NCBI GenBank assembly: GCA_029268645.1
Contig: JAQWNI010000094.1
Span: forward strand, 6,809-70,808
Length of the DNA stretch: 64,000 bases
Direction of reading: 5' to 3'
From: Myxococcota bacterium
GTDB taxonomy: Bacteria; Myxococcota_A; UBA9160; UBA4427
How positions within the stretch are numbered: the first letter of the stretch is position 1; the number at the start of each line of letters is the position of its first letter. Position numbers and translations under genes: made by a program. Shown here one piece after another: positions 1-64,000 of the stretch. Below the pieces are notes generated by a model that saw only the letters and a program-made list of their open reading frames with translations, made no database searches and had not been told where the DNA came from.

Positions 1-1
1 T

Positions 2-784
2 CGCAGTGTCTCCGAATTACCTCCCCGTCATCTCAGCCAGGACGACCCGAACCGAAGAGAAGAAAGGCTTCTTGAAATCGTCCCCCGAGAGCGCAGGCGG
101 GTCTATAAGATGCGCAAAATCGTCGAAGCCGTTGTTGATGAAGGCTCCTTTTTTGAAATGGGAGCCGGATATGGCCGCTCCCAAATTACGGGATTCGCCC
201 GCCTCGACGGCTGGCCCGTCGGGCTCTGGGCCAACGATCCCATGTTCTATGGGGGATCCATGACCGCTGCAGGTGCCCAGAAAGCGCGGCGGTTCATCGA
301 GCTCTGCGACACCTTCCATCTGCCTATCGTGGCCTTAGTGGACGAACCGGGTTTCATGATTGGGTCGGAAGCCGAGGCCGCCGGCACCATTCGATACGGT
401 GTCGAGGCGATCTGTGCGACTGTGCGCAGCCGGGTTCCCTGGGCCTCGGTTTTGATCCGCAAGACCTACGGCGTCGCCGCAGCGGCGCACTTTGGACCTC
501 GAGGCGAAGTCCTAGCCTGGCCCTCGGCTGAAGCGGGCGCGCTCCCCATTGAGGGGGGTGTCGCCGTAGCGTTCCGGCGAGAAATTGCCGAGGCCGACGA
601 CCCCGAGGGCAAACGCAAGGAACTCGAAGACAAACTCTCCGCCGGGCGCAGCCCTTTTCCCCGGTCCGAGTCGTTTGGGGTCCACGACCTGATCGACCCC
701 CGTGAGACAAGGCCGAGACTCTGCGCATGGGCCGGCCTCGCGCGACGGGTGATCGAGGACCAATTCAACGACCGAAGGCGCTAA
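2..784 (+). CDS. acyl-CoA carboxylase carboxyltransferase (beta-type) subunit, C-terminal portion; 5' end lies outside the window
   Basis: Frame 2 is open from the window edge, and track ORF 110..784 is its tail. The translation ...LEIVPRERRRVYKMRKIVEAVVDEGSFFE..., ARRFIELCDTFHLPIVALVDEPGFMIG and IRKTYGVAAAA is typical of the second crotonase-like half of PccB/AccD-type carboxyltransferases. Confidence 0.85.
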   Translation, partial: RSVSELPPRHLSQDDPNRREERLLEIVPRERRRVYKMRKIVEAVVDEGSFFEMGAGYGRSQITGFARLDGWPVGLWANDPMFYGGSMTAAGAQKARRFIELCDTFHLPIVALVDEPGFMIGSEAEAAGTIRYGVEAICATVRSRVPWASVLIRKTYGVAAAAHFGPRGEVLAWPSAEAGALPIEGGVAVAFRREIAEADDPEGKRKELEDKLSAGRSPFPRSESFGVHDLIDPRETRPRLCAWAGLARRVIEDQFNDRRR

Positions 785-807
785 GAGGGCTTCTCCTTCC
801 TCAGCGA

Positions 808-1455
808 TTAAAAAAGTCCCCAGAATCGAGGACGCTTCAGTTCCTCCCGACAGCCCTCGTACTGACGTTGATAACGAGAGGCCCTTCGGCCCACCCGGAT
901 GGCAACGCGACCGAGCCAAGCCTTGGAAAGATGACTTCCTCTGAGATATCCGCCCGGCCCTTCGTGATAAGCCGCGTAGAGTTCCGTGGCATCTTCTTTT
1001 TCGATGCCCGTCCGAAGATGAATTCGATGGCTATACCAACCGATAAAATCGGCCACGTCGGAAAAATTCCGCCTCGACGCACTGGCCCGATCGACACTAT
1101 TTTTATAGTCCCCCCATGTCTCATCGATCACCTGGCCGTACCCATACGCACTTGAGGGCCGCGGCCCCGGAAAAATCCAAAGGATTTGCTCTCTGGGCGG
1201 ACGCGCATTGGAACGAAAGCTTGACTCTTGATGAATAATCGCCAGCTGAACGGCGGGGGGAACACCCCATTTCTCGTAACTTCGCTCAGCACTCCGGTGC
1301 CAATCTCGCTTCTCTCGAAAAATACTGCAAAGGTCCTCCGGCTCCTTAGGTGGCCCGCTGCCGCAGGAGACCCAGGCGAGCGGACCGCCGATCAGAACTC
1401 CCAGCAACAGCCACCCCAACGCGACGATGCGTCCGTTCGTTGCGTGGCGGGTCAT
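808..1455 (-). CDS. lipoprotein with SLT-like lytic transglycosylase domain
   Basis: 215-aa ORF. The N-terminal hydrophobic segment ends in a lipobox-like WVSCGS. AIIHQESSF contains the catalytic E-S motif of SLT-family transglycosylases, followed by AYGYGQV. Confidence 0.6.
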   Translation of the reverse strand: MTRHATNGRIVALGWLLLGVLIGGPLAWVSCGSGPPKEPEDLCSIFREKRDWHRSAERSYEKWGVPPAVQLAIIHQESSFRSNARPPREQILWIFPGPRPSSAYGYGQVIDETWGDYKNSVDRASASRRNFSDVADFIGWYSHRIHLRTGIEKEDATELYAAYHEGPGGYLRGSHLSKAWLGRVAIRVGRRASRYQRQYEGCREELKRPRFWGLF

Positions 1456-1543
1456 TTTTGACGCCCCCCCAAGTCAGTTCCCTCCCGGTCGACTGCAGCC
1501 CGAGCACTCGGGGCGGACCCCTTTCACGGTACCCATAGCCACT

Positions 1544-2494
1544 TCAGAAGAGGGAACCGATCGCCTCTCCGAGTCGCAGGGGTGTCCCCGGAGGCTGTTC
1601 AGTCAAGGAAGCTCGGCCTGGACCAACGATCAAAACGATGGTCGAACCGAATTCGAATCGCCCCCACTCTTCCCCCCGTCTAAGCGGAATGCCATGCGGG
1701 TAGCTGTGGGTCGTCTTTTCTGCCCCTGGACGACGCGAAGCCAATTCATCAAAGGTCAGACGAATCTTGCCAACCAGTGTCGCCCCGACGGCCACCATGA
1801 CGAGATCCGTCGATTCGTTGCTCAACCGATCGCCCATTTGCATGTGGGCACAAATCCGTTCGTTACGGACAAAAAGATCCGGGATGCCCTCCAAGCCGAT
1901 CCGATTGACCGGCCATAACTGCCCCGGCACATGGGTCGCCTTCTGGACTCGAGCATCGCAGGGCGCATGAAAGCGATGATAGTCCCGAGGGGCCAAGTAG
2001 AACGTGGCAAAAAAGCCCCCTTCGAAATGCTTGGCTCGATCTGGGTCATCGAGCAGATCGGCCAGCGAATAGGTTCGGCCCTTCACTTGAACCAGTCGAC
2101 CCAATTTAACTTTCCCCGATTCCCCCCAGGCTCCGTCACATGGCGCCACCAGCGCGTCCACCCGGGGAGAAACTGGCCGAGCCCCCGGACGGAGCGCACG
2201 AGTAAAAAAGGCCTGCAAGCATTCAAAGGTTTCCAGAGGGTCTCGCGCCTCAGAAAGGTCGGCCCCTACTGCTGCGGCAAACCCCCGCCAGAGGAACGGG
2301 CGCAATTTCCGGGGGATTCGAACCGCCGCAACGCGTCCGATCGCCGCGGACAGGGCGCTACGAGGCAGCAGCCGGATCACTCCGATCCAGCCGAGCCGAG
2401 TTTCTTCCCTTCGCATTTTCCCCAGCGCCTCCACGAGGGAGCGGACCCTTGATTTCGCGGACCCGCTCTTCCCCGTCACCATCCACCACCTCAA
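1544..2494 (-). CDS. psd: phosphatidylserine decarboxylase proenzyme
   Basis: YLAPRDYHRFHAP motif and a C-terminal FEFGSTIVL (the G-S-T self-cleavage/pyruvoyl site). The exact start codon is uncertain because there are several in-frame Met codons. Confidence 0.85.
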   Translation of the reverse strand: MRWWMVTGKSGSAKSRVRSLVEALGKMRREETRLGWIGVIRLLPRSALSAAIGRVAAVRIPRKLRPFLWRGFAAAVGADLSEARDPLETFECLQAFFTRALRPGARPVSPRVDALVAPCDGAWGESGKVKLGRLVQVKGRTYSLADLLDDPDRAKHFEGGFFATFYLAPRDYHRFHAPCDARVQKATHVPGQLWPVNRIGLEGIPDLFVRNERICAHMQMGDRLSNESTDLVMVAVGATLVGKIRLTFDELASRRPGAEKTTHSYPHGIPLRRGEEWGRFEFGSTIVLIVGPGRASLTEQPPGTPLRLGEAIGSLF

Positions 2495-2537
2495 TCAATT
2501 CGGCAACGTTGGACTTGTTGAATGAATCTGTCTGATG

Positions 2538-2553
2538 TGTGACCAAAGTCACA
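2538..2553. promoter_or_regulatory. perfect CRP/FNR-family consensus palindrome TGTGA-N6-TCACA
   Basis: The sequence tgtgaccaaagtcaca lies in the 240-bp psd/cdaA-side intergenic region. Its centre is about 51 bp upstream of the psd ATG (minus strand) and about 62 bp upstream of a 28-codon + strand mini-ORF. Confidence 0.3.
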
Positions 2554-2734
2554 GAGTGCGACCTCTCATCCTGCTTTTATTCCGTAATCGTCAACCGGGG
2601 GAAGAGCATGAATGAGGCCGCCAGCATCGTGGGATTGATCTTGCTCGGATTAACCTGGTTCGCTCTACGGGGGATGGATCGGCGAAAGCCCTGACCCTTT
2701 CGATCGACTGGGTGAAGCGGGTCCGTCTCGGCGC

Positions 2735-3997
2735 CTAAGGGCCCCGAACACTCAAACGCACCTTCGCCGGCGATACGGAAACCGCCCGCAACCCCTCCGG
2801 TCCCTCGATATCGTCTAAGGACACACTGAAGGTTCTCCGCCCTAGCTTCACCAACAGGGCGTCGACTCGGATGACGAGGTCTCCACTTCGAGCGAGAAAG
2901 CGATCTCGCCGACGACCCTGAAAGCGTACGGTGACTTCGTGGGGCTCCACACTGACAAGGGCGTAGGGTTCGGGCAGGTTTTCAACGACCACAGGCACCG
3001 TCCAATCAAAGGTTTCCAGCGTCGCACCGGGCACCGTCAATGCCCACAGCCCGAAGGCGACAGCTACAGCCATCAGCGCTTCACGCCAGCGCCCCCGCAA
3101 GCGGGCCCACCACTCCCCGAGGTCCTGCGGACGCGCCCCCGCCCGTGAGCGAGACACGAAATCGTCCAGCGCGGCGGCCAGTTTCTCCGGCCCCTCAACC
3201 GGTCTCAGCCTTCCTCCTTGAGCGAGAGAAACCGTGCCCCTCTCTTCACTGACCACCAGACACAGGGCATCGGTTCGCTCGGATAAACCCAGGGCCGCCG
3301 CGTGCCGAGTCCCCATTCCGGTGAGTTGATCCCAATCTGTCGAGAGCGGCAGATGGACACCGAAGCGTGAAACTTGGTTGGCCCTTAAAACGACCGCCCC
3401 ATCGTGCCCCGGGGTAGCGGGATCAAAGAGGCTGATGAGTAGAGGCTCACTGAGGCGTCCATCCAGATAGACACCCCCATCGAGATGCCGCTCAAGGGGC
3501 TCCCTGCCGGGCAAAACCATCAACGCGCCCACTTGACCCGCAGCCAATCGAAAAATCGTTCGAACCAGTGCCCGCTCGACTTCCGGGGGGGGCCGAGGTG
3601 CCTCGCGACGGAGGGCCCGAACCGCAATCACCTCAAACATCCGGCGCAGGTCATCCTGGAAGACGACCACCAACATGACGGCGACGGCCGCGAAAAAGCC
3701 CTGCAAAAGCCGAGTGGTGAGTTCTAGATTCAGCGCGTGAGCGAGGCCGAACAAGCCGGCAATCGAGGCCAAACCAATCAAGGCCAAGCGAGCACGAGAG
3801 GTCCGCAGCCACGCAATACCAAACCAGATCAACATGGCCGCAATGGCAATGTCGAACACGTCGCTCGGGCGAAGTTCCCCCAATAGCGGCAATCCCAGGC
3901 TCCAAATCGCCGGGTCGGGCGACGTCGGCACGCCCCCACGCCCCGATCCTTGGGGGACAATACCCGAACCGGCCTCGAGGCCAACCCCCACACACAC
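2735..3997 (-). CDS. cdaA: diadenylate cyclase (CdaA-type: 3 TM + DAC domain) fused to a C-terminal TM helix and a YbbR/CdaR-like domain
   Basis: N-terminal DVFDIAIAAMLIWFGIAWLRTSRA resembles the CdaA membrane region. DAC motifs are present: DGAVVL and GMGTRHAAALGLSERTDALCLVVSEERGTVSLA. These are followed by a TM helix (ALMAVAVAFGLWALTV) and a beta-rich segment, VPVVVENLPEPYALVSVEPHEVTVRFQG...VSVSPAKVRLSV, that looks like a YbbR repeat. The true start is probably downstream of 3997, possibly a TTG. Confidence 0.8.
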   Translation of the reverse strand: MCVGVGLEAGSGIVPQGSGRGGVPTSPDPAIWSLGLPLLGELRPSDVFDIAIAAMLIWFGIAWLRTSRARLALIGLASIAGLFGLAHALNLELTTRLLQGFFAAVAVMLVVVFQDDLRRMFEVIAVRALRREAPRPPPEVERALVRTIFRLAAGQVGALMVLPGREPLERHLDGGVYLDGRLSEPLLISLFDPATPGHDGAVVLRANQVSRFGVHLPLSTDWDQLTGMGTRHAAALGLSERTDALCLVVSEERGTVSLAQGGRLRPVEGPEKLAAALDDFVSRSRAGARPQDLGEWWARLRGRWREALMAVAVAFGLWALTVPGATLETFDWTVPVVVENLPEPYALVSVEPHEVTVRFQGRRRDRFLARSGDLVIRVDALLVKLGRRTFSVSLDDIEGPEGLRAVSVSPAKVRLSVRGP

Positions 3998-4079
3998 TCA
4001 GAACTTCAAAAATCTCGGGCCCGTTGGTTGGGGTTCCGGACGGCTGGCCGCCGGCGCTCGGGTCTACGACACTCTTCCC

Positions 4080-4499
4080 ATGCGTTATCTCCATACGATG
4101 GTTCGCGTTTCCGACTTAGAAACCTCCCTAGAGTTCTATTGCCAACATCTCGGCCTCGTCGAGCAGCGACGCGTCGACGTTGAGGCCGGACGGTTTACCT
4201 TGGTTTTCCTCGGGGCACCGGGCAATCCGGAGGCTCAGGTCGAGCTCACTCACAATTGGGATCCCGAGCTGTACCCCGGTGGGCGAAACTTCGGGCACCT
4301 CGCGTATGAAGTCGACGACATTTACGCGATATGCCAACGCCTCCAGAACGCGGGCATCTCGATCAACCGTCCTCCGCGAGACGGCCACATGGCTTTCGTC
4401 CGTTCACCGGATGGGATCTCGATCGAATTGTTGCAAAAAGGGGGAGCCCTTCCCGTTCAAGAGCCCTGGAAGTCCATGGAGAATATCGGGGAATGGTAA
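4080..4499 (+). CDS. gloA: lactoylglutathione lyase (glyoxalase I)
   Basis: MRYLHTMVRVSDLETSLEFYCQHLGL...ELTHNWD...GHLAYEVDDIY...PDGISIELLQ is a classic GloA/VOC pattern. I moved the start to the ATG at 4080; the track ORF begins at 3834 as a spurious extension. Confidence 0.85.
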   Translation: MRYLHTMVRVSDLETSLEFYCQHLGLVEQRRVDVEAGRFTLVFLGAPGNPEAQVELTHNWDPELYPGGRNFGHLAYEVDDIYAICQRLQNAGISINRPPRDGHMAFVRSPDGISIELLQKGGALPVQEPWKSMENIGEW

Positions 4500-5338
4500 G
4501 CGGCCCAGCCAACGGTGCTCCGATTCGGGTCGTGACAGAGAGCTTTCCGGGACGTCCTATTTTCGACACGGCCGTGACCCACGCTCTGCTTCGACAAGTC
4601 GCCGAGGGGGATTGTCCGGAAACCATCCGGCTTTACGTCCCTGATGACATCGTTCTTTTTTCTCTTCTTGATGCGCGGCGACCTGGCTTCGTCCGCGCGC
4701 GGCAAGCCGGGCAAGCTTGCGGTTCCGCTGCAGTGCTGCGCTTGGCGGGGGGACACGCTGCGCTCTTTCATCCCCAATGCCTCGCTTTTTCATGGGCCAT
4801 GCCCGACTCCGGCGAGCGGGATGCCATTCAAAAACGTTTCCAGTCCATCTCGGAGTGGCTCCGATCCGGACTCAGCCAAGTAGGCGTCGACGCACGAATC
4901 GGCGAGGTACCGGGTGAATACTGCCCGGGTGAGTACAGCGTGAATGCCGAGGGCCGACTCAAGCTCATGGGAGTCGGCCAGCGCGTCGTCCGAGGTGCCG
5001 CCCACATTGGAGGTGTCATCGTCGTGGGCGATTCTCAACGCGTAAAAAATGTGCTTCGTCCCGTCTATCAGGCCCTAGACCTCAGTTGGGATCCTGAGAC
5101 CGCTGGCGCCGTCGAGGACGTGGTTCCCGGGGTTCACCCAACGGATGTCCGGAGTGCTCTCCTCGATCACCTCGGGAACCAGCGTGACTGGACCACGGGA
5201 AGAATCGATCCGGCGACGCGAAGACGCGCAGAATCTCTCCTCGACTGGCACGACCCGTCTCGCTCTCCCCGGGCAAACGCCACAGCCCAGCCGGGTTCAA
5301 AGATCGTCACTCTCCAAGACTCGACCACAGAGGCCTAA
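4493..5338 (+). CDS. lipoate-protein ligase / BPL-LplA-LipB family protein
   Basis: GEYCPGEYSVNAEGRLKLMGVGQRVVRGAAHIGGVIVV resembles the LplA-family catalytic core, including the conserved Lys in KLMG. The ATG at 4493 overlaps the gloA stop (ATGGTAA). Confidence 0.6.
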   Translation: MVSGPANGAPIRVVTESFPGRPIFDTAVTHALLRQVAEGDCPETIRLYVPDDIVLFSLLDARRPGFVRARQAGQACGSAAVLRLAGGHAALFHPQCLAFSWAMPDSGERDAIQKRFQSISEWLRSGLSQVGVDARIGEVPGEYCPGEYSVNAEGRLKLMGVGQRVVRGAAHIGGVIVVGDSQRVKNVLRPVYQALDLSWDPETAGAVEDVVPGVHPTDVRSALLDHLGNQRDWTTGRIDPATRRRAESLLDWHDPSRSPRANATAQPGSKIVTLQDSTTEA

Positions 5339-5349
5339 GGCGTATCCCT

Positions 5350-6690
5350 CTACCCCTCGAGGCCATATTCCTGGATTTTGCGCCGGAGAGTTGACCGATC
5401 GATGTCCAGCAGCTTCGCGGCTCGGGTGCGATTGCCCGAACAGTCCTCGAGAGCCTGAACGATCGCTCGCCGCTCCACCTCGCGGAGCGAGAGCCCTCGG
5501 GACAGCGGAACGGCCGCTGCAGCCGTCTCAAGCGGAGCGCCGGCGCCCTCCCCGTCAAGATCCATTGTCTCAAGAGAGAGATGAGTAAGCGTAATCCGAG
5601 CCCCCCCCGAAGCCGCCTTCGCACCTTGAACGATGTTCCGAAGCTGACGAACGTTCCCAGGCCACGGCGCCCGGGTCAGGGCCTCCATCGCTTCCGTACT
5701 GAATTCAAGCGCGTCGTCTCCCAGAAAATGGACTGCAAGGAGAGGAATATCCTCTCGGCGCTCTCGCAAGGTAGGCAGATTGATTTCAATTCCCCGAAGC
5801 CGGTAGTAGAGATCGTCCCGCAGGCTCCCATCGGCCATCATCGGCCGGGGATCCCGGTTTGTGGCAGCCACGAAGCGCACCGATACGACTTGGCTCTTTT
5901 CTGCACCCACTGGCCGGACCTCTCCATCATCGATGACTCGCAGCAGCTTGGCCTGGTGGGGCATCGTCATCGTCTCAAGCTCGTCGAGAAAAAGCACCCC
6001 CCCATCGGCTTGCCTAAGCAAACCCTCATGGTCCCGATCAGCTCCGGTAAACGATCCCTTTCTATGTCCGAAAAATTCACTTTCAAACAACTCCGTCGGC
6101 GCGAGTGCACAGTTGTGAGCGATAAACGGCCCCGTCGACAAAGAGGAATGACTGTGAATCGCGCGTGAAACCAGTTCTTTGCCCGTCCCAGTGTCGCCGG
6201 TCACGAGGATATGCACGTCGCTCCGAGCAGCCATCACGACCTTGTGACGAACTTCGAGGATCGCCTTGCTGGCACCGATCAGCTCGGGAACGGCTCCTGA
6301 AACCTCACCACGAAAGGGGCGGCTGACCAAGGCCTTGTCCACTGCCGAGGAAAGCGACGCTGGGGAAGCCGGCTTCACCAGATAGTTGATCGCTCCCAGC
6401 TGAATTGCGCCAACCACATCCTCAACCGATTCATTGGCCGTCAACATGATGGCGGGCACTTCTGGCCATCGGTCCTTCAGATGCTCAAGCAGTTCTAGGC
6501 CGTCCATCTGAGGCATTCGGATGTCCGATATGACCAAGTCATAGCTTTGGTTCTCGAGCGCGATCAACGCTTCGATTCCATTAGCCGTCGTTCGCACCTC
6601 AAAATCGCGTTCTTCCAAGAGAACTCGGAGGTAATCAGAGGCCGACCGCTCGTCGTCCACGATCAGGATTCGATGACTCACGAAACTCAT
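5350..6690 (-). CDS. sigma-54-dependent response regulator (NtrC family: REC + AAA+ + Fis-type HTH)
   Basis: REC domain: ILIVDDE...DLVISDIRMPQMDG. Walker A: GDTGTGKE. ESEFFGH and GSFTGA (a GAFTGA variant). C-terminal HTH: NRTRAAKLLDIDRSTLRRKIQEYGL. Confidence 0.9.
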   Translation of the reverse strand: MSFVSHRILIVDDERSASDYLRVLLEERDFEVRTTANGIEALIALENQSYDLVISDIRMPQMDGLELLEHLKDRWPEVPAIMLTANESVEDVVGAIQLGAINYLVKPASPASLSSAVDKALVSRPFRGEVSGAVPELIGASKAILEVRHKVVMAARSDVHILVTGDTGTGKELVSRAIHSHSSLSTGPFIAHNCALAPTELFESEFFGHRKGSFTGADRDHEGLLRQADGGVLFLDELETMTMPHQAKLLRVIDDGEVRPVGAEKSQVVSVRFVAATNRDPRPMMADGSLRDDLYYRLRGIEINLPTLRERREDIPLLAVHFLGDDALEFSTEAMEALTRAPWPGNVRQLRNIVQGAKAASGGARITLTHLSLETMDLDGEGAGAPLETAAAAVPLSRGLSLREVERRAIVQALEDCSGNRTRAAKLLDIDRSTLRRKIQEYGLEG

Positions 6691-7972
6691 ATCCAGCGGA
6701 ACCCATCCGCGCCTCGTGCTTCAGCGGCAGGGCCATCTCAACCACGCCCCCCACCTGTTCTCCGGGCCGGGCATCGATACGACCCCCGTGCTCTTCCACG
6801 ATGCGTTTGGCCAAGAAAAGACCGTAGCCACTTCCGCCAGGCTTTGTGGTAAAGCCTGGTTTGAAAATTTCATCGGCTGCCAACCCGTTAAAACCGACTC
6901 CCTCATCCGTCACCCGTAAATGCAACGCGTCGTCGGCCACCCATGTCTCAACGATCGCCCGCCCCTGCCCTCCCATAGCCTCGACGGCATTTCGCATCAG
7001 AATCACGAGAGTCTCGGAGAGGGAGGTCTCCGCAATCGTCACATCGGGCTGCACACCGTCACTCCGCGCCTCCCAAATGACATCGGGGTGGGCCGACTCG
7101 AGTTCGTTCAAAGCGCGCGCAACCACTGGCATGAGACCGCTCGGAACGGCGGCCGTTGAAGGCGCCGCACCAGAAGGGGGTTCAGCCAATCGAGTGGATG
7201 CCGGAGATTGTTGCGAGCCCAACGTCAAATGGGCCAATTCCTCAAGGTCGTCAATGGCCCGGCGAAGTCCCTCCAGTGCGGATCGCCCTTCGGATCGCTC
7301 CTCGAAACGGGGCTCGATCAGACGGGCGAAGCCACGCAGGCTGTGAACCGCGTTCTTTAAACCATGGGCAAGCCGGGCGACGTTTTCGCCAAGTGCCGCC
7401 ACGAGACGCTCATCTTCCAGTTCTCGGGTCATGTCGTCGAGGCGGAGCACGAGACGTTCCCGCTCACGGATTTCGGCTGCCTGACGCATCAGCCAACGTC
7501 GGGTCACGAGCCATGTCGCCAAACCCATTCCAGCCAGAAAGCCTGTCTGGAGCACCATACCCAGCGCCACTTGGCGCCAACCCAACCCGGGCTGAAAGAA
7601 CTGTTGGACCCAGAGCCCAGCGACAGAACCGGCCGTCATCAGAGCGATCGATGCGGGCTGGAGTGTCATCGCCGAGAGCACGATTTCCAACCACAGCCCG
7701 GCCATGAAGGGAGACGCCACGCCGTTGGTGAAGTACACCAAGAATGTCCAGCCCCCCAAGCCGATCAGTGGGGAAGCGAACTCACAGGCCTTGGCCAAAC
7801 TCGGTCGCGAGCGCGCCATGTAAGCAAGAAAGTTGAGGGTGGCGCTGATGCCCACGACCCACAGCGCGACATAGCCAATGTGCAACTCGGCCCGAAAGAC
7901 ATACGCCGCCACGGCCCCTACGGAAAGCGCGAAGTGGCGAGCAAGAAGCACGCGATCGAAGGCGCGATTCAT
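6635..7972 (-). CDS. sensor histidine kinase (polytopic N-terminal domain, HisKA, HATPase_c)
   Basis: About 5-6 N-terminal TM segments. H-box region ARLAHGLKNAVHSLRGF. ATPase motifs RVTDEGVGF and KPGGSGYGLFLAKRIV. The 3' end overlaps the response-regulator start by 56 nt. Confidence 0.85.
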   Translation of the reverse strand: MNRAFDRVLLARHFALSVGAVAAYVFRAELHIGYVALWVVGISATLNFLAYMARSRPSLAKACEFASPLIGLGGWTFLVYFTNGVASPFMAGLWLEIVLSAMTLQPASIALMTAGSVAGLWVQQFFQPGLGWRQVALGMVLQTGFLAGMGLATWLVTRRWLMRQAAEIRERERLVLRLDDMTRELEDERLVAALGENVARLAHGLKNAVHSLRGFARLIEPRFEERSEGRSALEGLRRAIDDLEELAHLTLGSQQSPASTRLAEPPSGAAPSTAAVPSGLMPVVARALNELESAHPDVIWEARSDGVQPDVTIAETSLSETLVILMRNAVEAMGGQGRAIVETWVADDALHLRVTDEGVGFNGLAADEIFKPGFTTKPGGSGYGLFLAKRIVEEHGGRIDARPGEQVGGVVEMALPLKHEARMGSAGYEFRESSNPDRGRRAVGL

Positions 7973-8121
7973 GGCAATCTCTCAGGGCTTGGGTGCCCGG
8001 AACTGGGTTTGACGTTCAATATACCATGGGAACTTCGGCCTCTGCTCAAGAGCGAGCCCAAGGATCGGAACCCTGTGGACTGAAGCCCAGCCGCCACCGA
8101 CCAAAAATAGTCAAAAGGCGC

Positions 8122-10977
8122 CTATCGCCCTCTCGCTTGAGTCTGGCCGCCTGACTCCGATTCACTGCCCGTCGGATCATGACGGCGCGCCGATGCAGCT
8201 GCCGACTTCCTCGCCGCTCGCTGAGCAGCCCCCTTTTTCGAAGAGGCCTTCTTGCGGGCAGCTTTCTTTCGTTTCGCTTTCTTCTTGGCTGCTTTCTTCT
8301 TCGCCGCTTTCTTCTTCGCCGCTTTCTTCTTTCGGGCCACCTTTTTCTCGGGCACTTCCTCGACCCATCCGTCTTCTCGGAAGAAAGCACGCCAACCAGT
8401 AGCCTTTCCGTCCAACTCGCTCATCACGTATTGCTCTCGGGTCTTTCGAGCAAAACGAACGGCCGCAGGGTTGCCATCCGGATCTTGGAGCGGCGCCTCA
8501 GCCAGAAATTTGTACTTTTCGTCGAGCTGCGACGCAACGCTTCTGATTTCCCGAACCAACGGAGCACGCGTCTCACGATGCTTAGGGAATTGACTGGCTG
8601 CGAGAAAAATCCCAGCCGCTCCGTCACGGAGCAAGAAAAAATCGTCGCACTTTTCGCAGCGAAGATCCGGCATGGGGATCGGGTCGACCTTGGGTGGGGC
8701 CGGCTGACCATTCCGGAGTAGTTTTCGAGTGTTTTTGCAGGCTTCGGACGTACAACCGAAGTATTTGCCAAATCGGCCCGACTTCAGCTGCATCTCCGCA
8801 CCGCATTTGTCGCATTCCAGAACAGGGCCGTCGTAACCCTTGATGACGAAAGTACCCTTTTCGACGACAAATCCGTCACAGTCAGGGTTATTTCCACAAA
8901 CGTGAAGCTTGCGGCCCTCATCGATCAGATAGCTGTCCATTGACGTCTGACACTTGGGACAACGCCTGCGTTCAAGCAAGAGACGCGCTTCGCTCTCTTC
9001 CTGATCATCGGCGTCGGCGCTGACAGCCTCGTCTCCGGCCGTCAAGTTAATCGTGCTTTTACACCGCTCTTTCGGAGGCAGCGCATAGCCAGAGCACCCC
9101 AAAAAAACTCCGGTCGAAGCTGTACGAATCTGAAGCAGTCGACCGCAACTCGGGCAAGGGATATCGGTACCGGTCGGCGCGTTGCTACGCATTCCAGTCT
9201 CATCGTGAGCCGCGGCATCCAATTTCTTTTGAAAATCGGAGTAGAACAGCTTCAGAACCGATTTCCAATCGGCCTCTCCCAAGGCGATTTTATCAAGGGC
9301 CTCTTCCAACCCTGCCGTAAACCCGTAGTCCATCAGGTCTTGGAAATTTTCCGTCAACCGCTCTGTGACAATCTCGCCAATCTTTTCTGCATAGAAACGA
9401 CGATTTTCGACTCTCGCGTAACCTCGATCTTGGATCGTCGAAATAATCGATGCGTAGGTAGACGGCCGTCCGATTCCGCGTTTCTCCAGCTCTTTGACCA
9501 AGCTGGCTTCACTAAAACGCGGCGGCGGCTTGGTAAAATGCTGGATCGGGTCAAAGTCCTGAATCGTGAGCACATCGCCCACCTGCACATCCGGCAACGG
9601 GGGGTTCTTCTCTGATTTTCCGGACGGTTTCTCGACTTTCGTATAGCCGTCAAAAACCAAGATACGGCCACGGGTTCGCAACTCGAAGTCATCCACGCGA
9701 AGTACGATCGTCGTACTCAAGTATTCGGCAGGCGGCATCTGGCACGCCACGAAGCGGTTCCAGATCAAATCGTAGAGACGTTCTTGGTCTCGCTCTAAAC
9801 TAGGAATCGTACCGGGCTGCAAATGAACATCCGAGGGACGAATCGCTTCGTGGGCCTCCTGCGCTCCGTCTCGACTCGAATAGGAAAGAGCCTGGTCAGG
9901 CAGATATCGAGCCCCATATGCCTGATCGATATGCGCGCGGCAGGCTTCAACCGCCTCGGACGACAAATTCGTCGAATCGGTCCGCATGTAGGTGATGTGG
10001 CCCGCTTCGTAGAGCCGCTGCGCCAACATCATCGTCTTCTTTACGCTGAAACCCAAACGGGTACTTGCGGCCTGTTGAAGCGTCGACGTAATAAAGGGTG
10101 CAGACGGACGCGTCTTCGTCGGCTTGTCGTTTCGCTCGGCAATCTCGAAGGCGTGGGGGCGGAGACGCTCCACCGCCGCCAGCGTAGTCGCCTCGTTGGT
10201 CGGCCGAAACTCTTCGCCGGCCTCCTTGACGACCTGAAGCCGCAGCGGATCCCCATTTGAGCTGGCCACATCCGCGAAAAGTTCCCAATACTCCTCAGGA
10301 ATGAAGGCGTGAATCTCACGTTCTCGCTCTACCAATAGCCGAACGGCCACCGACTGAACTCGACCCGCGGAAAGGCCACGCGCCACCTTGGACCACAGCA
10401 AGGGCGACAGCATGTAGCCCACTACTCGATCCAAAAAACGCCTCGCCTGCTGGGCGTTAACTCGCGACATATCGAGGTCGCCCGGCTCCTCAAAGGCCTG
10501 CTGGATGGCCGGGCGAGTGATTTCATTGAACACCACGCGTTTAAAACGAGAATCGTCGCCGCCAATCACCTCGCGAAGATGCCAAGCGATAGCCTCCCCT
10601 TCCCGGTCGAGGTCCGTCGCGAGGTAAATTGAGTCGGCTCCCTTGGCAAGCTTTTTAAGCTCGGTGACAACCTTCTCTTTCCCGGGAAGAATCTCGTAGT
10701 TCGCTTTCCACCCCTTGGCGGGATCGATCCCCATCCTGGCAATCAAGGCGCGGCGGGCCCTCTTCCGCTTATGGGCCGCCCGTTTTGCAGGGGGGAGTTT
10801 ACGGGTCTCCGCAGCTGCCTTGGCCCGGGCAGTGGGGTCCACCTTTTTTCCTGAGCCGGAAACGGGTAAATCGCGGATGTGCCCCACACTGGACTTCACC
10901 ACGAAATCCTTGCCGAGGTATTTATTGATCGTCCGGGCCTTTGCCGGGGACTCCACGATGACGAGCGATTTGGCCAT
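8122..10977 (-). CDS. topA: DNA topoisomerase I with four C-terminal Cys4-type zinc ribbons and a Lys/Ala-rich basic tail
   Basis: [38 protein letters not shown] (Toprim domain), and YITYMRTDS containing the active-site Tyr. CPSCG.../CPKCQ.../CDKCG.../CEKCD ribbons. Tail [34 protein letters not shown] set the start at the ATG at 10977; the track ORF extends to 11220. Confidence 0.95.
8273..8332 (-). repeat. 15-bp tandem repeat (4 copies) inside topA, encoding (K-K-K-A-A)n
   Basis: The + strand reads tcgctttcttcttg / gctgctttcttcttc / gccgctttcttcttc / gccgctttcttcttt. More degenerate copies flank it. Confidence 0.7.
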
Positions 10978-11374
10978 GATTCCTCTTCGACCCTGAGCGG
11001 CCATCGGATGGCTGCGGGGCTGACTTGAGACTCCTAAGGCGCAGGACACTGGGACCTGCCCCCTGAAGCGCGACCCAATTAGCACAAACCGCCCCGCCGA
11101 GCGCAAGTCTCCCCGAGGGCATCTGCCAAAAGGCCCCTTAAAACCTGCTTGAGTCTCCGCGTGCGACTTTTCCCTGGGGGTCCATGCGTGCATGCACGTC
11201 ATCAAAGAGGCGCGAGCCAAGAATGACGGGTCTTCCCCCCAACCAGATCACAGCGGATTCCTGACTCGGACGCGGACCGCGCCCATCATTTGCTCCGCCT
11301 CGGATCATCCGCCACTCTGCTGTGCGCACGCCAAGTCATGCTCCCTCACTCGCCCTCCTGCAAGGAAGCTCCTC

Positions 11375-12352
11375 ATGGCCCAGTTAATCGGCAAACTCGT
11401 TCCCGATGACGACTACACCCACCCACTCGGGCCTGAACCCAATTTCAACGAAAGCATGTACTTCAATTTTTTTGACCCGGACCGTCAGATCGGGGGCTTC
11501 GTTCGCCTCGGCAATCGGGCGAACGAAGGGCGAGCCGAGATGACGGTTTGCCTATTTATGCCCGATGGCCGGGTTCTTTTTAACTTCAAACGAGCCCCCA
11601 TCGAGAACAATGAAAAATTTGATGCCGGCGGTCTCCAATTTGAAGTCCTCGAACCCACCGAACGTCTACGAACTGTTTACGTTGGTCGGGCCTCCATGCT
11701 CGATGACGCAAGAAGCATGGCGGATCCATCTCGAGCATTTCGAGAAAGCCCCCGCTGTGACCTCACAATCAACCTTGAGCATTTTGCAGCCGGACCCATG
11801 TACGGCGGCGCGAAAGACCGGGAAGAGTCCAAACGCGATGCCGAAAAACAGTTCGGCAAAGCTCACTACGAGCAGCACATGGCCGTCCGGGGCGAAATTT
11901 TGCTCGACGGAAACTCTCTTCCCTTCTCAGGCTTCGGCCTGCGAGATCACTCCTGGGGCCCGCGTCACTGGCAGGCCCTTCACGCATATGAATGGTTGAC
12001 TATGAATTTTGGCCCCCACTTCGGAGCCATGATCTCTGTGATTCAACGCGAGGCCGGAGGGGAAGCCCGTCGCGGAGGAGTCTTAATTCGAGACGGCCAA
12101 ATGGATCTGATTCGGGACGTCCAAATCGAAATCGAATACGAGGAGAATGGCCTCTATCACCGATCTCTCCAAGTTCAAATCGAAACCACATCCGGCGAGA
12201 AACTCGAAATCGATGGCGAAGTCAAGGGATTCATCCCCCTGCGCAACCGCCGGGACGGTCAGACAACCCACATCGGGGAAGGGATGACCGAGTGGAGATG
12301 CCAGAACCAAGTGGGCTTTGGCCTTTCGGAGCTTCTCCGGCAGGTCGACTAA
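11375..12352 (+). CDS. conserved hypothetical protein (family with YFN...RDHSWGPR...GFGLSE motifs)
   Basis: 325 aa, starting at ATG 11375 (MAQLIGKLVPDDDYTHPLGPEPNFNESMYFNFFD). It shares three short motifs with the ORF at 14331..15428. I recognised no catalytic signature. Confidence 0.6.
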   Translation: MAQLIGKLVPDDDYTHPLGPEPNFNESMYFNFFDPDRQIGGFVRLGNRANEGRAEMTVCLFMPDGRVLFNFKRAPIENNEKFDAGGLQFEVLEPTERLRTVYVGRASMLDDARSMADPSRAFRESPRCDLTINLEHFAAGPMYGGAKDREESKRDAEKQFGKAHYEQHMAVRGEILLDGNSLPFSGFGLRDHSWGPRHWQALHAYEWLTMNFGPHFGAMISVIQREAGGEARRGGVLIRDGQMDLIRDVQIEIEYEENGLYHRSLQVQIETTSGEKLEIDGEVKGFIPLRNRRDGQTTHIGEGMTEWRCQNQVGFGLSELLRQVD

Positions 12353-12389
12353 GCGCCAATCCCCAGTGCAGGCTCCGACAAGGAGATTC

Positions 12390-13079
12390 TCAATCTTCCT
12401 CTGCCGGAGTAAAAGCCATCGACTGCTCGGACCTGGGCGACAGCACCGCACGAATCGCGAATTCCATCACGTGCATGGCCTCTTCGACGGAGTAGCCCGA
12501 GTTGTGGCGCATATTGTCCCAGCTGCTCCACGAAGCAATCAGTGCAATCGATTCCACTGCTTGATGTTGAGCGGACCGATCGACCATACGGTCGATCTCT
12601 TGGGAAAAGACCCGTCGAATGCCCCGGCGGCGATTTTCCCGCAAACTGCCTAGAGCGGAAGTCAGGACCGGCGAAAACGGTTCATGCAGTCGAGACGCAC
12701 GCCGAATTGGCGTCATGGATTCGTTCAAGCCAGAGAGCTCTCGTAGATAACCATCAATGCGCTCACCCAGCGGACCTTCATCGGAGACAAATGCCATCCG
12801 ACGCACAATGCGCTCCCCGAGTCGATCTGCAGCAACACGAAATAGCGTATCCAGGTCTTCGAAATGCTGAAAAATCGTGCGTTCGGAAACGCCAGCTCGC
12901 TCCGCGATGGCCTTAGACGTCGGTCGCAGCTGGCCGGCCTCGATGAGACTCAGCAATGCTTCCGCAACAGCCTGACGGGTCCGATGAGCTCGAGCCGTTC
13001 GGCCGTCCGTCGGGGTTTTTTCCTCTTGCTCAACCCAGTCTCTCGGGTGCTTCTTTGCCGTAGGGTCCTCGCCAGTCAT
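12390..13079 (-). CDS. TetR/AcrR family transcriptional regulator
   Basis: HTH region: RTRQAVAEALLSLIEAGQLRPTSKAIAERAGVSERTIFQHFEDLDTLF. Start re-called to the ATG at 13079. Confidence 0.8.
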   Translation of the reverse strand: MTGEDPTAKKHPRDWVEQEEKTPTDGRTARAHRTRQAVAEALLSLIEAGQLRPTSKAIAERAGVSERTIFQHFEDLDTLFRVAADRLGERIVRRMAFVSDEGPLGERIDGYLRELSGLNESMTPIRRASRLHEPFSPVLTSALGSLRENRRRGIRRVFSQEIDRMVDRSAQHQAVESIALIASWSSWDNMRHNSGYSVEEAMHVMEFAIRAVLSPRSEQSMAFTPAEED

Positions 13080-13209
13080 GGGGCACAGTTTGGGACAAGC
13101 GACGGGGGCAGTGCAAGGCACGCTCTGAAAGTCCGCAGGCACCGTCGTGCCAAAACCCCCGGGGCCCACTTGACCCCCCCTTCTCCGCACCCGCAGGCAA
13201 GGGCGCTCA

Positions 13210-14286
13210 TCAGGCACCCACCGCATCGAGCACCGATTCGAGGACCGGGGTCGTAAAGTTCACCTGATCGATATCGGAGTCCTGGGGAACGGCCTCGTAG
13301 TGTTTCATCTGCTGGAAGACCCGAGCCATGATGACGGCGAAGCGCCAAGCAGAATAAATCTCATAGAAGGTGAAAAGACTTGCTGGCCGCCCCACCCGCT
13401 CTTCCCAACGCTCTCGCGTCGCGTCCGCATCGGGTAATCCTGGAAGCCGAGAGAGCCCCAACCCCTCAGTGAAAGCGCGGTCCGTCACAATAAACCAGGC
13501 CAAATCCGCCTCGGGGTTTCCCACAAAAACCATCTCCCAATCGATGACCGCCACGCAGCGAAAATCACGAAAGAGCTGATTGGAGATACGCGCATCGCCC
13601 CAACAGATCCCGGCGGGTTCTTGTCTCGGCGCATGGGCGATCAACCAATCTAGCCCGCGTGCGATCAGCCGGTACCGATTTCGATCGATGCCCCAATCGA
13701 TGTACCGCTGCCAGTAGGCCAACTGAGATTCAATGGCTGTTTGCTGTGGATCAGGTCGAGCAAGAAAGTCAAACCGGGGATCAGAGAGTTCTAAACGATG
13801 GACCTCGGCCATTGCATCCAGACCGCTGTACCAAAGCTGTTCTCGCTCTTCGTGCGAAGCATCGACCAACCAACCCTCAGCGTGGTACGGCGGACTATCC
13901 GAGGGAACCATCGCGTCCACACGCTCCATGATATAGAAAGGAGATCCCAGGGGCCCCGGGTCCTCCTCAAGCCAATGCATCCGAGGAACGGGGACAGCCG
14001 TATCCTCTAGGGCCTTCATCATTCTAAACTGAAGCGGAGCGTCGTACTCCGGAAATACACCGAATTCAGAGAGAGGCTCTAGGCGGGCCACCATTTCGCG
14101 TTCGACTCGTCGACCTTCTTGACTCATTTCCAAACAGAACATCAAGGTGTCGCTCGAAAAGCCCGTGTCCTTCGGGCCTCGCAAGTCCCGAACGACCACA
14201 CCCTCCGCCCCCGGCAGTTGCCTCGCGAGCCAAGCTTGCAGTTGCTCGGCTGTCTGTTGAAGATCTCGTCCCTTCGGTTGCGGCAT
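13210..14286 (-). CDS. phosphotransferase family protein (APH/choline-kinase-like fold)
   Basis: ICWGDARISNQLF is the Brenner-type catalytic loop in an H/W-G-D-x-x-x-x-N arrangement. AVIDWEMVFVGNPEADLAW is the DxD-type metal site. The size and layout match the acyl-CoA-dehydrogenase-associated APH-like kinases. Confidence 0.8.
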   Translation of the reverse strand: MPQPKGRDLQQTAEQLQAWLARQLPGAEGVVVRDLRGPKDTGFSSDTLMFCLEMSQEGRRVEREMVARLEPLSEFGVFPEYDAPLQFRMMKALEDTAVPVPRMHWLEEDPGPLGSPFYIMERVDAMVPSDSPPYHAEGWLVDASHEEREQLWYSGLDAMAEVHRLELSDPRFDFLARPDPQQTAIESQLAYWQRYIDWGIDRNRYRLIARGLDWLIAHAPRQEPAGICWGDARISNQLFRDFRCVAVIDWEMVFVGNPEADLAWFIVTDRAFTEGLGLSRLPGLPDADATRERWEERVGRPASLFTFYEIYSAWRFAVIMARVFQQMKHYEAVPQDSDIDQVNFTTPVLESVLDAVGA

Positions 14287-14330
14287 CGTCCCACTCCTTG
14301 CACTTAACGCATATCTTCACTTCTTCCGGC

Positions 14331-15428
14331 TCAGCTTTGCCCTTCTAAAAAGCCAGGAAGACCGTAACGATCAAAGGGACCGAAAAAACCATATTCATGA
14401 AGCCCGAAGCCGACCTCCTGACCGGTCTCAAATCGAGCGACGTTGTCACAAAGTCCCCAGAGCTTTTCTCGATCCTTTTCGACATCCAAGAGTAGACCCT
14501 GGACCACGAGATCACCTTGATACATGCCATGACGCCAGTCCGGGTCGAAGCCGTAACCCGTCCCGATCCCCACATAGCATTCCAGCAGTGGCGTCACTTG
14601 AACTTCAAATCCGCCGCCCGGCGCATCGGGAAATGAAAGAACAGAATGTTCGACCCTGCGAGTCCCTGGTTCGAAGTGGTGCTCATGATCAGGCCTGCCT
14701 AGCCACTCGGACCCCCGACTGGCATCGTGCCAAATTCGAACAGCCTCCTCCATGACTCGGGTTCCATCGTTGGACTCTTGGACAATATAAAGAAGGCTCC
14801 ATTCGTCGAATTGCATCGGGGCATAGTTCCACATCCCCTCGAGCTGTCTCTCGTCCCGGCGAATGCCGGAAGGCTCCGCTTCACCCACGGGCCGGATCCC
14901 CCAAGAGCGATCACGTGTGCCCCAAAATCGATCCGGTGTCACCTGAATTTCTTCGCCTTCAATATTCAAGGTTCCCGTCCAATAGCCTGTTTGTGCGAAG
15001 CGCATCGTGTCGAAGAGAACTCGTCCATACTTACGGATATAGTGCCGGGGCTCCTCAAAGGCGGGCATCGCGCCCTCCCAACGTAGATCCGCAGAAACAC
15101 CATGCTCGTTGTCCTCGATCAGAAAACGCAAAGCGCGTAGACCTTCGACGACTTCGACTCGAAACGGACCGACCCGGGTGTCCATCCTGTCCTCCAAGGT
15201 CCTCGAGCCCCGGACCACCTGGTGCTTGCGACCACGACGAACAACCGCGAAAGCATCCTGAACCCCCAGGTTGGGGTACTGGCCCATCCCCATCACCATA
15301 AACAACTCGTCGCTGCACCCGTGAAGATTGAAGTAATAGCGATCGTAAAAATTGCGATCACTGGTTCCCACGTGGCGAATCGTCTCCGATACTTGATGAA
15401 GCGGATAGTCATCCATCGATGAAAGCAT
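14331..15428 (-). CDS. conserved hypothetical protein, distant paralog of 11375..12352
   Basis: 365 aa, starting at ATG 15428 (MLSSMDDYPLHQV). Motifs DRYYFNLHG, GTRDRSWGIRPV and VGFGLHEYG parallel those in the 11375 gene. Confidence 0.6.
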   Translation of the reverse strand: MLSSMDDYPLHQVSETIRHVGTSDRNFYDRYYFNLHGCSDELFMVMGMGQYPNLGVQDAFAVVRRGRKHQVVRGSRTLEDRMDTRVGPFRVEVVEGLRALRFLIEDNEHGVSADLRWEGAMPAFEEPRHYIRKYGRVLFDTMRFAQTGYWTGTLNIEGEEIQVTPDRFWGTRDRSWGIRPVGEAEPSGIRRDERQLEGMWNYAPMQFDEWSLLYIVQESNDGTRVMEEAVRIWHDASRGSEWLGRPDHEHHFEPGTRRVEHSVLSFPDAPGGGFEVQVTPLLECYVGIGTGYGFDPDWRHGMYQGDLVVQGLLLDVEKDREKLWGLCDNVARFETGQEVGFGLHEYGFFGPFDRYGLPGFLEGQS

Positions 15429-15704
15429 CGACCCCTCCCTCGCTGATAAGCCGCCAAGCGAGATCTGGAAAAAAATAGAGACCCGTCCGACGGCAAAATC
15501 ACAAGGTATCGACTGCGCGGGTTTCTTGTCGCTGCTCGGGACCAAAGCGGCTAGACTCCGGCGCCTTCCAAGGGGCGTCGCATTACCCCTGGGGGATTTT
15601 TAATCAGACCCTGAGGCGCAGGTCCGCTCACCTCGCCGCACCCCCCGGCTGAGCCCGATGGGGCCTGCGATCGTGACCGGCTTGCGCGGGAGACGATCGT
15701 TCCA

Positions 15705-17384
15705 GTGAGCGAACAGGCCCATTCAAACCGATTTAGGCTCGGCAACCCTCTCGCCCTTAACCAGCCGGTGAGCAAGAAGTCATCGAACCTCTCCACCGGC
15801 GAGAGCCTCTACGACGAGGCCCTGCGGCTCGGCGAAGAGCTGAATCAACGTCCGTTGCTGGGCGGCGGTGTCGACCGAGTCCGCACCCAACACGCCAAAG
15901 GCCGGATGACGGTCTGGGAACGCATCAAAGTTCTCACCGAGGAAGAGCCGAATATTCTCTTCCGCAACTGGGGCCCGAGCCTCGATGGCGCTTCAATCGT
16001 GACGGGGATCCTCAACATTGGAGGACGCGACGTCGCGGTCTACGGACACGACTTCACCGTCCGAGCTGGGTCCATGGATGCCACCAATGGAGCCAAACTC
16101 GCGCGCCTGCTTTACATGGCCGGCGAAAACGGCATCCCTCTGATCGGAATGAACGACTCGGCCGGCGCCTTCGTGCCGGCGGGCGTGGGCGGACTCGACG
16201 GCTACAGCGAGGCCTTCACAGCACTGCGGAAGATCAGTGGCCTGGTGCCCAGCATCAGTCTGATGTTTGGCTACAACGCGGGAGGCGGCGCGTACTTACC
16301 TCGCCAAGGCTCATTCATGATTCAATGTGAGGACACTTTCATTGGCCTCACAGGCCCGGGGGTCGTCAAGTCAGTTCTTGGCGAAACAGTGAGCGCCGAC
16401 GATCTCGGGGGGCCCGGCGTTCACGGTCTCAGCGGCGTTTGCGATCTCACAACCAAGGACGAGCTCGGTTCACTGAGAACAGCTCTTCGACTACTTCAGT
16501 ATCTCCCGGACAACAATCGCTCCCTCGCACCCTTTGCGGCGACTTCCGACCCGGTGGACTGCCATAACTTTGAAGAGGATTTGCTCTTCCGGCGAACCTT
16601 CGCGTCACCCGCCGGAATGAATGCCCCAATGGATATCACGCTATACCTCCAGCAAATTGCGGACTATGGCGAGTTTTTCGAACTGCAGCCGCAACGAGCT
16701 CGCAACCTCGTCACGGCCTTTGGCCGTCTTGGCGGTCACGTTGTTGGATTCGTCGCGAACAACTCCGCAGTGGCTTCGGGTCAAATCGACGTTGACGCGG
16801 CCTTGAAGGGCACGCGCTTCATCCGGTTTTGCAACGTCTACAACATCCCGCTGATTTTCATCGAAGACGTGTCCGGCTTCATGCCTGGAACAGAGCAAGA
16901 GCATCGTGGCATCATTCTAGCCGGCCGAAAATTACTTGATTCGATCATTGACGTCCGAACACCGCGAATGACCATGATTATCCGTAACGCGATCGGAGGC
17001 GCCTACGCGTGCTGGAATTCTTACTTCACCGGTGCAGACCGGGTTTTCGCCATGCCGATGGCGCGGATCGCCGTAATGGGACCAGCGGGAACCGAGTTCG
17101 TCTACAAGGACCAAATTCGCGAAATCAGCCAGCAATACCATTCGGCCATCGAGCGAGGTGCGTCCGAAATCGAGGCGGCCTCAGCCCGCGATGCCGCCTT
17201 GGCAGGTCTCTCCGACCAGTACGAGAGTGAGATCATGAATCCAAAAGAGGCGCTGTCTCTTGGCTCTGTCTCAAGCTTGGTCATGCCCGGAGAGAGCCGG
17301 CGTGTCCTTGCGCAAAACCTCGATTATTTGATGCGTCACTACACCCCCGAGCCCATGAGCGGCGTACAGCGGGAGCACGAGTAA
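15705..17384 (+). CDS. acyl-CoA carboxylase carboxyltransferase subunit (PccB / methylmalonyl-CoA carboxyltransferase-like)
   Basis: 559 aa with a GTG start. Motifs: [49 protein letters not shown], and a second half with [12 protein letters not shown]. The stop overlaps the next gene's ATG (TAATG). Confidence 0.9.
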
Positions 17385-20125
17385 TGTTGGGTGCTGATCT
17401 TTCTCCGCAAACCATTCATGAAGCCGACTCCGAATGGCAGCGATCCTTCTCGTTGCAAAACGTGAAATGCTTGGTGGTCTGCCGGGGCCCTGTGCGCTCT
17501 GAAGCCTTCGAGGTCTTTGACGCGATCGGTGTCCCGGAGTACGGCATGCTTCTCTCCGAGAAGGATTCCATCGTCTACCCGCGCTGCCTCGCACCCGAAA
17601 TCCGGACAATCCCCTGGCCCCAAAACATTCACCGTGTTGCGGACTACATGGGCGCCGGTCAAGAAGAAAAATTGGCCCGAATTGCCGAGATCGTGGAGAT
17701 CGCCAAAGCTCACGACTACACCCATATCTTTGCTGGCTATGGATTCATGGCCGAAGATGCCGAGTTCATTCAAGCCCTTGAGCAAGCCGGGATTGGCTTC
17801 ATGGGCCCATCCTCCGACGTGATCCGCAAGGCCGGCGCCAAAGACGAAGCCAAAAAGCTCGCGCGGGGCCTCGGCAATGCCGTCGTCCCCGGCGTCGATG
17901 ACATTTCCTCCCGAGCCCTGCTGCGCCGAGTGACTGACAGAAAGGGGCTCGAGGCACTGGCCCAAGAGCACAGCCTGAAATGGCATTGGGGGGAAAACGA
18001 CGACCTATCGAGCAACGCCGAAGCCCTCCTGCAGGCCGGCTACGCGGCAACGACCGAGTTGGTCACGATTGAAGAGCTGCAACAAGCTGCGGCAACCGAA
18101 ATCGACGCCATCTGGGCCGACTATCCGGGCAAACGCATCCGCTTCAAGTGTATCGGCGGCGGAGGTGGCAAAGGTCAGCGAGTCATCTCCAAAAGGGACG
18201 AAGCGAGCGAGGCCGTCATGGAGATTCTCGCGGAGCAAAAAGTCATCGACCCGGGGTCCAACCGAAACTTCCTCATCGAATTAAACCTCGAAACCACCCG
18301 ACATAACGAGATCCAAGTCGTCGGAAATGGCGATTGGTCCATTGCTCTTGGCGGGAGAGATTGCTCGATTCAAATGCGCGAGCAGAAGCAACTTGAGTTT
18401 TCACTTACGAGCGAACTCCTCGACGAAGCGATTCCCTGCTACGAGGGTTCTCAACGTGAAACCCTTGAGCGCGACAAGCTGACCCTTGCCGCGATGGAGC
18501 GCGACGCAGAAGCCTTTGCCGGAGGCGTAGGCCTTGACAGCGTTTCGACCTTCGAGTGCATCGTCGAGGGATTCGACCACTTCTTCATGGAAATGAATAC
18601 CCGGATTCAGGTCGAACACGGCGTCACAGAACTGGCCTATCGACTCAAATTCACCAACCCAGACGATGGCAACGACTTTTTCTATGTCGAGCGGTTGATC
18701 GAAGTCATGGCTCTGATCGCCCTGCATGGTAAAAGGCTACCTCGACCCGAAAGAACGCCACGCCACGTCTCCGGTGCCGAAATTCGAGTCAATGCCACGA
18801 ACGCCGCGCTTCAGCCCCATGCGGGTGGCTTAATTCGGTCTTGGTCCCCTCCTCTGCCCTTCGAAATCCGAGACGATCAAGGCATTGGAACACCCAATCC
18901 GGATACCGGTTCATTCATGTACTACAACCTGGCGGGAGCCTACGACTCCAATATCGCTCTGGTCCTGAGCCACGGAGATAATCGGGCTCACAATCTTGAA
19001 CGGTTGTCTGAGATCATGCGCTGCACCGAGATCCGTGGAGACGACGTCGAAACCAGCGTGCCCGTTCAGTACGGCCTGATCAACTGGACCCTGGGCCTTG
19101 AACCCATGATGAAGCCAAATACCCGCTTCCTCAGTCCCTATTTCGCAGCGGTCGGTTCACTCGCTCAACTGACCCGGGACATCGATCTGGATCTCGCGGT
19201 CAGAGAAATGATGAAGAGCATGCCATCGCCAGAGGCGAGCAAGACGCTGGCCGCGAAGGAAACCCTGCTCCTCCGTCCGCTCCGGGCACTCCTTGAAGAC
19301 CCTCACGCATTGGCGGGCTTCGTCGGGCGGCATCAAGGACGACTCTGGGAGACGAAGGGAGACACCCCTCAGTTCTGCGTCAATCCGATCCAGGTTTTAT
19401 CGGAGCTCTACCGCTACCTCCACATGGACTACGATCCTTCGGAGCCGGCATCCGAAATGATCTGGGAAAGTGACGACCGTCTTTTACAAGAAGGTTTGTC
19501 GTTTTACCGGGAAATCGAGGAACGGGCCGGATTGGACACGTGGCCGGAAATCCTTCGGATCCTTGAGTCATCGGATCCGGGCCGGATCGGACCCCTCGAT
19601 TCCGCAGTGTGGATAGACTGCCAAGCCGCCCATGCAGGGCATCAGCTCGGACTCGAGCTTCTTCTGATCATCCCGCGAATAGCGGCCCAATCCGCTTTCG
19701 ACCAGATCCACGTCGACGAGCGACTCGAACCCGTTTTCCCCGAACAATTCATGAACGAGGAAATCGCTGCAGGTCTGATTCGACAGCTCGCGCCGCCCCC
19801 GGTCCAGAGCAGCAATGAAATCGTCACCCCGAGCGGAGGTACATTCTATGCCCGGGAGGCCCCGCAAATGCCTCTTCTCGCAGAAGAGGGGATGCACTTT
19901 GAGCAAGGACAACCCCTGTTCATCATCGAAGTCATGAAGATGTTCAACAAGGTGCTGGCTCCGTTCTCGGGAACAATCACCCGGAATCTCATGGTCGACT
20001 CGGATGGAGCGGTTGTGGCGAAGGCCCAACCCGTCTTTGAAATCGAGCCGGATGAGGTTGTCGTCGTCGAATCCGAAGAAGAAGTCACCGAGCGACGCCG
20101 TGCCGTCACGTTGGGACTTCTGTAG
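17384..20125 (+). CDS. atypically long biotin carboxylase - BCCP fusion protein (acyl-CoA carboxylase alpha-like)
   Basis: 913 aa. Biotin carboxylase (BC) motifs: FAGYGFMAEDAEF, IGGGGGKGQRVI, RHNEIQVVGNG...GGRDCSIQMREQK, EMNTRIQVEHGVTE. C-terminal biotinyl motif: IIEVMKMFNKV. The N-terminal NRGEIA motif is replaced by CRGPVRSEA, and there are large insertions relative to the roughly 660-aa PccA type. Confidence 0.85.
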   Translation: MLGADLSPQTIHEADSEWQRSFSLQNVKCLVVCRGPVRSEAFEVFDAIGVPEYGMLLSEKDSIVYPRCLAPEIRTIPWPQNIHRVADYMGAGQEEKLARIAEIVEIAKAHDYTHIFAGYGFMAEDAEFIQALEQAGIGFMGPSSDVIRKAGAKDEAKKLARGLGNAVVPGVDDISSRALLRRVTDRKGLEALAQEHSLKWHWGENDDLSSNAEALLQAGYAATTELVTIEELQQAAATEIDAIWADYPGKRIRFKCIGGGGGKGQRVISKRDEASEAVMEILAEQKVIDPGSNRNFLIELNLETTRHNEIQVVGNGDWSIALGGRDCSIQMREQKQLEFSLTSELLDEAIPCYEGSQRETLERDKLTLAAMERDAEAFAGGVGLDSVSTFECIVEGFDHFFMEMNTRIQVEHGVTELAYRLKFTNPDDGNDFFYVERLIEVMALIALHGKRLPRPERTPRHVSGAEIRVNATNAALQPHAGGLIRSWSPPLPFEIRDDQGIGTPNPDTGSFMYYNLAGAYDSNIALVLSHGDNRAHNLERLSEIMRCTEIRGDDVETSVPVQYGLINWTLGLEPMMKPNTRFLSPYFAAVGSLAQLTRDIDLDLAVREMMKSMPSPEASKTLAAKETLLLRPLRALLEDPHALAGFVGRHQGRLWETKGDTPQFCVNPIQVLSELYRYLHMDYDPSEPASEMIWESDDRLLQEGLSFYREIEERAGLDTWPEILRILESSDPGRIGPLDSAVWIDCQAAHAGHQLGLELLLIIPRIAAQSAFDQIHVDERLEPVFPEQFMNEEIAAGLIRQLAPPPVQSSNEIVTPSGGTFYAREAPQMPLLAEEGMHFEQGQPLFIIEVMKMFNKVLAPFSGTITRNLMVDSDGAVVAKAQPVFEIEPDEVVVVESEEEVTERRRAVTLGLL

Positions 20126-20155
20126 ATTTCGTAACAAGAGGAGCCCGAAAGCCTG

Positions 20156-23100
20156 ATGCTGCACCTTCGCGGCGCCCCCGCACTCTCGGGCTCACGATCC
20201 TCGGAACTCCTCCGAAAGATTCGAGCCGTCGTGCCCGCGGTCACAGGCTTGACTGCCCATTTTGAGCATTTCGTTCGGCTTCGAGAGGGTAGCGAGAACC
20301 TTGACGAAGCCGCATTTGAGGTCCTTCGACAACTTCTGACTTACGGCCCTCGCCGCTTCGATGACGATTCGGTCCAAGGCCAGCTCATGCTGGTGGTCCC
20401 GAGACCCGGAACCATTTCACCCTGGTCCTCGAAAGCCACGGACATCGCTCGCATCTGCGGTCTTGATTCGGTGGCCCGCATCGAAAGGGGCATCGCCTAT
20501 CGGCTGATTCACGAGAGTCCAATCGATACCGCTCCAGCACTCCCCGTGCTTCACGATCGCATGACCGAAACGGTCCTGGACGAATTCGACGAGGTCTCCC
20601 GACTCTTCGGCCAATCCGCTCCCCAGCCGCTTAAGACTATCGATGTCACAACACGGGGTCACGAAGCACTGAGGGAAGCCGACCACCTCCTCGGACTGGC
20701 CCTGTCCTCAGAGGAAATTGACTACTTGGTCAAAAGCTTTACAGCGATGGGTCGAGATCCCGCCGACATCGAGCTGATGATGTTTGCCCAGGCCAACTCA
20801 GAACACTGCCGGCACAAAATTTTCAATGCCGACTGGGTCATTGACGGAAAACCCCAGGATCAGTCTCTGTTTCAAATGATTCGCAATACAGCGAGGCAGG
20901 CCCCCGACGGTGTGCTTTCTGCCTATTCCGACAATTCGGCGGTGATGGCCGGAAGCCCAGCCAACCGCTTTCATGCGGACCCCGAGACCCGGCTCTACGG
21001 ACACTATCCGGAAGCCGTCCATATCTTGATGAAGGTCGAGACCCATAATCATCCGACCGCGATCTCGCCCGCCCCAGGGGCTGCCACGGGCAATGGAGGA
21101 GAGATCCGCGACGAGGGGGCCACCGGCCGTGGAGGACGACCCAAAGCCGGGCTCAACGGCTTCTCCGTCTCAAATCTTCGTATTCCGGGAGCAACCCGGC
21201 CTTGGGAAAAAGACTATGGGAAGCCGGAGCGCATCGCCTCCGCCCTCGACATCATGCTTGAAGGACCCATCGGTGGCGCGGCCTATAACAATGAGTTTGG
21301 CCGCCCAAATATCGCAGGCTACTTCCGAACCTTCGAGGAACGCGTCGCCGGTCCCGCAGGAGACGAGGTCCGCGGCTACCACAAACCCATCATGCTCGCG
21401 GGGGGACTCGGGAACATTCGGCCCGAGCATGTAGAGAAAGGCACCCTCTCCGCAGGAGCCCCGGTGGTTGTCCTCGGCGGACCCGCAATGTTGATTGGGC
21501 TAGGGGGTGGCGCGGCTTCTTCGATGACGTCGGGCAGCAGCGCAGCGGACCTAGACTTCGCTTCGGTCCAAAGAGACAATGCTGAACTCGAACGGCGCTG
21601 CCAGGAGGTCATTGACCGCTGCTGTGCCCTCGGTGAAGAAAGTCCGATCGTTTCGATTCACGATGTCGGCGCCGGGGGGCTCTCAAATGCTTTGCCTGAG
21701 CTGGTTCACGACAGCCAGCGAGGCGCCCGCTTCGAATTGCGGAAAATTCAGAACGACGAGCCCGGCATGAACCCTCTTGAAGTCTGGTGCAACGAAAGTC
21801 AGAAACGCTACGTGCTCGGCCTCGACTCCGACAAGATCGAACAATTCGAGGAAATCTGCCGTCGAGAGCGCTGCCCCTTCGCGATCCTGGGTTACACATC
21901 GCAGGACGAGCAACTCGTCGTGACCGATGAGCATTTCGCAAATACCCCCATCGATATGCCTCTTTCTGTACTCCTGGGTAAGCCTCCGCGCATGATTCGA
22001 GATGTTCAACGCATCCCGTTCTTCGGTCAACGATTCGACTCGAAGTCCCTCGACCTCCAAGAGGCCGTGGACCGCGTTCTCACCCTACCAACCGTTGGAG
22101 ACAAGAGCTTCTTGGTCACGATTGGAGACCGAACCGTCGGCGGACTGATCGCCCGCGACCAGATGGTTGGCCCGCACCAAGTGCCCGTAGCGGATGCGGG
22201 AGTGACCCTCTCTGGTTTCGAGGGTTTCGCTGGCGAAGCTCTCGCTGTGGGCGAGCGAACACCCGTCGCGCTACTTGACCCGGCCGCCGCTGCCCGGCTT
22301 GCCGTCGGTGAAGCCATCACCAACATCGCATCGGCGCGGATTGCGTCGATTTCCCAGATCAAGCTCTCCGCCAACTGGATGGCACCAGCCGGTCATCCTG
22401 GGGAAGACGCTGGGCTCTATGACGCTGTCCAGGCCGTCGGCCTCGAGTTATGCCCGGCGCTCGGCATCGCAATCCCAGTTGGAAAAGACAGCATGTCCAT
22501 GCGTACAGTCTGGACCGACAAAAAGGGAGAACACAGCGTGACCGCGCCGATTTCTCTCATCATCTCAGCCTTCGCCCCGGTTATCGACGCCCGATCCAGC
22601 CTCACTCCGGCCCTCCGGCAGGATTGTGGAGAAACGGATCTTTGGCTCATAGACCTTGGCGGTCGACGTAATCGCCTGGGTGCCAGTGCCCTCGCCCAAG
22701 TTTTTGAGACCGTCGGAGAAACCCCGCCAGATGTCGACGAACCCGCCAAACTCAGGGCATTTTTCGAGGCGATTCAACGCCTGAACGAAGAAGGCCGCCT
22801 TCTCGCCTACCACGACCGCTCCGACGGGGGCCTGCTGGCCAGTGCCTGCGAGATGGCTTTCGCGGGAGGATGCGGACTCGATGTCGATATAAGCGCAGTC
22901 GGGAACGAACCCATCAGCGCTCTTTTCAACGAAGAATTGGGCGCAATGGTTCAAGTCCGGAGACGCGACACTCAGCGTTTCGCCGAAATTCTCGACTCGG
23001 TTGGGCTCGGCGACACCTTTTATCGGCTGGGACAACCTCGTACAGGGGACCAGATCCTCTTCCGGCACGGCCCCACTCGGCTGATCGATCGATCTCGATC

Positions 23101-24037
23101 GGAGCTGAGGAATCTCTGGTCTGAAACAACTCACCGCATGCAGGCTCTACGCGACGACCCGCAGTGCGCTGAACAAGAACACGACCTGCGGTGCGACCCG
23201 GCCGATCCCGGACTGGCCGTGAGGCTTCCCTTTGACCCCGGTGACGGCTTCAGCCCCAGTCTGATTCAAACCAGACCGCGCTTGGCCATTCTTCGGGAAC
23301 AGGGGGTGAATGGTCACATCGAAATGGCCGCCGCCTTCGATCGAGCAGGTTTCGACTGTATCGATGTGCACATGAGCGATATCCTCGAAGGGCGAAACGA
23401 CTTAAAAGACATGAAGGGACTGATCGCCTGTGGAGGTTTCTCCTATGGGGACGTCCTGGGCGCGGGTGAAGGCTGGGCCAAATCGATTCTTTTCTCACCG
23501 CAAGGCCGCGACCTCTTCGCCGATTTTTTTCACCGACCCGATACGTTCGCGCTTGGAATTTGCAACGGCTGCCAAATGCTTTCCAATCTGCGAGGTCTCA
23601 TTCCCGGGTCGGAAGGCTGGCCGCGATTTGTTCGAAACCGCTCAGAACAATTTGAGGCACGTCTCTCCTTGGTCCAAATCGAGAAGAGCCCCTCAGTCCT
23701 GCTCCATGGCATGGAAGGCGCTCAAATTCCCATTGCGGTTGCCCATGGTGAGGGGCGTGCCGAGTTCCCCGAAGGCACTCAGCCCGAAAAAGTGCGCGAC
23801 GTCGCGCTTCGCTATGTAGATCACCGAGGCCGCGTGACCGAGCATTACCCCGAGAATCCAAATGGGTCACCGGCCGGCATCGCCGGGATGACAAATCAAG
23901 ACGGGCGCATCACGATCGCCATGCCTCACCCAGAACGTGTTTTCCGCAGCATTCAGCTTTCTTGGTGTCCGCCGGACTGGGGAGAGGACTCGCCATGGAT
24001 GCACCTCTTTCGCAATGCGCGACACTTCGTCAACTGA
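20156..24037 (+). CDS. purL: phosphoribosylformylglycinamidine synthase, single-chain large type
   Basis: 1293 aa. Motifs: [23 protein letters not shown], and a C-terminal glutaminase domain with GICNGCQM (catalytic Cys) and HPER. Confidence 0.95.
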
Positions 24038-24046
24038 ACTCACTGA

Positions 24047-25474
<1,428 letters not shown>

Positions 25475-25479
25475 AGACC

Positions 25480-26580
25480 TCACCAAACATTCACAGCCAA
25501 GCTAAAGATGAGTTGGAAATCGTCCTTCTTCGGGGTCACCCCCGCCGCATTGGGAACTGGCTCCCACACTCGGTCATGTACAAAGGTCGTCTCAATATCA
25601 ATCAAATCGTTGACCTTATAACTCAGAACAGAACGCGTATGTCCAGACGTTCGACCGATATCTGTTGCCACAATGAGACTTGTGTGGTTCACGGTCAGCT
25701 TTAGATCGTTCACGATCGTCCACTTAAAGTAAGTTGACAGCCGACCAATAAAATCACTCCGGTAAAGCTGCTGCCCGGCGACAACCGAAATATTTTGAAG
25801 GTACTGGTACCCCATCGCGACTTCGAAGTCCCATTCAAGCCAAGATTTCTCAACGACCCGGTAACCAAAACCTGCCGTCGGCGATACACGCGCTTCGATG
25901 TTCTGAAACTCGTCGTACTGAAGCGCGGCATCAAAGGGCTGCGCATAAAACCGTCGGGTAATAAAATAGTCTATGCCGGTTTCGACGCGATATCGGTTCA
26001 CATTAACCACACCATCCGCTGCACCATAAGACCCGTAATACGCCAGCTGGGTACGTGTCCAGCTGTCCTCGCGATCGATCACAACCGACGCATTGAGGGA
26101 GGACTGGTTCGTATTTCCGGTATTGAAATCGCCACCCAGGGAAAGCTTAAAGCTCCATCGGTCCAACTCGCTCGACCGCCCCGGCAAAATCGCAACGAGG
26201 TCAGAACGCGGAAATTCAACCTGACCGGTCGCGGCAAGGATCGAAACGGTTTCCTGACCAACATGGCCGATACCTTGAATCATTTCGTGATTCGTCCGGA
26301 CGAATCGGGCAATGCCCGCCATACAGAGAGTGGCCACATCATCGTCCCAATCGAAGGTCTGGCTATTCAGATCCTCGCTATTGAATTCGACGGTCCGGTT
26401 CCGCATGCGGCGCAAATTCCCCCTGAGCCACTCAGCGGAATCCAGTTGCAGCCAGTCATCACCGCCGCTGCAAGGCGCTGGTAGTTCTTTCACCTCGGCA
26501 AAGCAGGGAGGCGCAATCTGGGCCACCCCCATAAAAAGCAAGGCTGCAGCAATGCAAATCTCGGGCTTCATGAGCTCCAT
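25480..26580 (-). CDS. outer-membrane beta-barrel protein (DUF481/YdiY-like C-terminal barrel with an extra N-terminal domain)
   Basis: Signal peptide MELMKPEICIAAALLFMGVAQIAPPCFA. The C-terminal 230 aa have an alternating amphipathic pattern (GNTNQSSLNASVVID..., YDEFQNIEARVSPTAGFGY) and a terminal aromatic residue (...LAVNVW). Confidence 0.6.
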   Translation of the reverse strand: MELMKPEICIAAALLFMGVAQIAPPCFAEVKELPAPCSGGDDWLQLDSAEWLRGNLRRMRNRTVEFNSEDLNSQTFDWDDDVATLCMAGIARFVRTNHEMIQGIGHVGQETVSILAATGQVEFPRSDLVAILPGRSSELDRWSFKLSLGGDFNTGNTNQSSLNASVVIDREDSWTRTQLAYYGSYGAADGVVNVNRYRVETGIDYFITRRFYAQPFDAALQYDEFQNIEARVSPTAGFGYRVVEKSWLEWDFEVAMGYQYLQNISVVAGQQLYRSDFIGRLSTYFKWTIVNDLKLTVNHTSLIVATDIGRTSGHTRSVLSYKVNDLIDIETTFVHDRVWEPVPNAAGVTPKKDDFQLIFSLAVNVW

Positions 26581-26748
26581 GATCTAAGGTGAATGGCAGC
26601 GGGAAAAAGGAAAAATTGCCGCCTCACGATAGCCTCTGAGGCAGATCTCTGGTGCTTGAATCGTCTCCACAACCTACGCCATGCTATCAATCCGAAAGCA
26701 AGTGGGGCGCCGGGGTCTTTGAGCGAGCCGCGGCCAGGGGGATCACAT

Positions 26749-27084
26749 ATGCGATTTATGACAACGCCACGGGGACTCATGCTCGCTTTTTGGCTGGTGT
26801 CAGGCTCCCTCTCCTGTGCCCAAGTCCACTTGGAGAGCCAGGGAGAGTCCGTCCATCGCCTCGGAGCCCAGGAATTACCTGACTGCACACGGGTAGGGAC
26901 GACCCGTGTGCAAGTGCTCGCCAAGGTACTGTACGTCCCTCGAAGCGCTCATCGAGTCGACGACGAACTCACGATTCTGGCCCGAAATGCGGCAGGAAAC
27001 ATGGGAGGCAATACGGTGGTCGCAGAAGGTGGCACCCGCAATGGCAAACAGACTTTCGGTGTTTTTACGTGCCCAGATCAATGA
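26749..27084 (+). CDS. small lipoprotein (DUF4156-like)
   Basis: 111 aa, starting at ATG 26749. Signal peptide plus lipobox GSLSC. LARNAAGNMGGNTVV...GVFTC resembles the DUF4156 pattern. The 3' end overlaps the next gene. Confidence 0.55.
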   Translation: MRFMTTPRGLMLAFWLVSGSLSCAQVHLESQGESVHRLGAQELPDCTRVGTTRVQVLAKVLYVPRSAHRVDDELTILARNAAGNMGGNTVVAEGGTRNGKQTFGVFTCPDQ

Positions 27085-29066
27085 TTGCAAACGGGGCGCT
27101 TCGATCGAAAACCGCCCGAAACCGAGCACCCTCTCTCTTCGTCAGAGCACTCTGTGTCGTGAGCACGATGATTATCCCCGCATCTGCCATCGGGAACCAA
27201 GTCAAGGCGCAGAAATCGACCGTCCTTGAAGGTGGGACCCTGCGGGCTCCCTGTCGCGAATCCACCCCCCTGCGACAGCCGTTTTTCGGCGACCTTCATG
27301 TTCATACGGCTTTTTCCCTGGACGCCTCGACGATGGACACCCGAAATAGACCCGCCGACGCCTATCGTTTCGCCCAGGGTCAGCCCTTGGGCTTGCAGCC
27401 GTACACCGCAGAAGGCACGCCGATGCGAAGTGCCCAACTCGCCCGCCCCTTGGACTTTGCTGCGGTGACCGACCATGCCGAGCTCCTGGGCGAGACCCAC
27501 ATCTGTCAGGCACCGGACCTCGAAGGATACGACTCCTGGGTCTGCCAGCTTTACCGCCGCTGGCCACGGGCCGCTTTTTTTTGGATGAATTTTCAAGCCA
27601 GCCGGGCGACCCGTCACGATTTCTGTGGGCCCGATGGCTCGGCGTGCCGCACCGCCGCTCGACCACCTTGGCAAGAAATCATCGAGGCCGCCGAGGCTGC
27701 GTACGATCGCAGCGAAGACTGCACATTCACGAGCTTCATCGGTTACGAGTGGACGGGGGCTGTAGGCCCCGGCAACAACTTCCATCGCAATGTGATTTTC
27801 GAAAACGACCTCGTCCCAGAGCTGCCCTTGAGTTTTATCGACCAACCCGATCTCGAAAGTTTCTGGAAACAGCTGGGGGCCCAATGTCAAATCGCGGGCG
27901 ACGAATGTGATGTCGTCGTCATTCCCCACAACTCAAACCTTTCTGCCGGCAAGATGTTCCGCACCCAGCAGGAAGATGGGAAGCCCATTTCTCGCAATGA
28001 AGCCGAGGCACGAAAGCGCTACGAGGTCCTCGTCGAAATGATCCAGCACAAGGGCGAGTCTGAATGCTTCCCCGGTCTTGGGAACTCAGATGAACTCTGT
28101 GCCTTTGAGAAGCTCTCCACCAACAGCTTCACCGGTCGATACTTCTGGGCATCGGACACCCGCCCGAAGGGACGGCAGTTCGTCCGCAATCTACTCCGGG
28201 AGGGCATGCAGCAAGAAAAGAAACTCGGGGTCAACCCCTTTCAATTTGGCTTCATCGGCAGCACGGACACACACCTGGGGACGCCGGGCTTGGTCGCAGA
28301 AACAGCAGATTTCCCGGGTCATGGCGGCGCTGGAAAACCGGCGGGCGACTCTGTCCCCACCGGACTGCCAGACTTCGTCGAATTCAACCCAGGTGGCCTT
28401 GCGGTACTCTGGGCTGAAGAAAATTCACGCAAAGCGCTTTTCGCCGCGATGAAGCGACGCGAAGCCTATGCAACCAGTGGCCCGCGCATGGTGGTTCGTT
28501 TTTTTGGGGGTGACGACCTGCCGCTGGACTATTGTGATCGGCCCGATGCCGTGGCGACCGGTTATGCCAAGGGAGTTCCAATGGGCGGCATACTCCCTGA
28601 CCAAGGCCCCGAATCGACCCCACCCCGGTTCGCCGTCTCGGTCCTCGCAGATCCCGGGACACCCGCCCGCCTCGGGAATGCCCTCGACCGCGTTCAGATC
28701 ATCAAGGGCTGGACAACGGAAGATGCGACCCACGAGGCCGTCTATGATGTGGCGTCGGGAAGGCCCCTGCCCTCCTCGGTCGATCCCCTGACCTGTCAGC
28801 CGGTGCCGGGGGGCACCCAAAGTCTTTGCACGGTCTGGCGCGACCCAGACTGGGACCCAAAGCAATCTGCTTTTTACTATGTCCGTGCTCTCGAAAAACC
28901 ATCCTGCCGATGGAGTCAAAAACTGTGCGTCCAGGCAGGGATCCAATGCGACGACCCCGATTCGATCCCAGAGGGGTTTGAAGCCTGCTGCAGCACGGGC
29001 CATCGCCCGCTCATTCAAGAGAGGGCTTGGACCTCGCCCATCTGGTATCGGCCGGATTCGACATGA
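27069..29066 (+). CDS. DUF3604 family protein (PHP-like metal-dependent hydrolase fold), paralog 1
   Basis: FFGDLHVHTAFSLDAS, AVTDHAE, IGYEWTG and VIPHNSN motifs. Cys-rich conserved C-terminus, ...AWTSPIWY. N-terminal signal-like segment. The start is ambiguous (GTG 27069 or ATG 27081). Confidence 0.8.
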   Translation: MPRSMIANGALRSKTARNRAPSLFVRALCVVSTMIIPASAIGNQVKAQKSTVLEGGTLRAPCRESTPLRQPFFGDLHVHTAFSLDASTMDTRNRPADAYRFAQGQPLGLQPYTAEGTPMRSAQLARPLDFAAVTDHAELLGETHICQAPDLEGYDSWVCQLYRRWPRAAFFWMNFQASRATRHDFCGPDGSACRTAARPPWQEIIEAAEAAYDRSEDCTFTSFIGYEWTGAVGPGNNFHRNVIFENDLVPELPLSFIDQPDLESFWKQLGAQCQIAGDECDVVVIPHNSNLSAGKMFRTQQEDGKPISRNEAEARKRYEVLVEMIQHKGESECFPGLGNSDELCAFEKLSTNSFTGRYFWASDTRPKGRQFVRNLLREGMQQEKKLGVNPFQFGFIGSTDTHLGTPGLVAETADFPGHGGAGKPAGDSVPTGLPDFVEFNPGGLAVLWAEENSRKALFAAMKRREAYATSGPRMVVRFFGGDDLPLDYCDRPDAVATGYAKGVPMGGILPDQGPESTPPRFAVSVLADPGTPARLGNALDRVQIIKGWTTEDATHEAVYDVASGRPLPSSVDPLTCQPVPGGTQSLCTVWRDPDWDPKQSAFYYVRALEKPSCRWSQKLCVQAGIQCDDPDSIPEGFEACCSTGHRPLIQERAWTSPIWYRPDST

Positions 29067-30061
29067 GTCATGCCCTGCAGCCTAAAAAGAGAAGCAGAGC
29101 ACAGCGTACTCTTCGATCTCCGCTGCTGCACTTCATCGTGATCGGCACTTGCGCCTATCTCCTTTGGCCTTGGTGGACGCAAGATGAGCCACGCTTTTTC
29201 ATCCGATTGGCCCCCGAGGATATCCGTCAACTGGAATTGGGCTGGGAACAGCAGATGGGTCGCGCCCCGACAGCGCGCGACCGAAGCGCCCTGATCAATA
29301 CAGAGATTGACGAGCGGCTTCTTCTTGAAGAGGCCTTCAACCGGGGTTGGCACCGAAGCGATGGCATCGCGCAACGCCGACTGATCCAAAATCAGAGATT
29401 CATAGATCCGGAAGACGAAGCCAGTGATGCCGAGATGCTTGAGCGCGCCTACCAACAGGGAATGGACCGAAGCGACCTTGTCGTGAGAAGGCGCCTTCTT
29501 GAACTCATGCGACTGACCTTGGCGTCTGAGGCGCGAAGAACGCCTCCTCTTCGAAAGGAGCTTGAGGCCTATCTTCGGGATCATGCCGATCAATTCAAGG
29601 AACCGGAGCGCGTTCAACTGAGCCACGTCTTTCTCTCACGAGACCGCCGGGGGGCCGACTTGGACATCGATGCCCGGGAGCTGGGTGAACGCCTGCACCA
29701 AACCTCGCCACCTCTCGAGGACGCCGTGAAGTGGGGCGATCCGCTCCTGGTTAGATCCCGTCTTCCTCTCTGGTCCAAAGAACGGCTCGCCAGAGAACTC
29801 GGTGCTCGCTTCGCCGAATCCGCAATGCAGGCTCCTGTGCAAGAATGGTTCGGCCCAGTCGATTCGGCCTATGGAAAGCACTGGGTTTTTGTCGAAGCGC
29901 GCCAGGATGCGACCGACCCAGACCTCGACAACGTGCTTCCTCGAGTTGAGGCTGAACTCCTTCGGGAGCGCGAGCAACAGGCCCTGCGAAGCCACATCGA
30001 GGCCCTGAGAGAACAAGCCGAGATCGAGCTAGCGACCGATCCGAACGCCCCTGCACCCTGA
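29063..30061 (+). CDS. membrane-anchored parvulin/PpiC-like peptidyl-prolyl isomerase family protein
   Basis: The ATG at 29063 overlaps the DUF3604 stop (ATGA). N-terminal TM helix LLHFIVIGTCAYLLWPWW. RVQLSHVFL...WFGPVDSAYGKHWVFVEA resembles a PpiC-type rotamase domain. Confidence 0.5.
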   Translation: MSHALQPKKRSRAQRTLRSPLLHFIVIGTCAYLLWPWWTQDEPRFFIRLAPEDIRQLELGWEQQMGRAPTARDRSALINTEIDERLLLEEAFNRGWHRSDGIAQRRLIQNQRFIDPEDEASDAEMLERAYQQGMDRSDLVVRRRLLELMRLTLASEARRTPPLRKELEAYLRDHADQFKEPERVQLSHVFLSRDRRGADLDIDARELGERLHQTSPPLEDAVKWGDPLLVRSRLPLWSKERLARELGARFAESAMQAPVQEWFGPVDSAYGKHWVFVEARQDATDPDLDNVLPRVEAELLREREQQALRSHIEALREQAEIELATDPNAPAP

Positions 30062-30066
30062 GACCG

Positions 30067-31884
30067 CTAGTCGTCCCGGAGCGCTTCGACCGGATCGAGG
30101 CGAGCCCCGTGGCGGCTCGGGAGCAACGTCGCCCCAAGGGCCAGGATCAAGGCAACAGAAACGACCCCGGCTACCTCGACCGGGTCGACCTGAGACGGCA
30201 ACGTCGAAATCTGATAAACGCTGCTGGGCAACGTATCGACCCCAGTCAATGCTTCGATTTGGGCTTGGACCCAGGAGAGCTGCGTCGAAACGGCGATTCC
30301 CGCTAAAACCCCGAGCGCGACCCCTACCAGACCAATGATGGCGCCCTCAATCGCAAAAACCAACTCAATACTCTCGTCGCGGGCACCCATCGTTTTGAGA
30401 ATTGCCACATCGGACGACTTCGCCATGATCATCATCATCAAGGTCACAACGATCACGAAGGCAGAAACCACCATGATCATGACCAGCAGTAGAAACATCA
30501 AGGATCGGTTGTCATTGAGAGCCCGAAAGAACTGCGGGAACAACTCTTTCCAATCCCGGGCAAAGAAGGGATGCTCCAATTCGTTCTCCACCGCATCCGC
30601 CACACTTCGAGATCGAAAAAAGTCTGTCGTTCTCACCTCGAAGCCTTCGATGCCTTCGCTCGCACCGACAAAGCTCTGTGCGGCCGGCAAGCTCGTGAAT
30701 GCGTAGAGCTCGTCGAACTGAAGAAAACTGGACTCGAACAAACCGACAACCTGGAAGCGCATCAGCTTGGGAGCTGCCCCCAGCGAGTTCGATGCCCCCC
30801 CCTGCGGAGAAATCAGAATGATCGGCTGCCCCACTTCTACTCCCAGAGTTCCGGCAAGAGCTTGGCCCATCACCAACCCTGGAGGCGCAGAGTTCGGAGG
30901 ATCCGGTGGGTCGATGCCTGCCAATTCCCCTTCGATCAATTGATCGGCCAAGCGGGTCACCTCGACGGCACTCACCCTTTCGATCCCTCTCAGGCGAATC
31001 GGTGCAATCCGACCTCGACCATTCCGAACCATCCCATCGACGTCAAGGTAGGGGCTGGCCGCGACCACTCCGGGGACCTGAGCGATCTCTTCAAGAAGGG
31101 GCTCATGATCGACAATCGGGCCGTAATAGCTCTGGACTACAAAATGAGCATAGTTCCCCACGATTTCCTCGCGCCAGGTGCGCTCGAATCCATTCATCAC
31201 TGAGAGAACTGTAACGATCAACCAGACCCCTGCAGCCACAGCCCCGACACAAATAAAAGTAATCACCGAAATAAAGACCTGGCGTCTTTCCGCCAGTAAA
31301 TACCGAACGGCGATGAACCACTCCGCTCGTTTTCGGATCTCGATCAAACCAGCGAGGGCCAGCGGGACCAAACCCAAAACCATGGTCTGCGCCACCATCC
31401 GGATCGCCGAAACCCCGTATTCTACTCGGGAGTCGAAGTCCAAAGACGCTCCCGAAAGAAAGGCCAGCGCCATTCCCAGGCCCGCTGGTAAAACCCCGAG
31501 GCCGAGGCTGCGCCCAAGGACGCCACGCCTCAAGAAAAAGCGGTAGAGCCACATGGACACAAAACACAGGGGCAAAAGGCGAGCGAGTTCCCAGCCCCAG
31601 GCAGACAACCAGGGGGACCAGGCGGCCCCCGCCCACTCGGGGGACGCGATTCGCATGCCCAGGGCTGCCCCTCCCCCACTCCACAGCAGGCCAGCCATCC
31701 CGGCGGAAAGGCGCTGTTGGGAGACCCGTGCAAATCGCGCCAAAACAATCACGGCAGCGACCGCATAAACGACGGCGAGGACGGCCAGAATGCCGGCGAT
31801 CGCCAGAATAAAGAGCACAGAGAGGCCACTTCCAGCTGTCTGAAGAGCGCCCCAGAGTGCCACGAGTGCATCCATCGGACTCAC
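30067..31884 (-). CDS. LolC/LolE-type FtsX-family ABC permease with about 189-aa polytopic N-terminal extension
   Basis: The canonical LolC/E start, FIAVRYLLAERRQVFISVITFICVG, appears only at residue 190. The C-terminus has DVAILKTMGA and an FtsX 3-TM bundle. The upstream 189 codons encode W-rich hydrophobic segments. No ATPase gene is adjacent. Confidence 0.75.
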   Translation of the reverse strand: MSPMDALVALWGALQTAGSGLSVLFILAIAGILAVLAVVYAVAAVIVLARFARVSQQRLSAGMAGLLWSGGGAALGMRIASPEWAGAAWSPWLSAWGWELARLLPLCFVSMWLYRFFLRRGVLGRSLGLGVLPAGLGMALAFLSGASLDFDSRVEYGVSAIRMVAQTMVLGLVPLALAGLIEIRKRAEWFIAVRYLLAERRQVFISVITFICVGAVAAGVWLIVTVLSVMNGFERTWREEIVGNYAHFVVQSYYGPIVDHEPLLEEIAQVPGVVAASPYLDVDGMVRNGRGRIAPIRLRGIERVSAVEVTRLADQLIEGELAGIDPPDPPNSAPPGLVMGQALAGTLGVEVGQPIILISPQGGASNSLGAAPKLMRFQVVGLFESSFLQFDELYAFTSLPAAQSFVGASEGIEGFEVRTTDFFRSRSVADAVENELEHPFFARDWKELFPQFFRALNDNRSLMFLLLVMIMVVSAFVIVVTLMMMIMAKSSDVAILKTMGARDESIELVFAIEGAIIGLVGVALGVLAGIAVSTQLSWVQAQIEALTGVDTLPSSVYQISTLPSQVDPVEVAGVVSVALILALGATLLPSRHGARLDPVEALRDD

Positions 31885-32038
31885 GGCGCTCCCTCGGACG
31901 CTTGTTTCACAAAAACTCCCTCCGAACTCAAAGGTCCAGCAGCCTTCGGCTTGATGCCAGCAAAGATCTGAACCCCGGGGCTGCTAAGATCCCCGATTCA
32001 AAGCAACCGGTCCACCCGGGCCGCAGGAAGAACCAACC

Positions 32039-32848
32039 ATGCCCCATTCGCTCACGCCGGGCGAGCGAGACCGCTACGAGAAGGAGGGTTTCTTCTCTCG
32101 CAATCAGGTCTTCTCACCTCAAGAAATCGAACACCTGCGCCAGGCCACGGAATCGGTCCATGCCCAGGTCCTCGACGCCGCCGGTTCCCTGGAATCCGGC
32201 AAAGTCGAGCAGATCGACAACCAGAAATTTCAAGAAGTACTCGGCTCGACGATCAAGTGGGAGTGGAGTGACGACCTCCGGGCCATTCGCTCAATGGAAC
32301 CGGTGCACCATCTAGAGGCTCGGCTGGCCCAACTGGTGGACGATCCACGAATCTGGGGGCCTTGTGCCGATATCATCGGCCAGAACCATCTCTCGCTCTT
32401 CAGTGACAAAATGAATGTCAAACGACCCGGGGGAGCCCCATTTCCCTGGCACCAGGAAGGCCCCTACTGGGCCTATGGTGCCGAAGACCTTGAGCACGTG
32501 GTGACCCTGATCATCTATCTCGACGATGCACATGAAGACAACGGATGCCTCTGGGTCATCCCCGGCACCCATCGATACGGAGCCTTGGAATCCCTCAAAG
32601 ATCGAGGGACTTTGGGACGCCTCTACACGGATGTCGACCGACTCGAAGAAAAACCGTTTCCGATCGCCCTGCCCGCCGGATCTGTGGCTTGGTTCCATCG
32701 TGACATCGTCCACGGGTCTCAGAGCAACCGGTCGAGTGAAGATCGTCGGGCATTCCTCCTCGCCTACCAACCGGCGGGCCTCCACCAATGGCGCAACGGT
32801 CAGCAGCGTGACGTGGGCCGAGCCAGAGAAAGCATTTCCGCGGACTGA
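32039..32848 (+). CDS. phytanoyl-CoA dioxygenase (PhyH) family Fe(II)/2-oxoglutarate oxygenase
   Basis: N-terminal TPGERDRYEKEGFF, FPWHQEG (HxD/E facial-triad region), and a distal HGSQSNRS. Confidence 0.75.
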   Translation: MPHSLTPGERDRYEKEGFFSRNQVFSPQEIEHLRQATESVHAQVLDAAGSLESGKVEQIDNQKFQEVLGSTIKWEWSDDLRAIRSMEPVHHLEARLAQLVDDPRIWGPCADIIGQNHLSLFSDKMNVKRPGGAPFPWHQEGPYWAYGAEDLEHVVTLIIYLDDAHEDNGCLWVIPGTHRYGALESLKDRGTLGRLYTDVDRLEEKPFPIALPAGSVAWFHRDIVHGSQSNRSSEDRRAFLLAYQPAGLHQWRNGQQRDVGRARESISAD

Positions 32849-33018
32849 AATACCGGACGCTCGATCGCGGCCCCCTACGGACCATCTGCAAACCGGCGGT
32901 CGCTGATGACCTGCTGGCCTCGCAGTTCTCCGGCAAAACCACCCACGTACCCGCGGGGATCTTGCGTCGATCGCGAGGCTCTTCCCCTGCCCTCGAGAGA
33001 TATCCCTGCGCTGGCCTT

Positions 33019-33042
33019 GTAAACTAACGCTAGTTAGTTTAC
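33019..33042. promoter_or_regulatory. candidate TetR operator: 10-bp perfect inverted repeat with a 4-bp spacer
   Basis: gtaaactaac-gcta-gttagtttac. It is AT-rich within GC-rich DNA and ends 11 bp upstream of the TetR ATG (33054). Confidence 0.5.
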
Positions 33043-33053
33043 GATGACTCCGA

Positions 33054-33743
33054 ATGAATCCCCCCGCTCGCCCCAACACTGATCAGGCCTCGCGCCCGAC
33101 CCCGGATCGGATCCTCGACGCCGCTGAGGTCTGCTTTGCTCGGCGGGGGTTCGATGGCACCACCCTCCGCGACATCGCGGAGCGGGTCGGCATTCGAATT
33201 CCAAGCCTCTATAACCACTTTGACGGAAAGCAGAGCATCTATGCCGCTGTCCTGGCCCGCGGCCTGGCCCCCATCCTCGCAATGCTTGCCCGGGCCGTTG
33301 AAGATGGGGATCAAGAGGCCCCTCCGGATCCCCGTCGTTTTGTCACCGAGGTCATGGAAACCCTGGCGATGCACCCCGACCTCCCGAGATTGGTCCAATA
33401 CGAAATGTTGGCCGGTGGAGAGAACCTCGCCCTACTGCTCGAAGGCTGGCTGCGACCCACGATGGAACGCAGTCTCGAACTGTTGCAGGAAACCCCTGCC
33501 GCACGTCATTGGAAACCAGACCAACTGCCGCTTCTACAACTGGCCTTGGTCAACATGCTGATCGGCCACTTCACGATGACCCCCCTCACCGAGCAACTGC
33601 TGGGAAGAGATTCCCAGAGCGTCTTGGGCCTTGAACAGGCGACAGATTTCTACGCACAGGCCGCTGGTCTATTGACCTTCGGCGGCGCCTCTCAGCCTTC
33701 CCCTGAATCAATGCATTCAACCGATATGGAGCACTCCAAGTGA
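33054..33743 (+). CDS. TetR/AcrR family transcriptional regulator
   Basis: HTH region: RILDAAEVCFARRGFDGTTLRDIAERVGIRIPSLYNHFDGKQSIY. The stop overlaps the GTG start of the P450 gene. Confidence 0.85.
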   Translation: MNPPARPNTDQASRPTPDRILDAAEVCFARRGFDGTTLRDIAERVGIRIPSLYNHFDGKQSIYAAVLARGLAPILAMLARAVEDGDQEAPPDPRRFVTEVMETLAMHPDLPRLVQYEMLAGGENLALLLEGWLRPTMERSLELLQETPAARHWKPDQLPLLQLALVNMLIGHFTMTPLTEQLLGRDSQSVLGLEQATDFYAQAAGLLTFGGASQPSPESMHSTDMEHSK

Positions 33744-34972
33744 ATCAATCCGACTTTCGATATCTCGACTCCGCCAACTGGACCCCCGGCATTATGCCTC
33801 GCCTACGTGAACTTCAAGAAAAAGATCCGGTTCACTGGTCGGCACCCGACGAGGTCTTTGTAATCACTCGGTTCGACGACGTCGCTGCCATTTCTAAAAA
33901 CCAGGCACTATTCACCTCAGCCGAGGGAGTTCGGCCTTCCAACCCGGCCAAAATCGGATTGATCGATGAGGCCGAACCCCGACATGGACAGCTTCGTGGG
34001 ATGATCAACAAGGGTTTTACTCCTCGCATGGTCAAGCACCTCGAAACTGTCTTCCGTGGCATCACTCAAGATGCGATCGATTCGGTGGCCCGTCAGGGGC
34101 ATTGCGATTTCGTAAAATCCATTTCAGTTCCCCTGCCCTTACTCCTGATCGCCGAAATGCTCGGAATCCGACCCGAAGATCGAGATCGATTCCATCAATG
34201 GTCCGATGCGATGATCGCCGGCGACGGGAATTTCGACAAACCGGAAATCATGGCAGCTGCCGGGATGGCCTTCCTGGAATATTCCGCTTATCTAAAAGAA
34301 GTCATCGAGAATCGGAGAGAGCATCCGCAGGACGACCTCATCACAATCCTCGTCGGTGCCAAGGACGACGGGCTTCTCACCCGGTTTGATCAGAACGAGA
34401 ACGTCAACCAACACACCGGGGTGGATCACGGCGATATCGCCACCGACGAACTGATCATGCTCTGCACGATCCTTCTGGTCGCCGGCAACGAAACCACCCG
34501 TAACGGCATCTCGGGGGGCATGGAATTGCTGATCGAGCACCCCGAACAGCGTCAATGCCTGATCGATGATCCCTCACTCATCCCGGCCGCCGTTGAGGAA
34601 ATGCTGCGGTTCGTGTCTCCGGTCCACAGCTTCTCTCGCACTGTCACTCAAGACACCGAACTCCACGGAGTCTCGATTCGAAAGGGACAACACGTGCTGA
34701 TGGTCTACCCGATCGCGAACCGGGATCCCCGAACCTTCGAGAACCCCGACGTCTTCGACATCACTCGTAATCCCGCCCATGTCGCGTTCGGCATTGGCAG
34801 CCATTTTTGTCTAGGTGCCAACCTCGCTCGAATGGAAATGCGGGTCGCCTTCGAAGAATTGCTTCGACGTATCCCCGACATGTCTTATACCACCGGAGGA
34901 CCCACCTTGGTCCCCTCGGCGCTGGTTCGAAGCTGCACCGAGATGCAGGTGGCGTTCACCCCAGAGCAGTGA
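33740..34972 (+). CDS. cytochrome P450
   Basis: I-helix LLVAGNETTRNG, ExxR motif (EEMLRF), and heme-thiolate loop FGIGSHFCLGANLAR. Confidence 0.9.
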   Translation: MNQSDFRYLDSANWTPGIMPRLRELQEKDPVHWSAPDEVFVITRFDDVAAISKNQALFTSAEGVRPSNPAKIGLIDEAEPRHGQLRGMINKGFTPRMVKHLETVFRGITQDAIDSVARQGHCDFVKSISVPLPLLLIAEMLGIRPEDRDRFHQWSDAMIAGDGNFDKPEIMAAAGMAFLEYSAYLKEVIENRREHPQDDLITILVGAKDDGLLTRFDQNENVNQHTGVDHGDIATDELIMLCTILLVAGNETTRNGISGGMELLIEHPEQRQCLIDDPSLIPAAVEEMLRFVSPVHSFSRTVTQDTELHGVSIRKGQHVLMVYPIANRDPRTFENPDVFDITRNPAHVAFGIGSHFCLGANLARMEMRVAFEELLRRIPDMSYTTGGPTLVPSALVRSCTEMQVAFTPEQ

Positions 34973-35050
34973 GGCAAAGGGCCAAGCCCGAGTGATCCTT
35001 CTGAGGTGTCAAAGGCTGGCGAGAACCGAGCTCAAAAAAAATCTACGGGT

Positions 35051-35584
35051 TCAGCGATCGAGTAGAAGATCGCAGAGTGACTCAAAGGAATCGTCGGCGA
35101 TCGCCCTCATTTCTTCGTCCGTTCGGTCCTGGATCGGATGAGGGACATAGATCGCCGCAGCTTCGGATCCAAGGGCTGCCGCCTGTTGATCAGCGCCATC
35201 TTCAAAAACATCACTCGCCACGAAAACACTCGGGACGCCGAGAATTTCTAGGTTTATCGTGTCGTGCACACTGCACGACGTACAGCTCCCTCAATCCGCG
35301 AGCGCCTCCACAACCGCTTCGCATTCCTCGGCAATCTGGCGACGCACATCAACTGGGGCCGGCTTCGTAAACGTGGGCTTCTTGTAACGTCGGACCTGGG
35401 CTCCTTCTTCTCGAAAGCGCTCTTCCAGCCGATCGAGAAAGAGGTCTCCTCGCGCCTTCGAGATATCCAACAGTCCCAGCGTCAGCCCATTCAACGTCTT
35501 CGGTCTCGGCAACCGAGCCCGTCCGACCGGCGCGCGCTCGGCAGTCGGATCCAGGACAACCGCCCCATGTGCTCGAAAACTCAT
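35051..35584 (-). CDS. candidate selenoprotein with a U-G-S-C motif (in-frame TGA at 35293..35291 read as selenocysteine); 177 codons
   Basis: Track ORFs 35291..35584 and 35051..35269 are in the same frame and are separated only by TGA plus 7 sense codons, giving ...EALAD-U-GSCTSCS-VHDTINLEILGVP.... The hairpin starts 11 nt after the TGA. The downstream piece has only a GTG start and no well-spaced SD. The ATG at 35584 overlaps the upstream gene's stop (ATGA). Confidence 0.75.
35261..35279 (-). promoter_or_regulatory. SECIS-like hairpin downstream of the in-frame UGA
   Basis: mRNA: UGA-GGGAGCUGUAC-[GUCGUGCA-GUG-UGCACGAC]. The stem is a perfect 8-bp pairing, or 7 bp with a 5-nt AGUGU loop. 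The apical loop contains G-U. The stem begins exactly 11 nt after the UGA. Confidence 0.55.
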
Positions 35585-37029
35585 CCTCTAATCTCCTGAC
35601 AAACTGGCTGGCTTCCCATCTCGCCCGTCACCCAGCCACCAATCATGGCGGAGAAGAGGCCGGCTTCGCCACCGCAATGAACGATGAGGATACCCCCCGG
35701 CCTGAACTTAGGAAGCACCTTGGCTTGAACCGTCTCTGGGATGCCTTCAGCGACGCCATCCGCCCCACGCAGCAGCTCTTCTCTCGGAATCAGAAGCAAC
35801 TCGTGGAGGCGCGAGAGCAGGGATTTTTTATCCCAACCGGCTTCGGCGAAAACCCGAGCGTGTTCGGGTCCGATCGCCAAGAGGCAATCAAAAGCCATGA
35901 CTGCCTTCGGGTGGTGAAGGCTCCTTAGATTCATCGCATAACTACGGACTAAGGCCTCAGGGTCACGTGCCAGCTGATCGACGATGGTTCGAGGCCCCTC
36001 CCCCGGAAAAAGAGTGACTGTATTCTGGCCCGCATCCGCGCCAAGATCCGTCGAAAGAGGCGACCAAGGTGAGCCCTCCTCATCCTCCGCAAAGCAGAAC
36101 CCGACTTTTCCGGGGTTGCCGAACGTCGCACGGTCGATCTCCCCGGGTCGCCCGCCCCCGACATTGCGCACGACGAGTTGGAGAGCACGCCCAATCGTCG
36201 AATTCGCTCGGTTTCCCTGACCAAAAACATTACGCCCGGAGTTCATGCCCAGTGCCCGACGGATGGGGCCGTTCACCACGAGAACGGGACCAGCCGTCAT
36301 CGTCGTAGCAAGCAAGCCATGAATATTGAAAGCCTCCGTACACGCCGCCTCGACCGCCGCCAGTACGACCGGCAAATACTCGGGCTTACAGCCCGCAAGG
36401 ACCGCGTTGATGGCCACTTTCTCCACCGTACACGGGGCAAGGTCAGGAGGGACATGGGCCACGATCTCGTCGGGGGCACGCGAGGTGCCCTCAAGCATCG
36501 CCAGGACTCTGCGCTGGGTGGGCGGCACAACCGGCAATCCGTCAGTCCAGCCCCTTTCGTAGAGGGCTTCCACTTCATCTTCGGCCGTTCCAAACTCGAT
36601 CCGCCGAGACTGAAGAGAGTGATCGCCGAATCGAACTTGGAGATCAAGCGCAACTTCCGGGTCCACCGAAGCCGAACCGCAGCCGGGGCGAAGCGCGGGC
36701 AAACCAGCCCCCAGCCCCTCCTGTCCCGTGAGCAGTTCCCAGTCCCCCCGGTGCCAACCCACGGTGCGTTCGACCTCGACACCGGCCTCCACTCGCAAAA
36801 GCGTGGGGACCACTTCAATCCGGTGTCTGTAGGAGGCCTCGAGGTCTGTATCGTCGAGCGGCTGGAGGTTCGGCGGGAAAGACGAGTCATCTTGGGTGTA
36901 GACTGTCACCTTCAGCCGCTCAGCCAAATCTCTCAAGATCGGAACCACCAGCCCACACGTAGGGCAGTCCCGCTTCACAAACGCAACCAAGCCCTCCGGC
37001 AAGGGGGGGCGCTCAGCTTCCGGTGCCAT
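35581..37029 (-). CDS. thioredoxin-fold (CPTC) domain fused to a roughly 330-aa uncharacterised domain
   Basis: 482 aa. AGGAGA lies 6 nt upstream of the ATG at 37029. The N-terminus, FVKRDCPTCGLVVPIL...IEVVPTLL, has a CxxC motif and a cis-Pro, indicating a Trx fold. The C-terminal region, GWTDGLPVVPPT...EKVAINAVLAGCKPEYLPV...GQGNRANSTIGRALQL, matches no family I can name. Confidence 0.75.
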   Translation of the reverse strand: MAPEAERPPLPEGLVAFVKRDCPTCGLVVPILRDLAERLKVTVYTQDDSSFPPNLQPLDDTDLEASYRHRIEVVPTLLRVEAGVEVERTVGWHRGDWELLTGQEGLGAGLPALRPGCGSASVDPEVALDLQVRFGDHSLQSRRIEFGTAEDEVEALYERGWTDGLPVVPPTQRRVLAMLEGTSRAPDEIVAHVPPDLAPCTVEKVAINAVLAGCKPEYLPVVLAAVEAACTEAFNIHGLLATTMTAGPVLVVNGPIRRALGMNSGRNVFGQGNRANSTIGRALQLVVRNVGGGRPGEIDRATFGNPGKVGFCFAEDEEGSPWSPLSTDLGADAGQNTVTLFPGEGPRTIVDQLARDPEALVRSYAMNLRSLHHPKAVMAFDCLLAIGPEHARVFAEAGWDKKSLLSRLHELLLIPREELLRGADGVAEGIPETVQAKVLPKFRPGGILIVHCGGEAGLFSAMIGGWVTGEMGSQPVCQEIRG

Positions 37030-37076
37030 CGTCTTTCTCCTAAAAAAAGTCTAGCCCAGCCCCTGGCACCTGGAAC

Positions 37077-37102
37077 GATCCTCGCTCCGCTGAGCGGGGA
37101 TC
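37077..37102. other. 11-bp-stem inverted repeat (gatcctcgctc-cgct-gagcggggatc)
   Basis: Located in the divergent intergenic region between the Trx-fusion gene and the VOC gene. There is one mismatch at the DNA level (a G-U pair in RNA) and no flanking T-run. Confidence 0.4.
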
Positions 37103-37248
37103 CTCAGGCCGCGCCCTTGTCAAAATGCTCCGCCCAGACGACTCAACAGTGTGGGAGAACGGATTCCGCCGGTTTTGCTTGGCGAGGCGTCATTGATGGA
37201 TTACGCTCGGCGGTCATCATTCGATGGGCCGGTTCACCGGGAGGCACG

Positions 37249-37800
37249 ATGGCTGAGTCGTCCGAAGCGCGATCAAAGAGCCTGCACCATGTCGCCTATG
37301 CGACGCGAGACCCCGAGGCGACGTATGCCTTCTACACGGGTCAGCTCGGAATCCCTCTCGTCCACGCGGAGAACCACAAACAAGGCGACGGTTTCTTCCG
37401 CCACTTTTTCTTCGACATGGGACGGGGGGACTATCTCGCCTTTTTTCAAATCGGAGATGTCGGCGAGAAGGAAGACTACCGCACGGACGTATCCACTGGA
37501 GCAGGGCTTCCGGTCTGGGTCAACCACGTCGCTTTTCGAGTCGATAGCCATGAAGAACTCGACGCGATGAACGCCCGAATGCAATCTCGAGGCGTCGAGC
37601 ATATCCACGAAGTGGATCACGGTTGGTGCCGTTCCATCTACACTGTGGATCCAAACGGAATTATGGTGGAGTTTTGCGTGACCACCGATCAAAAAGCCTT
37701 TGAGCAGACCGAAGAAGAAGCCCTCCGTCTCCTAAGGCTCCCACCCGACCAAATTTCGGAAGACAGTCGCAAGGAACCCGCCTCTTCCAAACGCCCTTAA
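37249..37800 (+). CDS. VOC (glyoxalase/bleomycin-resistance/dioxygenase) family protein
   Basis: 183 aa from ATG 37249: LHHVAYATRDPEATYAFYTGQLG...NHVAFRV...DPNGIMVEF. The upstream 357 codons of track ORF 36178..37800 are an antisense shadow. Confidence 0.8.
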   Translation: MAESSEARSKSLHHVAYATRDPEATYAFYTGQLGIPLVHAENHKQGDGFFRHFFFDMGRGDYLAFFQIGDVGEKEDYRTDVSTGAGLPVWVNHVAFRVDSHEELDAMNARMQSRGVEHIHEVDHGWCRSIYTVDPNGIMVEFCVTTDQKAFEQTEEEALRLLRLPPDQISEDSRKEPASSKRP

Positions 37801-37881
37801 CCGCACCGCCCCTAACTTTTATCCGCCCGTCGCAAGACCTGGGCGGCCCGAGCGCCCGGGAAGCACGCGCAAGCGAGAAGT

Positions 37882-38895
37882 ATGTTCGTCGACTTTCTCC
37901 AACTAGCGGCTGGGCTGACGATCCTCGTTGCTGGAGGGGAGTTGATGGTCCGCGGGGCCTCTTCTCTCGCGAGAAGACTCGGCATCTCAAATCTCATCAT
38001 TGGCCTCACAGTCGTGGCATTCGGCACCAGCGCCCCTGAGCTGGCGGTCAACATCGGCGCGGCCCTTAACAATGCGGGCTCTCTTGCCTTCGGCAACATC
38101 TTCGGGTCGAACATGGCCAACATTGGGCTCATTATTGCGCTCGTGGCTATTCTTCAACCGATTCCGATTCAGAACATTCTGATCCACCGCGAGCTTCCGA
38201 TGCTCATCTTGGCGACCGCCGCCGCCCTCGTGATGGCATTCGACTCGGAACTCGGCGGTGAGCGCAACGCCTACATGAGAACCGATGGCATCGTTCTCCT
38301 CTTCTTCTTCGTCATTTTTCTCTACTACACCATCAGCGACTTACTCCACCGGGGGCAAACCGGCGCTGAGCGGGCGGACAATGATGGTGCACCCCTCATC
38401 GAAATCCCAGAGGATGAGGACCACAAACCAGGCGGGGGACTCGGCCGGGACATTCTCCTGACTCTACTGGGCTTGGTGGGCTTGGTCGGCGGAGCCAAAT
38501 TGACAGTGGAAGGAGCCGTCGGCCTCGCGTACGCATTTGCGGTGCCCGAGGTCGTGATCGGCCTCACGATGGTTTCGTTGGGAACGAGCCTTCCGGAATT
38601 GGCCGCGGCCATGTCCTGCTTGCGGCATGGCAAGGCCGACATGGCTGTAGGCAGTGTCATCGGCTCAAATATCTTCAACACGTTGCTGGTGGCTGGCGTC
38701 ACGGCCACGGTTCACCCCATGATGATTCCCCCAAGCGGAACCGTAGACCTGGTGGCTACCTGCGTGATGTCTTTACTCTTCGCCTTAACAGCCTACACCC
38801 GCGGAAACGTCATCATACGAGCCGAAGGCGTCTTGCTGATGGTTGTTTACGTCACCTACCTGGTTTGGCGAACCATCTACTACGCGACCAGCTGA
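37882..38895 (+). CDS. Ca2+/Na+ antiporter (CaCA family, YrbG-like)
   Basis: Two alpha-repeats, GTSAPELAVN and GTSLPELAAA. GNIFGSNMANIGL and GSVIGSNIFN. About 10 TM segments. Confidence 0.85.
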   Translation: MFVDFLQLAAGLTILVAGGELMVRGASSLARRLGISNLIIGLTVVAFGTSAPELAVNIGAALNNAGSLAFGNIFGSNMANIGLIIALVAILQPIPIQNILIHRELPMLILATAAALVMAFDSELGGERNAYMRTDGIVLLFFFVIFLYYTISDLLHRGQTGAERADNDGAPLIEIPEDEDHKPGGGLGRDILLTLLGLVGLVGGAKLTVEGAVGLAYAFAVPEVVIGLTMVSLGTSLPELAAAMSCLRHGKADMAVGSVIGSNIFNTLLVAGVTATVHPMMIPPSGTVDLVATCVMSLLFALTAYTRGNVIIRAEGVLLMVVYVTYLVWRTIYYATS

Positions 38896-39941
38896 TGCAG
38901 AATGGACTCAAACATAAATCGGCTTCAGTCTTCAGCAGGACGGCGAGCTGGGCCTCCACCCCGACACTGCTCCTACTGAATGTCCTGCTGCTGGCCAGCG
39001 TTAGCCAGGCCCATCCCCTGGCACCAGCCCTTCTTGAACTGACTGCAGAAGAAAGCGGAATCACATCCGTCCTTTGGAAAGTCTCTCGGCTTCGGCCTCG
39101 CGGACAAGAGCTTCGGCCAGAGCTGCCCGTCGACTGTCCCCCCATCGGGCCTGTCGAAGAATCCGGCGACGCGCAGAGTGTTTCTCTGGCCTGGACAGTC
39201 GACTGCGGGCCAGCGGGAATCGTGGGGCAAAGGGTCGGCCTCGCCAGCAACGGGCCAATCCAGATCGACGTCTTACTCCGAATTTCTCTGCCTGACGGTC
39301 GGGTCGTTCGCGACGTACTCCGCAAGGGACACCCCAGCATCCAGGTCCCCGCGAAACAAACAAAACTTCAGGTTGGCTGGGGCTATTTAATCCTCGGGTT
39401 CGAGCATATTCTGGGCGGAACGGATCACTTAATGTTCGTCTTAGGTCTGATGCTTCTTGTCATTGGCATCCGCCCCCTCGTCAAGACGATCACCGCCTTT
39501 ACGCTCGGACACAGCGTGACGCTTTCTCTCGCGACGCTAGGGATCACCCAAGTCCCGAGCGCTTTGGCAGAATTCCTGATTGCCGCCACACTACTCGCCC
39601 TAGCCGTCGAACTCGCGACACCCACCGGCGACCGCCCGGCCCTGATCCAACGGCACCCCTGGCTGATGGCCTGCGCCTTTGGTCTCGTTCACGGCCTGGG
39701 GTTCGCTGGAGCCCTCTCAGAAGTAGGGCTTCCCCAACAGGAAATTCCCCTGGCTCTCCTCGCCTTCAACATCGGCATCGAGACTGGACAGTTACTCTTC
39801 GTCTCCGGCATGGCGATTATTGTGGTGGTCGCCTCACGTCCTCTGCGCAACTTGCCCGCTTGGACCCAACAGATTCCCGCCTACGCGATCGGCTCTTGCG
39901 CGGCCTTCTGGTGCTTGGAACGGCTCGCGGACCTCTTCTGA
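38895..39941 (+). CDS. HupE/UreJ-like membrane protein with an N-terminal periplasmic domain
   Basis: The ATG overlaps the antiporter stop (TGATG). Signal peptide LLLLNVLLLASVSQAHP. FEHILGGTDHLMFVLGL and TLGHSVTLSL match HupE-type motifs. Confidence 0.65.
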   Translation: MQNGLKHKSASVFSRTASWASTPTLLLLNVLLLASVSQAHPLAPALLELTAEESGITSVLWKVSRLRPRGQELRPELPVDCPPIGPVEESGDAQSVSLAWTVDCGPAGIVGQRVGLASNGPIQIDVLLRISLPDGRVVRDVLRKGHPSIQVPAKQTKLQVGWGYLILGFEHILGGTDHLMFVLGLMLLVIGIRPLVKTITAFTLGHSVTLSLATLGITQVPSALAEFLIAATLLALAVELATPTGDRPALIQRHPWLMACAFGLVHGLGFAGALSEVGLPQQEIPLALLAFNIGIETGQLLFVSGMAIIVVVASRPLRNLPAWTQQIPAYAIGSCAAFWCLERLADLF

Positions 39942-40021
39942 CAACCTCACTGCCTCGAGGCCCCCTGTTCCAATCGTCCAAAAATACAATCGGCTAAGGC
40001 CCGTTCCCTCGCGCCTGCTCT

Positions 40022-40594
40022 CTAAGAGGCGATCGGCTTGTAGCGGATGATCACTCGGGTCCCCTGATCCCAACCCTTCTGAAAACGGGGGCCCCATTTT
40101 TCCCATTCATCGGGATACCGCTTTGCGAAATCCGTCATAAGAAGACGAAAGGTCTCTGGGCTCGTATCGACGGAAGCGGATGCTCTAAAACTGGGTTCCT
40201 GACGAAAGCGTCCCCCTGAGCGACCCACGGGCCCGACGTCTCCGACCCAGATCCGTGCCTGGTCGAGCCCATCGCGCACAGCCGTCGCCTTCCAGCGATC
40301 ACGGGCTGTAAAAATCACCGCATCCCCCTGGTCTTCGAAAAACCAGACCTCGCCGTGACATTGGCTCTCCTGACCATCCGAGCGCAAAGGCGAAACGTAA
40401 ATCAGGGGACTCGTACGGAGTGCCTTCGCGGCCTCCTTAGACAGCACATAGCCCGCCGCTCGCACCGAGGACGCCTTGAGGGGAAGAACGACCGCACTCA
40501 ACCAGGCCAACCCACCCACTATCCATTGTCGCCGTGTAACACCGTCTTCCAGCTGAATCGGCTTATCCAGGTCAAATCGTCCGCAACCCTTCAT
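40022..40594 (-). CDS. exported hypothetical protein (twin-arginine-like signal; possible PNPOx-like split-barrel)
   Basis: The start was chosen at ATG 40594, 6 nt after AAGGAGA. TRRQWIVGGLAWLSAVVLPLKASSVRAA resembles a Tat signal. EVWFFEDQGDAVIFTA resembles split-barrel flavoprotein folds. The track ORF extends to 40933 by overlapping the ALDH gene. Confidence 0.5.
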   Translation of the reverse strand: MKGCGRFDLDKPIQLEDGVTRRQWIVGGLAWLSAVVLPLKASSVRAAGYVLSKEAAKALRTSPLIYVSPLRSDGQESQCHGEVWFFEDQGDAVIFTARDRWKATAVRDGLDQARIWVGDVGPVGRSGGRFRQEPSFRASASVDTSPETFRLLMTDFAKRYPDEWEKWGPRFQKGWDQGTRVIIRYKPIAS

Positions 40595-40680
40595 CCGCAT
40601 TCTCCTTTCATGGGAGAAGCGGCCCATTAACGGCCGCTCCAAATATATGCCCCACGCTAGAAAGCCTGTTGAGTCCCTCG

Positions 40681-42219
40681 CTAGCCCAGCCGCCGGCCCA
40701 AACGCGTGCCCCATAGGAATTTTATAAATTTCTGAAGGCCTTCGTCCGCATTCTGGCTGTAGGGATAGCGCTGAGTGCTCATCTTTCCGCCTCGGCGGTC
40801 CACAAGAATTGGTTCGGCGTGGCAGTACCCTCGCAACCCAACTTCTCCGTTGACTTGGCCGACGCCGCTTTCCTTCCGCCCCCCAAAGGGCGCCTCCTGA
40901 ACGCCGTAGGTCATGGTCATGTCGTTGATACAAACACTGCCCGTATGCATCCGCTCCGCCAAGCTGAGGCCCTTTCGGGGGTCACGGGTCCAGACATTTC
41001 CCCCCAGACCGTAGGCACTGTCATTGGCAAGCCGGAGCGCCTCTTCCTCATCCTGAACCCGCATAATGGGAAGAATGGGGCCAAAGGTTTCCTCCGTCAT
41101 CAGTTTCATCTCGTGATTGACATCCACCACGACGGTCGGCTCGTAAAAGAGTCCCTGGAGTGACGGGTTTCGACGTCCTCCGGTTAAGACACGGGCGCCC
41201 CGAGCCCGCGCATCGTCCATATGCTCTTCAATGATCTCGAGTTGGCGCGGCCAAAAAATGGCCCCCACATCAAACTCGCCCTCAGCGCCCTGCCTGAGCG
41301 CGGCCACTCGCTCCACGACCTTGTCCACAAAGGCATCCGCGAGGGAATCCACGACATAAACCCGCTCAGTTCCACAGCAGTATTGGCCTGTGTTCATGAA
41401 GGCGCCGCCTACAGCGCCGGCGGCCGCATAGTCGAGATGAGCGTCATCGCAGACGATCATCGCATCCTTCCCCCCCAATTCGAGGGTGCAGGGAATCAGC
41501 TGCTCTGCACAAGCGACAGCCACTCGACGCCCCGTCTCAACACTGCCCGTAAATGAAATCTTGTCGACGCCGGCTCGACAAAGTGCCGCTCCGGTTTCGC
41601 CATCGCCACTCAGTACCTGGAAAAGGCCATCCGGCAGACCCGCGTCTGCCAAAATGTCGGCCGCTAGCTGTCCGGAGAAAGGTGTGACCTCGGAGGGCTT
41701 AAGAATCACAGCATTGCCTGCCATGAGAGCCTGAATCGTCGGATTCATGGCTAAGACAAACGGGCCATTCCAGGGACTGATCACACCGACCACGCCCAGA
41801 GGCCGGTAAACAATGCGAAGTTTTTTCAGGAATCGAAGCATGCCATGCAGTCGCCTCGATTGAGGCTTGAGAATTTTTGCAGCGTTTTTTGCATAAAAGT
41901 TCAGCGCATCACAGACCGCGTAAACTTCCATTTGAAGGGCTTCGGTTTTCGGCTTGCCCGTCTCCTGCATCACCGTATCGATGATCTCATCCTGCCGAGC
42001 CAACAACGCCTCAAGGCCTCGAATCATGAATCGAGACCTTTCGGCCACCGGCAAGGCAGACCAGTCCGCCTGCGCTTTCCGAGCCCGCTCGACCGCCGCG
42101 CCGGCGTCATTCGCGTCCGCCACCTCGATCTCGCCGATGGGCTCCAGGGTGGCCGGATTGGCCAGCGCCAAGCGCCTCCGGGTCCCGGGGGCCGTTTCAA
42201 TCGCCTCGACGATCGCCAT
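40681..42219 (-). CDS. NAD(P)-dependent aldehyde dehydrogenase
   Basis: 512 aa from ATG 42219, preceded by GGAGGAGGA. LELGGKDAMIV (catalytic Glu), FMNTGQYCCGTERVYV (catalytic Cys), ETFGPILP. Confidence 0.9.
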   Translation of the reverse strand: MAIVEAIETAPGTRRRLALANPATLEPIGEIEVADANDAGAAVERARKAQADWSALPVAERSRFMIRGLEALLARQDEIIDTVMQETGKPKTEALQMEVYAVCDALNFYAKNAAKILKPQSRRLHGMLRFLKKLRIVYRPLGVVGVISPWNGPFVLAMNPTIQALMAGNAVILKPSEVTPFSGQLAADILADAGLPDGLFQVLSGDGETGAALCRAGVDKISFTGSVETGRRVAVACAEQLIPCTLELGGKDAMIVCDDAHLDYAAAGAVGGAFMNTGQYCCGTERVYVVDSLADAFVDKVVERVAALRQGAEGEFDVGAIFWPRQLEIIEEHMDDARARGARVLTGGRRNPSLQGLFYEPTVVVDVNHEMKLMTEETFGPILPIMRVQDEEEALRLANDSAYGLGGNVWTRDPRKGLSLAERMHTGSVCINDMTMTYGVQEAPFGGRKESGVGQVNGEVGLRGYCHAEPILVDRRGGKMSTQRYPYSQNADEGLQKFIKFLWGTRLGRRLG

Positions 42220-42408
42220 GGCATCCTCCTCCTGCGCGCCGCCCGCCCCTCTTCTGAGGCCGAAGACCAACGCGCCAGTTGGCTGCAAGAGAGAAGAGAG
42301 TACCCGAATCCAACCCTTCGCGGGTCGATCTCGGCGCGGATTCCGACCCCGGAAAACCATGCCAACTGGCTACACTCGCCCGATGGACCCCCTGAGCCGG
42401 AGGAAGGA

Positions 42409-43628
42409 ATGAGGACAAACCCGGGGGCGCTCGCCGGCAGACGGGTGCTTGAAATCACCGATGCCTCAGGCGCCTATTGTGGGAAGCTTCTCGCCGATAT
42501 GGGGGCTGACGTCATCCGGATCGAACCGCCGGGAGGCGATCCTACACGGGGCCTTGCCCCGTTTTTTCAAGATGAACCCGGGCCGGACCGTAGTCTGTTC
42601 TTCCTGTATATGAATACCAGCAAACGTGGCATCACACTGGACTACACCCAGCCTGCTGGTCGCTCTCTGATGCTGAAGCTGGTGAAAACATCCGACCTCG
42701 TACTGGAGAGCTGCTCTCCAGGCTTTCTGACACAGCATCGACTCGGCTATGAGGATTTGATCACCGAGCGCTCCAACATTGTCATGACATCAATCACGGG
42801 CTTCGGCCAGACCGGTCCCCATCGGGACTGGGCCTCAACGGACCTCATCGCCGGCGCCACGGGAGGTAGTTTGTACGTCACCGGGGAGTCCGAGGATCCA
42901 CCGGTGAGCCTGGTCGGTCATCAGAACCATTTAATGGCCAGTACGACCGCTGCCGCTAGCAGCTTGATCGCTCTCCGGCATGCCGGGCGAACCGGCGAGG
43001 GGCAACACGTCGACATATCGATTCAAGAAACGACTCTGCCGGTTCTCATATTTCGGGCGTGGGAAAGTGGCTCGACGATGGGATCATCCCCCGACGAGTT
43101 GGCTCCGGACTGACTGCCTCAGTTCCCTCTGGCGCCTATCCCTGTCGAGATGGCCGCGTCTACCTGATGGTTAACCGGCCCGCACACTGGGCCGCGCTAG
43201 CCCAGTGGATCCACGAAAAAACAGGGAACGAGGAGGTTCTCGACCCGCTTTTCGAGGGGCCGTCTTCTCGACGCATTGAATACCGAGAACTCCTCGACCT
43301 CTTCATCAGCGAGCTCACCGAGGGGCAGACCGTTCAAGACGTCTTCCAAGAAGGCCAACGACGCCATATTGCCTTTACCCCCCTCTACTCGCCCGAGGAG
43401 GTGATCCGCGATGCCCATTTGGCCGCGCGGGAGTTTTTCGTTTCGGTGCCTCACCCCACTATCGAATCCCTCCAGATGCCCGGCGCCCCCTATCGCCACA
43501 CTGCCACGCCCTGGGCAATTCGCCGCCCTGCTCCCCGGTTCGGCGAACACAACAAAGCGATTTACTGTGACGAGCTTGGACTGCAGTTCGATGCCCTCCA
43601 AGATCTGGTCGACCGGGGAGTGGTCTAA
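42409..43628 (+). pseudogene. family III (CaiB/BaiF) CoA-transferase interrupted by a frameshift near 43040-43062
   Basis: The N-terminal part is in frame 1 (GRRVLEITDASGAYCGKLLADMGADVIRIEPPGGDPTR...GQHVDISIQETTLPV). The homologous continuation is in frame 0 (GKWLDDGIIPRRVGSG...PSGAYPCRDGRVYLMV...FGEHN). Joined together they give about 406 aa, the normal length for this family. Confidence 0.7.
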
Positions 43629-43629
43629 A

Positions 43630-44877
43630 GTGGTCGGTACACAAAAAGCGCTTGAGGGAATCCGGGTGGTCGAATTTAGCCAGGGTATGGCCGGTCCCTG
43701 GATAGGCCGCATGATGGCCTGGTCCGGAGCTGAAGTGATTCGGGTCGAATCTCATAGCGTGCCGGGGGTCGTCCGACTCTATGTGTCGCCCCACGAACCC
43801 GAACGGGGCATCCAGCCAGAAATGTCGCCTTGGTTCACCGACTGGGATGCCGGCAAGCTATTTGTGGCCTTGGATCTAAAAAAACCTCAAGGCGTTGAAC
43901 TGGCCAAAAAACTCGTCGCTCGAGCCGATATCGTGATCGAAAATAATCGAGCGGGCGCGATGGCAAAACTTGGACTTGGCTGGGACGTACTGCGGAAAAT
44001 TAATTCGAAGCTCATCGGGCTCTCTAGCTCGGGCTTTGGAAACGAAGGCCCCCACGCGAACTTCGTTACCTGGGGTCCCAATGTCGAGGCCATGTCTGGC
44101 ATGATGCAAATGTCGGGCTTTCCTCATCGACAGGGCGCAACAACCCAATACGCTTATCCCGACGCCCTTTCGGCACTGCACGGGCTTTTCGCTGTCTTAT
44201 GCGCGCTGGATCATCGAGACCGAACCGGGGAAGGTCAGTGCATTGAGATCTCACAGTTTGAAACCACAGTCGCCATGCTGGGGCCGGAGATGATGGACCA
44301 GCTTGCCCATCATCGGCCTCCGCCTAAGCTCGGGAACGCCTCCCAAAACATGGCCCCACAAGGGTGCTACCCGTGTGCTGGAGAAGATCGTTACTGCGCG
44401 ATCAGCATTCGCAATGATGACGACTGGCAAAAACTGGCCGCCCTCCCTGCACTGGCTTTGCTCACTCAAGACCCCGACCTCGCTCACATCGATGGGCGTA
44501 AACGCGAGACGGACAAAATTGACCAAGCCCTCACAGCCTGGACAAAGGAACGAAATGCCGAGGGGGCCGTCGAAGAACTTCAGGCACTCGGACTTTGCGC
44601 CGGCGTCGTTCAGAACACGGAGGACCAGTATTTGAATGACCCTCATCTCGCATTCCGCAAAGCCTTCGAACAAATCCCACATCTCAAAAAGGGAGAAGTA
44701 ACGGCCGTCGGGATCCCGCTCGGACTGACTGGAACACCAGGACACACCTCACGAGCCGGAGCCGCCCTCGGCGAAGACAATGCCACCGTTTTTAGAGACC
44801 TGTTGGGGCTGTCAGAGACGGCCTACAGCGAGTTCGTTAAGGCGGGCGCCATCGAGGAGGGAGCTCCCGAGTTCTAG
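43630..44877 (+). CDS. family III CoA-transferase (CaiB/BaiF)
   Basis: GTG at 43630, 2 nt after the previous stop. LEGIRVVEFSQGMAGPWIGRMMAWSGAEVIRVES, IENNRAGAMAKLGLGW, GEGQCIEISQFE, QGCYPCAGEDRYCAIS. Confidence 0.85.
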   Translation: MVGTQKALEGIRVVEFSQGMAGPWIGRMMAWSGAEVIRVESHSVPGVVRLYVSPHEPERGIQPEMSPWFTDWDAGKLFVALDLKKPQGVELAKKLVARADIVIENNRAGAMAKLGLGWDVLRKINSKLIGLSSSGFGNEGPHANFVTWGPNVEAMSGMMQMSGFPHRQGATTQYAYPDALSALHGLFAVLCALDHRDRTGEGQCIEISQFETTVAMLGPEMMDQLAHHRPPPKLGNASQNMAPQGCYPCAGEDRYCAISIRNDDDWQKLAALPALALLTQDPDLAHIDGRKRETDKIDQALTAWTKERNAEGAVEELQALGLCAGVVQNTEDQYLNDPHLAFRKAFEQIPHLKKGEVTAVGIPLGLTGTPGHTSRAGAALGEDNATVFRDLLGLSETAYSEFVKAGAIEEGAPEF

Positions 44878-44939
44878 AAAAAAGTGAGCTCCGGCCGAGG
44901 CCCGGCCTGCTCAAACGTTTCTCTGACGGAGACATCAGA

Positions 44940-45914
44940 ATGCCCTGGAAGCACTCAGAACCCCCGTGGTCAACGGAGGACATGCCCGATCTTTCGGATC
45001 GTCATGTTGTGATCACCGGCGCAAACAGTGGAATCGGATTCGAAGCGGCTCGCCTATGCGCCGCCCGGGGCGCACGGGTCGTCCTCGCGTGCCGAAACGA
45101 ACAGAAAGCCCAGGCCGCCCTCGATCAAATTCTGGATTCGACCCCCTCCGCCCGGGCCGAGTTCATTCCACTTAACCTGGCCAGCCTTGCCTCGATTCAC
45201 CAATGCGCGGACCGCTTGAATGACCGACTCGGTCGCATCGACCTACTGTTCAATAACGCCGGCGTGATGGCCCTACCTCAGACCCTGACCGAGGATGGCT
45301 TTGAGATGCAGATCGGAACGAATCATTTTGGTCATTTCGCCCTGACGGGCAGGGTCCTGAATGCGATTTTGATTGCCCCAGCCGGGCGGATCATCAACGT
45401 CACGAGTAATGCCCACAAAATGGGCCAGATCAACTGGGAGGACATTCATGGCTCAAGTCATTATCGGCCCTGGCCGGCCTATGCCCAGAGCAAGCTCGCC
45501 AACCTTCTATTCACCTACGCTCTGCAACGTCGACTTGCCTCGACGCAGCAATCGGCCATCGCCGTCGCGGCCCATCCGGGTTACTCGGCGACGAATCTGC
45601 CCTTCGTCACTGCCCAAATGAATCAGTCTCCCTTTCAAGAGGCCCTGGTCAAGCTCGGCAATTGGCTGATCGCCCAAGACGCAACCCAAGGTGCCCTCCC
45701 CATGCTGCGTGCCGCCACCGCGCCGAATAGCCAGGGCGGGGAGTATTGGGGTCCACGAGGTGCCTTCGAAATGACCGGCGCCCCCGTCGAAGTCACTTCG
45801 GCCTCGCGCTCTCACAGTCGAGCGGATCAGGATCGCCTCTGGCAGATGAGTGTCGAACAAACCGGGGTCGATTTTTCAGTCCTCAGTCTCCCGACCCCTT
45901 CACCGGGAGAGTGA
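44940..45914 (+). CDS. short-chain dehydrogenase/reductase (SDR)
   Basis: VVITGANSGIGFEAA (TGxxxGxG), NNAG, and YAQSKLAN (YxxxK). Confidence 0.85.
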   Translation: MPWKHSEPPWSTEDMPDLSDRHVVITGANSGIGFEAARLCAARGARVVLACRNEQKAQAALDQILDSTPSARAEFIPLNLASLASIHQCADRLNDRLGRIDLLFNNAGVMALPQTLTEDGFEMQIGTNHFGHFALTGRVLNAILIAPAGRIINVTSNAHKMGQINWEDIHGSSHYRPWPAYAQSKLANLLFTYALQRRLASTQQSAIAVAAHPGYSATNLPFVTAQMNQSPFQEALVKLGNWLIAQDATQGALPMLRAATAPNSQGGEYWGPRGAFEMTGAPVEVTSASRSHSRADQDRLWQMSVEQTGVDFSVLSLPTPSPGE

Positions 45915-46132
45915 CCGAATGCCTTTGCCCTCTCACGCGATGGAACCCTGCCTTGATGAGAATCCTACTCCGGGCGGCTGCCCCGTTGCGGCACGAATGA
46001 TCGAGTCGGCGTCGTGGCCCTCGGATATCCTCACAGGCCTTCACCGGGCGCGAGGGGAGCCGGAATCAATCCGCCCCGCTACACCCGCGTTCCTCACTTT
46101 TTCGGCTAGAACCGCCCTCTAGGAGAATCCGC

Positions 46133-48394
46133 TTGCTGAAAAAAATTCTGATCGCCGCCATCGCCCTGGCCGGACTCGCCCTGGTGGTTCTCTACCTCGC
46201 CGGGAACGGCGCCTTCGGTCGCCACGAATCCCCTGGACAAGTCAGCCAAGCCTCCCGCCCCCCCGACTCTCTCCAATCTGTTTCAGAGAGAGTCAAAGAA
46301 GCCGCTTCGGACATCGGCGTCGCGCAGTCTAAACAGATTCTTTTTGGCGATCTTCACGTGCATACGACTTTTTCCTTCGATGCTTTCATGATGAGCTTGC
46401 CTAGTCGGACGAGTGAAGGATCTCATCCGCCTGCGGATGCGTGTGACTTTGCCCGCTACTGCTCGGCCCTCGACTTCTGGTCGATTAATGACCACGCAGA
46501 ACAAATCACACCACGTCACTGGCAAGAAACCATTGAGTCAATCCGTCAGTGCAACGCAGTCGCAGGCTCAGAAGACAACCCCGACACTGTCGCCTTTCTC
46601 GGATGGGAGTGGACCGACGTCGGCACAACACCGGAAAACCACTACGGTCATAAGAACGTCGTCCTGGCTCACACCGACGACGACCGCATCCCCGCACGAC
46701 CGATCGCCGCACACAGCACATTTGAACGAGCCCGGACGGCCCTGGCCGACATCCCCACCCCCATCATCGGTTCCTTGGCTCTGGCCTCTCGGTCCGATCG
46801 AGTCAACGACTTGGCGCGCTACTTCGCAGAGCGGCGCAATGTCGAAGTCTGCGAAGAAGGAATCGACGTCCGAGAACTCCCCGAAGATTGCATTGAAACC
46901 GCTGCCACGCCCAGCGACCTTTTCCGCAAACTCAACCAATGGGACGTTGATTCCATGGTCATTCCCCATGGAACGAGTTGGGGCTTCTACACACCTCCCG
47001 GCTCAACCTGGGACAAACAGCTCTCACAAGAACATGACCCCGATCGCCAAACCCTTTTTGAGGTCTATTCCGGACATGGAAAGTCTGAGCGGTATGCCGA
47101 CTTTAGAGCCATCGAGTTCGATGCAGCCGGAAACATCCGTTGCCCAGAGGCCACCCCAGACTACCTGCCCACTTGTTGGCGAGCCGGCGAGATCATCGAA
47201 TCGCGCTGTCTCGCGGAAGGCATCAACAAGGAAGAGTGCGCGGCTCGGGCTCTGGTCGCGCGGCAAAATGCAGTGGAGGCCGGCGGGCAAAACCATTTGA
47301 CGGTGCCAGGCGCTCGCCCCGAGGATTGGCTTGATGCAGGCCAGTGCAAGGAATGCGACCAGCCGGCTTTTAACTATCGGCCTGGCGGCAGTGCCCAATA
47401 CGTCTTAGCCATAGGAAATTTCGAGGACCCCGAAAACCCCAAACATTTTCGTTTCGGCTTCATGGGGTCCAGTGACAACCACTTCGCGCGACCGGGAACC
47501 GGATATAAGGAGGTGAAGCGTCACGGTTTTACCGAATCAAGAGAGCAAAATACGAATGCCCCCCTGCTCGGAGGCCTCCTCATACCCGAGCCCGCAGAGC
47601 CCGTCTCTCGATCACAACCCTTCGATCCGGACGATCCAGCGTCAGGCTTTGCGCTTTTCCAGCTTGAACGACAATCCTCGTTCTTCAGCACCGGTGGACT
47701 CATCGCCGCCCACTCGGCCGGCCGAGATCGCGCTTCGGTTTGGGAGGCTTTACAGCGCAAAGAGGTATACGGCACGAGCGGGCCTCGCATCCTCCTCTGG
47801 TTCGACCTGATCAACCCCCCCGGAACACGCGGCCAACCGGCCCCCATGGGCAGCGAAGTTGAAATGAACCAAACCCCGATTTTTCAGGCCCGCGCGGTCG
47901 GTTCTTATGAACAGCGCCCCGGTTGTCCGGAATACGCGGTCAGTGGCTTGGGGCCGGAAAAACTCGACCATATTTGCAAGAACGAATGCTACAACCCCTC
48001 TGACCGAAGAAGACTGATTAGCCGACTCGAGGTCGTTCGAGTGCGACCTCAGGTCAAGCCGGAAGAAGACGTCTCTACCCTGATCGAGGACCCCTGGCGC
48101 AGCTTTCGTTGCCAGCCGGATCCGTCAGGATGTGCCATCACCTTTACCGATCCCGACTATGAACGGGACGGTCGGCCCAGCGTTTACTACGTCCGGGCCA
48201 TTGAGATGCCTCAGCCTGGAATCAACGCCAACAATGTCCGTTGCACCTATAACGCCGAGGGGCGGTGCATCGAAACCCAGCTCTGTCAGGATGAGGACGA
48301 CGAATGTCTCGCACCTCAGGAACCCCGGGCCTGGTCATCTCCTATTTATATCGACCCCTCTTCTCAAAAGACTGCGCTTAGATCGACTCGCTGA
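46133..48394 (+). CDS. DUF3604 family protein, paralog 2 (N-terminal membrane anchor)
   Basis: TTG start 6 nt after AGGAGA. KKILIAAIALAGLALVVLYL anchor. LFGDLHVHTTFSFDAF, INDHAE, LGWEWTD, VIPHGTSWG. Cys-rich C-terminus ending AWSSPIYI. Confidence 0.8.
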   Translation: MLKKILIAAIALAGLALVVLYLAGNGAFGRHESPGQVSQASRPPDSLQSVSERVKEAASDIGVAQSKQILFGDLHVHTTFSFDAFMMSLPSRTSEGSHPPADACDFARYCSALDFWSINDHAEQITPRHWQETIESIRQCNAVAGSEDNPDTVAFLGWEWTDVGTTPENHYGHKNVVLAHTDDDRIPARPIAAHSTFERARTALADIPTPIIGSLALASRSDRVNDLARYFAERRNVEVCEEGIDVRELPEDCIETAATPSDLFRKLNQWDVDSMVIPHGTSWGFYTPPGSTWDKQLSQEHDPDRQTLFEVYSGHGKSERYADFRAIEFDAAGNIRCPEATPDYLPTCWRAGEIIESRCLAEGINKEECAARALVARQNAVEAGGQNHLTVPGARPEDWLDAGQCKECDQPAFNYRPGGSAQYVLAIGNFEDPENPKHFRFGFMGSSDNHFARPGTGYKEVKRHGFTESREQNTNAPLLGGLLIPEPAEPVSRSQPFDPDDPASGFALFQLERQSSFFSTGGLIAAHSAGRDRASVWEALQRKEVYGTSGPRILLWFDLINPPGTRGQPAPMGSEVEMNQTPIFQARAVGSYEQRPGCPEYAVSGLGPEKLDHICKNECYNPSDRRRLISRLEVVRVRPQVKPEEDVSTLIEDPWRSFRCQPDPSGCAITFTDPDYERDGRPSVYYVRAIEMPQPGINANNVRCTYNAEGRCIETQLCQDEDDECLAPQEPRAWSSPIYIDPSSQKTALRSTR

Positions 48395-48463
48395 GAGGAG
48401 ACAATTCGGGCGAGCTCGCCCAATAGGGATTAAAGAGCAATTGCCCAAGAGAGGTACGAAACG

Positions 48464-49300
48464 ATGACTCGAACTTTCGAGTGGATTCAAATCGATGTGG
48501 ACCGCGGCGTGGCCACTGCGACGATCAAGCACCCTCCTATTAATTTAATCACCCTCTCCCTATTTCGAGAACTCGCGGGACTCGCCGAAGAAGTCGAGCA
48601 GGATTCAGAAATCCGCGCGCTCATTCTCAGGAGCGCTCTGCCGGATTTTTTCCTCGCCCACTTTGATGTCGAAGCTATCCTCAAATTCGACACAAATGGC
48701 CCGGCCGAACGTTCACGCTTCAACGCTTTTCATGCGCTCTGCGAGCGGTTCCGCACGATGGACGTGGTGACCATTGCCCAGATAGAGGGTCGGGTCGGAG
48801 GCGGAGGGAGCGAGCTCATTTCGGCCTTTGACATGCGATTCGGGACCCTGGGCCAAGCAATCATTAACCAAATGGAGGTCCCCATCGGGATCCTCCCAGG
48901 CGGCGGCGGGACCCAGCGGTTGCCTCGCCTGATCGGGAGTGGCCGGGCACTGGAGGTAATCCTTGGCGGAATCGATCTCGATGCAGAGACCGCAGAACGC
49001 TGGGGGTATTTGAACCGAGCGCTCAGCGGAGACGAGATCGGACCCTACGTGCAGACTTTGGCGATGCGAATCGCGTCTTTCCCACCCGAGGCAGTTCGAC
49101 TGGCTAAGCGCGCCGTCCACCGGGCCGAGCTCCCCCTCTCCGAGGGTCTGGTCGAGGAAGACTTCCTCTTTCAAATGTTGCTCCGCACAGACGATGCCCA
49201 GCAGAGCATGAGACGCTTCCTGGATCTAGGCGGGCAAACACCGGAAGGGGAGCAGCGCATCGCAGAGCTCTCTCAGAAAGTGGCCTCAGAGAAGCCGTAG
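48464..49300 (+). CDS. enoyl-CoA hydratase/isomerase (crotonase) family protein
   Basis: VATATIKHPPINLIT, the oxyanion-hole region IAQIEGRVGGGGSELISAFDMRF, and GILPGGGGTQRLPRLIG. Confidence 0.85.
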   Translation: MTRTFEWIQIDVDRGVATATIKHPPINLITLSLFRELAGLAEEVEQDSEIRALILRSALPDFFLAHFDVEAILKFDTNGPAERSRFNAFHALCERFRTMDVVTIAQIEGRVGGGGSELISAFDMRFGTLGQAIINQMEVPIGILPGGGGTQRLPRLIGSGRALEVILGGIDLDAETAERWGYLNRALSGDEIGPYVQTLAMRIASFPPEAVRLAKRAVHRAELPLSEGLVEEDFLFQMLLRTDDAQQSMRRFLDLGGQTPEGEQRIAELSQKVASEKP

Positions 49301-49347
49301 TCTCGCGGAGGCTTGCCCTGGGCCTAGGGCTTGGCTAACTGCCTGCC

Positions 49348-50568
49348 ATGCCGATCGCTTCGCCGACTTCCGCCTTCAACGCCAACGAGCGCCGCATCGT
49401 TCACTTCACGGGCTTCGGCCATGCGGCCACGCACTACGTCGAACTTGTTTACCCCACCCTGGCGGTGGGCTTGGCGGCGGAGACCGGATTGCCGCTCACC
49501 GAGGTCCTGGCCTGGAGCTTTGCGGGATACCTTCTCTTCGGTCTCGGCGCGCTTCCCGCTGGAATCGTGGCGGACCATTTCGGAGCACGACCCGTCATTC
49601 TCTTCGGCTTGATGGGCTCTGGGCTCTCTGCGGGAGCAGCGTCTTTCGTAGATACCGGCTGGCCCATCGCCCTGTGCCTAGCCGGAATCGGCACTTCGGC
49701 GAGCTGCTATCACCCGGCCGGCACGGGACTTCTTTCCCGGGCCGTCCGGGCCAGGGGTCGTGCTCTCGGCATCAATGGCATTTATGGAAACGCAGGCATC
49801 GCCTTGGCCCCCCTGATGACTGCATTGCTCTCCGAGCGGGTTGGCTGGCGCGCCACTTTTGGTCTGACCGGCGCAGTCCTGCTCATCGCAACCTGGGTGT
49901 TTGCCCGAATGGATTTTTCAGAACCCAAACGCGCACCTGTGGCCCCGCAAGCGGAGCCCAAGCACGAACCAGAATCAAAAAACGCCTCCGCGCCATCGGC
50001 CCTCGGACTCGGCCCCTTCCTGACCATCTGCTTCACCGCCACCCTCGGCGGCTTCATGTATCGAGCCAACACTGTGGCGCAACCAGCCCTTTTTGCTTCG
50101 GAAATTGACTTCATGGGATACGGCATGGCGGCTTCCGGAGCGATGCTGCTTGGCCTGGTCGGCCAATATCTCGGCGGCCTCGTGGCCGACAAATGGGAAC
50201 TGCGCGGGGGGTACCTCTTTTTTCACGTGGCCAGCGTGCCTCTTTTGATAGCCATCGCCTGGACCAGCGGGGTATCGCTACTGATGACCTCAGCTCTATA
50301 CGTCTTTTTCGCCCTCGGCATGCAGCCGATCGAAAATAGTCTCTTTGCAGCATTGACCCCCGAACGATGGCGCTCCACCGCTTATGGAATCAAATTCACA
50401 CTCACGTTTGGCGTGGGCTCGACCGCCGTTTGGCTGGTCTATGAAGTCGCCCGAACAGATGGCTGGTCTGCGGTTTACTGGGCCCTAGTCGGCGTGGCAT
50501 TGGCGCTGATCGTCGGTATCGGGGCACTCTACCTACTGACCCTGGGGCGACCTGTTCGCAATCGCTGA
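49348..50568 (+). CDS. MFS transporter
   Basis: 406 aa with about 12 TM segments. The loop 2-3 motif GIVADHFGARPV is of the D-R/K-x-G-R type. Confidence 0.8.
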   Translation: MPIASPTSAFNANERRIVHFTGFGHAATHYVELVYPTLAVGLAAETGLPLTEVLAWSFAGYLLFGLGALPAGIVADHFGARPVILFGLMGSGLSAGAASFVDTGWPIALCLAGIGTSASCYHPAGTGLLSRAVRARGRALGINGIYGNAGIALAPLMTALLSERVGWRATFGLTGAVLLIATWVFARMDFSEPKRAPVAPQAEPKHEPESKNASAPSALGLGPFLTICFTATLGGFMYRANTVAQPALFASEIDFMGYGMAASGAMLLGLVGQYLGGLVADKWELRGGYLFFHVASVPLLIAIAWTSGVSLLMTSALYVFFALGMQPIENSLFAALTPERWRSTAYGIKFTLTFGVGSTAVWLVYEVARTDGWSAVYWALVGVALALIVGIGALYLLTLGRPVRNR

Positions 50569-50580
50569 GAGTGAATCCTG

Positions 50581-51960
50581 CTACGGCAAGAACCGTGCAC
50601 AGAGTCGCGACAGCCAGGGGCTCGGTTGGCGACCTCGCTCTTCCGCCTCGTCCAAGTACTCGGCCAAGCGCCTCACCGCAGTCACACCCGCCCACCGAAG
50701 AGGTTCGGGTTCCCAGAGTGGGAAGTCTTTGTGTAGCCAATCCGCTTCCGTCCGATAAGTGCGCCGCTCCATAATTAAATCCGCCAGGGTCGATCCGATC
50801 CAGTATGCGCCCATCACCCCCTCGCCCACATAACCACCCCCAAATGCGATCCCCGAAGCATTCCGTCGCCTCACCCGTGTTTGACCATCTCTTGGAACAC
50901 CCAGCGGGCCGCCCCACCGATGCGTAATAGCCGTCGATTCGAGTTGAGGAATCAAGGAAAGCATCGCACCACGCACGCGTTCGAAAATGGGGTCTTCGGC
51001 CTCGAAACGCGTCCGTGGTTTGGATCCGTATGCATAGATTCCTCGTCCGCCGAAGGCCAGTCGACCGTCTGCTGTTCTCTGCCCATAGACGGTCACTCGC
51101 CGCCAATCCCCAATCGTTTCGCGTTCGGATAGACCAATAGAATCCCACATTGAGTCAGACAGGGGCTCAGTCGCGATCATCATCGAATGCAAGGGGATCA
51201 ACCGGCGCTTTCGGCCCTTTAGATTGGGCGTAAATCCCTCAGTGGCCATAACCACGTGGGCGGCCTGGATTTGACCACGATCGGTTGCAATGCCCCTTCG
51301 CTCGACCCGTCGCACTGCCGATTGTTCGTAGAGCCTGACTCCTTGCCTCTCGACTACCCGAGCTAGGCCACGAACAAGCCGGGCCGGATTCAGCGCGGCA
51401 ACATGGGCTGAATAAAGTGCCCCGGCAAAGGAACGAGAGTGAATCCGCTCCGCAGCTTCCTCAGCGCTCAAGAACCGGTAGCTATCGTCTCCGAATCCCG
51501 CCTGACGGAGCAAACTCAGCTCTGCCCGGAGACGCGGGAGGTGCGCCGGTAGCCGGGCCAGCTTCAGCGCACCGCCTTTTTTGAACTCGCAGTCGATGCC
51601 CTCGCGAGCGACAATTTGGCCCACTTCATCCACCGCCTCAAAGAGATGGGTCTGAAGCCGCCTCGCGCCGTCTCCGTGACGCGGGTCGTTGAGCAAGGAC
51701 CGGACCCCCGACAATTCCCCCATACACCAGCCGCCATTCCGGCCCGATGCGCCCGCCCCGCAAATGTCTGACTCACAAATCACGACATCCAAAGACGGAT
51801 CGATTCGCTTGAGCCCGTATGCGGTCCAGAGGCCGGTGTAGCCTCCCCCCATGATCGCCACATCACAACGCAAGGATCCTTCGAGTGCTGGCCTCGGCGA
51901 CAGGGGTTCGTTGAGGCGATCGAGCCAAAAGCTTTCTTGCTTGACATTCCTCAATCCCAC
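50581..51960 (-). CDS. FAD-dependent oxidoreductase (DAO family, gamma-glutamylputrescine-oxidase-like)
   Basis: CDVAIMGGGYTGLWTAYGL dinucleotide fold, and GASGRNGGW. Confidence 0.8.
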   Translation of the reverse strand: MGLRNVKQESFWLDRLNEPLSPRPALEGSLRCDVAIMGGGYTGLWTAYGLKRIDPSLDVVICESDICGAGASGRNGGWCMGELSGVRSLLNDPRHGDGARRLQTHLFEAVDEVGQIVAREGIDCEFKKGGALKLARLPAHLPRLRAELSLLRQAGFGDDSYRFLSAEEAAERIHSRSFAGALYSAHVAALNPARLVRGLARVVERQGVRLYEQSAVRRVERRGIATDRGQIQAAHVVMATEGFTPNLKGRKRRLIPLHSMMIATEPLSDSMWDSIGLSERETIGDWRRVTVYGQRTADGRLAFGGRGIYAYGSKPRTRFEAEDPIFERVRGAMLSLIPQLESTAITHRWGGPLGVPRDGQTRVRRRNASGIAFGGGYVGEGVMGAYWIGSTLADLIMERRTYRTEADWLHKDFPLWEPEPLRWAGVTAVRRLAEYLDEAEERGRQPSPWLSRLCARFLP

Positions 51961-52022
51961 ACTCCTTCATGCGGAACGGGACCCTCATTTTTGAACCGCG
52001 TATATACAGGAGCCATTCGCGT

Positions 52023-52727
52023 CTACTCAAGCAACCGATAGCCGGTCGGCGTGTCGGAAAGAAACAGGGAAAATCCCGTCTCAAAAAAAACAGCCACCGC
52101 ATTGGCCAATACGACGATGCCAAAAAAAACCACCACCGCCCGAGAAAGGCGCCGGAAACGATGCGAAAACACGATTGCCCCGGGTCCGGCGAAGAGCAAA
52201 ATCACCCCAGACACGGCCAGAAGCGTCACAAAGACCAACAGGGCCCAAGTGTAAAGGTGCAGACCAAACAAGGGGGTTCCATAGCCTGGATCTCCCGGGG
52301 CAATGTGCAAAAGAACGTGTCGGGCTGAAATGACCAGACCGATCAAAGCGCCAAGAATTAGCATCCCCCATGAACGGGCCCATAAAGCGGGCTCAATCTC
52401 GCCTTGCCTCAGGCCCGCGAGAATGACTCCAACCGGCCCCACCATCGCCAGAATCATTGCCATCCGCTCAAGGATGCAGAGCGGGCATGGGAATTCACCT
52501 TGGGCAAATTGAACATAGAAGCCACCGCATAGAACCCCGGTCACCACGACAACCATTGCGTGCAGACCAAAAACAACAGCATGCTGGAGCCACAACGCCA
52601 TCACAGACTGATCGCCAAATGCAAAGAGCTGTGATGAAAGAACAGCCAAAGGATGGCGGCGCAGCTCATTCCAAAAAAGACAAGAGAGCGCACCGGTTGC
52701 CTCGCATTTTGGCTCAAGGCTGTCCAC
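52023..52727 (-). CDS. DsbB-family disulfide bond formation protein-like membrane protein
   Basis: The CPLCILERMAMIL pattern (CxxC followed by E/Q-R), as in the first periplasmic loop of DsbB/BdbC. Four or more TM helices. The start is uncertain. Confidence 0.55.
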   Translation of the reverse strand: MDSLEPKCEATGALSCLFWNELRRHPLAVLSSQLFAFGDQSVMALWLQHAVVFGLHAMVVVVTGVLCGGFYVQFAQGEFPCPLCILERMAMILAMVGPVGVILAGLRQGEIEPALWARSWGMLILGALIGLVISARHVLLHIAPGDPGYGTPLFGLHLYTWALLVFVTLLAVSGVILLFAGPGAIVFSHRFRRLSRAVVVFFGIVVLANAVAVFFETGFSLFLSDTPTGYRLLE

Positions 52728-52912
52728 GCCAGCAGTAGAAAAATGGCCATCGCGATCATCGGCGTCTGTCCTCAGATCTCCAAGTGATGCGGTAACCCTT
52801 AACGCTAAAAACCCTGCCCCGGGCTACTTGCCTCCGCGGGCCACTGATCGAGTATGCCACGGCCTCCCCCGGTCGAACACGAAAACCGGAAGGAGGTCCG
52901 CTTCTCCTCGCT

Positions 52913-53416
52913 TTAGGGCTGGTGGGTCTCGAAAACCTCAAACCCACTCGCAGCCGGTGTGCCGAAAGCAATGACCTCAAACGCTTCATGTCGACGCGGG
53001 TCCGGGTGCTCCATCCCGGGTGAACCCATTGGCATTCCGGGCACCGCCAGGCCGGCCACTCTGGGGCGCTCTTTGAGTAGCCTCCGAATGTCCGACGCCG
53101 GTACGTGCCCCTCAATCACATAACCGCCTACCAGCGCGGTATGGCAAGAGGCCATCGACTGAGGCACCCCATTGCTCCGTTTCAGGGCGGTGAGATCCGG
53201 CAAGTCAGTTGTCTTCACATCAAAACCGGCCGCCCTGAGATGATTCACCCAATTGCCACAACAGCCACAAGTCGGCGTTTTGTAAACTTGGATCATTTCC
53301 GCCTGAGACGAATCCACCGAATCCGGCTCCGCTCGGGCGACCCCGCCTCCACCAACGCCCGCGACCCAGAAAATTGCAACCGCCAAAAAAAACACGCCAG
53401 AAATTCGATTCAACAC
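52913..53416 (-). CDS. DUF411 (CopG-like) periplasmic metal-binding protein
   Basis: Signal peptide. VYKTPTCGCCGNWVNHL, SCHTALVGGYVIEGHVP and PGMPMGSPGME are typical of DUF411. Confidence 0.75.
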   Translation of the reverse strand: MLNRISGVFFLAVAIFWVAGVGGGGVARAEPDSVDSSQAEMIQVYKTPTCGCCGNWVNHLRAAGFDVKTTDLPDLTALKRSNGVPQSMASCHTALVGGYVIEGHVPASDIRRLLKERPRVAGLAVPGMPMGSPGMEHPDPRRHEAFEVIAFGTPAASGFEVFETHQP

Positions 53417-53594
53417 CTTCGCCTGCCTCCCATGACTGAGCCCTCAGACTCATTCCCTTTCTAAAAGTAGAACCCCTCGGGCTCAGTGCCCAGCGGCCCG
53501 ACTTTCCAGTCCGGAGACTCTGCATCCCCCGGCACAAAGCGGTAGCTTTCGGCCTCCGCATTCGCGGATTTTTTCGCTCAATCTGGAGTTCAGC

Positions 53595-55052
53595 GTGTCG
53601 AAAGCTCAATCCCGAATTGCCATCATTGGAGCCGGTCCGTCAGGCCTTGCCGCCGGCCACGAATTGCTGGCCCAAGGTTTTTCAGCCTTCACGATCTTTG
53701 AAAAGGCGGATCAGCCGGGAGGCACATGGCACAACGAATCCTACCCCGGCCTTGCATGCGACGTGTGGGCTCATTCTTACACCTTCTCGTACGCACCCAA
53801 CCCGGACTGGACGGCGAGCTTTGTCGAGCAACCCGAAATCGAGGCCTACCTCCAACGATGCGCCCGTGAGTTCGGGCTGAGCCCTCACATTCGGACAGCG
53901 ACCCAGATCACTCGCATGCAGTACCAAGAGGAGGGGTTCTGGACCCTGACCTCTGACCAGGGCGATTGCTTCGAATTCGACATCGTGATTAATGCGATGG
54001 GAAACCAGCACACTCCCCTCTTCCCCGATGTCCCGGGACGAGAGCAATTCGAAGGTCCCAGCTGGCACTCGACGGACTGGAATCACGACCTTGACCTTAG
54101 CGACCTCCATGTCGCCGTCGTCGGTTCCGCCGCCAGTGCAGTCCAGATCGTGCCCGAGCTCGCGCGCACCACCAAACAAGTCACGGTACTCCAACGATCG
54201 CCCAACTGGATCATGCCCAGAGGTCGTAAATTTTATTCGGAAAAAAAGAGAAAATTATTCAAGAATGTCCCCCTCTACCTGCGAGCCACGCAGAAAGCCC
54301 AACGCGCGCTCATGGGCCTTGTCCATCAAGCAGCCACAGTTGGCCATAAGCGCATGGATCAATTTGAAAAACGCGCACTTCAATATATTGACCGTGCCAT
54401 CCTCGACCCTGACTTGCGAGAAAAAGTCACCCCCAAAAGTCGATTCGCCTGCAAACGAGGACTGGTCTCGGATGATTTCTACCCGGCCCTGACTCAACCC
54501 CATGTCGAGCTCATCGACGAAGGCCTCGAGGCTGTGCGTCCGGAAGGGCTCACCACGAGTAGCGGGCGACACATCGATTGCGATGTCATCATTTATTGCA
54601 CGGGCTATCGAATTTTGGACTTCGACAGAATTGAAGTTGTGGGAAGCCATGGCAAGAAACTCGCCGAGCAAATGAAACAGGCCCCAGAAGCCTACAAAGG
54701 TATCGCCGTACCCAATTTTCCCAACTATTTCTTTGCCGTTGGGCCCAACGGGCTTGTGCTGAACGTCCCGTATTTCGTCACCGTTGAGCAAAACATCTCG
54801 ACCATCGTCCGGCTGATTCTTGAAAAAGATGTCGCAAAGGCATCATCCATCGCCATCAAGCCTGAAGCCCACCAAGCCTACAACGATTGGATGCGGCCCC
54901 GTTTCCCACTGTTTTCCTGGGGCGACGGGTCTTGCAACAGCTACTATCGGTTTGATGACGGCCGGGCCCCCTTCTTGTTCCCCGGAGATTTCAAAACCTA
55001 CAAAACCCTCCAGGATAGAAGCGACATTGAAGACTTCTACTTGATGGCATAG
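53595..55052 (+). CDS. class B flavoprotein monooxygenase (Baeyer-Villiger/FMO type)
   Basis: IAIIGAGPSGLAAG (FAD binding), FEGPSWHSTDWN (matches the FxGxxxHxxxW fingerprint), VAVVGSAASAVQ (NADPH binding). Confidence 0.8.
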   Translation: MSKAQSRIAIIGAGPSGLAAGHELLAQGFSAFTIFEKADQPGGTWHNESYPGLACDVWAHSYTFSYAPNPDWTASFVEQPEIEAYLQRCAREFGLSPHIRTATQITRMQYQEEGFWTLTSDQGDCFEFDIVINAMGNQHTPLFPDVPGREQFEGPSWHSTDWNHDLDLSDLHVAVVGSAASAVQIVPELARTTKQVTVLQRSPNWIMPRGRKFYSEKKRKLFKNVPLYLRATQKAQRALMGLVHQAATVGHKRMDQFEKRALQYIDRAILDPDLREKVTPKSRFACKRGLVSDDFYPALTQPHVELIDEGLEAVRPEGLTTSSGRHIDCDVIIYCTGYRILDFDRIEVVGSHGKKLAEQMKQAPEAYKGIAVPNFPNYFFAVGPNGLVLNVPYFVTVEQNISTIVRLILEKDVAKASSIAIKPEAHQAYNDWMRPRFPLFSWGDGSCNSYYRFDDGRAPFLFPGDFKTYKTLQDRSDIEDFYLMA

Positions 55053-55127
55053 ACACAAGTCCTCAACCAATCGGATCTATTTATCCGGATTCCAAAGCTC
55101 ACACTCAAGCAGCCACCGAGATTTGCA

Positions 55128-55796
55128 ATGTGGACGGCCCTACGGACGGACTGCCAAAGATACGGAGTACGCCGAACCTTCATCAGCCGATTCGCATGGC
55201 AGCTCGAGCGAAGGGGTGGCGTCCAAGTGTACCGAATCGGTTGCCGACCCTTGAGTGCAATTCACCAAGAGCCACGCGCATGCCCTCCGGACCTGGACCT
55301 CAAGCTCCTGAATCCACAAGAAATTTTGGATGCCTCGACCGACGCTGGACTCGAGCTCCCCCGAGACGTGGCTCAAGAATCCATCGCCCGAGGAGATATC
55401 GTTGTCGGAGGGTTTAAACAATCGCAATTAATCGCCTACGTATTTGCATCTACCGATACCGCCCCCCATGACGACTCGTTTTTCGTCAGAGTACGAAAGC
55501 CTTTTCGCTATAGCTTCAAAAATTTTACGCGCACGGAACATCGGGGCCAAGGGATTAGCTACTTCCTAAACAATTTCCCAGAACGAAACGAGGCCTGCAG
55601 GCAACGCGGTTGCACGGATTCAATCTTCTTTATCGCGCTCTCCAACCTGCCCAGCCTGAAAGCCAATTCCAAGCTCATGGGAACAGCTTGGATCGGGTGG
55701 ACCCTCAACGGTCAGACCTTCGGCTACAGCTGGTCTTTGCGCTCCGCTGGCCCGCGACGTGTCGGCTTTCAGTTTGTTCGTCGGGCAGACCGATAA
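55128..55796 (+). CDS. hypothetical protein, GNAT-like acyltransferase fold suspected (tandem paralog A)
   Basis: 222 aa. Aligns along its whole length with the next gene. FTRTEHRGQGISYFL resembles the GNAT R/Q-x-x-G-x-G/A acyl-CoA loop. Confidence 0.45.
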   Translation: MWTALRTDCQRYGVRRTFISRFAWQLERRGGVQVYRIGCRPLSAIHQEPRACPPDLDLKLLNPQEILDASTDAGLELPRDVAQESIARGDIVVGGFKQSQLIAYVFASTDTAPHDDSFFVRVRKPFRYSFKNFTRTEHRGQGISYFLNNFPERNEACRQRGCTDSIFFIALSNLPSLKANSKLMGTAWIGWTLNGQTFGYSWSLRSAGPRRVGFQFVRRADR

Positions 55797-55872
55797 TCAG
55801 AAAACCAAAAGACCTGCCCTGGAAGCCAACGCAGAAGTCACCAGCCATTCGGCAGCCAAAGGAAAACGACCA

Positions 55873-56571
55873 ATGCTCAAGTCTTTCCGAGAAGACGCAA
55901 GTCGCTTTGGGGCCCTAAAAGCGGTGCAATCCCTATTTTGGTGGAGTCTACACTCGCGACTACGGGTGGATGTATACAAAATCTTCCTACGGCCGATTGA
56001 ATACTCGCCCAATGTAGACATCGAGGCTCAATCGAATTACGAGATCAAACTACTTGACCCCCAAACGCTACGGGACGCCTGCAAAGATCCTCAACTCGAC
56101 ATTTCAACAGAGCTGGCTGAGACCGCCATCGCCCACGGCGACGTGGTCGTCGGTGCATTTAAAAACGACCGACTCGTTACCTATACCTTCGCAACGAGCG
56201 TATCGGCGCCACACGATGACTATTTTTCTGTCCAGGTCCCACCCAAAATGCGATACGGGTACAAGGGTTACACGCTCCCCGAACACCGGGGCCAACATCT
56301 GATTCACTTAGTGTCTCACCTACCTGAAAGGAATAAGGTTTTCATCCAGCGCGGATGTACACACCACCTGTCTTTCATCGGGGCGTGGAATCTTTCAAGC
56401 CTACAATCAAGCAAACGGACAACGACGAACAAGCGAATCGGCTTCGCGATCAACGCCTATTGGGGAAATCGTCCGATCTCGCTCCTGACACCCCGAGTCA
56501 AGCAAAGCGGCTTTCGATTCCTACTAAGAGACTCAAACAAAAACCGTCCACTCAGCAAAAAGGTCACTTAG
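55873..56571 (+). CDS. hypothetical protein, GNAT-like acyltransferase fold suspected (tandem paralog B)
   Basis: 232 aa from ATG 55873. Blocks shared with paralog A: V(Q/D)VY(R/K)I..RP, KLL(N/D)PQ, GD(I/V)VVG(G/A)FK, APHDD, EHRGQ, PERN, QRGCT. Confidence 0.45.
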   Translation: MLKSFREDASRFGALKAVQSLFWWSLHSRLRVDVYKIFLRPIEYSPNVDIEAQSNYEIKLLDPQTLRDACKDPQLDISTELAETAIAHGDVVVGAFKNDRLVTYTFATSVSAPHDDYFSVQVPPKMRYGYKGYTLPEHRGQHLIHLVSHLPERNKVFIQRGCTHHLSFIGAWNLSSLQSSKRTTTNKRIGFAINAYWGNRPISLLTPRVKQSGFRFLLRDSNKNRPLSKKVT

Positions 56572-56987
56572 GCTTCGATCGGGCCATAGTGAAGGAGCTG
56601 TAATCGACGGCGGCAAAACTTCCAGCCCGCGGCAGTCTGTATATATTGATCATCGTACCACCCGTACCCTTCCATTCGAACACCTTCCACTTCTCCACGA
56701 AGCTCGATGTAGGCCGTTCCACGAGCCTGTTGGCCCGTAACATCGATGACATGATTGTGAATAAAGGGATAGAAAATCGAGGTATCGAAGGTCTGGGTGT
56801 ACTCTTCCAGAATCGCAGCCTTGCCTTCAAGCGGGGGGCGGTCGCCCGTATCCATCACGCCGTCTTCGGCGAAAAGCCCAGCCGCTCCAGCGGCATCTTT
56901 CTGCCAAACGCAGTGCGCATAACGGCGAACAAGATCGCGAATAGCACTTTCGTCGAGCAATTTTTGGATTTCAGACTCTTTTTCCAT
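56568..56987 (-). CDS. SnoaL-like / NTF2-fold protein
   Basis: ESAIRDLVRRYAHCVWQKDAAGAAGLFAEDGVMD... is typical of SnoaL_4-type proteins. I prefer the ATG at 56987, 1 nt after the upstream stop, over the TTG at 57011. Confidence 0.65.
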   Translation of the reverse strand: MEKESEIQKLLDESAIRDLVRRYAHCVWQKDAAGAAGLFAEDGVMDTGDRPPLEGKAAILEEYTQTFDTSIFYPFIHNHVIDVTGQQARGTAYIELRGEVEGVRMEGYGWYDDQYIQTAAGWKFCRRRLQLLHYGPIEA

Positions 56988-56988
56988 T

Positions 56989-59028
56989 TTAGTCTTCGAT
57001 GGATTCGGCAATCAGTTCTGCGATATCCGCGACTCTCACCTCGCCTTCAGGATCCAGTGCGCTGCTCGCATCTTCAAACATTTGCATGCAAAATGGGCAG
57101 GACACCGCCGCTGTCTTGGCACCGCAGCCCTGCACCTGTGAAAAACGCTCTTGGTTGATCCTGCGCTCGGGCTTATCGTCCATCCACGCATATCCCCCGC
57201 CCGACCCACAGCAATGGGCGCGAGACCGGTTTTTCTTCATCTCGATCAAAGATCCATCGGCAGTCACACTGGCGGCCACTTGCCGGGGCTCGTCATAAAC
57301 ATCATTATGCCGACCGAGATAACACGGATCGTGGTACGTCACGGATTCCTCGGTTCTCTTCGGCTTGACTCGGCCTTCGGAAATCAGATCTTCGATCAAC
57401 TCGCTGTGATGAAGGACTTCGTAGCCTCCTCCATAGTCGGAGTACTCATTCTTCAGAGTATTCATGCAGTGGGGACAAGCCGTGACGATTCGTTTAATCC
57501 CATAGCGTTCGAAGGTCTCAATGTTTTCCTTGGCGCACATCTGGTAAGTCAACTCGCCCCCTACTCGGCGGGCCGGGTCGCCCGTGCACACCTCTTCATT
57601 TCCAAGGAGGGCGAAATCGACACCCGCCGACTGCATAACCTTCACCAATGCTCGGCTCACGTCTACATTGCGGTCGACCATCGCACCGGCGCAGCCCACC
57701 CAGAAGAGCGTATCAGCCTCATCCCCCCGGCCGTAGACCTTGACATCGAGATCGCTAAACCATTCTTCACGATCTCGAGAAGACCCAACGAACGGGTGCA
57801 TCCGATCATCCATGCTCTTCAATAGAGCCTGTACGTCCTCGCCCATCTTGGACTCGGTCATCACCAAGTGTCGGCGCATATCAACAATCTTAGGAATGTG
57901 CTCGATCATCATTGGGCATTCGTGCATACAAGCGCCGCAGGTTCGGCAGCCCCACAATTCCGCCTCGAGCACCGCAGGTTGAAGCCCCTCGCCCTCCCCA
58001 TCGCCGATCAAGGGACTGATCAGCGGCGCCGGAACCCCGGTGCCGGCCTCGGGCCCTGGAGCGGATCGCGTGAGCTGCCCCTTCATGTCCTGAATCAGCT
58101 TCCGCGGCGAAAGCGGAGATCCACTGATTGTCGCAGGGCACATGGCTTCGCAACGACCGCAGTTCACACAGGCGTCGAGATCCATCAACCCTTTCCAGCT
58201 AAATCCCTCCAAAGACCCGACCCCGAGCCTGTCGAGCGCTTCCTCATCCTCCTCGACAAGAACGTCAATGTCGGGGTGTGTGAGTTTGCCAGTAGAACCA
58301 AGATTTCGGAGAAAAATATTGCCCCCGCCATAGACCACGTGGCCAAACTTGCCAAATACGAAATAGGCGATGAAGCAGAAGGCCGTTACGGCATGAATCC
58401 ACCAAAGTCCCCGATGGCTGTCGAGCAGCCAACTCTCCGGCCAGCCGGCAAACAAGAAGGAAACCGCATACCCAATCGGCGACCATTCGGCCCAAGCGGG
58501 TTCTGTGGCCGCCAGCCGCAGCGCTTCCACAAAGAAGCCTTGGACGAAAAGCAGCAAAAGCAGCAAGACAGCGATCCAATCATCCAGAGCCGAGTGCAAT
58601 CGGGCGGGACGCAAAACGCCTCTCCAGAACAGCATAATCAGGAGCCCAACGATGGCCACCAAACCAAATAGATCGCTGAGAAGCGAGTAACCAAGATAAA
58701 AATTGCCCTCTAGAAAGTGAATCCCCGTCCATTCCTGAGCAGCAATCAAAAGCGTCGCAATGAACTCGACAAGGAATCCGTAGAAGATCATGAGGTGGGC
58801 CACGCCCGGCAGTGGATCCTGCAGATGTCGGCGCTGGCCAAAAACTTCTCTCAGTACACCTGAGATTCTCTCAGGGATCCGGTCCACCCGATCTTCGGAT
58901 CCACCGAGGCGCCACAGCTTCACCCGTTTCCAAACGCCCCAGAGCAGCCACGCGGCGGCGACGGCGAAAAAGGCATAAATCAGCCCGCCACCGACAATGT
59001 TCCAGTAGATCTGACGCGTCGGCTCCAT
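56989..59028 (-). CDS. membrane-bound iron-sulfur oxidoreductase (NarI/DsrM-like TM domain + 2x[4Fe-4S] + two CCG domains; HdrD/GlpC-like)
   Basis: 679 aa from ATG 59028. Six N-terminal TM helices. CVNCGRCEAMCP and CRTCGACMHECP ferredoxin motifs. CCG-type Cys clusters (WVGCAG..., ACPHCMNT, HCCGSGGGYA). Confidence 0.8.
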   Translation of the reverse strand: MEPTRQIYWNIVGGGLIYAFFAVAAAWLLWGVWKRVKLWRLGGSEDRVDRIPERISGVLREVFGQRRHLQDPLPGVAHLMIFYGFLVEFIATLLIAAQEWTGIHFLEGNFYLGYSLLSDLFGLVAIVGLLIMLFWRGVLRPARLHSALDDWIAVLLLLLLFVQGFFVEALRLAATEPAWAEWSPIGYAVSFLFAGWPESWLLDSHRGLWWIHAVTAFCFIAYFVFGKFGHVVYGGGNIFLRNLGSTGKLTHPDIDVLVEEDEEALDRLGVGSLEGFSWKGLMDLDACVNCGRCEAMCPATISGSPLSPRKLIQDMKGQLTRSAPGPEAGTGVPAPLISPLIGDGEGEGLQPAVLEAELWGCRTCGACMHECPMMIEHIPKIVDMRRHLVMTESKMGEDVQALLKSMDDRMHPFVGSSRDREEWFSDLDVKVYGRGDEADTLFWVGCAGAMVDRNVDVSRALVKVMQSAGVDFALLGNEEVCTGDPARRVGGELTYQMCAKENIETFERYGIKRIVTACPHCMNTLKNEYSDYGGGYEVLHHSELIEDLISEGRVKPKRTEESVTYHDPCYLGRHNDVYDEPRQVAASVTADGSLIEMKKNRSRAHCCGSGGGYAWMDDKPERRINQERFSQVQGCGAKTAAVSCPFCMQMFEDASSALDPEGEVRVADIAELIAESIED

Positions 59029-59185
59029 GACGACCCTACCCAATGGCTCGGCATTTTCGTCCGGCCGAAAGAGAAAGCCCCAACGGGGCTTCCGCAGGCT
59101 ACCCCGTGGACTCTGCTGGTCGCAACATCGCCTGTCGCTAAACTGGCTCTCGGATCGCGGCTCAACGCGATCGATCGTGAAGGTC

Positions 59186-60304
59186 ATGCGAGAAGTCCTC
59201 AGACAACTCGACCAGTGGATCGAAGCGGGAGAGGACGTCGCTCTCGCGACCTTGATCGACACCCACGGGTCGTCACCCCGACCCGCCGGGGCCCGATTTT
59301 GTTGCACTCAAACTGGTCAAATGGCCGGCTCAGTCAGCAGTGGCTGCATCGAGGGCGACGTCTTCGAGCGGGCCCTGGAAGTCATGCAGAACGGAAAGCC
59401 AACTGTTCAGCGCTACGGAATCGAAGCCGCCGACGGGGTCGCCGTGGGGCTGTCATGCGGGGGCGAAGTCGATGTCTTGATCGAGCCCTTTAAACCCGAT
59501 TCCGCGTGGAGAGCTGTCAGTAAAGCGGTCACGTCGCGCCGAGCCATTGCCCACTGCGTCGCCCTCGAACCCGCGAGACTCCGCGGTCGGCATTTGGCCT
59601 TCGAGGAGTCTGGTCGGTGTTTTGGCTCGATCGATCCCGAAATCGACGAAGCCATTGTCCAGCAGAGCGCGGATCTACTCGAAGACGGTGGCGAGCGTCA
59701 AATCGAGGTGGCAACCTCAACGGGGTCAATTCGTGTATTTATCCAGGCCCTGGCGCCCCCTCCTCGTCTGTTGGTGATAGGCGCCACCCATACGGCCATT
59801 CCCCTAATCGAAATGGCTTCGACCCTCGGGTTCGAAACCTTCGTGATTGATCCCCGCTCGCCATTTGCCCACCGAGAGAGATTCCCAACGGCCGATCACC
59901 TCCTGCTTGAGTGGCCCGATCAGGCGCTGTCCGCCTTGGAACTCGACCGCCGATGCCATGTCCTGACCCTCAGCCACGACCTCAAATTCGACATTCCCGC
60001 CCTGGCCTGCGCCCTTCGGTCACAGGTTCGCTATATCGGGGCGCTTGGAAGTCGACGCACCCATGCGGGGAGACTGGATCGGCTGCGAGAACTCGGTTTC
60101 AATGATGCCGATCTCGCGCGAATACACACGCCCATTGGACTCGACTTGGGCGCACGAACACCGGAGGAAATCGCCCTGGCCATTCTGGCTGAAATCGTCG
60201 CCGTTCGTCATGAACGAGCCGGGGGGATTCTGCGCCAACCACCCGCAACCCTCAGCCCGGACTCCCGATCGAATCCGGCTGCGGGAGGGCGGGCCCGTGG
60301 CTAG
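59186..60304 (+). CDS. XdhC/CoxI family molybdoenzyme maturation protein
   Basis: N-terminal domain VALATLIDTHGSSPRPAGARF...GSVSSGCIE, followed by the Rossmann-like LLVIGATHTAIPL...YIGALGSRR. Confidence 0.8.
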   Translation: MREVLRQLDQWIEAGEDVALATLIDTHGSSPRPAGARFCCTQTGQMAGSVSSGCIEGDVFERALEVMQNGKPTVQRYGIEAADGVAVGLSCGGEVDVLIEPFKPDSAWRAVSKAVTSRRAIAHCVALEPARLRGRHLAFEESGRCFGSIDPEIDEAIVQQSADLLEDGGERQIEVATSTGSIRVFIQALAPPPRLLVIGATHTAIPLIEMASTLGFETFVIDPRSPFAHRERFPTADHLLLEWPDQALSALELDRRCHVLTLSHDLKFDIPALACALRSQVRYIGALGSRRTHAGRLDRLRELGFNDADLARIHTPIGLDLGARTPEEIALAILAEIVAVRHERAGGILRQPPATLSPDSRSNPAAGGRARG

Positions 60305-61004
60305 GCAAACCCTGTCTCCTGCTGCGCAGCGGCACCTTGTCGACAGCCCCACGCGCGTCGCGGCGCTCGTCTTGGCTGCGGGGCAGTCAAGCCGAATGGG
60401 AAAACCTAAAGCGCTCCTGCCCTGGGGAGGAATCCCCCTCCTCGAGCATGTTATTAGAACACTGCGCGCCTCCCGCGTCGAAAAAACCTGGGTAGTCATC
60501 GGCCGAGACCGGCCTTTCTCCGCTCCCCCGCCACGGTTCCTTGATGTCGATTTTGTCTGCACCTCGGATCCCAGCGGCGGTTTGAGTCACTCATTGCAGA
60601 CGGGACTCTCCGCGGTCCCCGATGCCTTCGGCGCGGTCGCGATCCTCTTGGCCGACCAGCCAGGCATCGAGAGTCAACTGGTCGACCGCGTCATCGAAGC
60701 ATCCCTCCCCCCGCCGGCGCTCGCGACGCGTCCAATTTTCAAGGCTGGGGGCGATTCTGTCCCTGGGCACCCCTTCGTCCTCATGCGCAGTGCCTTCGGT
60801 CTGGCCAATGAACTCACCGGGGACCAAGGCGCCCGCGCAATTTTCCGGGACAACCCTACGGCTCTTCGAGAGATTGAAGTGAAGGCCCCGGCGCCCCCCG
60901 ACGTAGACACACCGGAAGACTATTACGCCTTGATTGAGAAGCGGCGCCCATCTTCTCCCCTCCCTGTCAGCCGGACCGAGAAACCCGGCCCGACCTCTTC
61001 GTGA
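60297..61004 (+). CDS. MobA-like NTP transferase (molybdenum cofactor cytidylyl/guanylyl-transferase, MocA-like)
   Basis: AALVLAAGQSSRMGKPKALLPWGG is the LAAGxSxRMG signature. LLADQP. The putative GTG at 60297 overlaps the XdhC stop, so the start is uncertain. Confidence 0.7.
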   Translation: MARQTLSPAAQRHLVDSPTRVAALVLAAGQSSRMGKPKALLPWGGIPLLEHVIRTLRASRVEKTWVVIGRDRPFSAPPPRFLDVDFVCTSDPSGGLSHSLQTGLSAVPDAFGAVAILLADQPGIESQLVDRVIEASLPPPALATRPIFKAGGDSVPGHPFVLMRSAFGLANELTGDQGARAIFRDNPTALREIEVKAPAPPDVDTPEDYYALIEKRRPSSPLPVSRTEKPGPTSS

Positions 61005-61020
61005 AGAAAGGAAAGTTCCC

Positions 61021-61614
61021 TTGGCGATCGAAATCATCGAAAAAATGAAGATCGAGGCTCCCCCGGGTGCTGCGTGGAATTTCATTACCGATCCCGAACA
61101 AGTCGTCGCGTGTATGCCCGGCGCAGAACTCGTCGAACAGCTCGACGAGAAAACGTATGTGGGGAAGGTCAAGGTTAAACTGGGTGCGATCACGACCGCC
61201 TATAAAGGCCAAGTGGTTTTTGCTTCCGTGGATGACGAGAATCACACGATGCGGCTGACTGGAGAGGGCCGAGAGACCGGGGGCGGAACGGCCAAAGGCA
61301 GCCTCGATGTCCACATGACCGAATCAGAATCCGGTGTCGAGATGAGCTTCGAAGTCAGGGTCGATCTGACGGGTAAGGTGATGCAAATGGGCCGTGGAAT
61401 GATCAAGGGAGTTTCGGCCCAAATCTTCAAGCAGTTCGCCGCAGCCGCTCGCGATCAAATCACGGTAGCCGCGGAAATGCCCACAGGCGCCCCCCTCCCT
61501 ACTCCCCGTCCGGAGACGCAAGAGGCCTTGTCCGTCGGAGGGCTGGTCGGCCGCACTCTGTGGCAAGGGATCGTCGATTTCTTCAAGAAACTTTTCGGCG
61601 GCGGCTCCCGCTGA
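61021..61614 (+). CDS. CoxG-like SRPBCC family protein
   Basis: IEKMKIEAPPGAAWNFITDPEQVVACMPGAE...GKVKVKLGAITTAYKG resembles CoxG. TTG at 61021 follows GAAAGGAAAG; an alternative ATG is at 61045. Confidence 0.7.
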   Translation: MAIEIIEKMKIEAPPGAAWNFITDPEQVVACMPGAELVEQLDEKTYVGKVKVKLGAITTAYKGQVVFASVDDENHTMRLTGEGRETGGGTAKGSLDVHMTESESGVEMSFEVRVDLTGKVMQMGRGMIKGVSAQIFKQFAAAARDQITVAAEMPTGAPLPTPRPETQEALSVGGLVGRTLWQGIVDFFKKLFGGGSR

Positions 61615-61662
61615 GCGCTCCATCGACACGCCCCGATGTGGATTCGATAAAAGGGAGAAAAC

Positions 61663-64000
61663 GATGAATACCGCGGGAGCCCTGAACGGAATTCGAGTGG
61701 TCGAACTCGGTGAAAAAGTCTCCTCGCCTTATTGCGGGAAACTTTTCGCCGACTTCGGGGCTGACGTCATCAAGGTCGAGTCTCCTGATGGCGACCCGAG
61801 TCGATGCTGGGGTCCGTTTCGGGACGACCGACCAGACCCAGAAGGGAGCGGGACTTTCCATTTTCTCAACACCAACAAACGCAGCGTCACCCTCGACCTC
61901 GACAACGAGTCGGACAGAAGCCAGCTCCGAAAGCTCATCGCGAGCGCCGACCTGCTAGTCGAGAACTATGCCCCGGGCTTCCTCGAAGAGCGCGGTCTGG
62001 GCTGGTCGGCCCTCAATCGACTCAATCCGGAACTGGTCATGGTTTCGATCACACCCTTCGGCCAAACGGGGCCATACTCGAGTTGGCTGGGCTCAGACCT
62101 CAATGCCTACCACCTGACTGGAGCGAGCAGCCGCTATTGCGGCCGCCCCGGCGAGATGCCTCTGGAGCACGGCACCTTCGCCGCGGATTTTTATGGAGCT
62201 ATTGCGGGGGCCGCCTGGGGACTCGCTGCCGTTCTGGGACGAGAGGGCTCAGGCGGTGGTCAGCATGTAGACGTGTCTTCGGCGGAGGCAATTGCCGCCA
62301 CCTTTGTGGGCGGCCAAAACATCGGCGGATTCGCCCAGGATGGACGCTTCGACAAAAGAACCGGAGTCGGAATGCCCCTGGCCGCACCGGCGAGCATCGT
62401 CCCCTGCAAGGATGGCCATGTCTGGATGCTGGCCCTTGAACCCGGCCAGTGGAATGGCCTTCGGAAAGTAATGGGTGACCCTGAATGGGCCCAACTCGAA
62501 ATGTTCCAGGATATGTTCTCCCGGGGCGAAAATGCGGATTTGATCTATGCGATGGTGACCGAGTGGGCCGCGGAGCACCCCAAGATGGAGATCATGGATC
62601 GCTGTCAAGCCGCAGGCTGTCCCATCACCGCGGTTTTCACCATGAAGGAAGCCGCTGAACACCCCCATCTCAACGAAAGGGGCTACATCGTCGAACTCGA
62701 AGATGAGACGCTCGGCTCTTTCCGAACACTCGGGGCCCCCTTCAAGCTTTCAGAAACCCCGGGCGGACCCATTCGGTCAGCGCCTCAGCTCGGAGAGCAC
62801 AACGAGGAAATATTGAGCGAGATTCCCATGCGGCGTCCCGCAAAGCCTGCATCGGGCGCGCCCCAGAGACCTCTCTCGGGCGTGCGGGTCGCGAACTTTG
62901 GCTGGGTCTGGGCCGGCCCCGTCACGGGGCAAACTCTTGGTTTTCTCGGAGCAGAGGTCTATAAGATTGAATCCTACGCCCGGGTCGATATGACCCGGAC
63001 GCTCCCGCCCTTCGCCGGCGGCGAACGAGATCCAAATCGGAGCCTCTCAAACAATGCATGTTGGGCAGGGAACGGAAGCGTTTCGCTGAATCTAAAAACC
63101 GAGGAGGCCCGACAGCTAGCCCTGGACATCGTTGCCCAATGTGATGTCGTCATCGAGAATTTTGGGCCCGGTGTGATGGACCGACTGGGCCTCGGCTACG
63201 AAGAGCTCAAGCGGATCAAACCCGATCTCATCATGTTCTCGATGCCGGCCGCAGGCCTCTGGGGGCCGCTCAAGGACGTTCGCACCTACGGATTGAGTTT
63301 AACCAGCACCACCGGCTTAGACAGCCTCGTCGGCTATTCCGAGGGCGACCTGGTCCCTGTCGAAAATGCCTATTCGGACCCGTACAACGGCATCTTCGGG
63401 GCCTACGCCATCCTCACCGCCCTCGCCCACCGCCGCCGCACGGGCCAAGGCCAGTTGATCGACTTTTCCCAACAAGAAGCAGTCATGCAAATGGTTGGCC
63501 CAGCCTTCATGGACTACTCACTCAACGGGCGAATCGCCGGGCCGCTCGGCAATCGCCATCCGCTGTCCGCGGCAGCCCCGCATGGCGTTTTTCCCTGCGC
63601 GGGAGAAGATCGATGGATCAGTATCGCCATCGACGGGGACCCTCAATGGCAAGCTCTAGTGGACTCGATGGGTTGTCCGGCCTGGACACAGAACCCCGCG
63701 TTCGAAACGCAGGCAGGCCGCGTCGATGAGATCGAAGTCCTGCATGAGCACTTGGCCGAATGGACCCGGGACTACGATGACCGTTCCCTTGCCGACAGCC
63801 TCCAAGCCGCCGGGGTGCCCGCCGCTCCCGTCCTGAACGTCGCCGACCTGCTCTCCGACCCACACTACCGGGCACGCGAGACATTCATCGAAGTCGATCA
63901 CCCGCTTGGGTATCGGGAAACCATCTACGGTGCCTACGTCAAACTAAGCCGAACACCGGCCCAGGTCGCCCCCGGCCCATGGATCGGCCAGGACAACGAC
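61663..64000 (+). CDS. tandem-domain (double) family III CoA-transferase; 3' end outside the window
   Basis: This ORF is absent from the track because it has no stop within the window. I translated it by hand from ATG 61663, which is preceded by AAGGGAGAA. Domain 1: LNGIRVVELGEKVSSPYCGKLFADFGADVIKVESPDGDP...GQHVDVSSAEA...PCKDGHVWM...LGEHN. Linker: RRPAKPASGAPQRP. Domain 2, from about 62880: LSGVRVANFGWVWAGPVTGQTLGFLGAEVYKIES...GQLIDFSQQEA...FPCAGEDRWISI... Confidence 0.85.

Follow-up and report, generated by a model that had tools for sequence, protein, structure and literature searches.

Zhang and Gladyshev's model of the bacterial SECIS (bSECIS; bSECISearch), of which a 2026 review (PMC13188914) gives a summary, describes a hairpin with a loop of 3–9 nt on an upper stem of 4–16 bp; one of the first two loop positions is a G, and the usual arrangement is N1-G-[G/U]-N-N2, where N1 and N2 are able to pair. 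The same summary gives a distance from the UGA to the loop of 16–37 nt and a minimum free energy (MFE) of -7.5 kcal/mol or lower. The minimal SECIS of Escherichia coli fdhF is a 17-nt upper stem-loop that begins 11 nt from the UGA (Liu et al. 1998, through the account in PMC8659212); in that account, loop bases G23 and then U24 are essential, and SelB contacts G23 and a bulged U17. In the Global Ocean Sampling data, the UGSC-containing protein is represented by 255 Sec and 21 Cys sequences, and it was reported as a selenoprotein of unknown function (PMC2398784). It ranks with the most abundant families of selenoproteins in marine and freshwater samples (PMC2398784, PMC1976440), is said to bear strong predicted SECIS elements (PMC1976440), and is listed with the family model NF041046 in the 2026 review (PMC13188914).

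Here, we analysed a hairpin at 35279..35261 on the minus strand of a 64-kb stretch of DNA from a Myxococcota bacterium; this whole stretch is referred to below as the window, and all positions are numbered within it. We put at roughly 0.93 the probability that the hairpin is a bSECIS lying inside the coding region of a selenoprotein gene of the UGSC family. The element itself is ordinary: as a bacterial SECIS it is typical, and it belongs to a curated family that has been known as a selenoprotein family since 2007–2008. What our analysis adds is a conserved SECIS consensus, a profile of the constraint acting on it, a partner gene and linkage to sel genes, none of which we found stated in the UGSC papers cited here.

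The UGSC gene and its in-frame UGA

The UGSC gene lies on the minus strand (35584..35051), with an ATG start codon at 35584..35582 and a terminal TGA stop codon at 35053..35051. Its first open reading frame (35584..35291) is closed after 97 aa by an internal TGA (35293..35291), and read-through of this TGA gives a protein of 177 aa in which the candidate Sec residue is specified by codon 98. Translated across the TGA, and with U entered as C for the NF041046 profile, the protein scored 151.7 bits with NCBIfam NF041046 ("UGSC family (seleno)protein"; curated cut-off 125). It also scored 151.6 bits with Pfam PF24696 (cut-off 25), over residues 10–174 and hence on both sides of the TGA. The [U/C]-G-S-C motif is at its conserved position (ALAD-U-GSCTSCSVHD), with the internal UGA as its U. 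Among the best 120 homologues, 116 span the motif, and the TGA aligns with Cys in 113 of these; the remaining three carry W, R and G. In its scores over both cut-offs, its U-G-S-C-T-S-C motif and the coexistence of Sec and Cys forms, the gene is the same as the described family (NF041046/PF24696), and we found no difference in membership. Public gene calls of the closest relatives, P0004, P0010 and P0021 (99%, 90% and 88% identical), end at the UGA as 97-aa fragments, such that the selenoprotein is systematically truncated in these three annotations.

The predicted model of the UGSC protein (pLDDT 89.7) is a five-stranded flavodoxin-like alpha/beta domain that places the U/C at the N-terminus of a helix. 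A structure search with this model returned generic flavodoxin-like alpha/beta matches only (TM <= 0.53) and no specific relative, and PDB sequence searches found no match. At the Sec codon, three close full-length relatives (L241 333..848, L242 601..1140 and L243 601..1143) carry TGG (Trp), TGT (Cys) or GGA (Gly), each one base from TGA, and they retain the SECIS-type codons TCG/ACG TGC AGT xTG CAY GAC; these variants are recent substitutions, population variants or sequencing/assembly errors. A further relative, P0003, has Arg at the Sec position in its protein sequence.

Around the internal UGA, the minus strand reads GCG GAT TGA GGG AGC TGT ACG TCG TGC AGT GTG CAC GAC ACG. The UGA is followed by an 11-nt spacer, GGGAGCTGTAC (GGGAGCUGUAC; 35290..35280), which comprises the codons for G-S-C and two bases of that for T, and the spacer is followed directly by the hairpin, GUCGUGCA-GUG-UGCACGAC as RNA. 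Reading the window directly, the 5' arm is GTCGTGCA (35279..35272), the loop is GTG (GUG in the RNA; 35271..35269) and the 3' arm is TGCACGAC (35268..35261). All eight pairs are Watson–Crick, forming a perfect 8-bp stem with no bulge. The sequence-only reading had placed a hairpin at 35261–35279, with its stem starting 11 nt after the UGA and built from the coding sequence for C-T-S-C-S-V-H-D; these coordinates were borne out exactly on the minus strand, and the translation agrees.

The element has the features of the bSECIS model as summarised in PMC13188914. It is inside an open reading frame, directly 3' of an in-frame UGA, which is aligned with Cys in homologues. It has 8 bp and a 3-nt loop in the window, and 5 bp and a 5-nt loop in orthologues (see below); with the latter boundaries the loop is A-G-U-G-U, in which the outer A and U are able to pair. 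The distance from the UGA to the loop is 18 nt for the 5-nt loop and 19 nt for the 3-nt loop. The MFE is -10.9 kcal/mol for the 19-nt hairpin alone and -12.4 kcal/mol for the 40 nt from the UGA on, in which the hairpin is both the MFE and the centroid structure, although neither energy is significant relative to shuffled sequences. Thus, we found no difference from the model in this summary; the 5 bp that are conserved are at the short end of its range and have no conserved lower stem.

The element shares with E. coli fdhF, as described in PMC8659212, a stem that starts 11 nt after the UGA and an apical loop with G and then U. It differs from fdhF in having no bulged U (U17) in the 5' arm, either in the window or in an ungapped alignment of 119 orthologues, and in lacking a conserved extended helix of ~40 nt with the UGA inside it, as judged by RNAalifold. 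Moreover, the loop in the window is of 3 nt, or of 5 nt closed by C-G, and is not the fdhF loop. We suggest that the element would act as the fdhF SECIS does, while falling outside that subtype. The likeness to fdhF that had been proposed from the sequence stands for the 11-nt spacing and the loop G/U, with the refinement that the bulged U is absent.

Folding energy did not set the hairpin apart. Relative to dinucleotide shuffles, the energy was not exceptional for either 40 nt (z = -1.10) or 76 nt (z = -0.22). Perfect 8-bp hairpins with loops of 3–9 nt occur 32 times in 128 kb (both strands of the window), and we estimate that ~0.0055 such hairpins would be expected by chance per UGA within the 16–37 nt frame. 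Rfam searches of the whole window at gathering thresholds gave no match at the hairpin or elsewhere, a search of 35150..35400 at E <= 10 gave a single, meaningless snoRNA match, and we found no Rfam families covering bacterial SECIS. Because the folding energy is ordinary relative to shuffles, the case against a chance hairpin rests on comparative data; the support for the predicted bSECIS identity is comparative, not energetic.

Constraint on the hairpin in Sec and Cys orthologues

We searched at the DNA level for the pattern D-[U/C]-G-S-C-T-S-C-x-x-H-D, and collected at least 120 loci with TGA from GTDB genomes and at least 120 loci with TGY (Cys) from metagenomes. The TGA loci yielded an ungapped alignment of 119 distinct Sec sequences (alignment A1), and the TGY loci an alignment of 93 distinct Cys sequences (alignment A2); the numbers of unique 33-mers were 83 and 86, respectively. 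At least 120 species share the TGA at exactly the same codon, with the downstream frame intact. The TGA loci listed are from Acidobacteriota, Actinomycetota, Chloroflexota, Myxococcota, Binatia, Methylomirabilota, and Alpha-, Beta- and Gammaproteobacteria.

A 5-bp core, CGUGC/GCACG, is paired in all 83 unique Sec sequences but in only 25.6% of the 86 unique Cys sequences. In the window, this core occupies 35277..35263 on the minus strand, with CGUGC at 35277..35273, GCACG at 35267..35263 and the loop AGUGU at 35272..35268. Pair counts in alignment A1 showed no mismatch at any of the five core pairs in all 119 Sec sequences, and RNAalifold, run on the same sequences, independently returned only this 5-bp stem closing a 5-nt loop; a conserved lower stem or extended helix was sought with RNAalifold from -9 to +63 nt, and none was found. 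The loop is N-G-U-N-N in 83/83 unique Sec sequences, the G-U at loop positions 2–3 being invariant, whereas a loop GU is present in 2/86 unique Cys sequences. Mean hairpin MFE is -8.65 kcal/mol for the Sec set and -4.16 kcal/mol for the Cys set (Mann-Whitney p = 3e-17). Of the 8-bp stem, the three outermost pairs persist in only 65–83% of Sec sequences; judged from the alignment, these pairs are lineage-specific, and the conserved element is shorter than the 8-bp hairpin. Across the listed phyla, the UGSC SECIS may be a near-invariant minimal element of 5 bp and an N-G-U-N-N loop, at a fixed 11–13 nt after the UGA. The sequence-only reading had described a perfect 8-bp stem, or 7 bp closing an AGUGU loop, with G and U in the apical loop. 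Both the full stem and the AGUGU loop are present in the window, and the loop G and U recur in every Sec orthologue, but conservation extends to only 5 bp.

Codon usage within the hairpin differs sharply between the two sets. Codon +5 (counted from the UGA) is restricted to [TA]C[GA] in Sec sequences, whereas any TCN is used in Cys sequences. Codon +6 is TGC in all 83 unique Sec sequences (TGC/TGT 83/0), as compared with 70/16 in the Cys set, and codon +7 is AGT (67) or TGT (16) in the Sec set but any of the six Ser codons in the Cys set, AGT accounting for only 2. Synonymous-codon entropy at codons +5 to +8 is 0.18, 0, 0 and 0 for the Sec set and 1.78, 0.68, 2.1 and 1.57 for the Cys set. A profile of this entropy from codon -12 to codon +22 dips to ~0 at these four codons alone, and for the Sec set alone, with normal flanks in both sets.

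Codon +8 (35267..35269 of the window, minus strand) differs also in the residue it encodes. In Sec forms it is NTG, encoding Val, Leu or Met (xUG in the RNA), or ACG (Thr) where codon +7 is TGT (Cys); in Cys forms it is ACN (Thr). On the strength of these codon patterns, the RNA stem appears to dictate or shape the residue at position +8.

The Sec and Cys sets are from different collections and largely represent different clades (S-[VLM]-H-D and S-T-H-D, respectively), and part of the contrast between them could be phylogenetic. Controls within the Sec sequences argue against this. The spacer, which separates the UGA from the hairpin, varies freely at synonymous sites, with four GGN codons and six Ser codons in use. 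Cys is encoded by TGC/TGT at 59/24 at spacer codon +3, as compared with 83/0 at codon +6 (p = 1.7e-8), and AGT is used at 5/78 at Ser codon +2, as compared with 67/0 for Ser at codon +7 (p = 4e-37).

The pairing itself gives a further indication of what is constrained. Pair 27-39 of alignment A1, which joins two third-codon positions, is GC in 80 sequences, GU in 36 and AU in 3, with no mismatch; TCA/ACA is found only together with CAT in the Sec set (Fisher p = 0.044). In alignment A2, pair 27-39 is mismatched in 46/93 sequences and pair 30-36 in 45/93, and three of the eight hairpin pairs overall are ~50% mismatched in the 93 distinct Cys orthologues. Tolerance of G-U pairs is confined to the sense orientation. 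Since these G-U pairs are A-C mismatches on the opposite strand, the constraint acts on the coding-strand RNA rather than on a palindrome in the DNA. There is little strict compensatory covariation, with four of the five core pairs invariant and 8 cells changed on both sides in alignment A1; hence, the support comes mainly from frozen synonymous sites and the invariant loop G-U. True compensatory covariation, as far as the aligned sequences indicate, is confined to one or two pairs. Constraint at the level of structure is thus kept in Sec orthologues and relaxed in Cys orthologues.

We considered whether the hairpin could be a mere by-product of protein coding, the peptide S-C-S-V-H-D being self-complementary by accident when written in GC-rich codons (UCG UGC ... 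CAC GAC). The amino acids do force part of the stem: pairs 25-41, 26-40, 28-38 and 29-37 are also 99–100% paired in Cys orthologues, certain Cys orthologues fold nearly as well (minimum -10.8 kcal/mol), and the folding energy in the window is not above that of shuffles. However, the sites that the peptide leaves free, namely the third bases of codons +5 and +6, the choice of Ser codon at +7, and both residue and codon at +8, are frozen only in the presence of TGA, and neither the paired core nor the loop GU is maintained in the Cys set. We therefore consider a coding by-product very improbable. A bSECIS accounts for a stem constraint that appears only with TGA, and this, together with membership of a curated selenoprotein family and agreement with each feature of the bSECIS model given above, supports the SECIS-like reading originally made from the sequence. 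The comparison of TGA and Cys orthologues that had been put forward as a check favoured that reading in its main part, the constraint being limited to sequences with TGA, and less so in the covariation, which is found in only one or two pairs.

A second alternative is that the TGA is a true stop codon, a pseudogene lesion or a sequencing error, such that the 97-aa product is the real one and the hairpin is irrelevant or acts as a terminator or attenuator. Public gene callers do end the protein at 97 aa, as described above, and there is a terminator-like hairpin, CTCGGCGTCCCGAG then TGTTTTCG, with a T-rich tail ~50 nt downstream, at 35242..35229 on the minus strand and inside the UGSC reading frame. 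This site, however, shows no conservation across alignment A1, and the region holds 4 such sites, within the expectation of 2.2 +/- 1.7 from shuffles. Moreover, the family profile is continuous across the TGA, and the conservation of the TGA at one codon in at least 120 species, each with an intact frame beyond it, is not what would be expected of a stop or a lesion. We regard this alternative as hardly credible.

Linkage to sel genes and a conserved partner gene

Decoding of the UGSC UGA as Sec by way of a bSECIS would require selA, selB, selC (tRNA-Sec) and selD in the host genome. We counted loci with selA, selB, selD or tRNA-Sec within 8 kb. By tblastn, at least one sel gene was found in 12 of the 120 listed TGA loci (856 kb) and in 0 of the 120 listed Cys loci (629 kb). 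ARAGORN detected tRNA-Sec within the 8-kb loci of 7 TGA orthologues among the 120 listed, and Pfam searches identified SelA, SelB or SelD adjoining the UGSC cassette in L002, L015, L043, L089 and L112. The cassette is directly beside selA, selB and tRNA-Sec at L002 248..4800, L043 2600..6231, L089 2907..7900 (with selD too) and L112 1470..6950, and likewise in L015, L041 and L083. In the 64-kb window, we detected no selA, selB, selD or tRNA-Sec using ARAGORN, Pfam searches of ten ORFs chosen by their size, and tblastn queries consisting of SelA, SelB and SelD from the orthologous loci; ARAGORN found no tRNA at all in the window. For this particular genome, the sel machinery is presumed. A crude scan of the window for further selenoprotein candidates with in-frame TGA and redox motifs returned only off-frame noise besides UGSC.

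It is very unlikely that the hairpin has some other nucleic-acid role, as a regulator-bound DNA palindrome, an mRNA stability or ribosome-pausing element, or an aid to SelB-independent read-through by near-cognate Trp, Cys or Arg. In favour of such a role, the window sequence forms a perfect palindrome at the DNA level, and the close relatives with TGG, TGT or GGA at the Sec codon retain the hairpin. Against it, the G-U at pair 27-39 in 36/119 sequences would become an A-C mismatch in a symmetric DNA site or if the opposite strand were read, and the constraint is found together with TGA. The loop GU and spacing also fit the model of a SelB ligand, and sel genes are linked in orthologous loci.

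Directly upstream of the UGSC gene on the same strand is a gene encoding a protein of 482 aa (35581..37029), with an N-terminal thioredoxin fold (CPTC) and a C-terminal region of ~350 aa that is uncharacterised. The stop codon of this gene overlaps the UGSC start codon (ATGA), and the two genes are therefore probably co-transcribed. A homologue of the upstream gene is located directly upstream of UGSC and on the same strand in 80 of 99 Sec loci and 76 of 81 Cys loci. The protein has at least 8000 homologues, which are named only "thioredoxin (family protein)". Searches of Pfam and NCBIfam gave no model above its curated cut-off, with weak thioredoxin-like matches at the N-terminus. The C-terminal region has invariant Cys residues (C117, C214, C230 and C312); in a Foldseek search with the AF2 model, it weakly matched class I fumarate hydratase (E 1e-4, TM 0.2). 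We conclude that this protein is probably a functional partner of the UGSC selenoprotein.

On the opposite strand, a long ORF (36178..37800, plus strand) overlaps the partner gene, and only its C-terminal residues 369–499 (~37282..37675) match a glyoxalase/dioxygenase domain; the real gene within this ORF probably starts near 37.2 kb, the rest being a shadow ORF. Other genes nearby (27069..29066 on the plus strand, 32039..34972 and 37882..39941) encode a DUF3604 protein (665 aa, 554 bits), a PhyH dioxygenase, a TetR regulator and cytochrome P450, a Na/Ca exchanger and HupE/UreJ. The neighbourhood is ordinary chromosomal DNA, with no gene obviously related to selenium.

Proposed recoding at the UGSC UGA and its meaning for the family

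On the basis of the bSECIS assignment, we propose that when a ribosome reaches the UGA at 35293..35291, the apical G-U of the stem-loop 18–19 nt downstream would be bound by SelB with its C-terminal winged-helix domain. This SelB would carry Sec-tRNA(Sec) and GTP, and the tethered complex would bring Sec to the A site. The UGA would then be decoded as Sec rather than as a stop codon, and translation would run on to the TGA at 35053..35051, which has no such hairpin 3' of it and would end translation. Since the gene's own terminal stop codon is also TGA, recoding must be local to the internal UGA. Both SelB binding and actual Sec insertion at the UGSC UGA are inferred.

The first consequence is for annotation: the gene should be called as one 177-aa selenoprotein. 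It also provides a clean example of dual coding, in which an RNA signal within an ORF freezes synonymous sites. It is possible, although we would lean slightly against it, that the UGSC SECIS is an effectively universal SelB ligand that travels with the gene, and that UGSC and its thioredoxin-fused partner make up a two-component redox system, the two genes being located within the selA-selB-selD-selC locus in some lineages. The hairpin itself raises no new question about recoding, and interest shifts to UGSC and its conserved partner.
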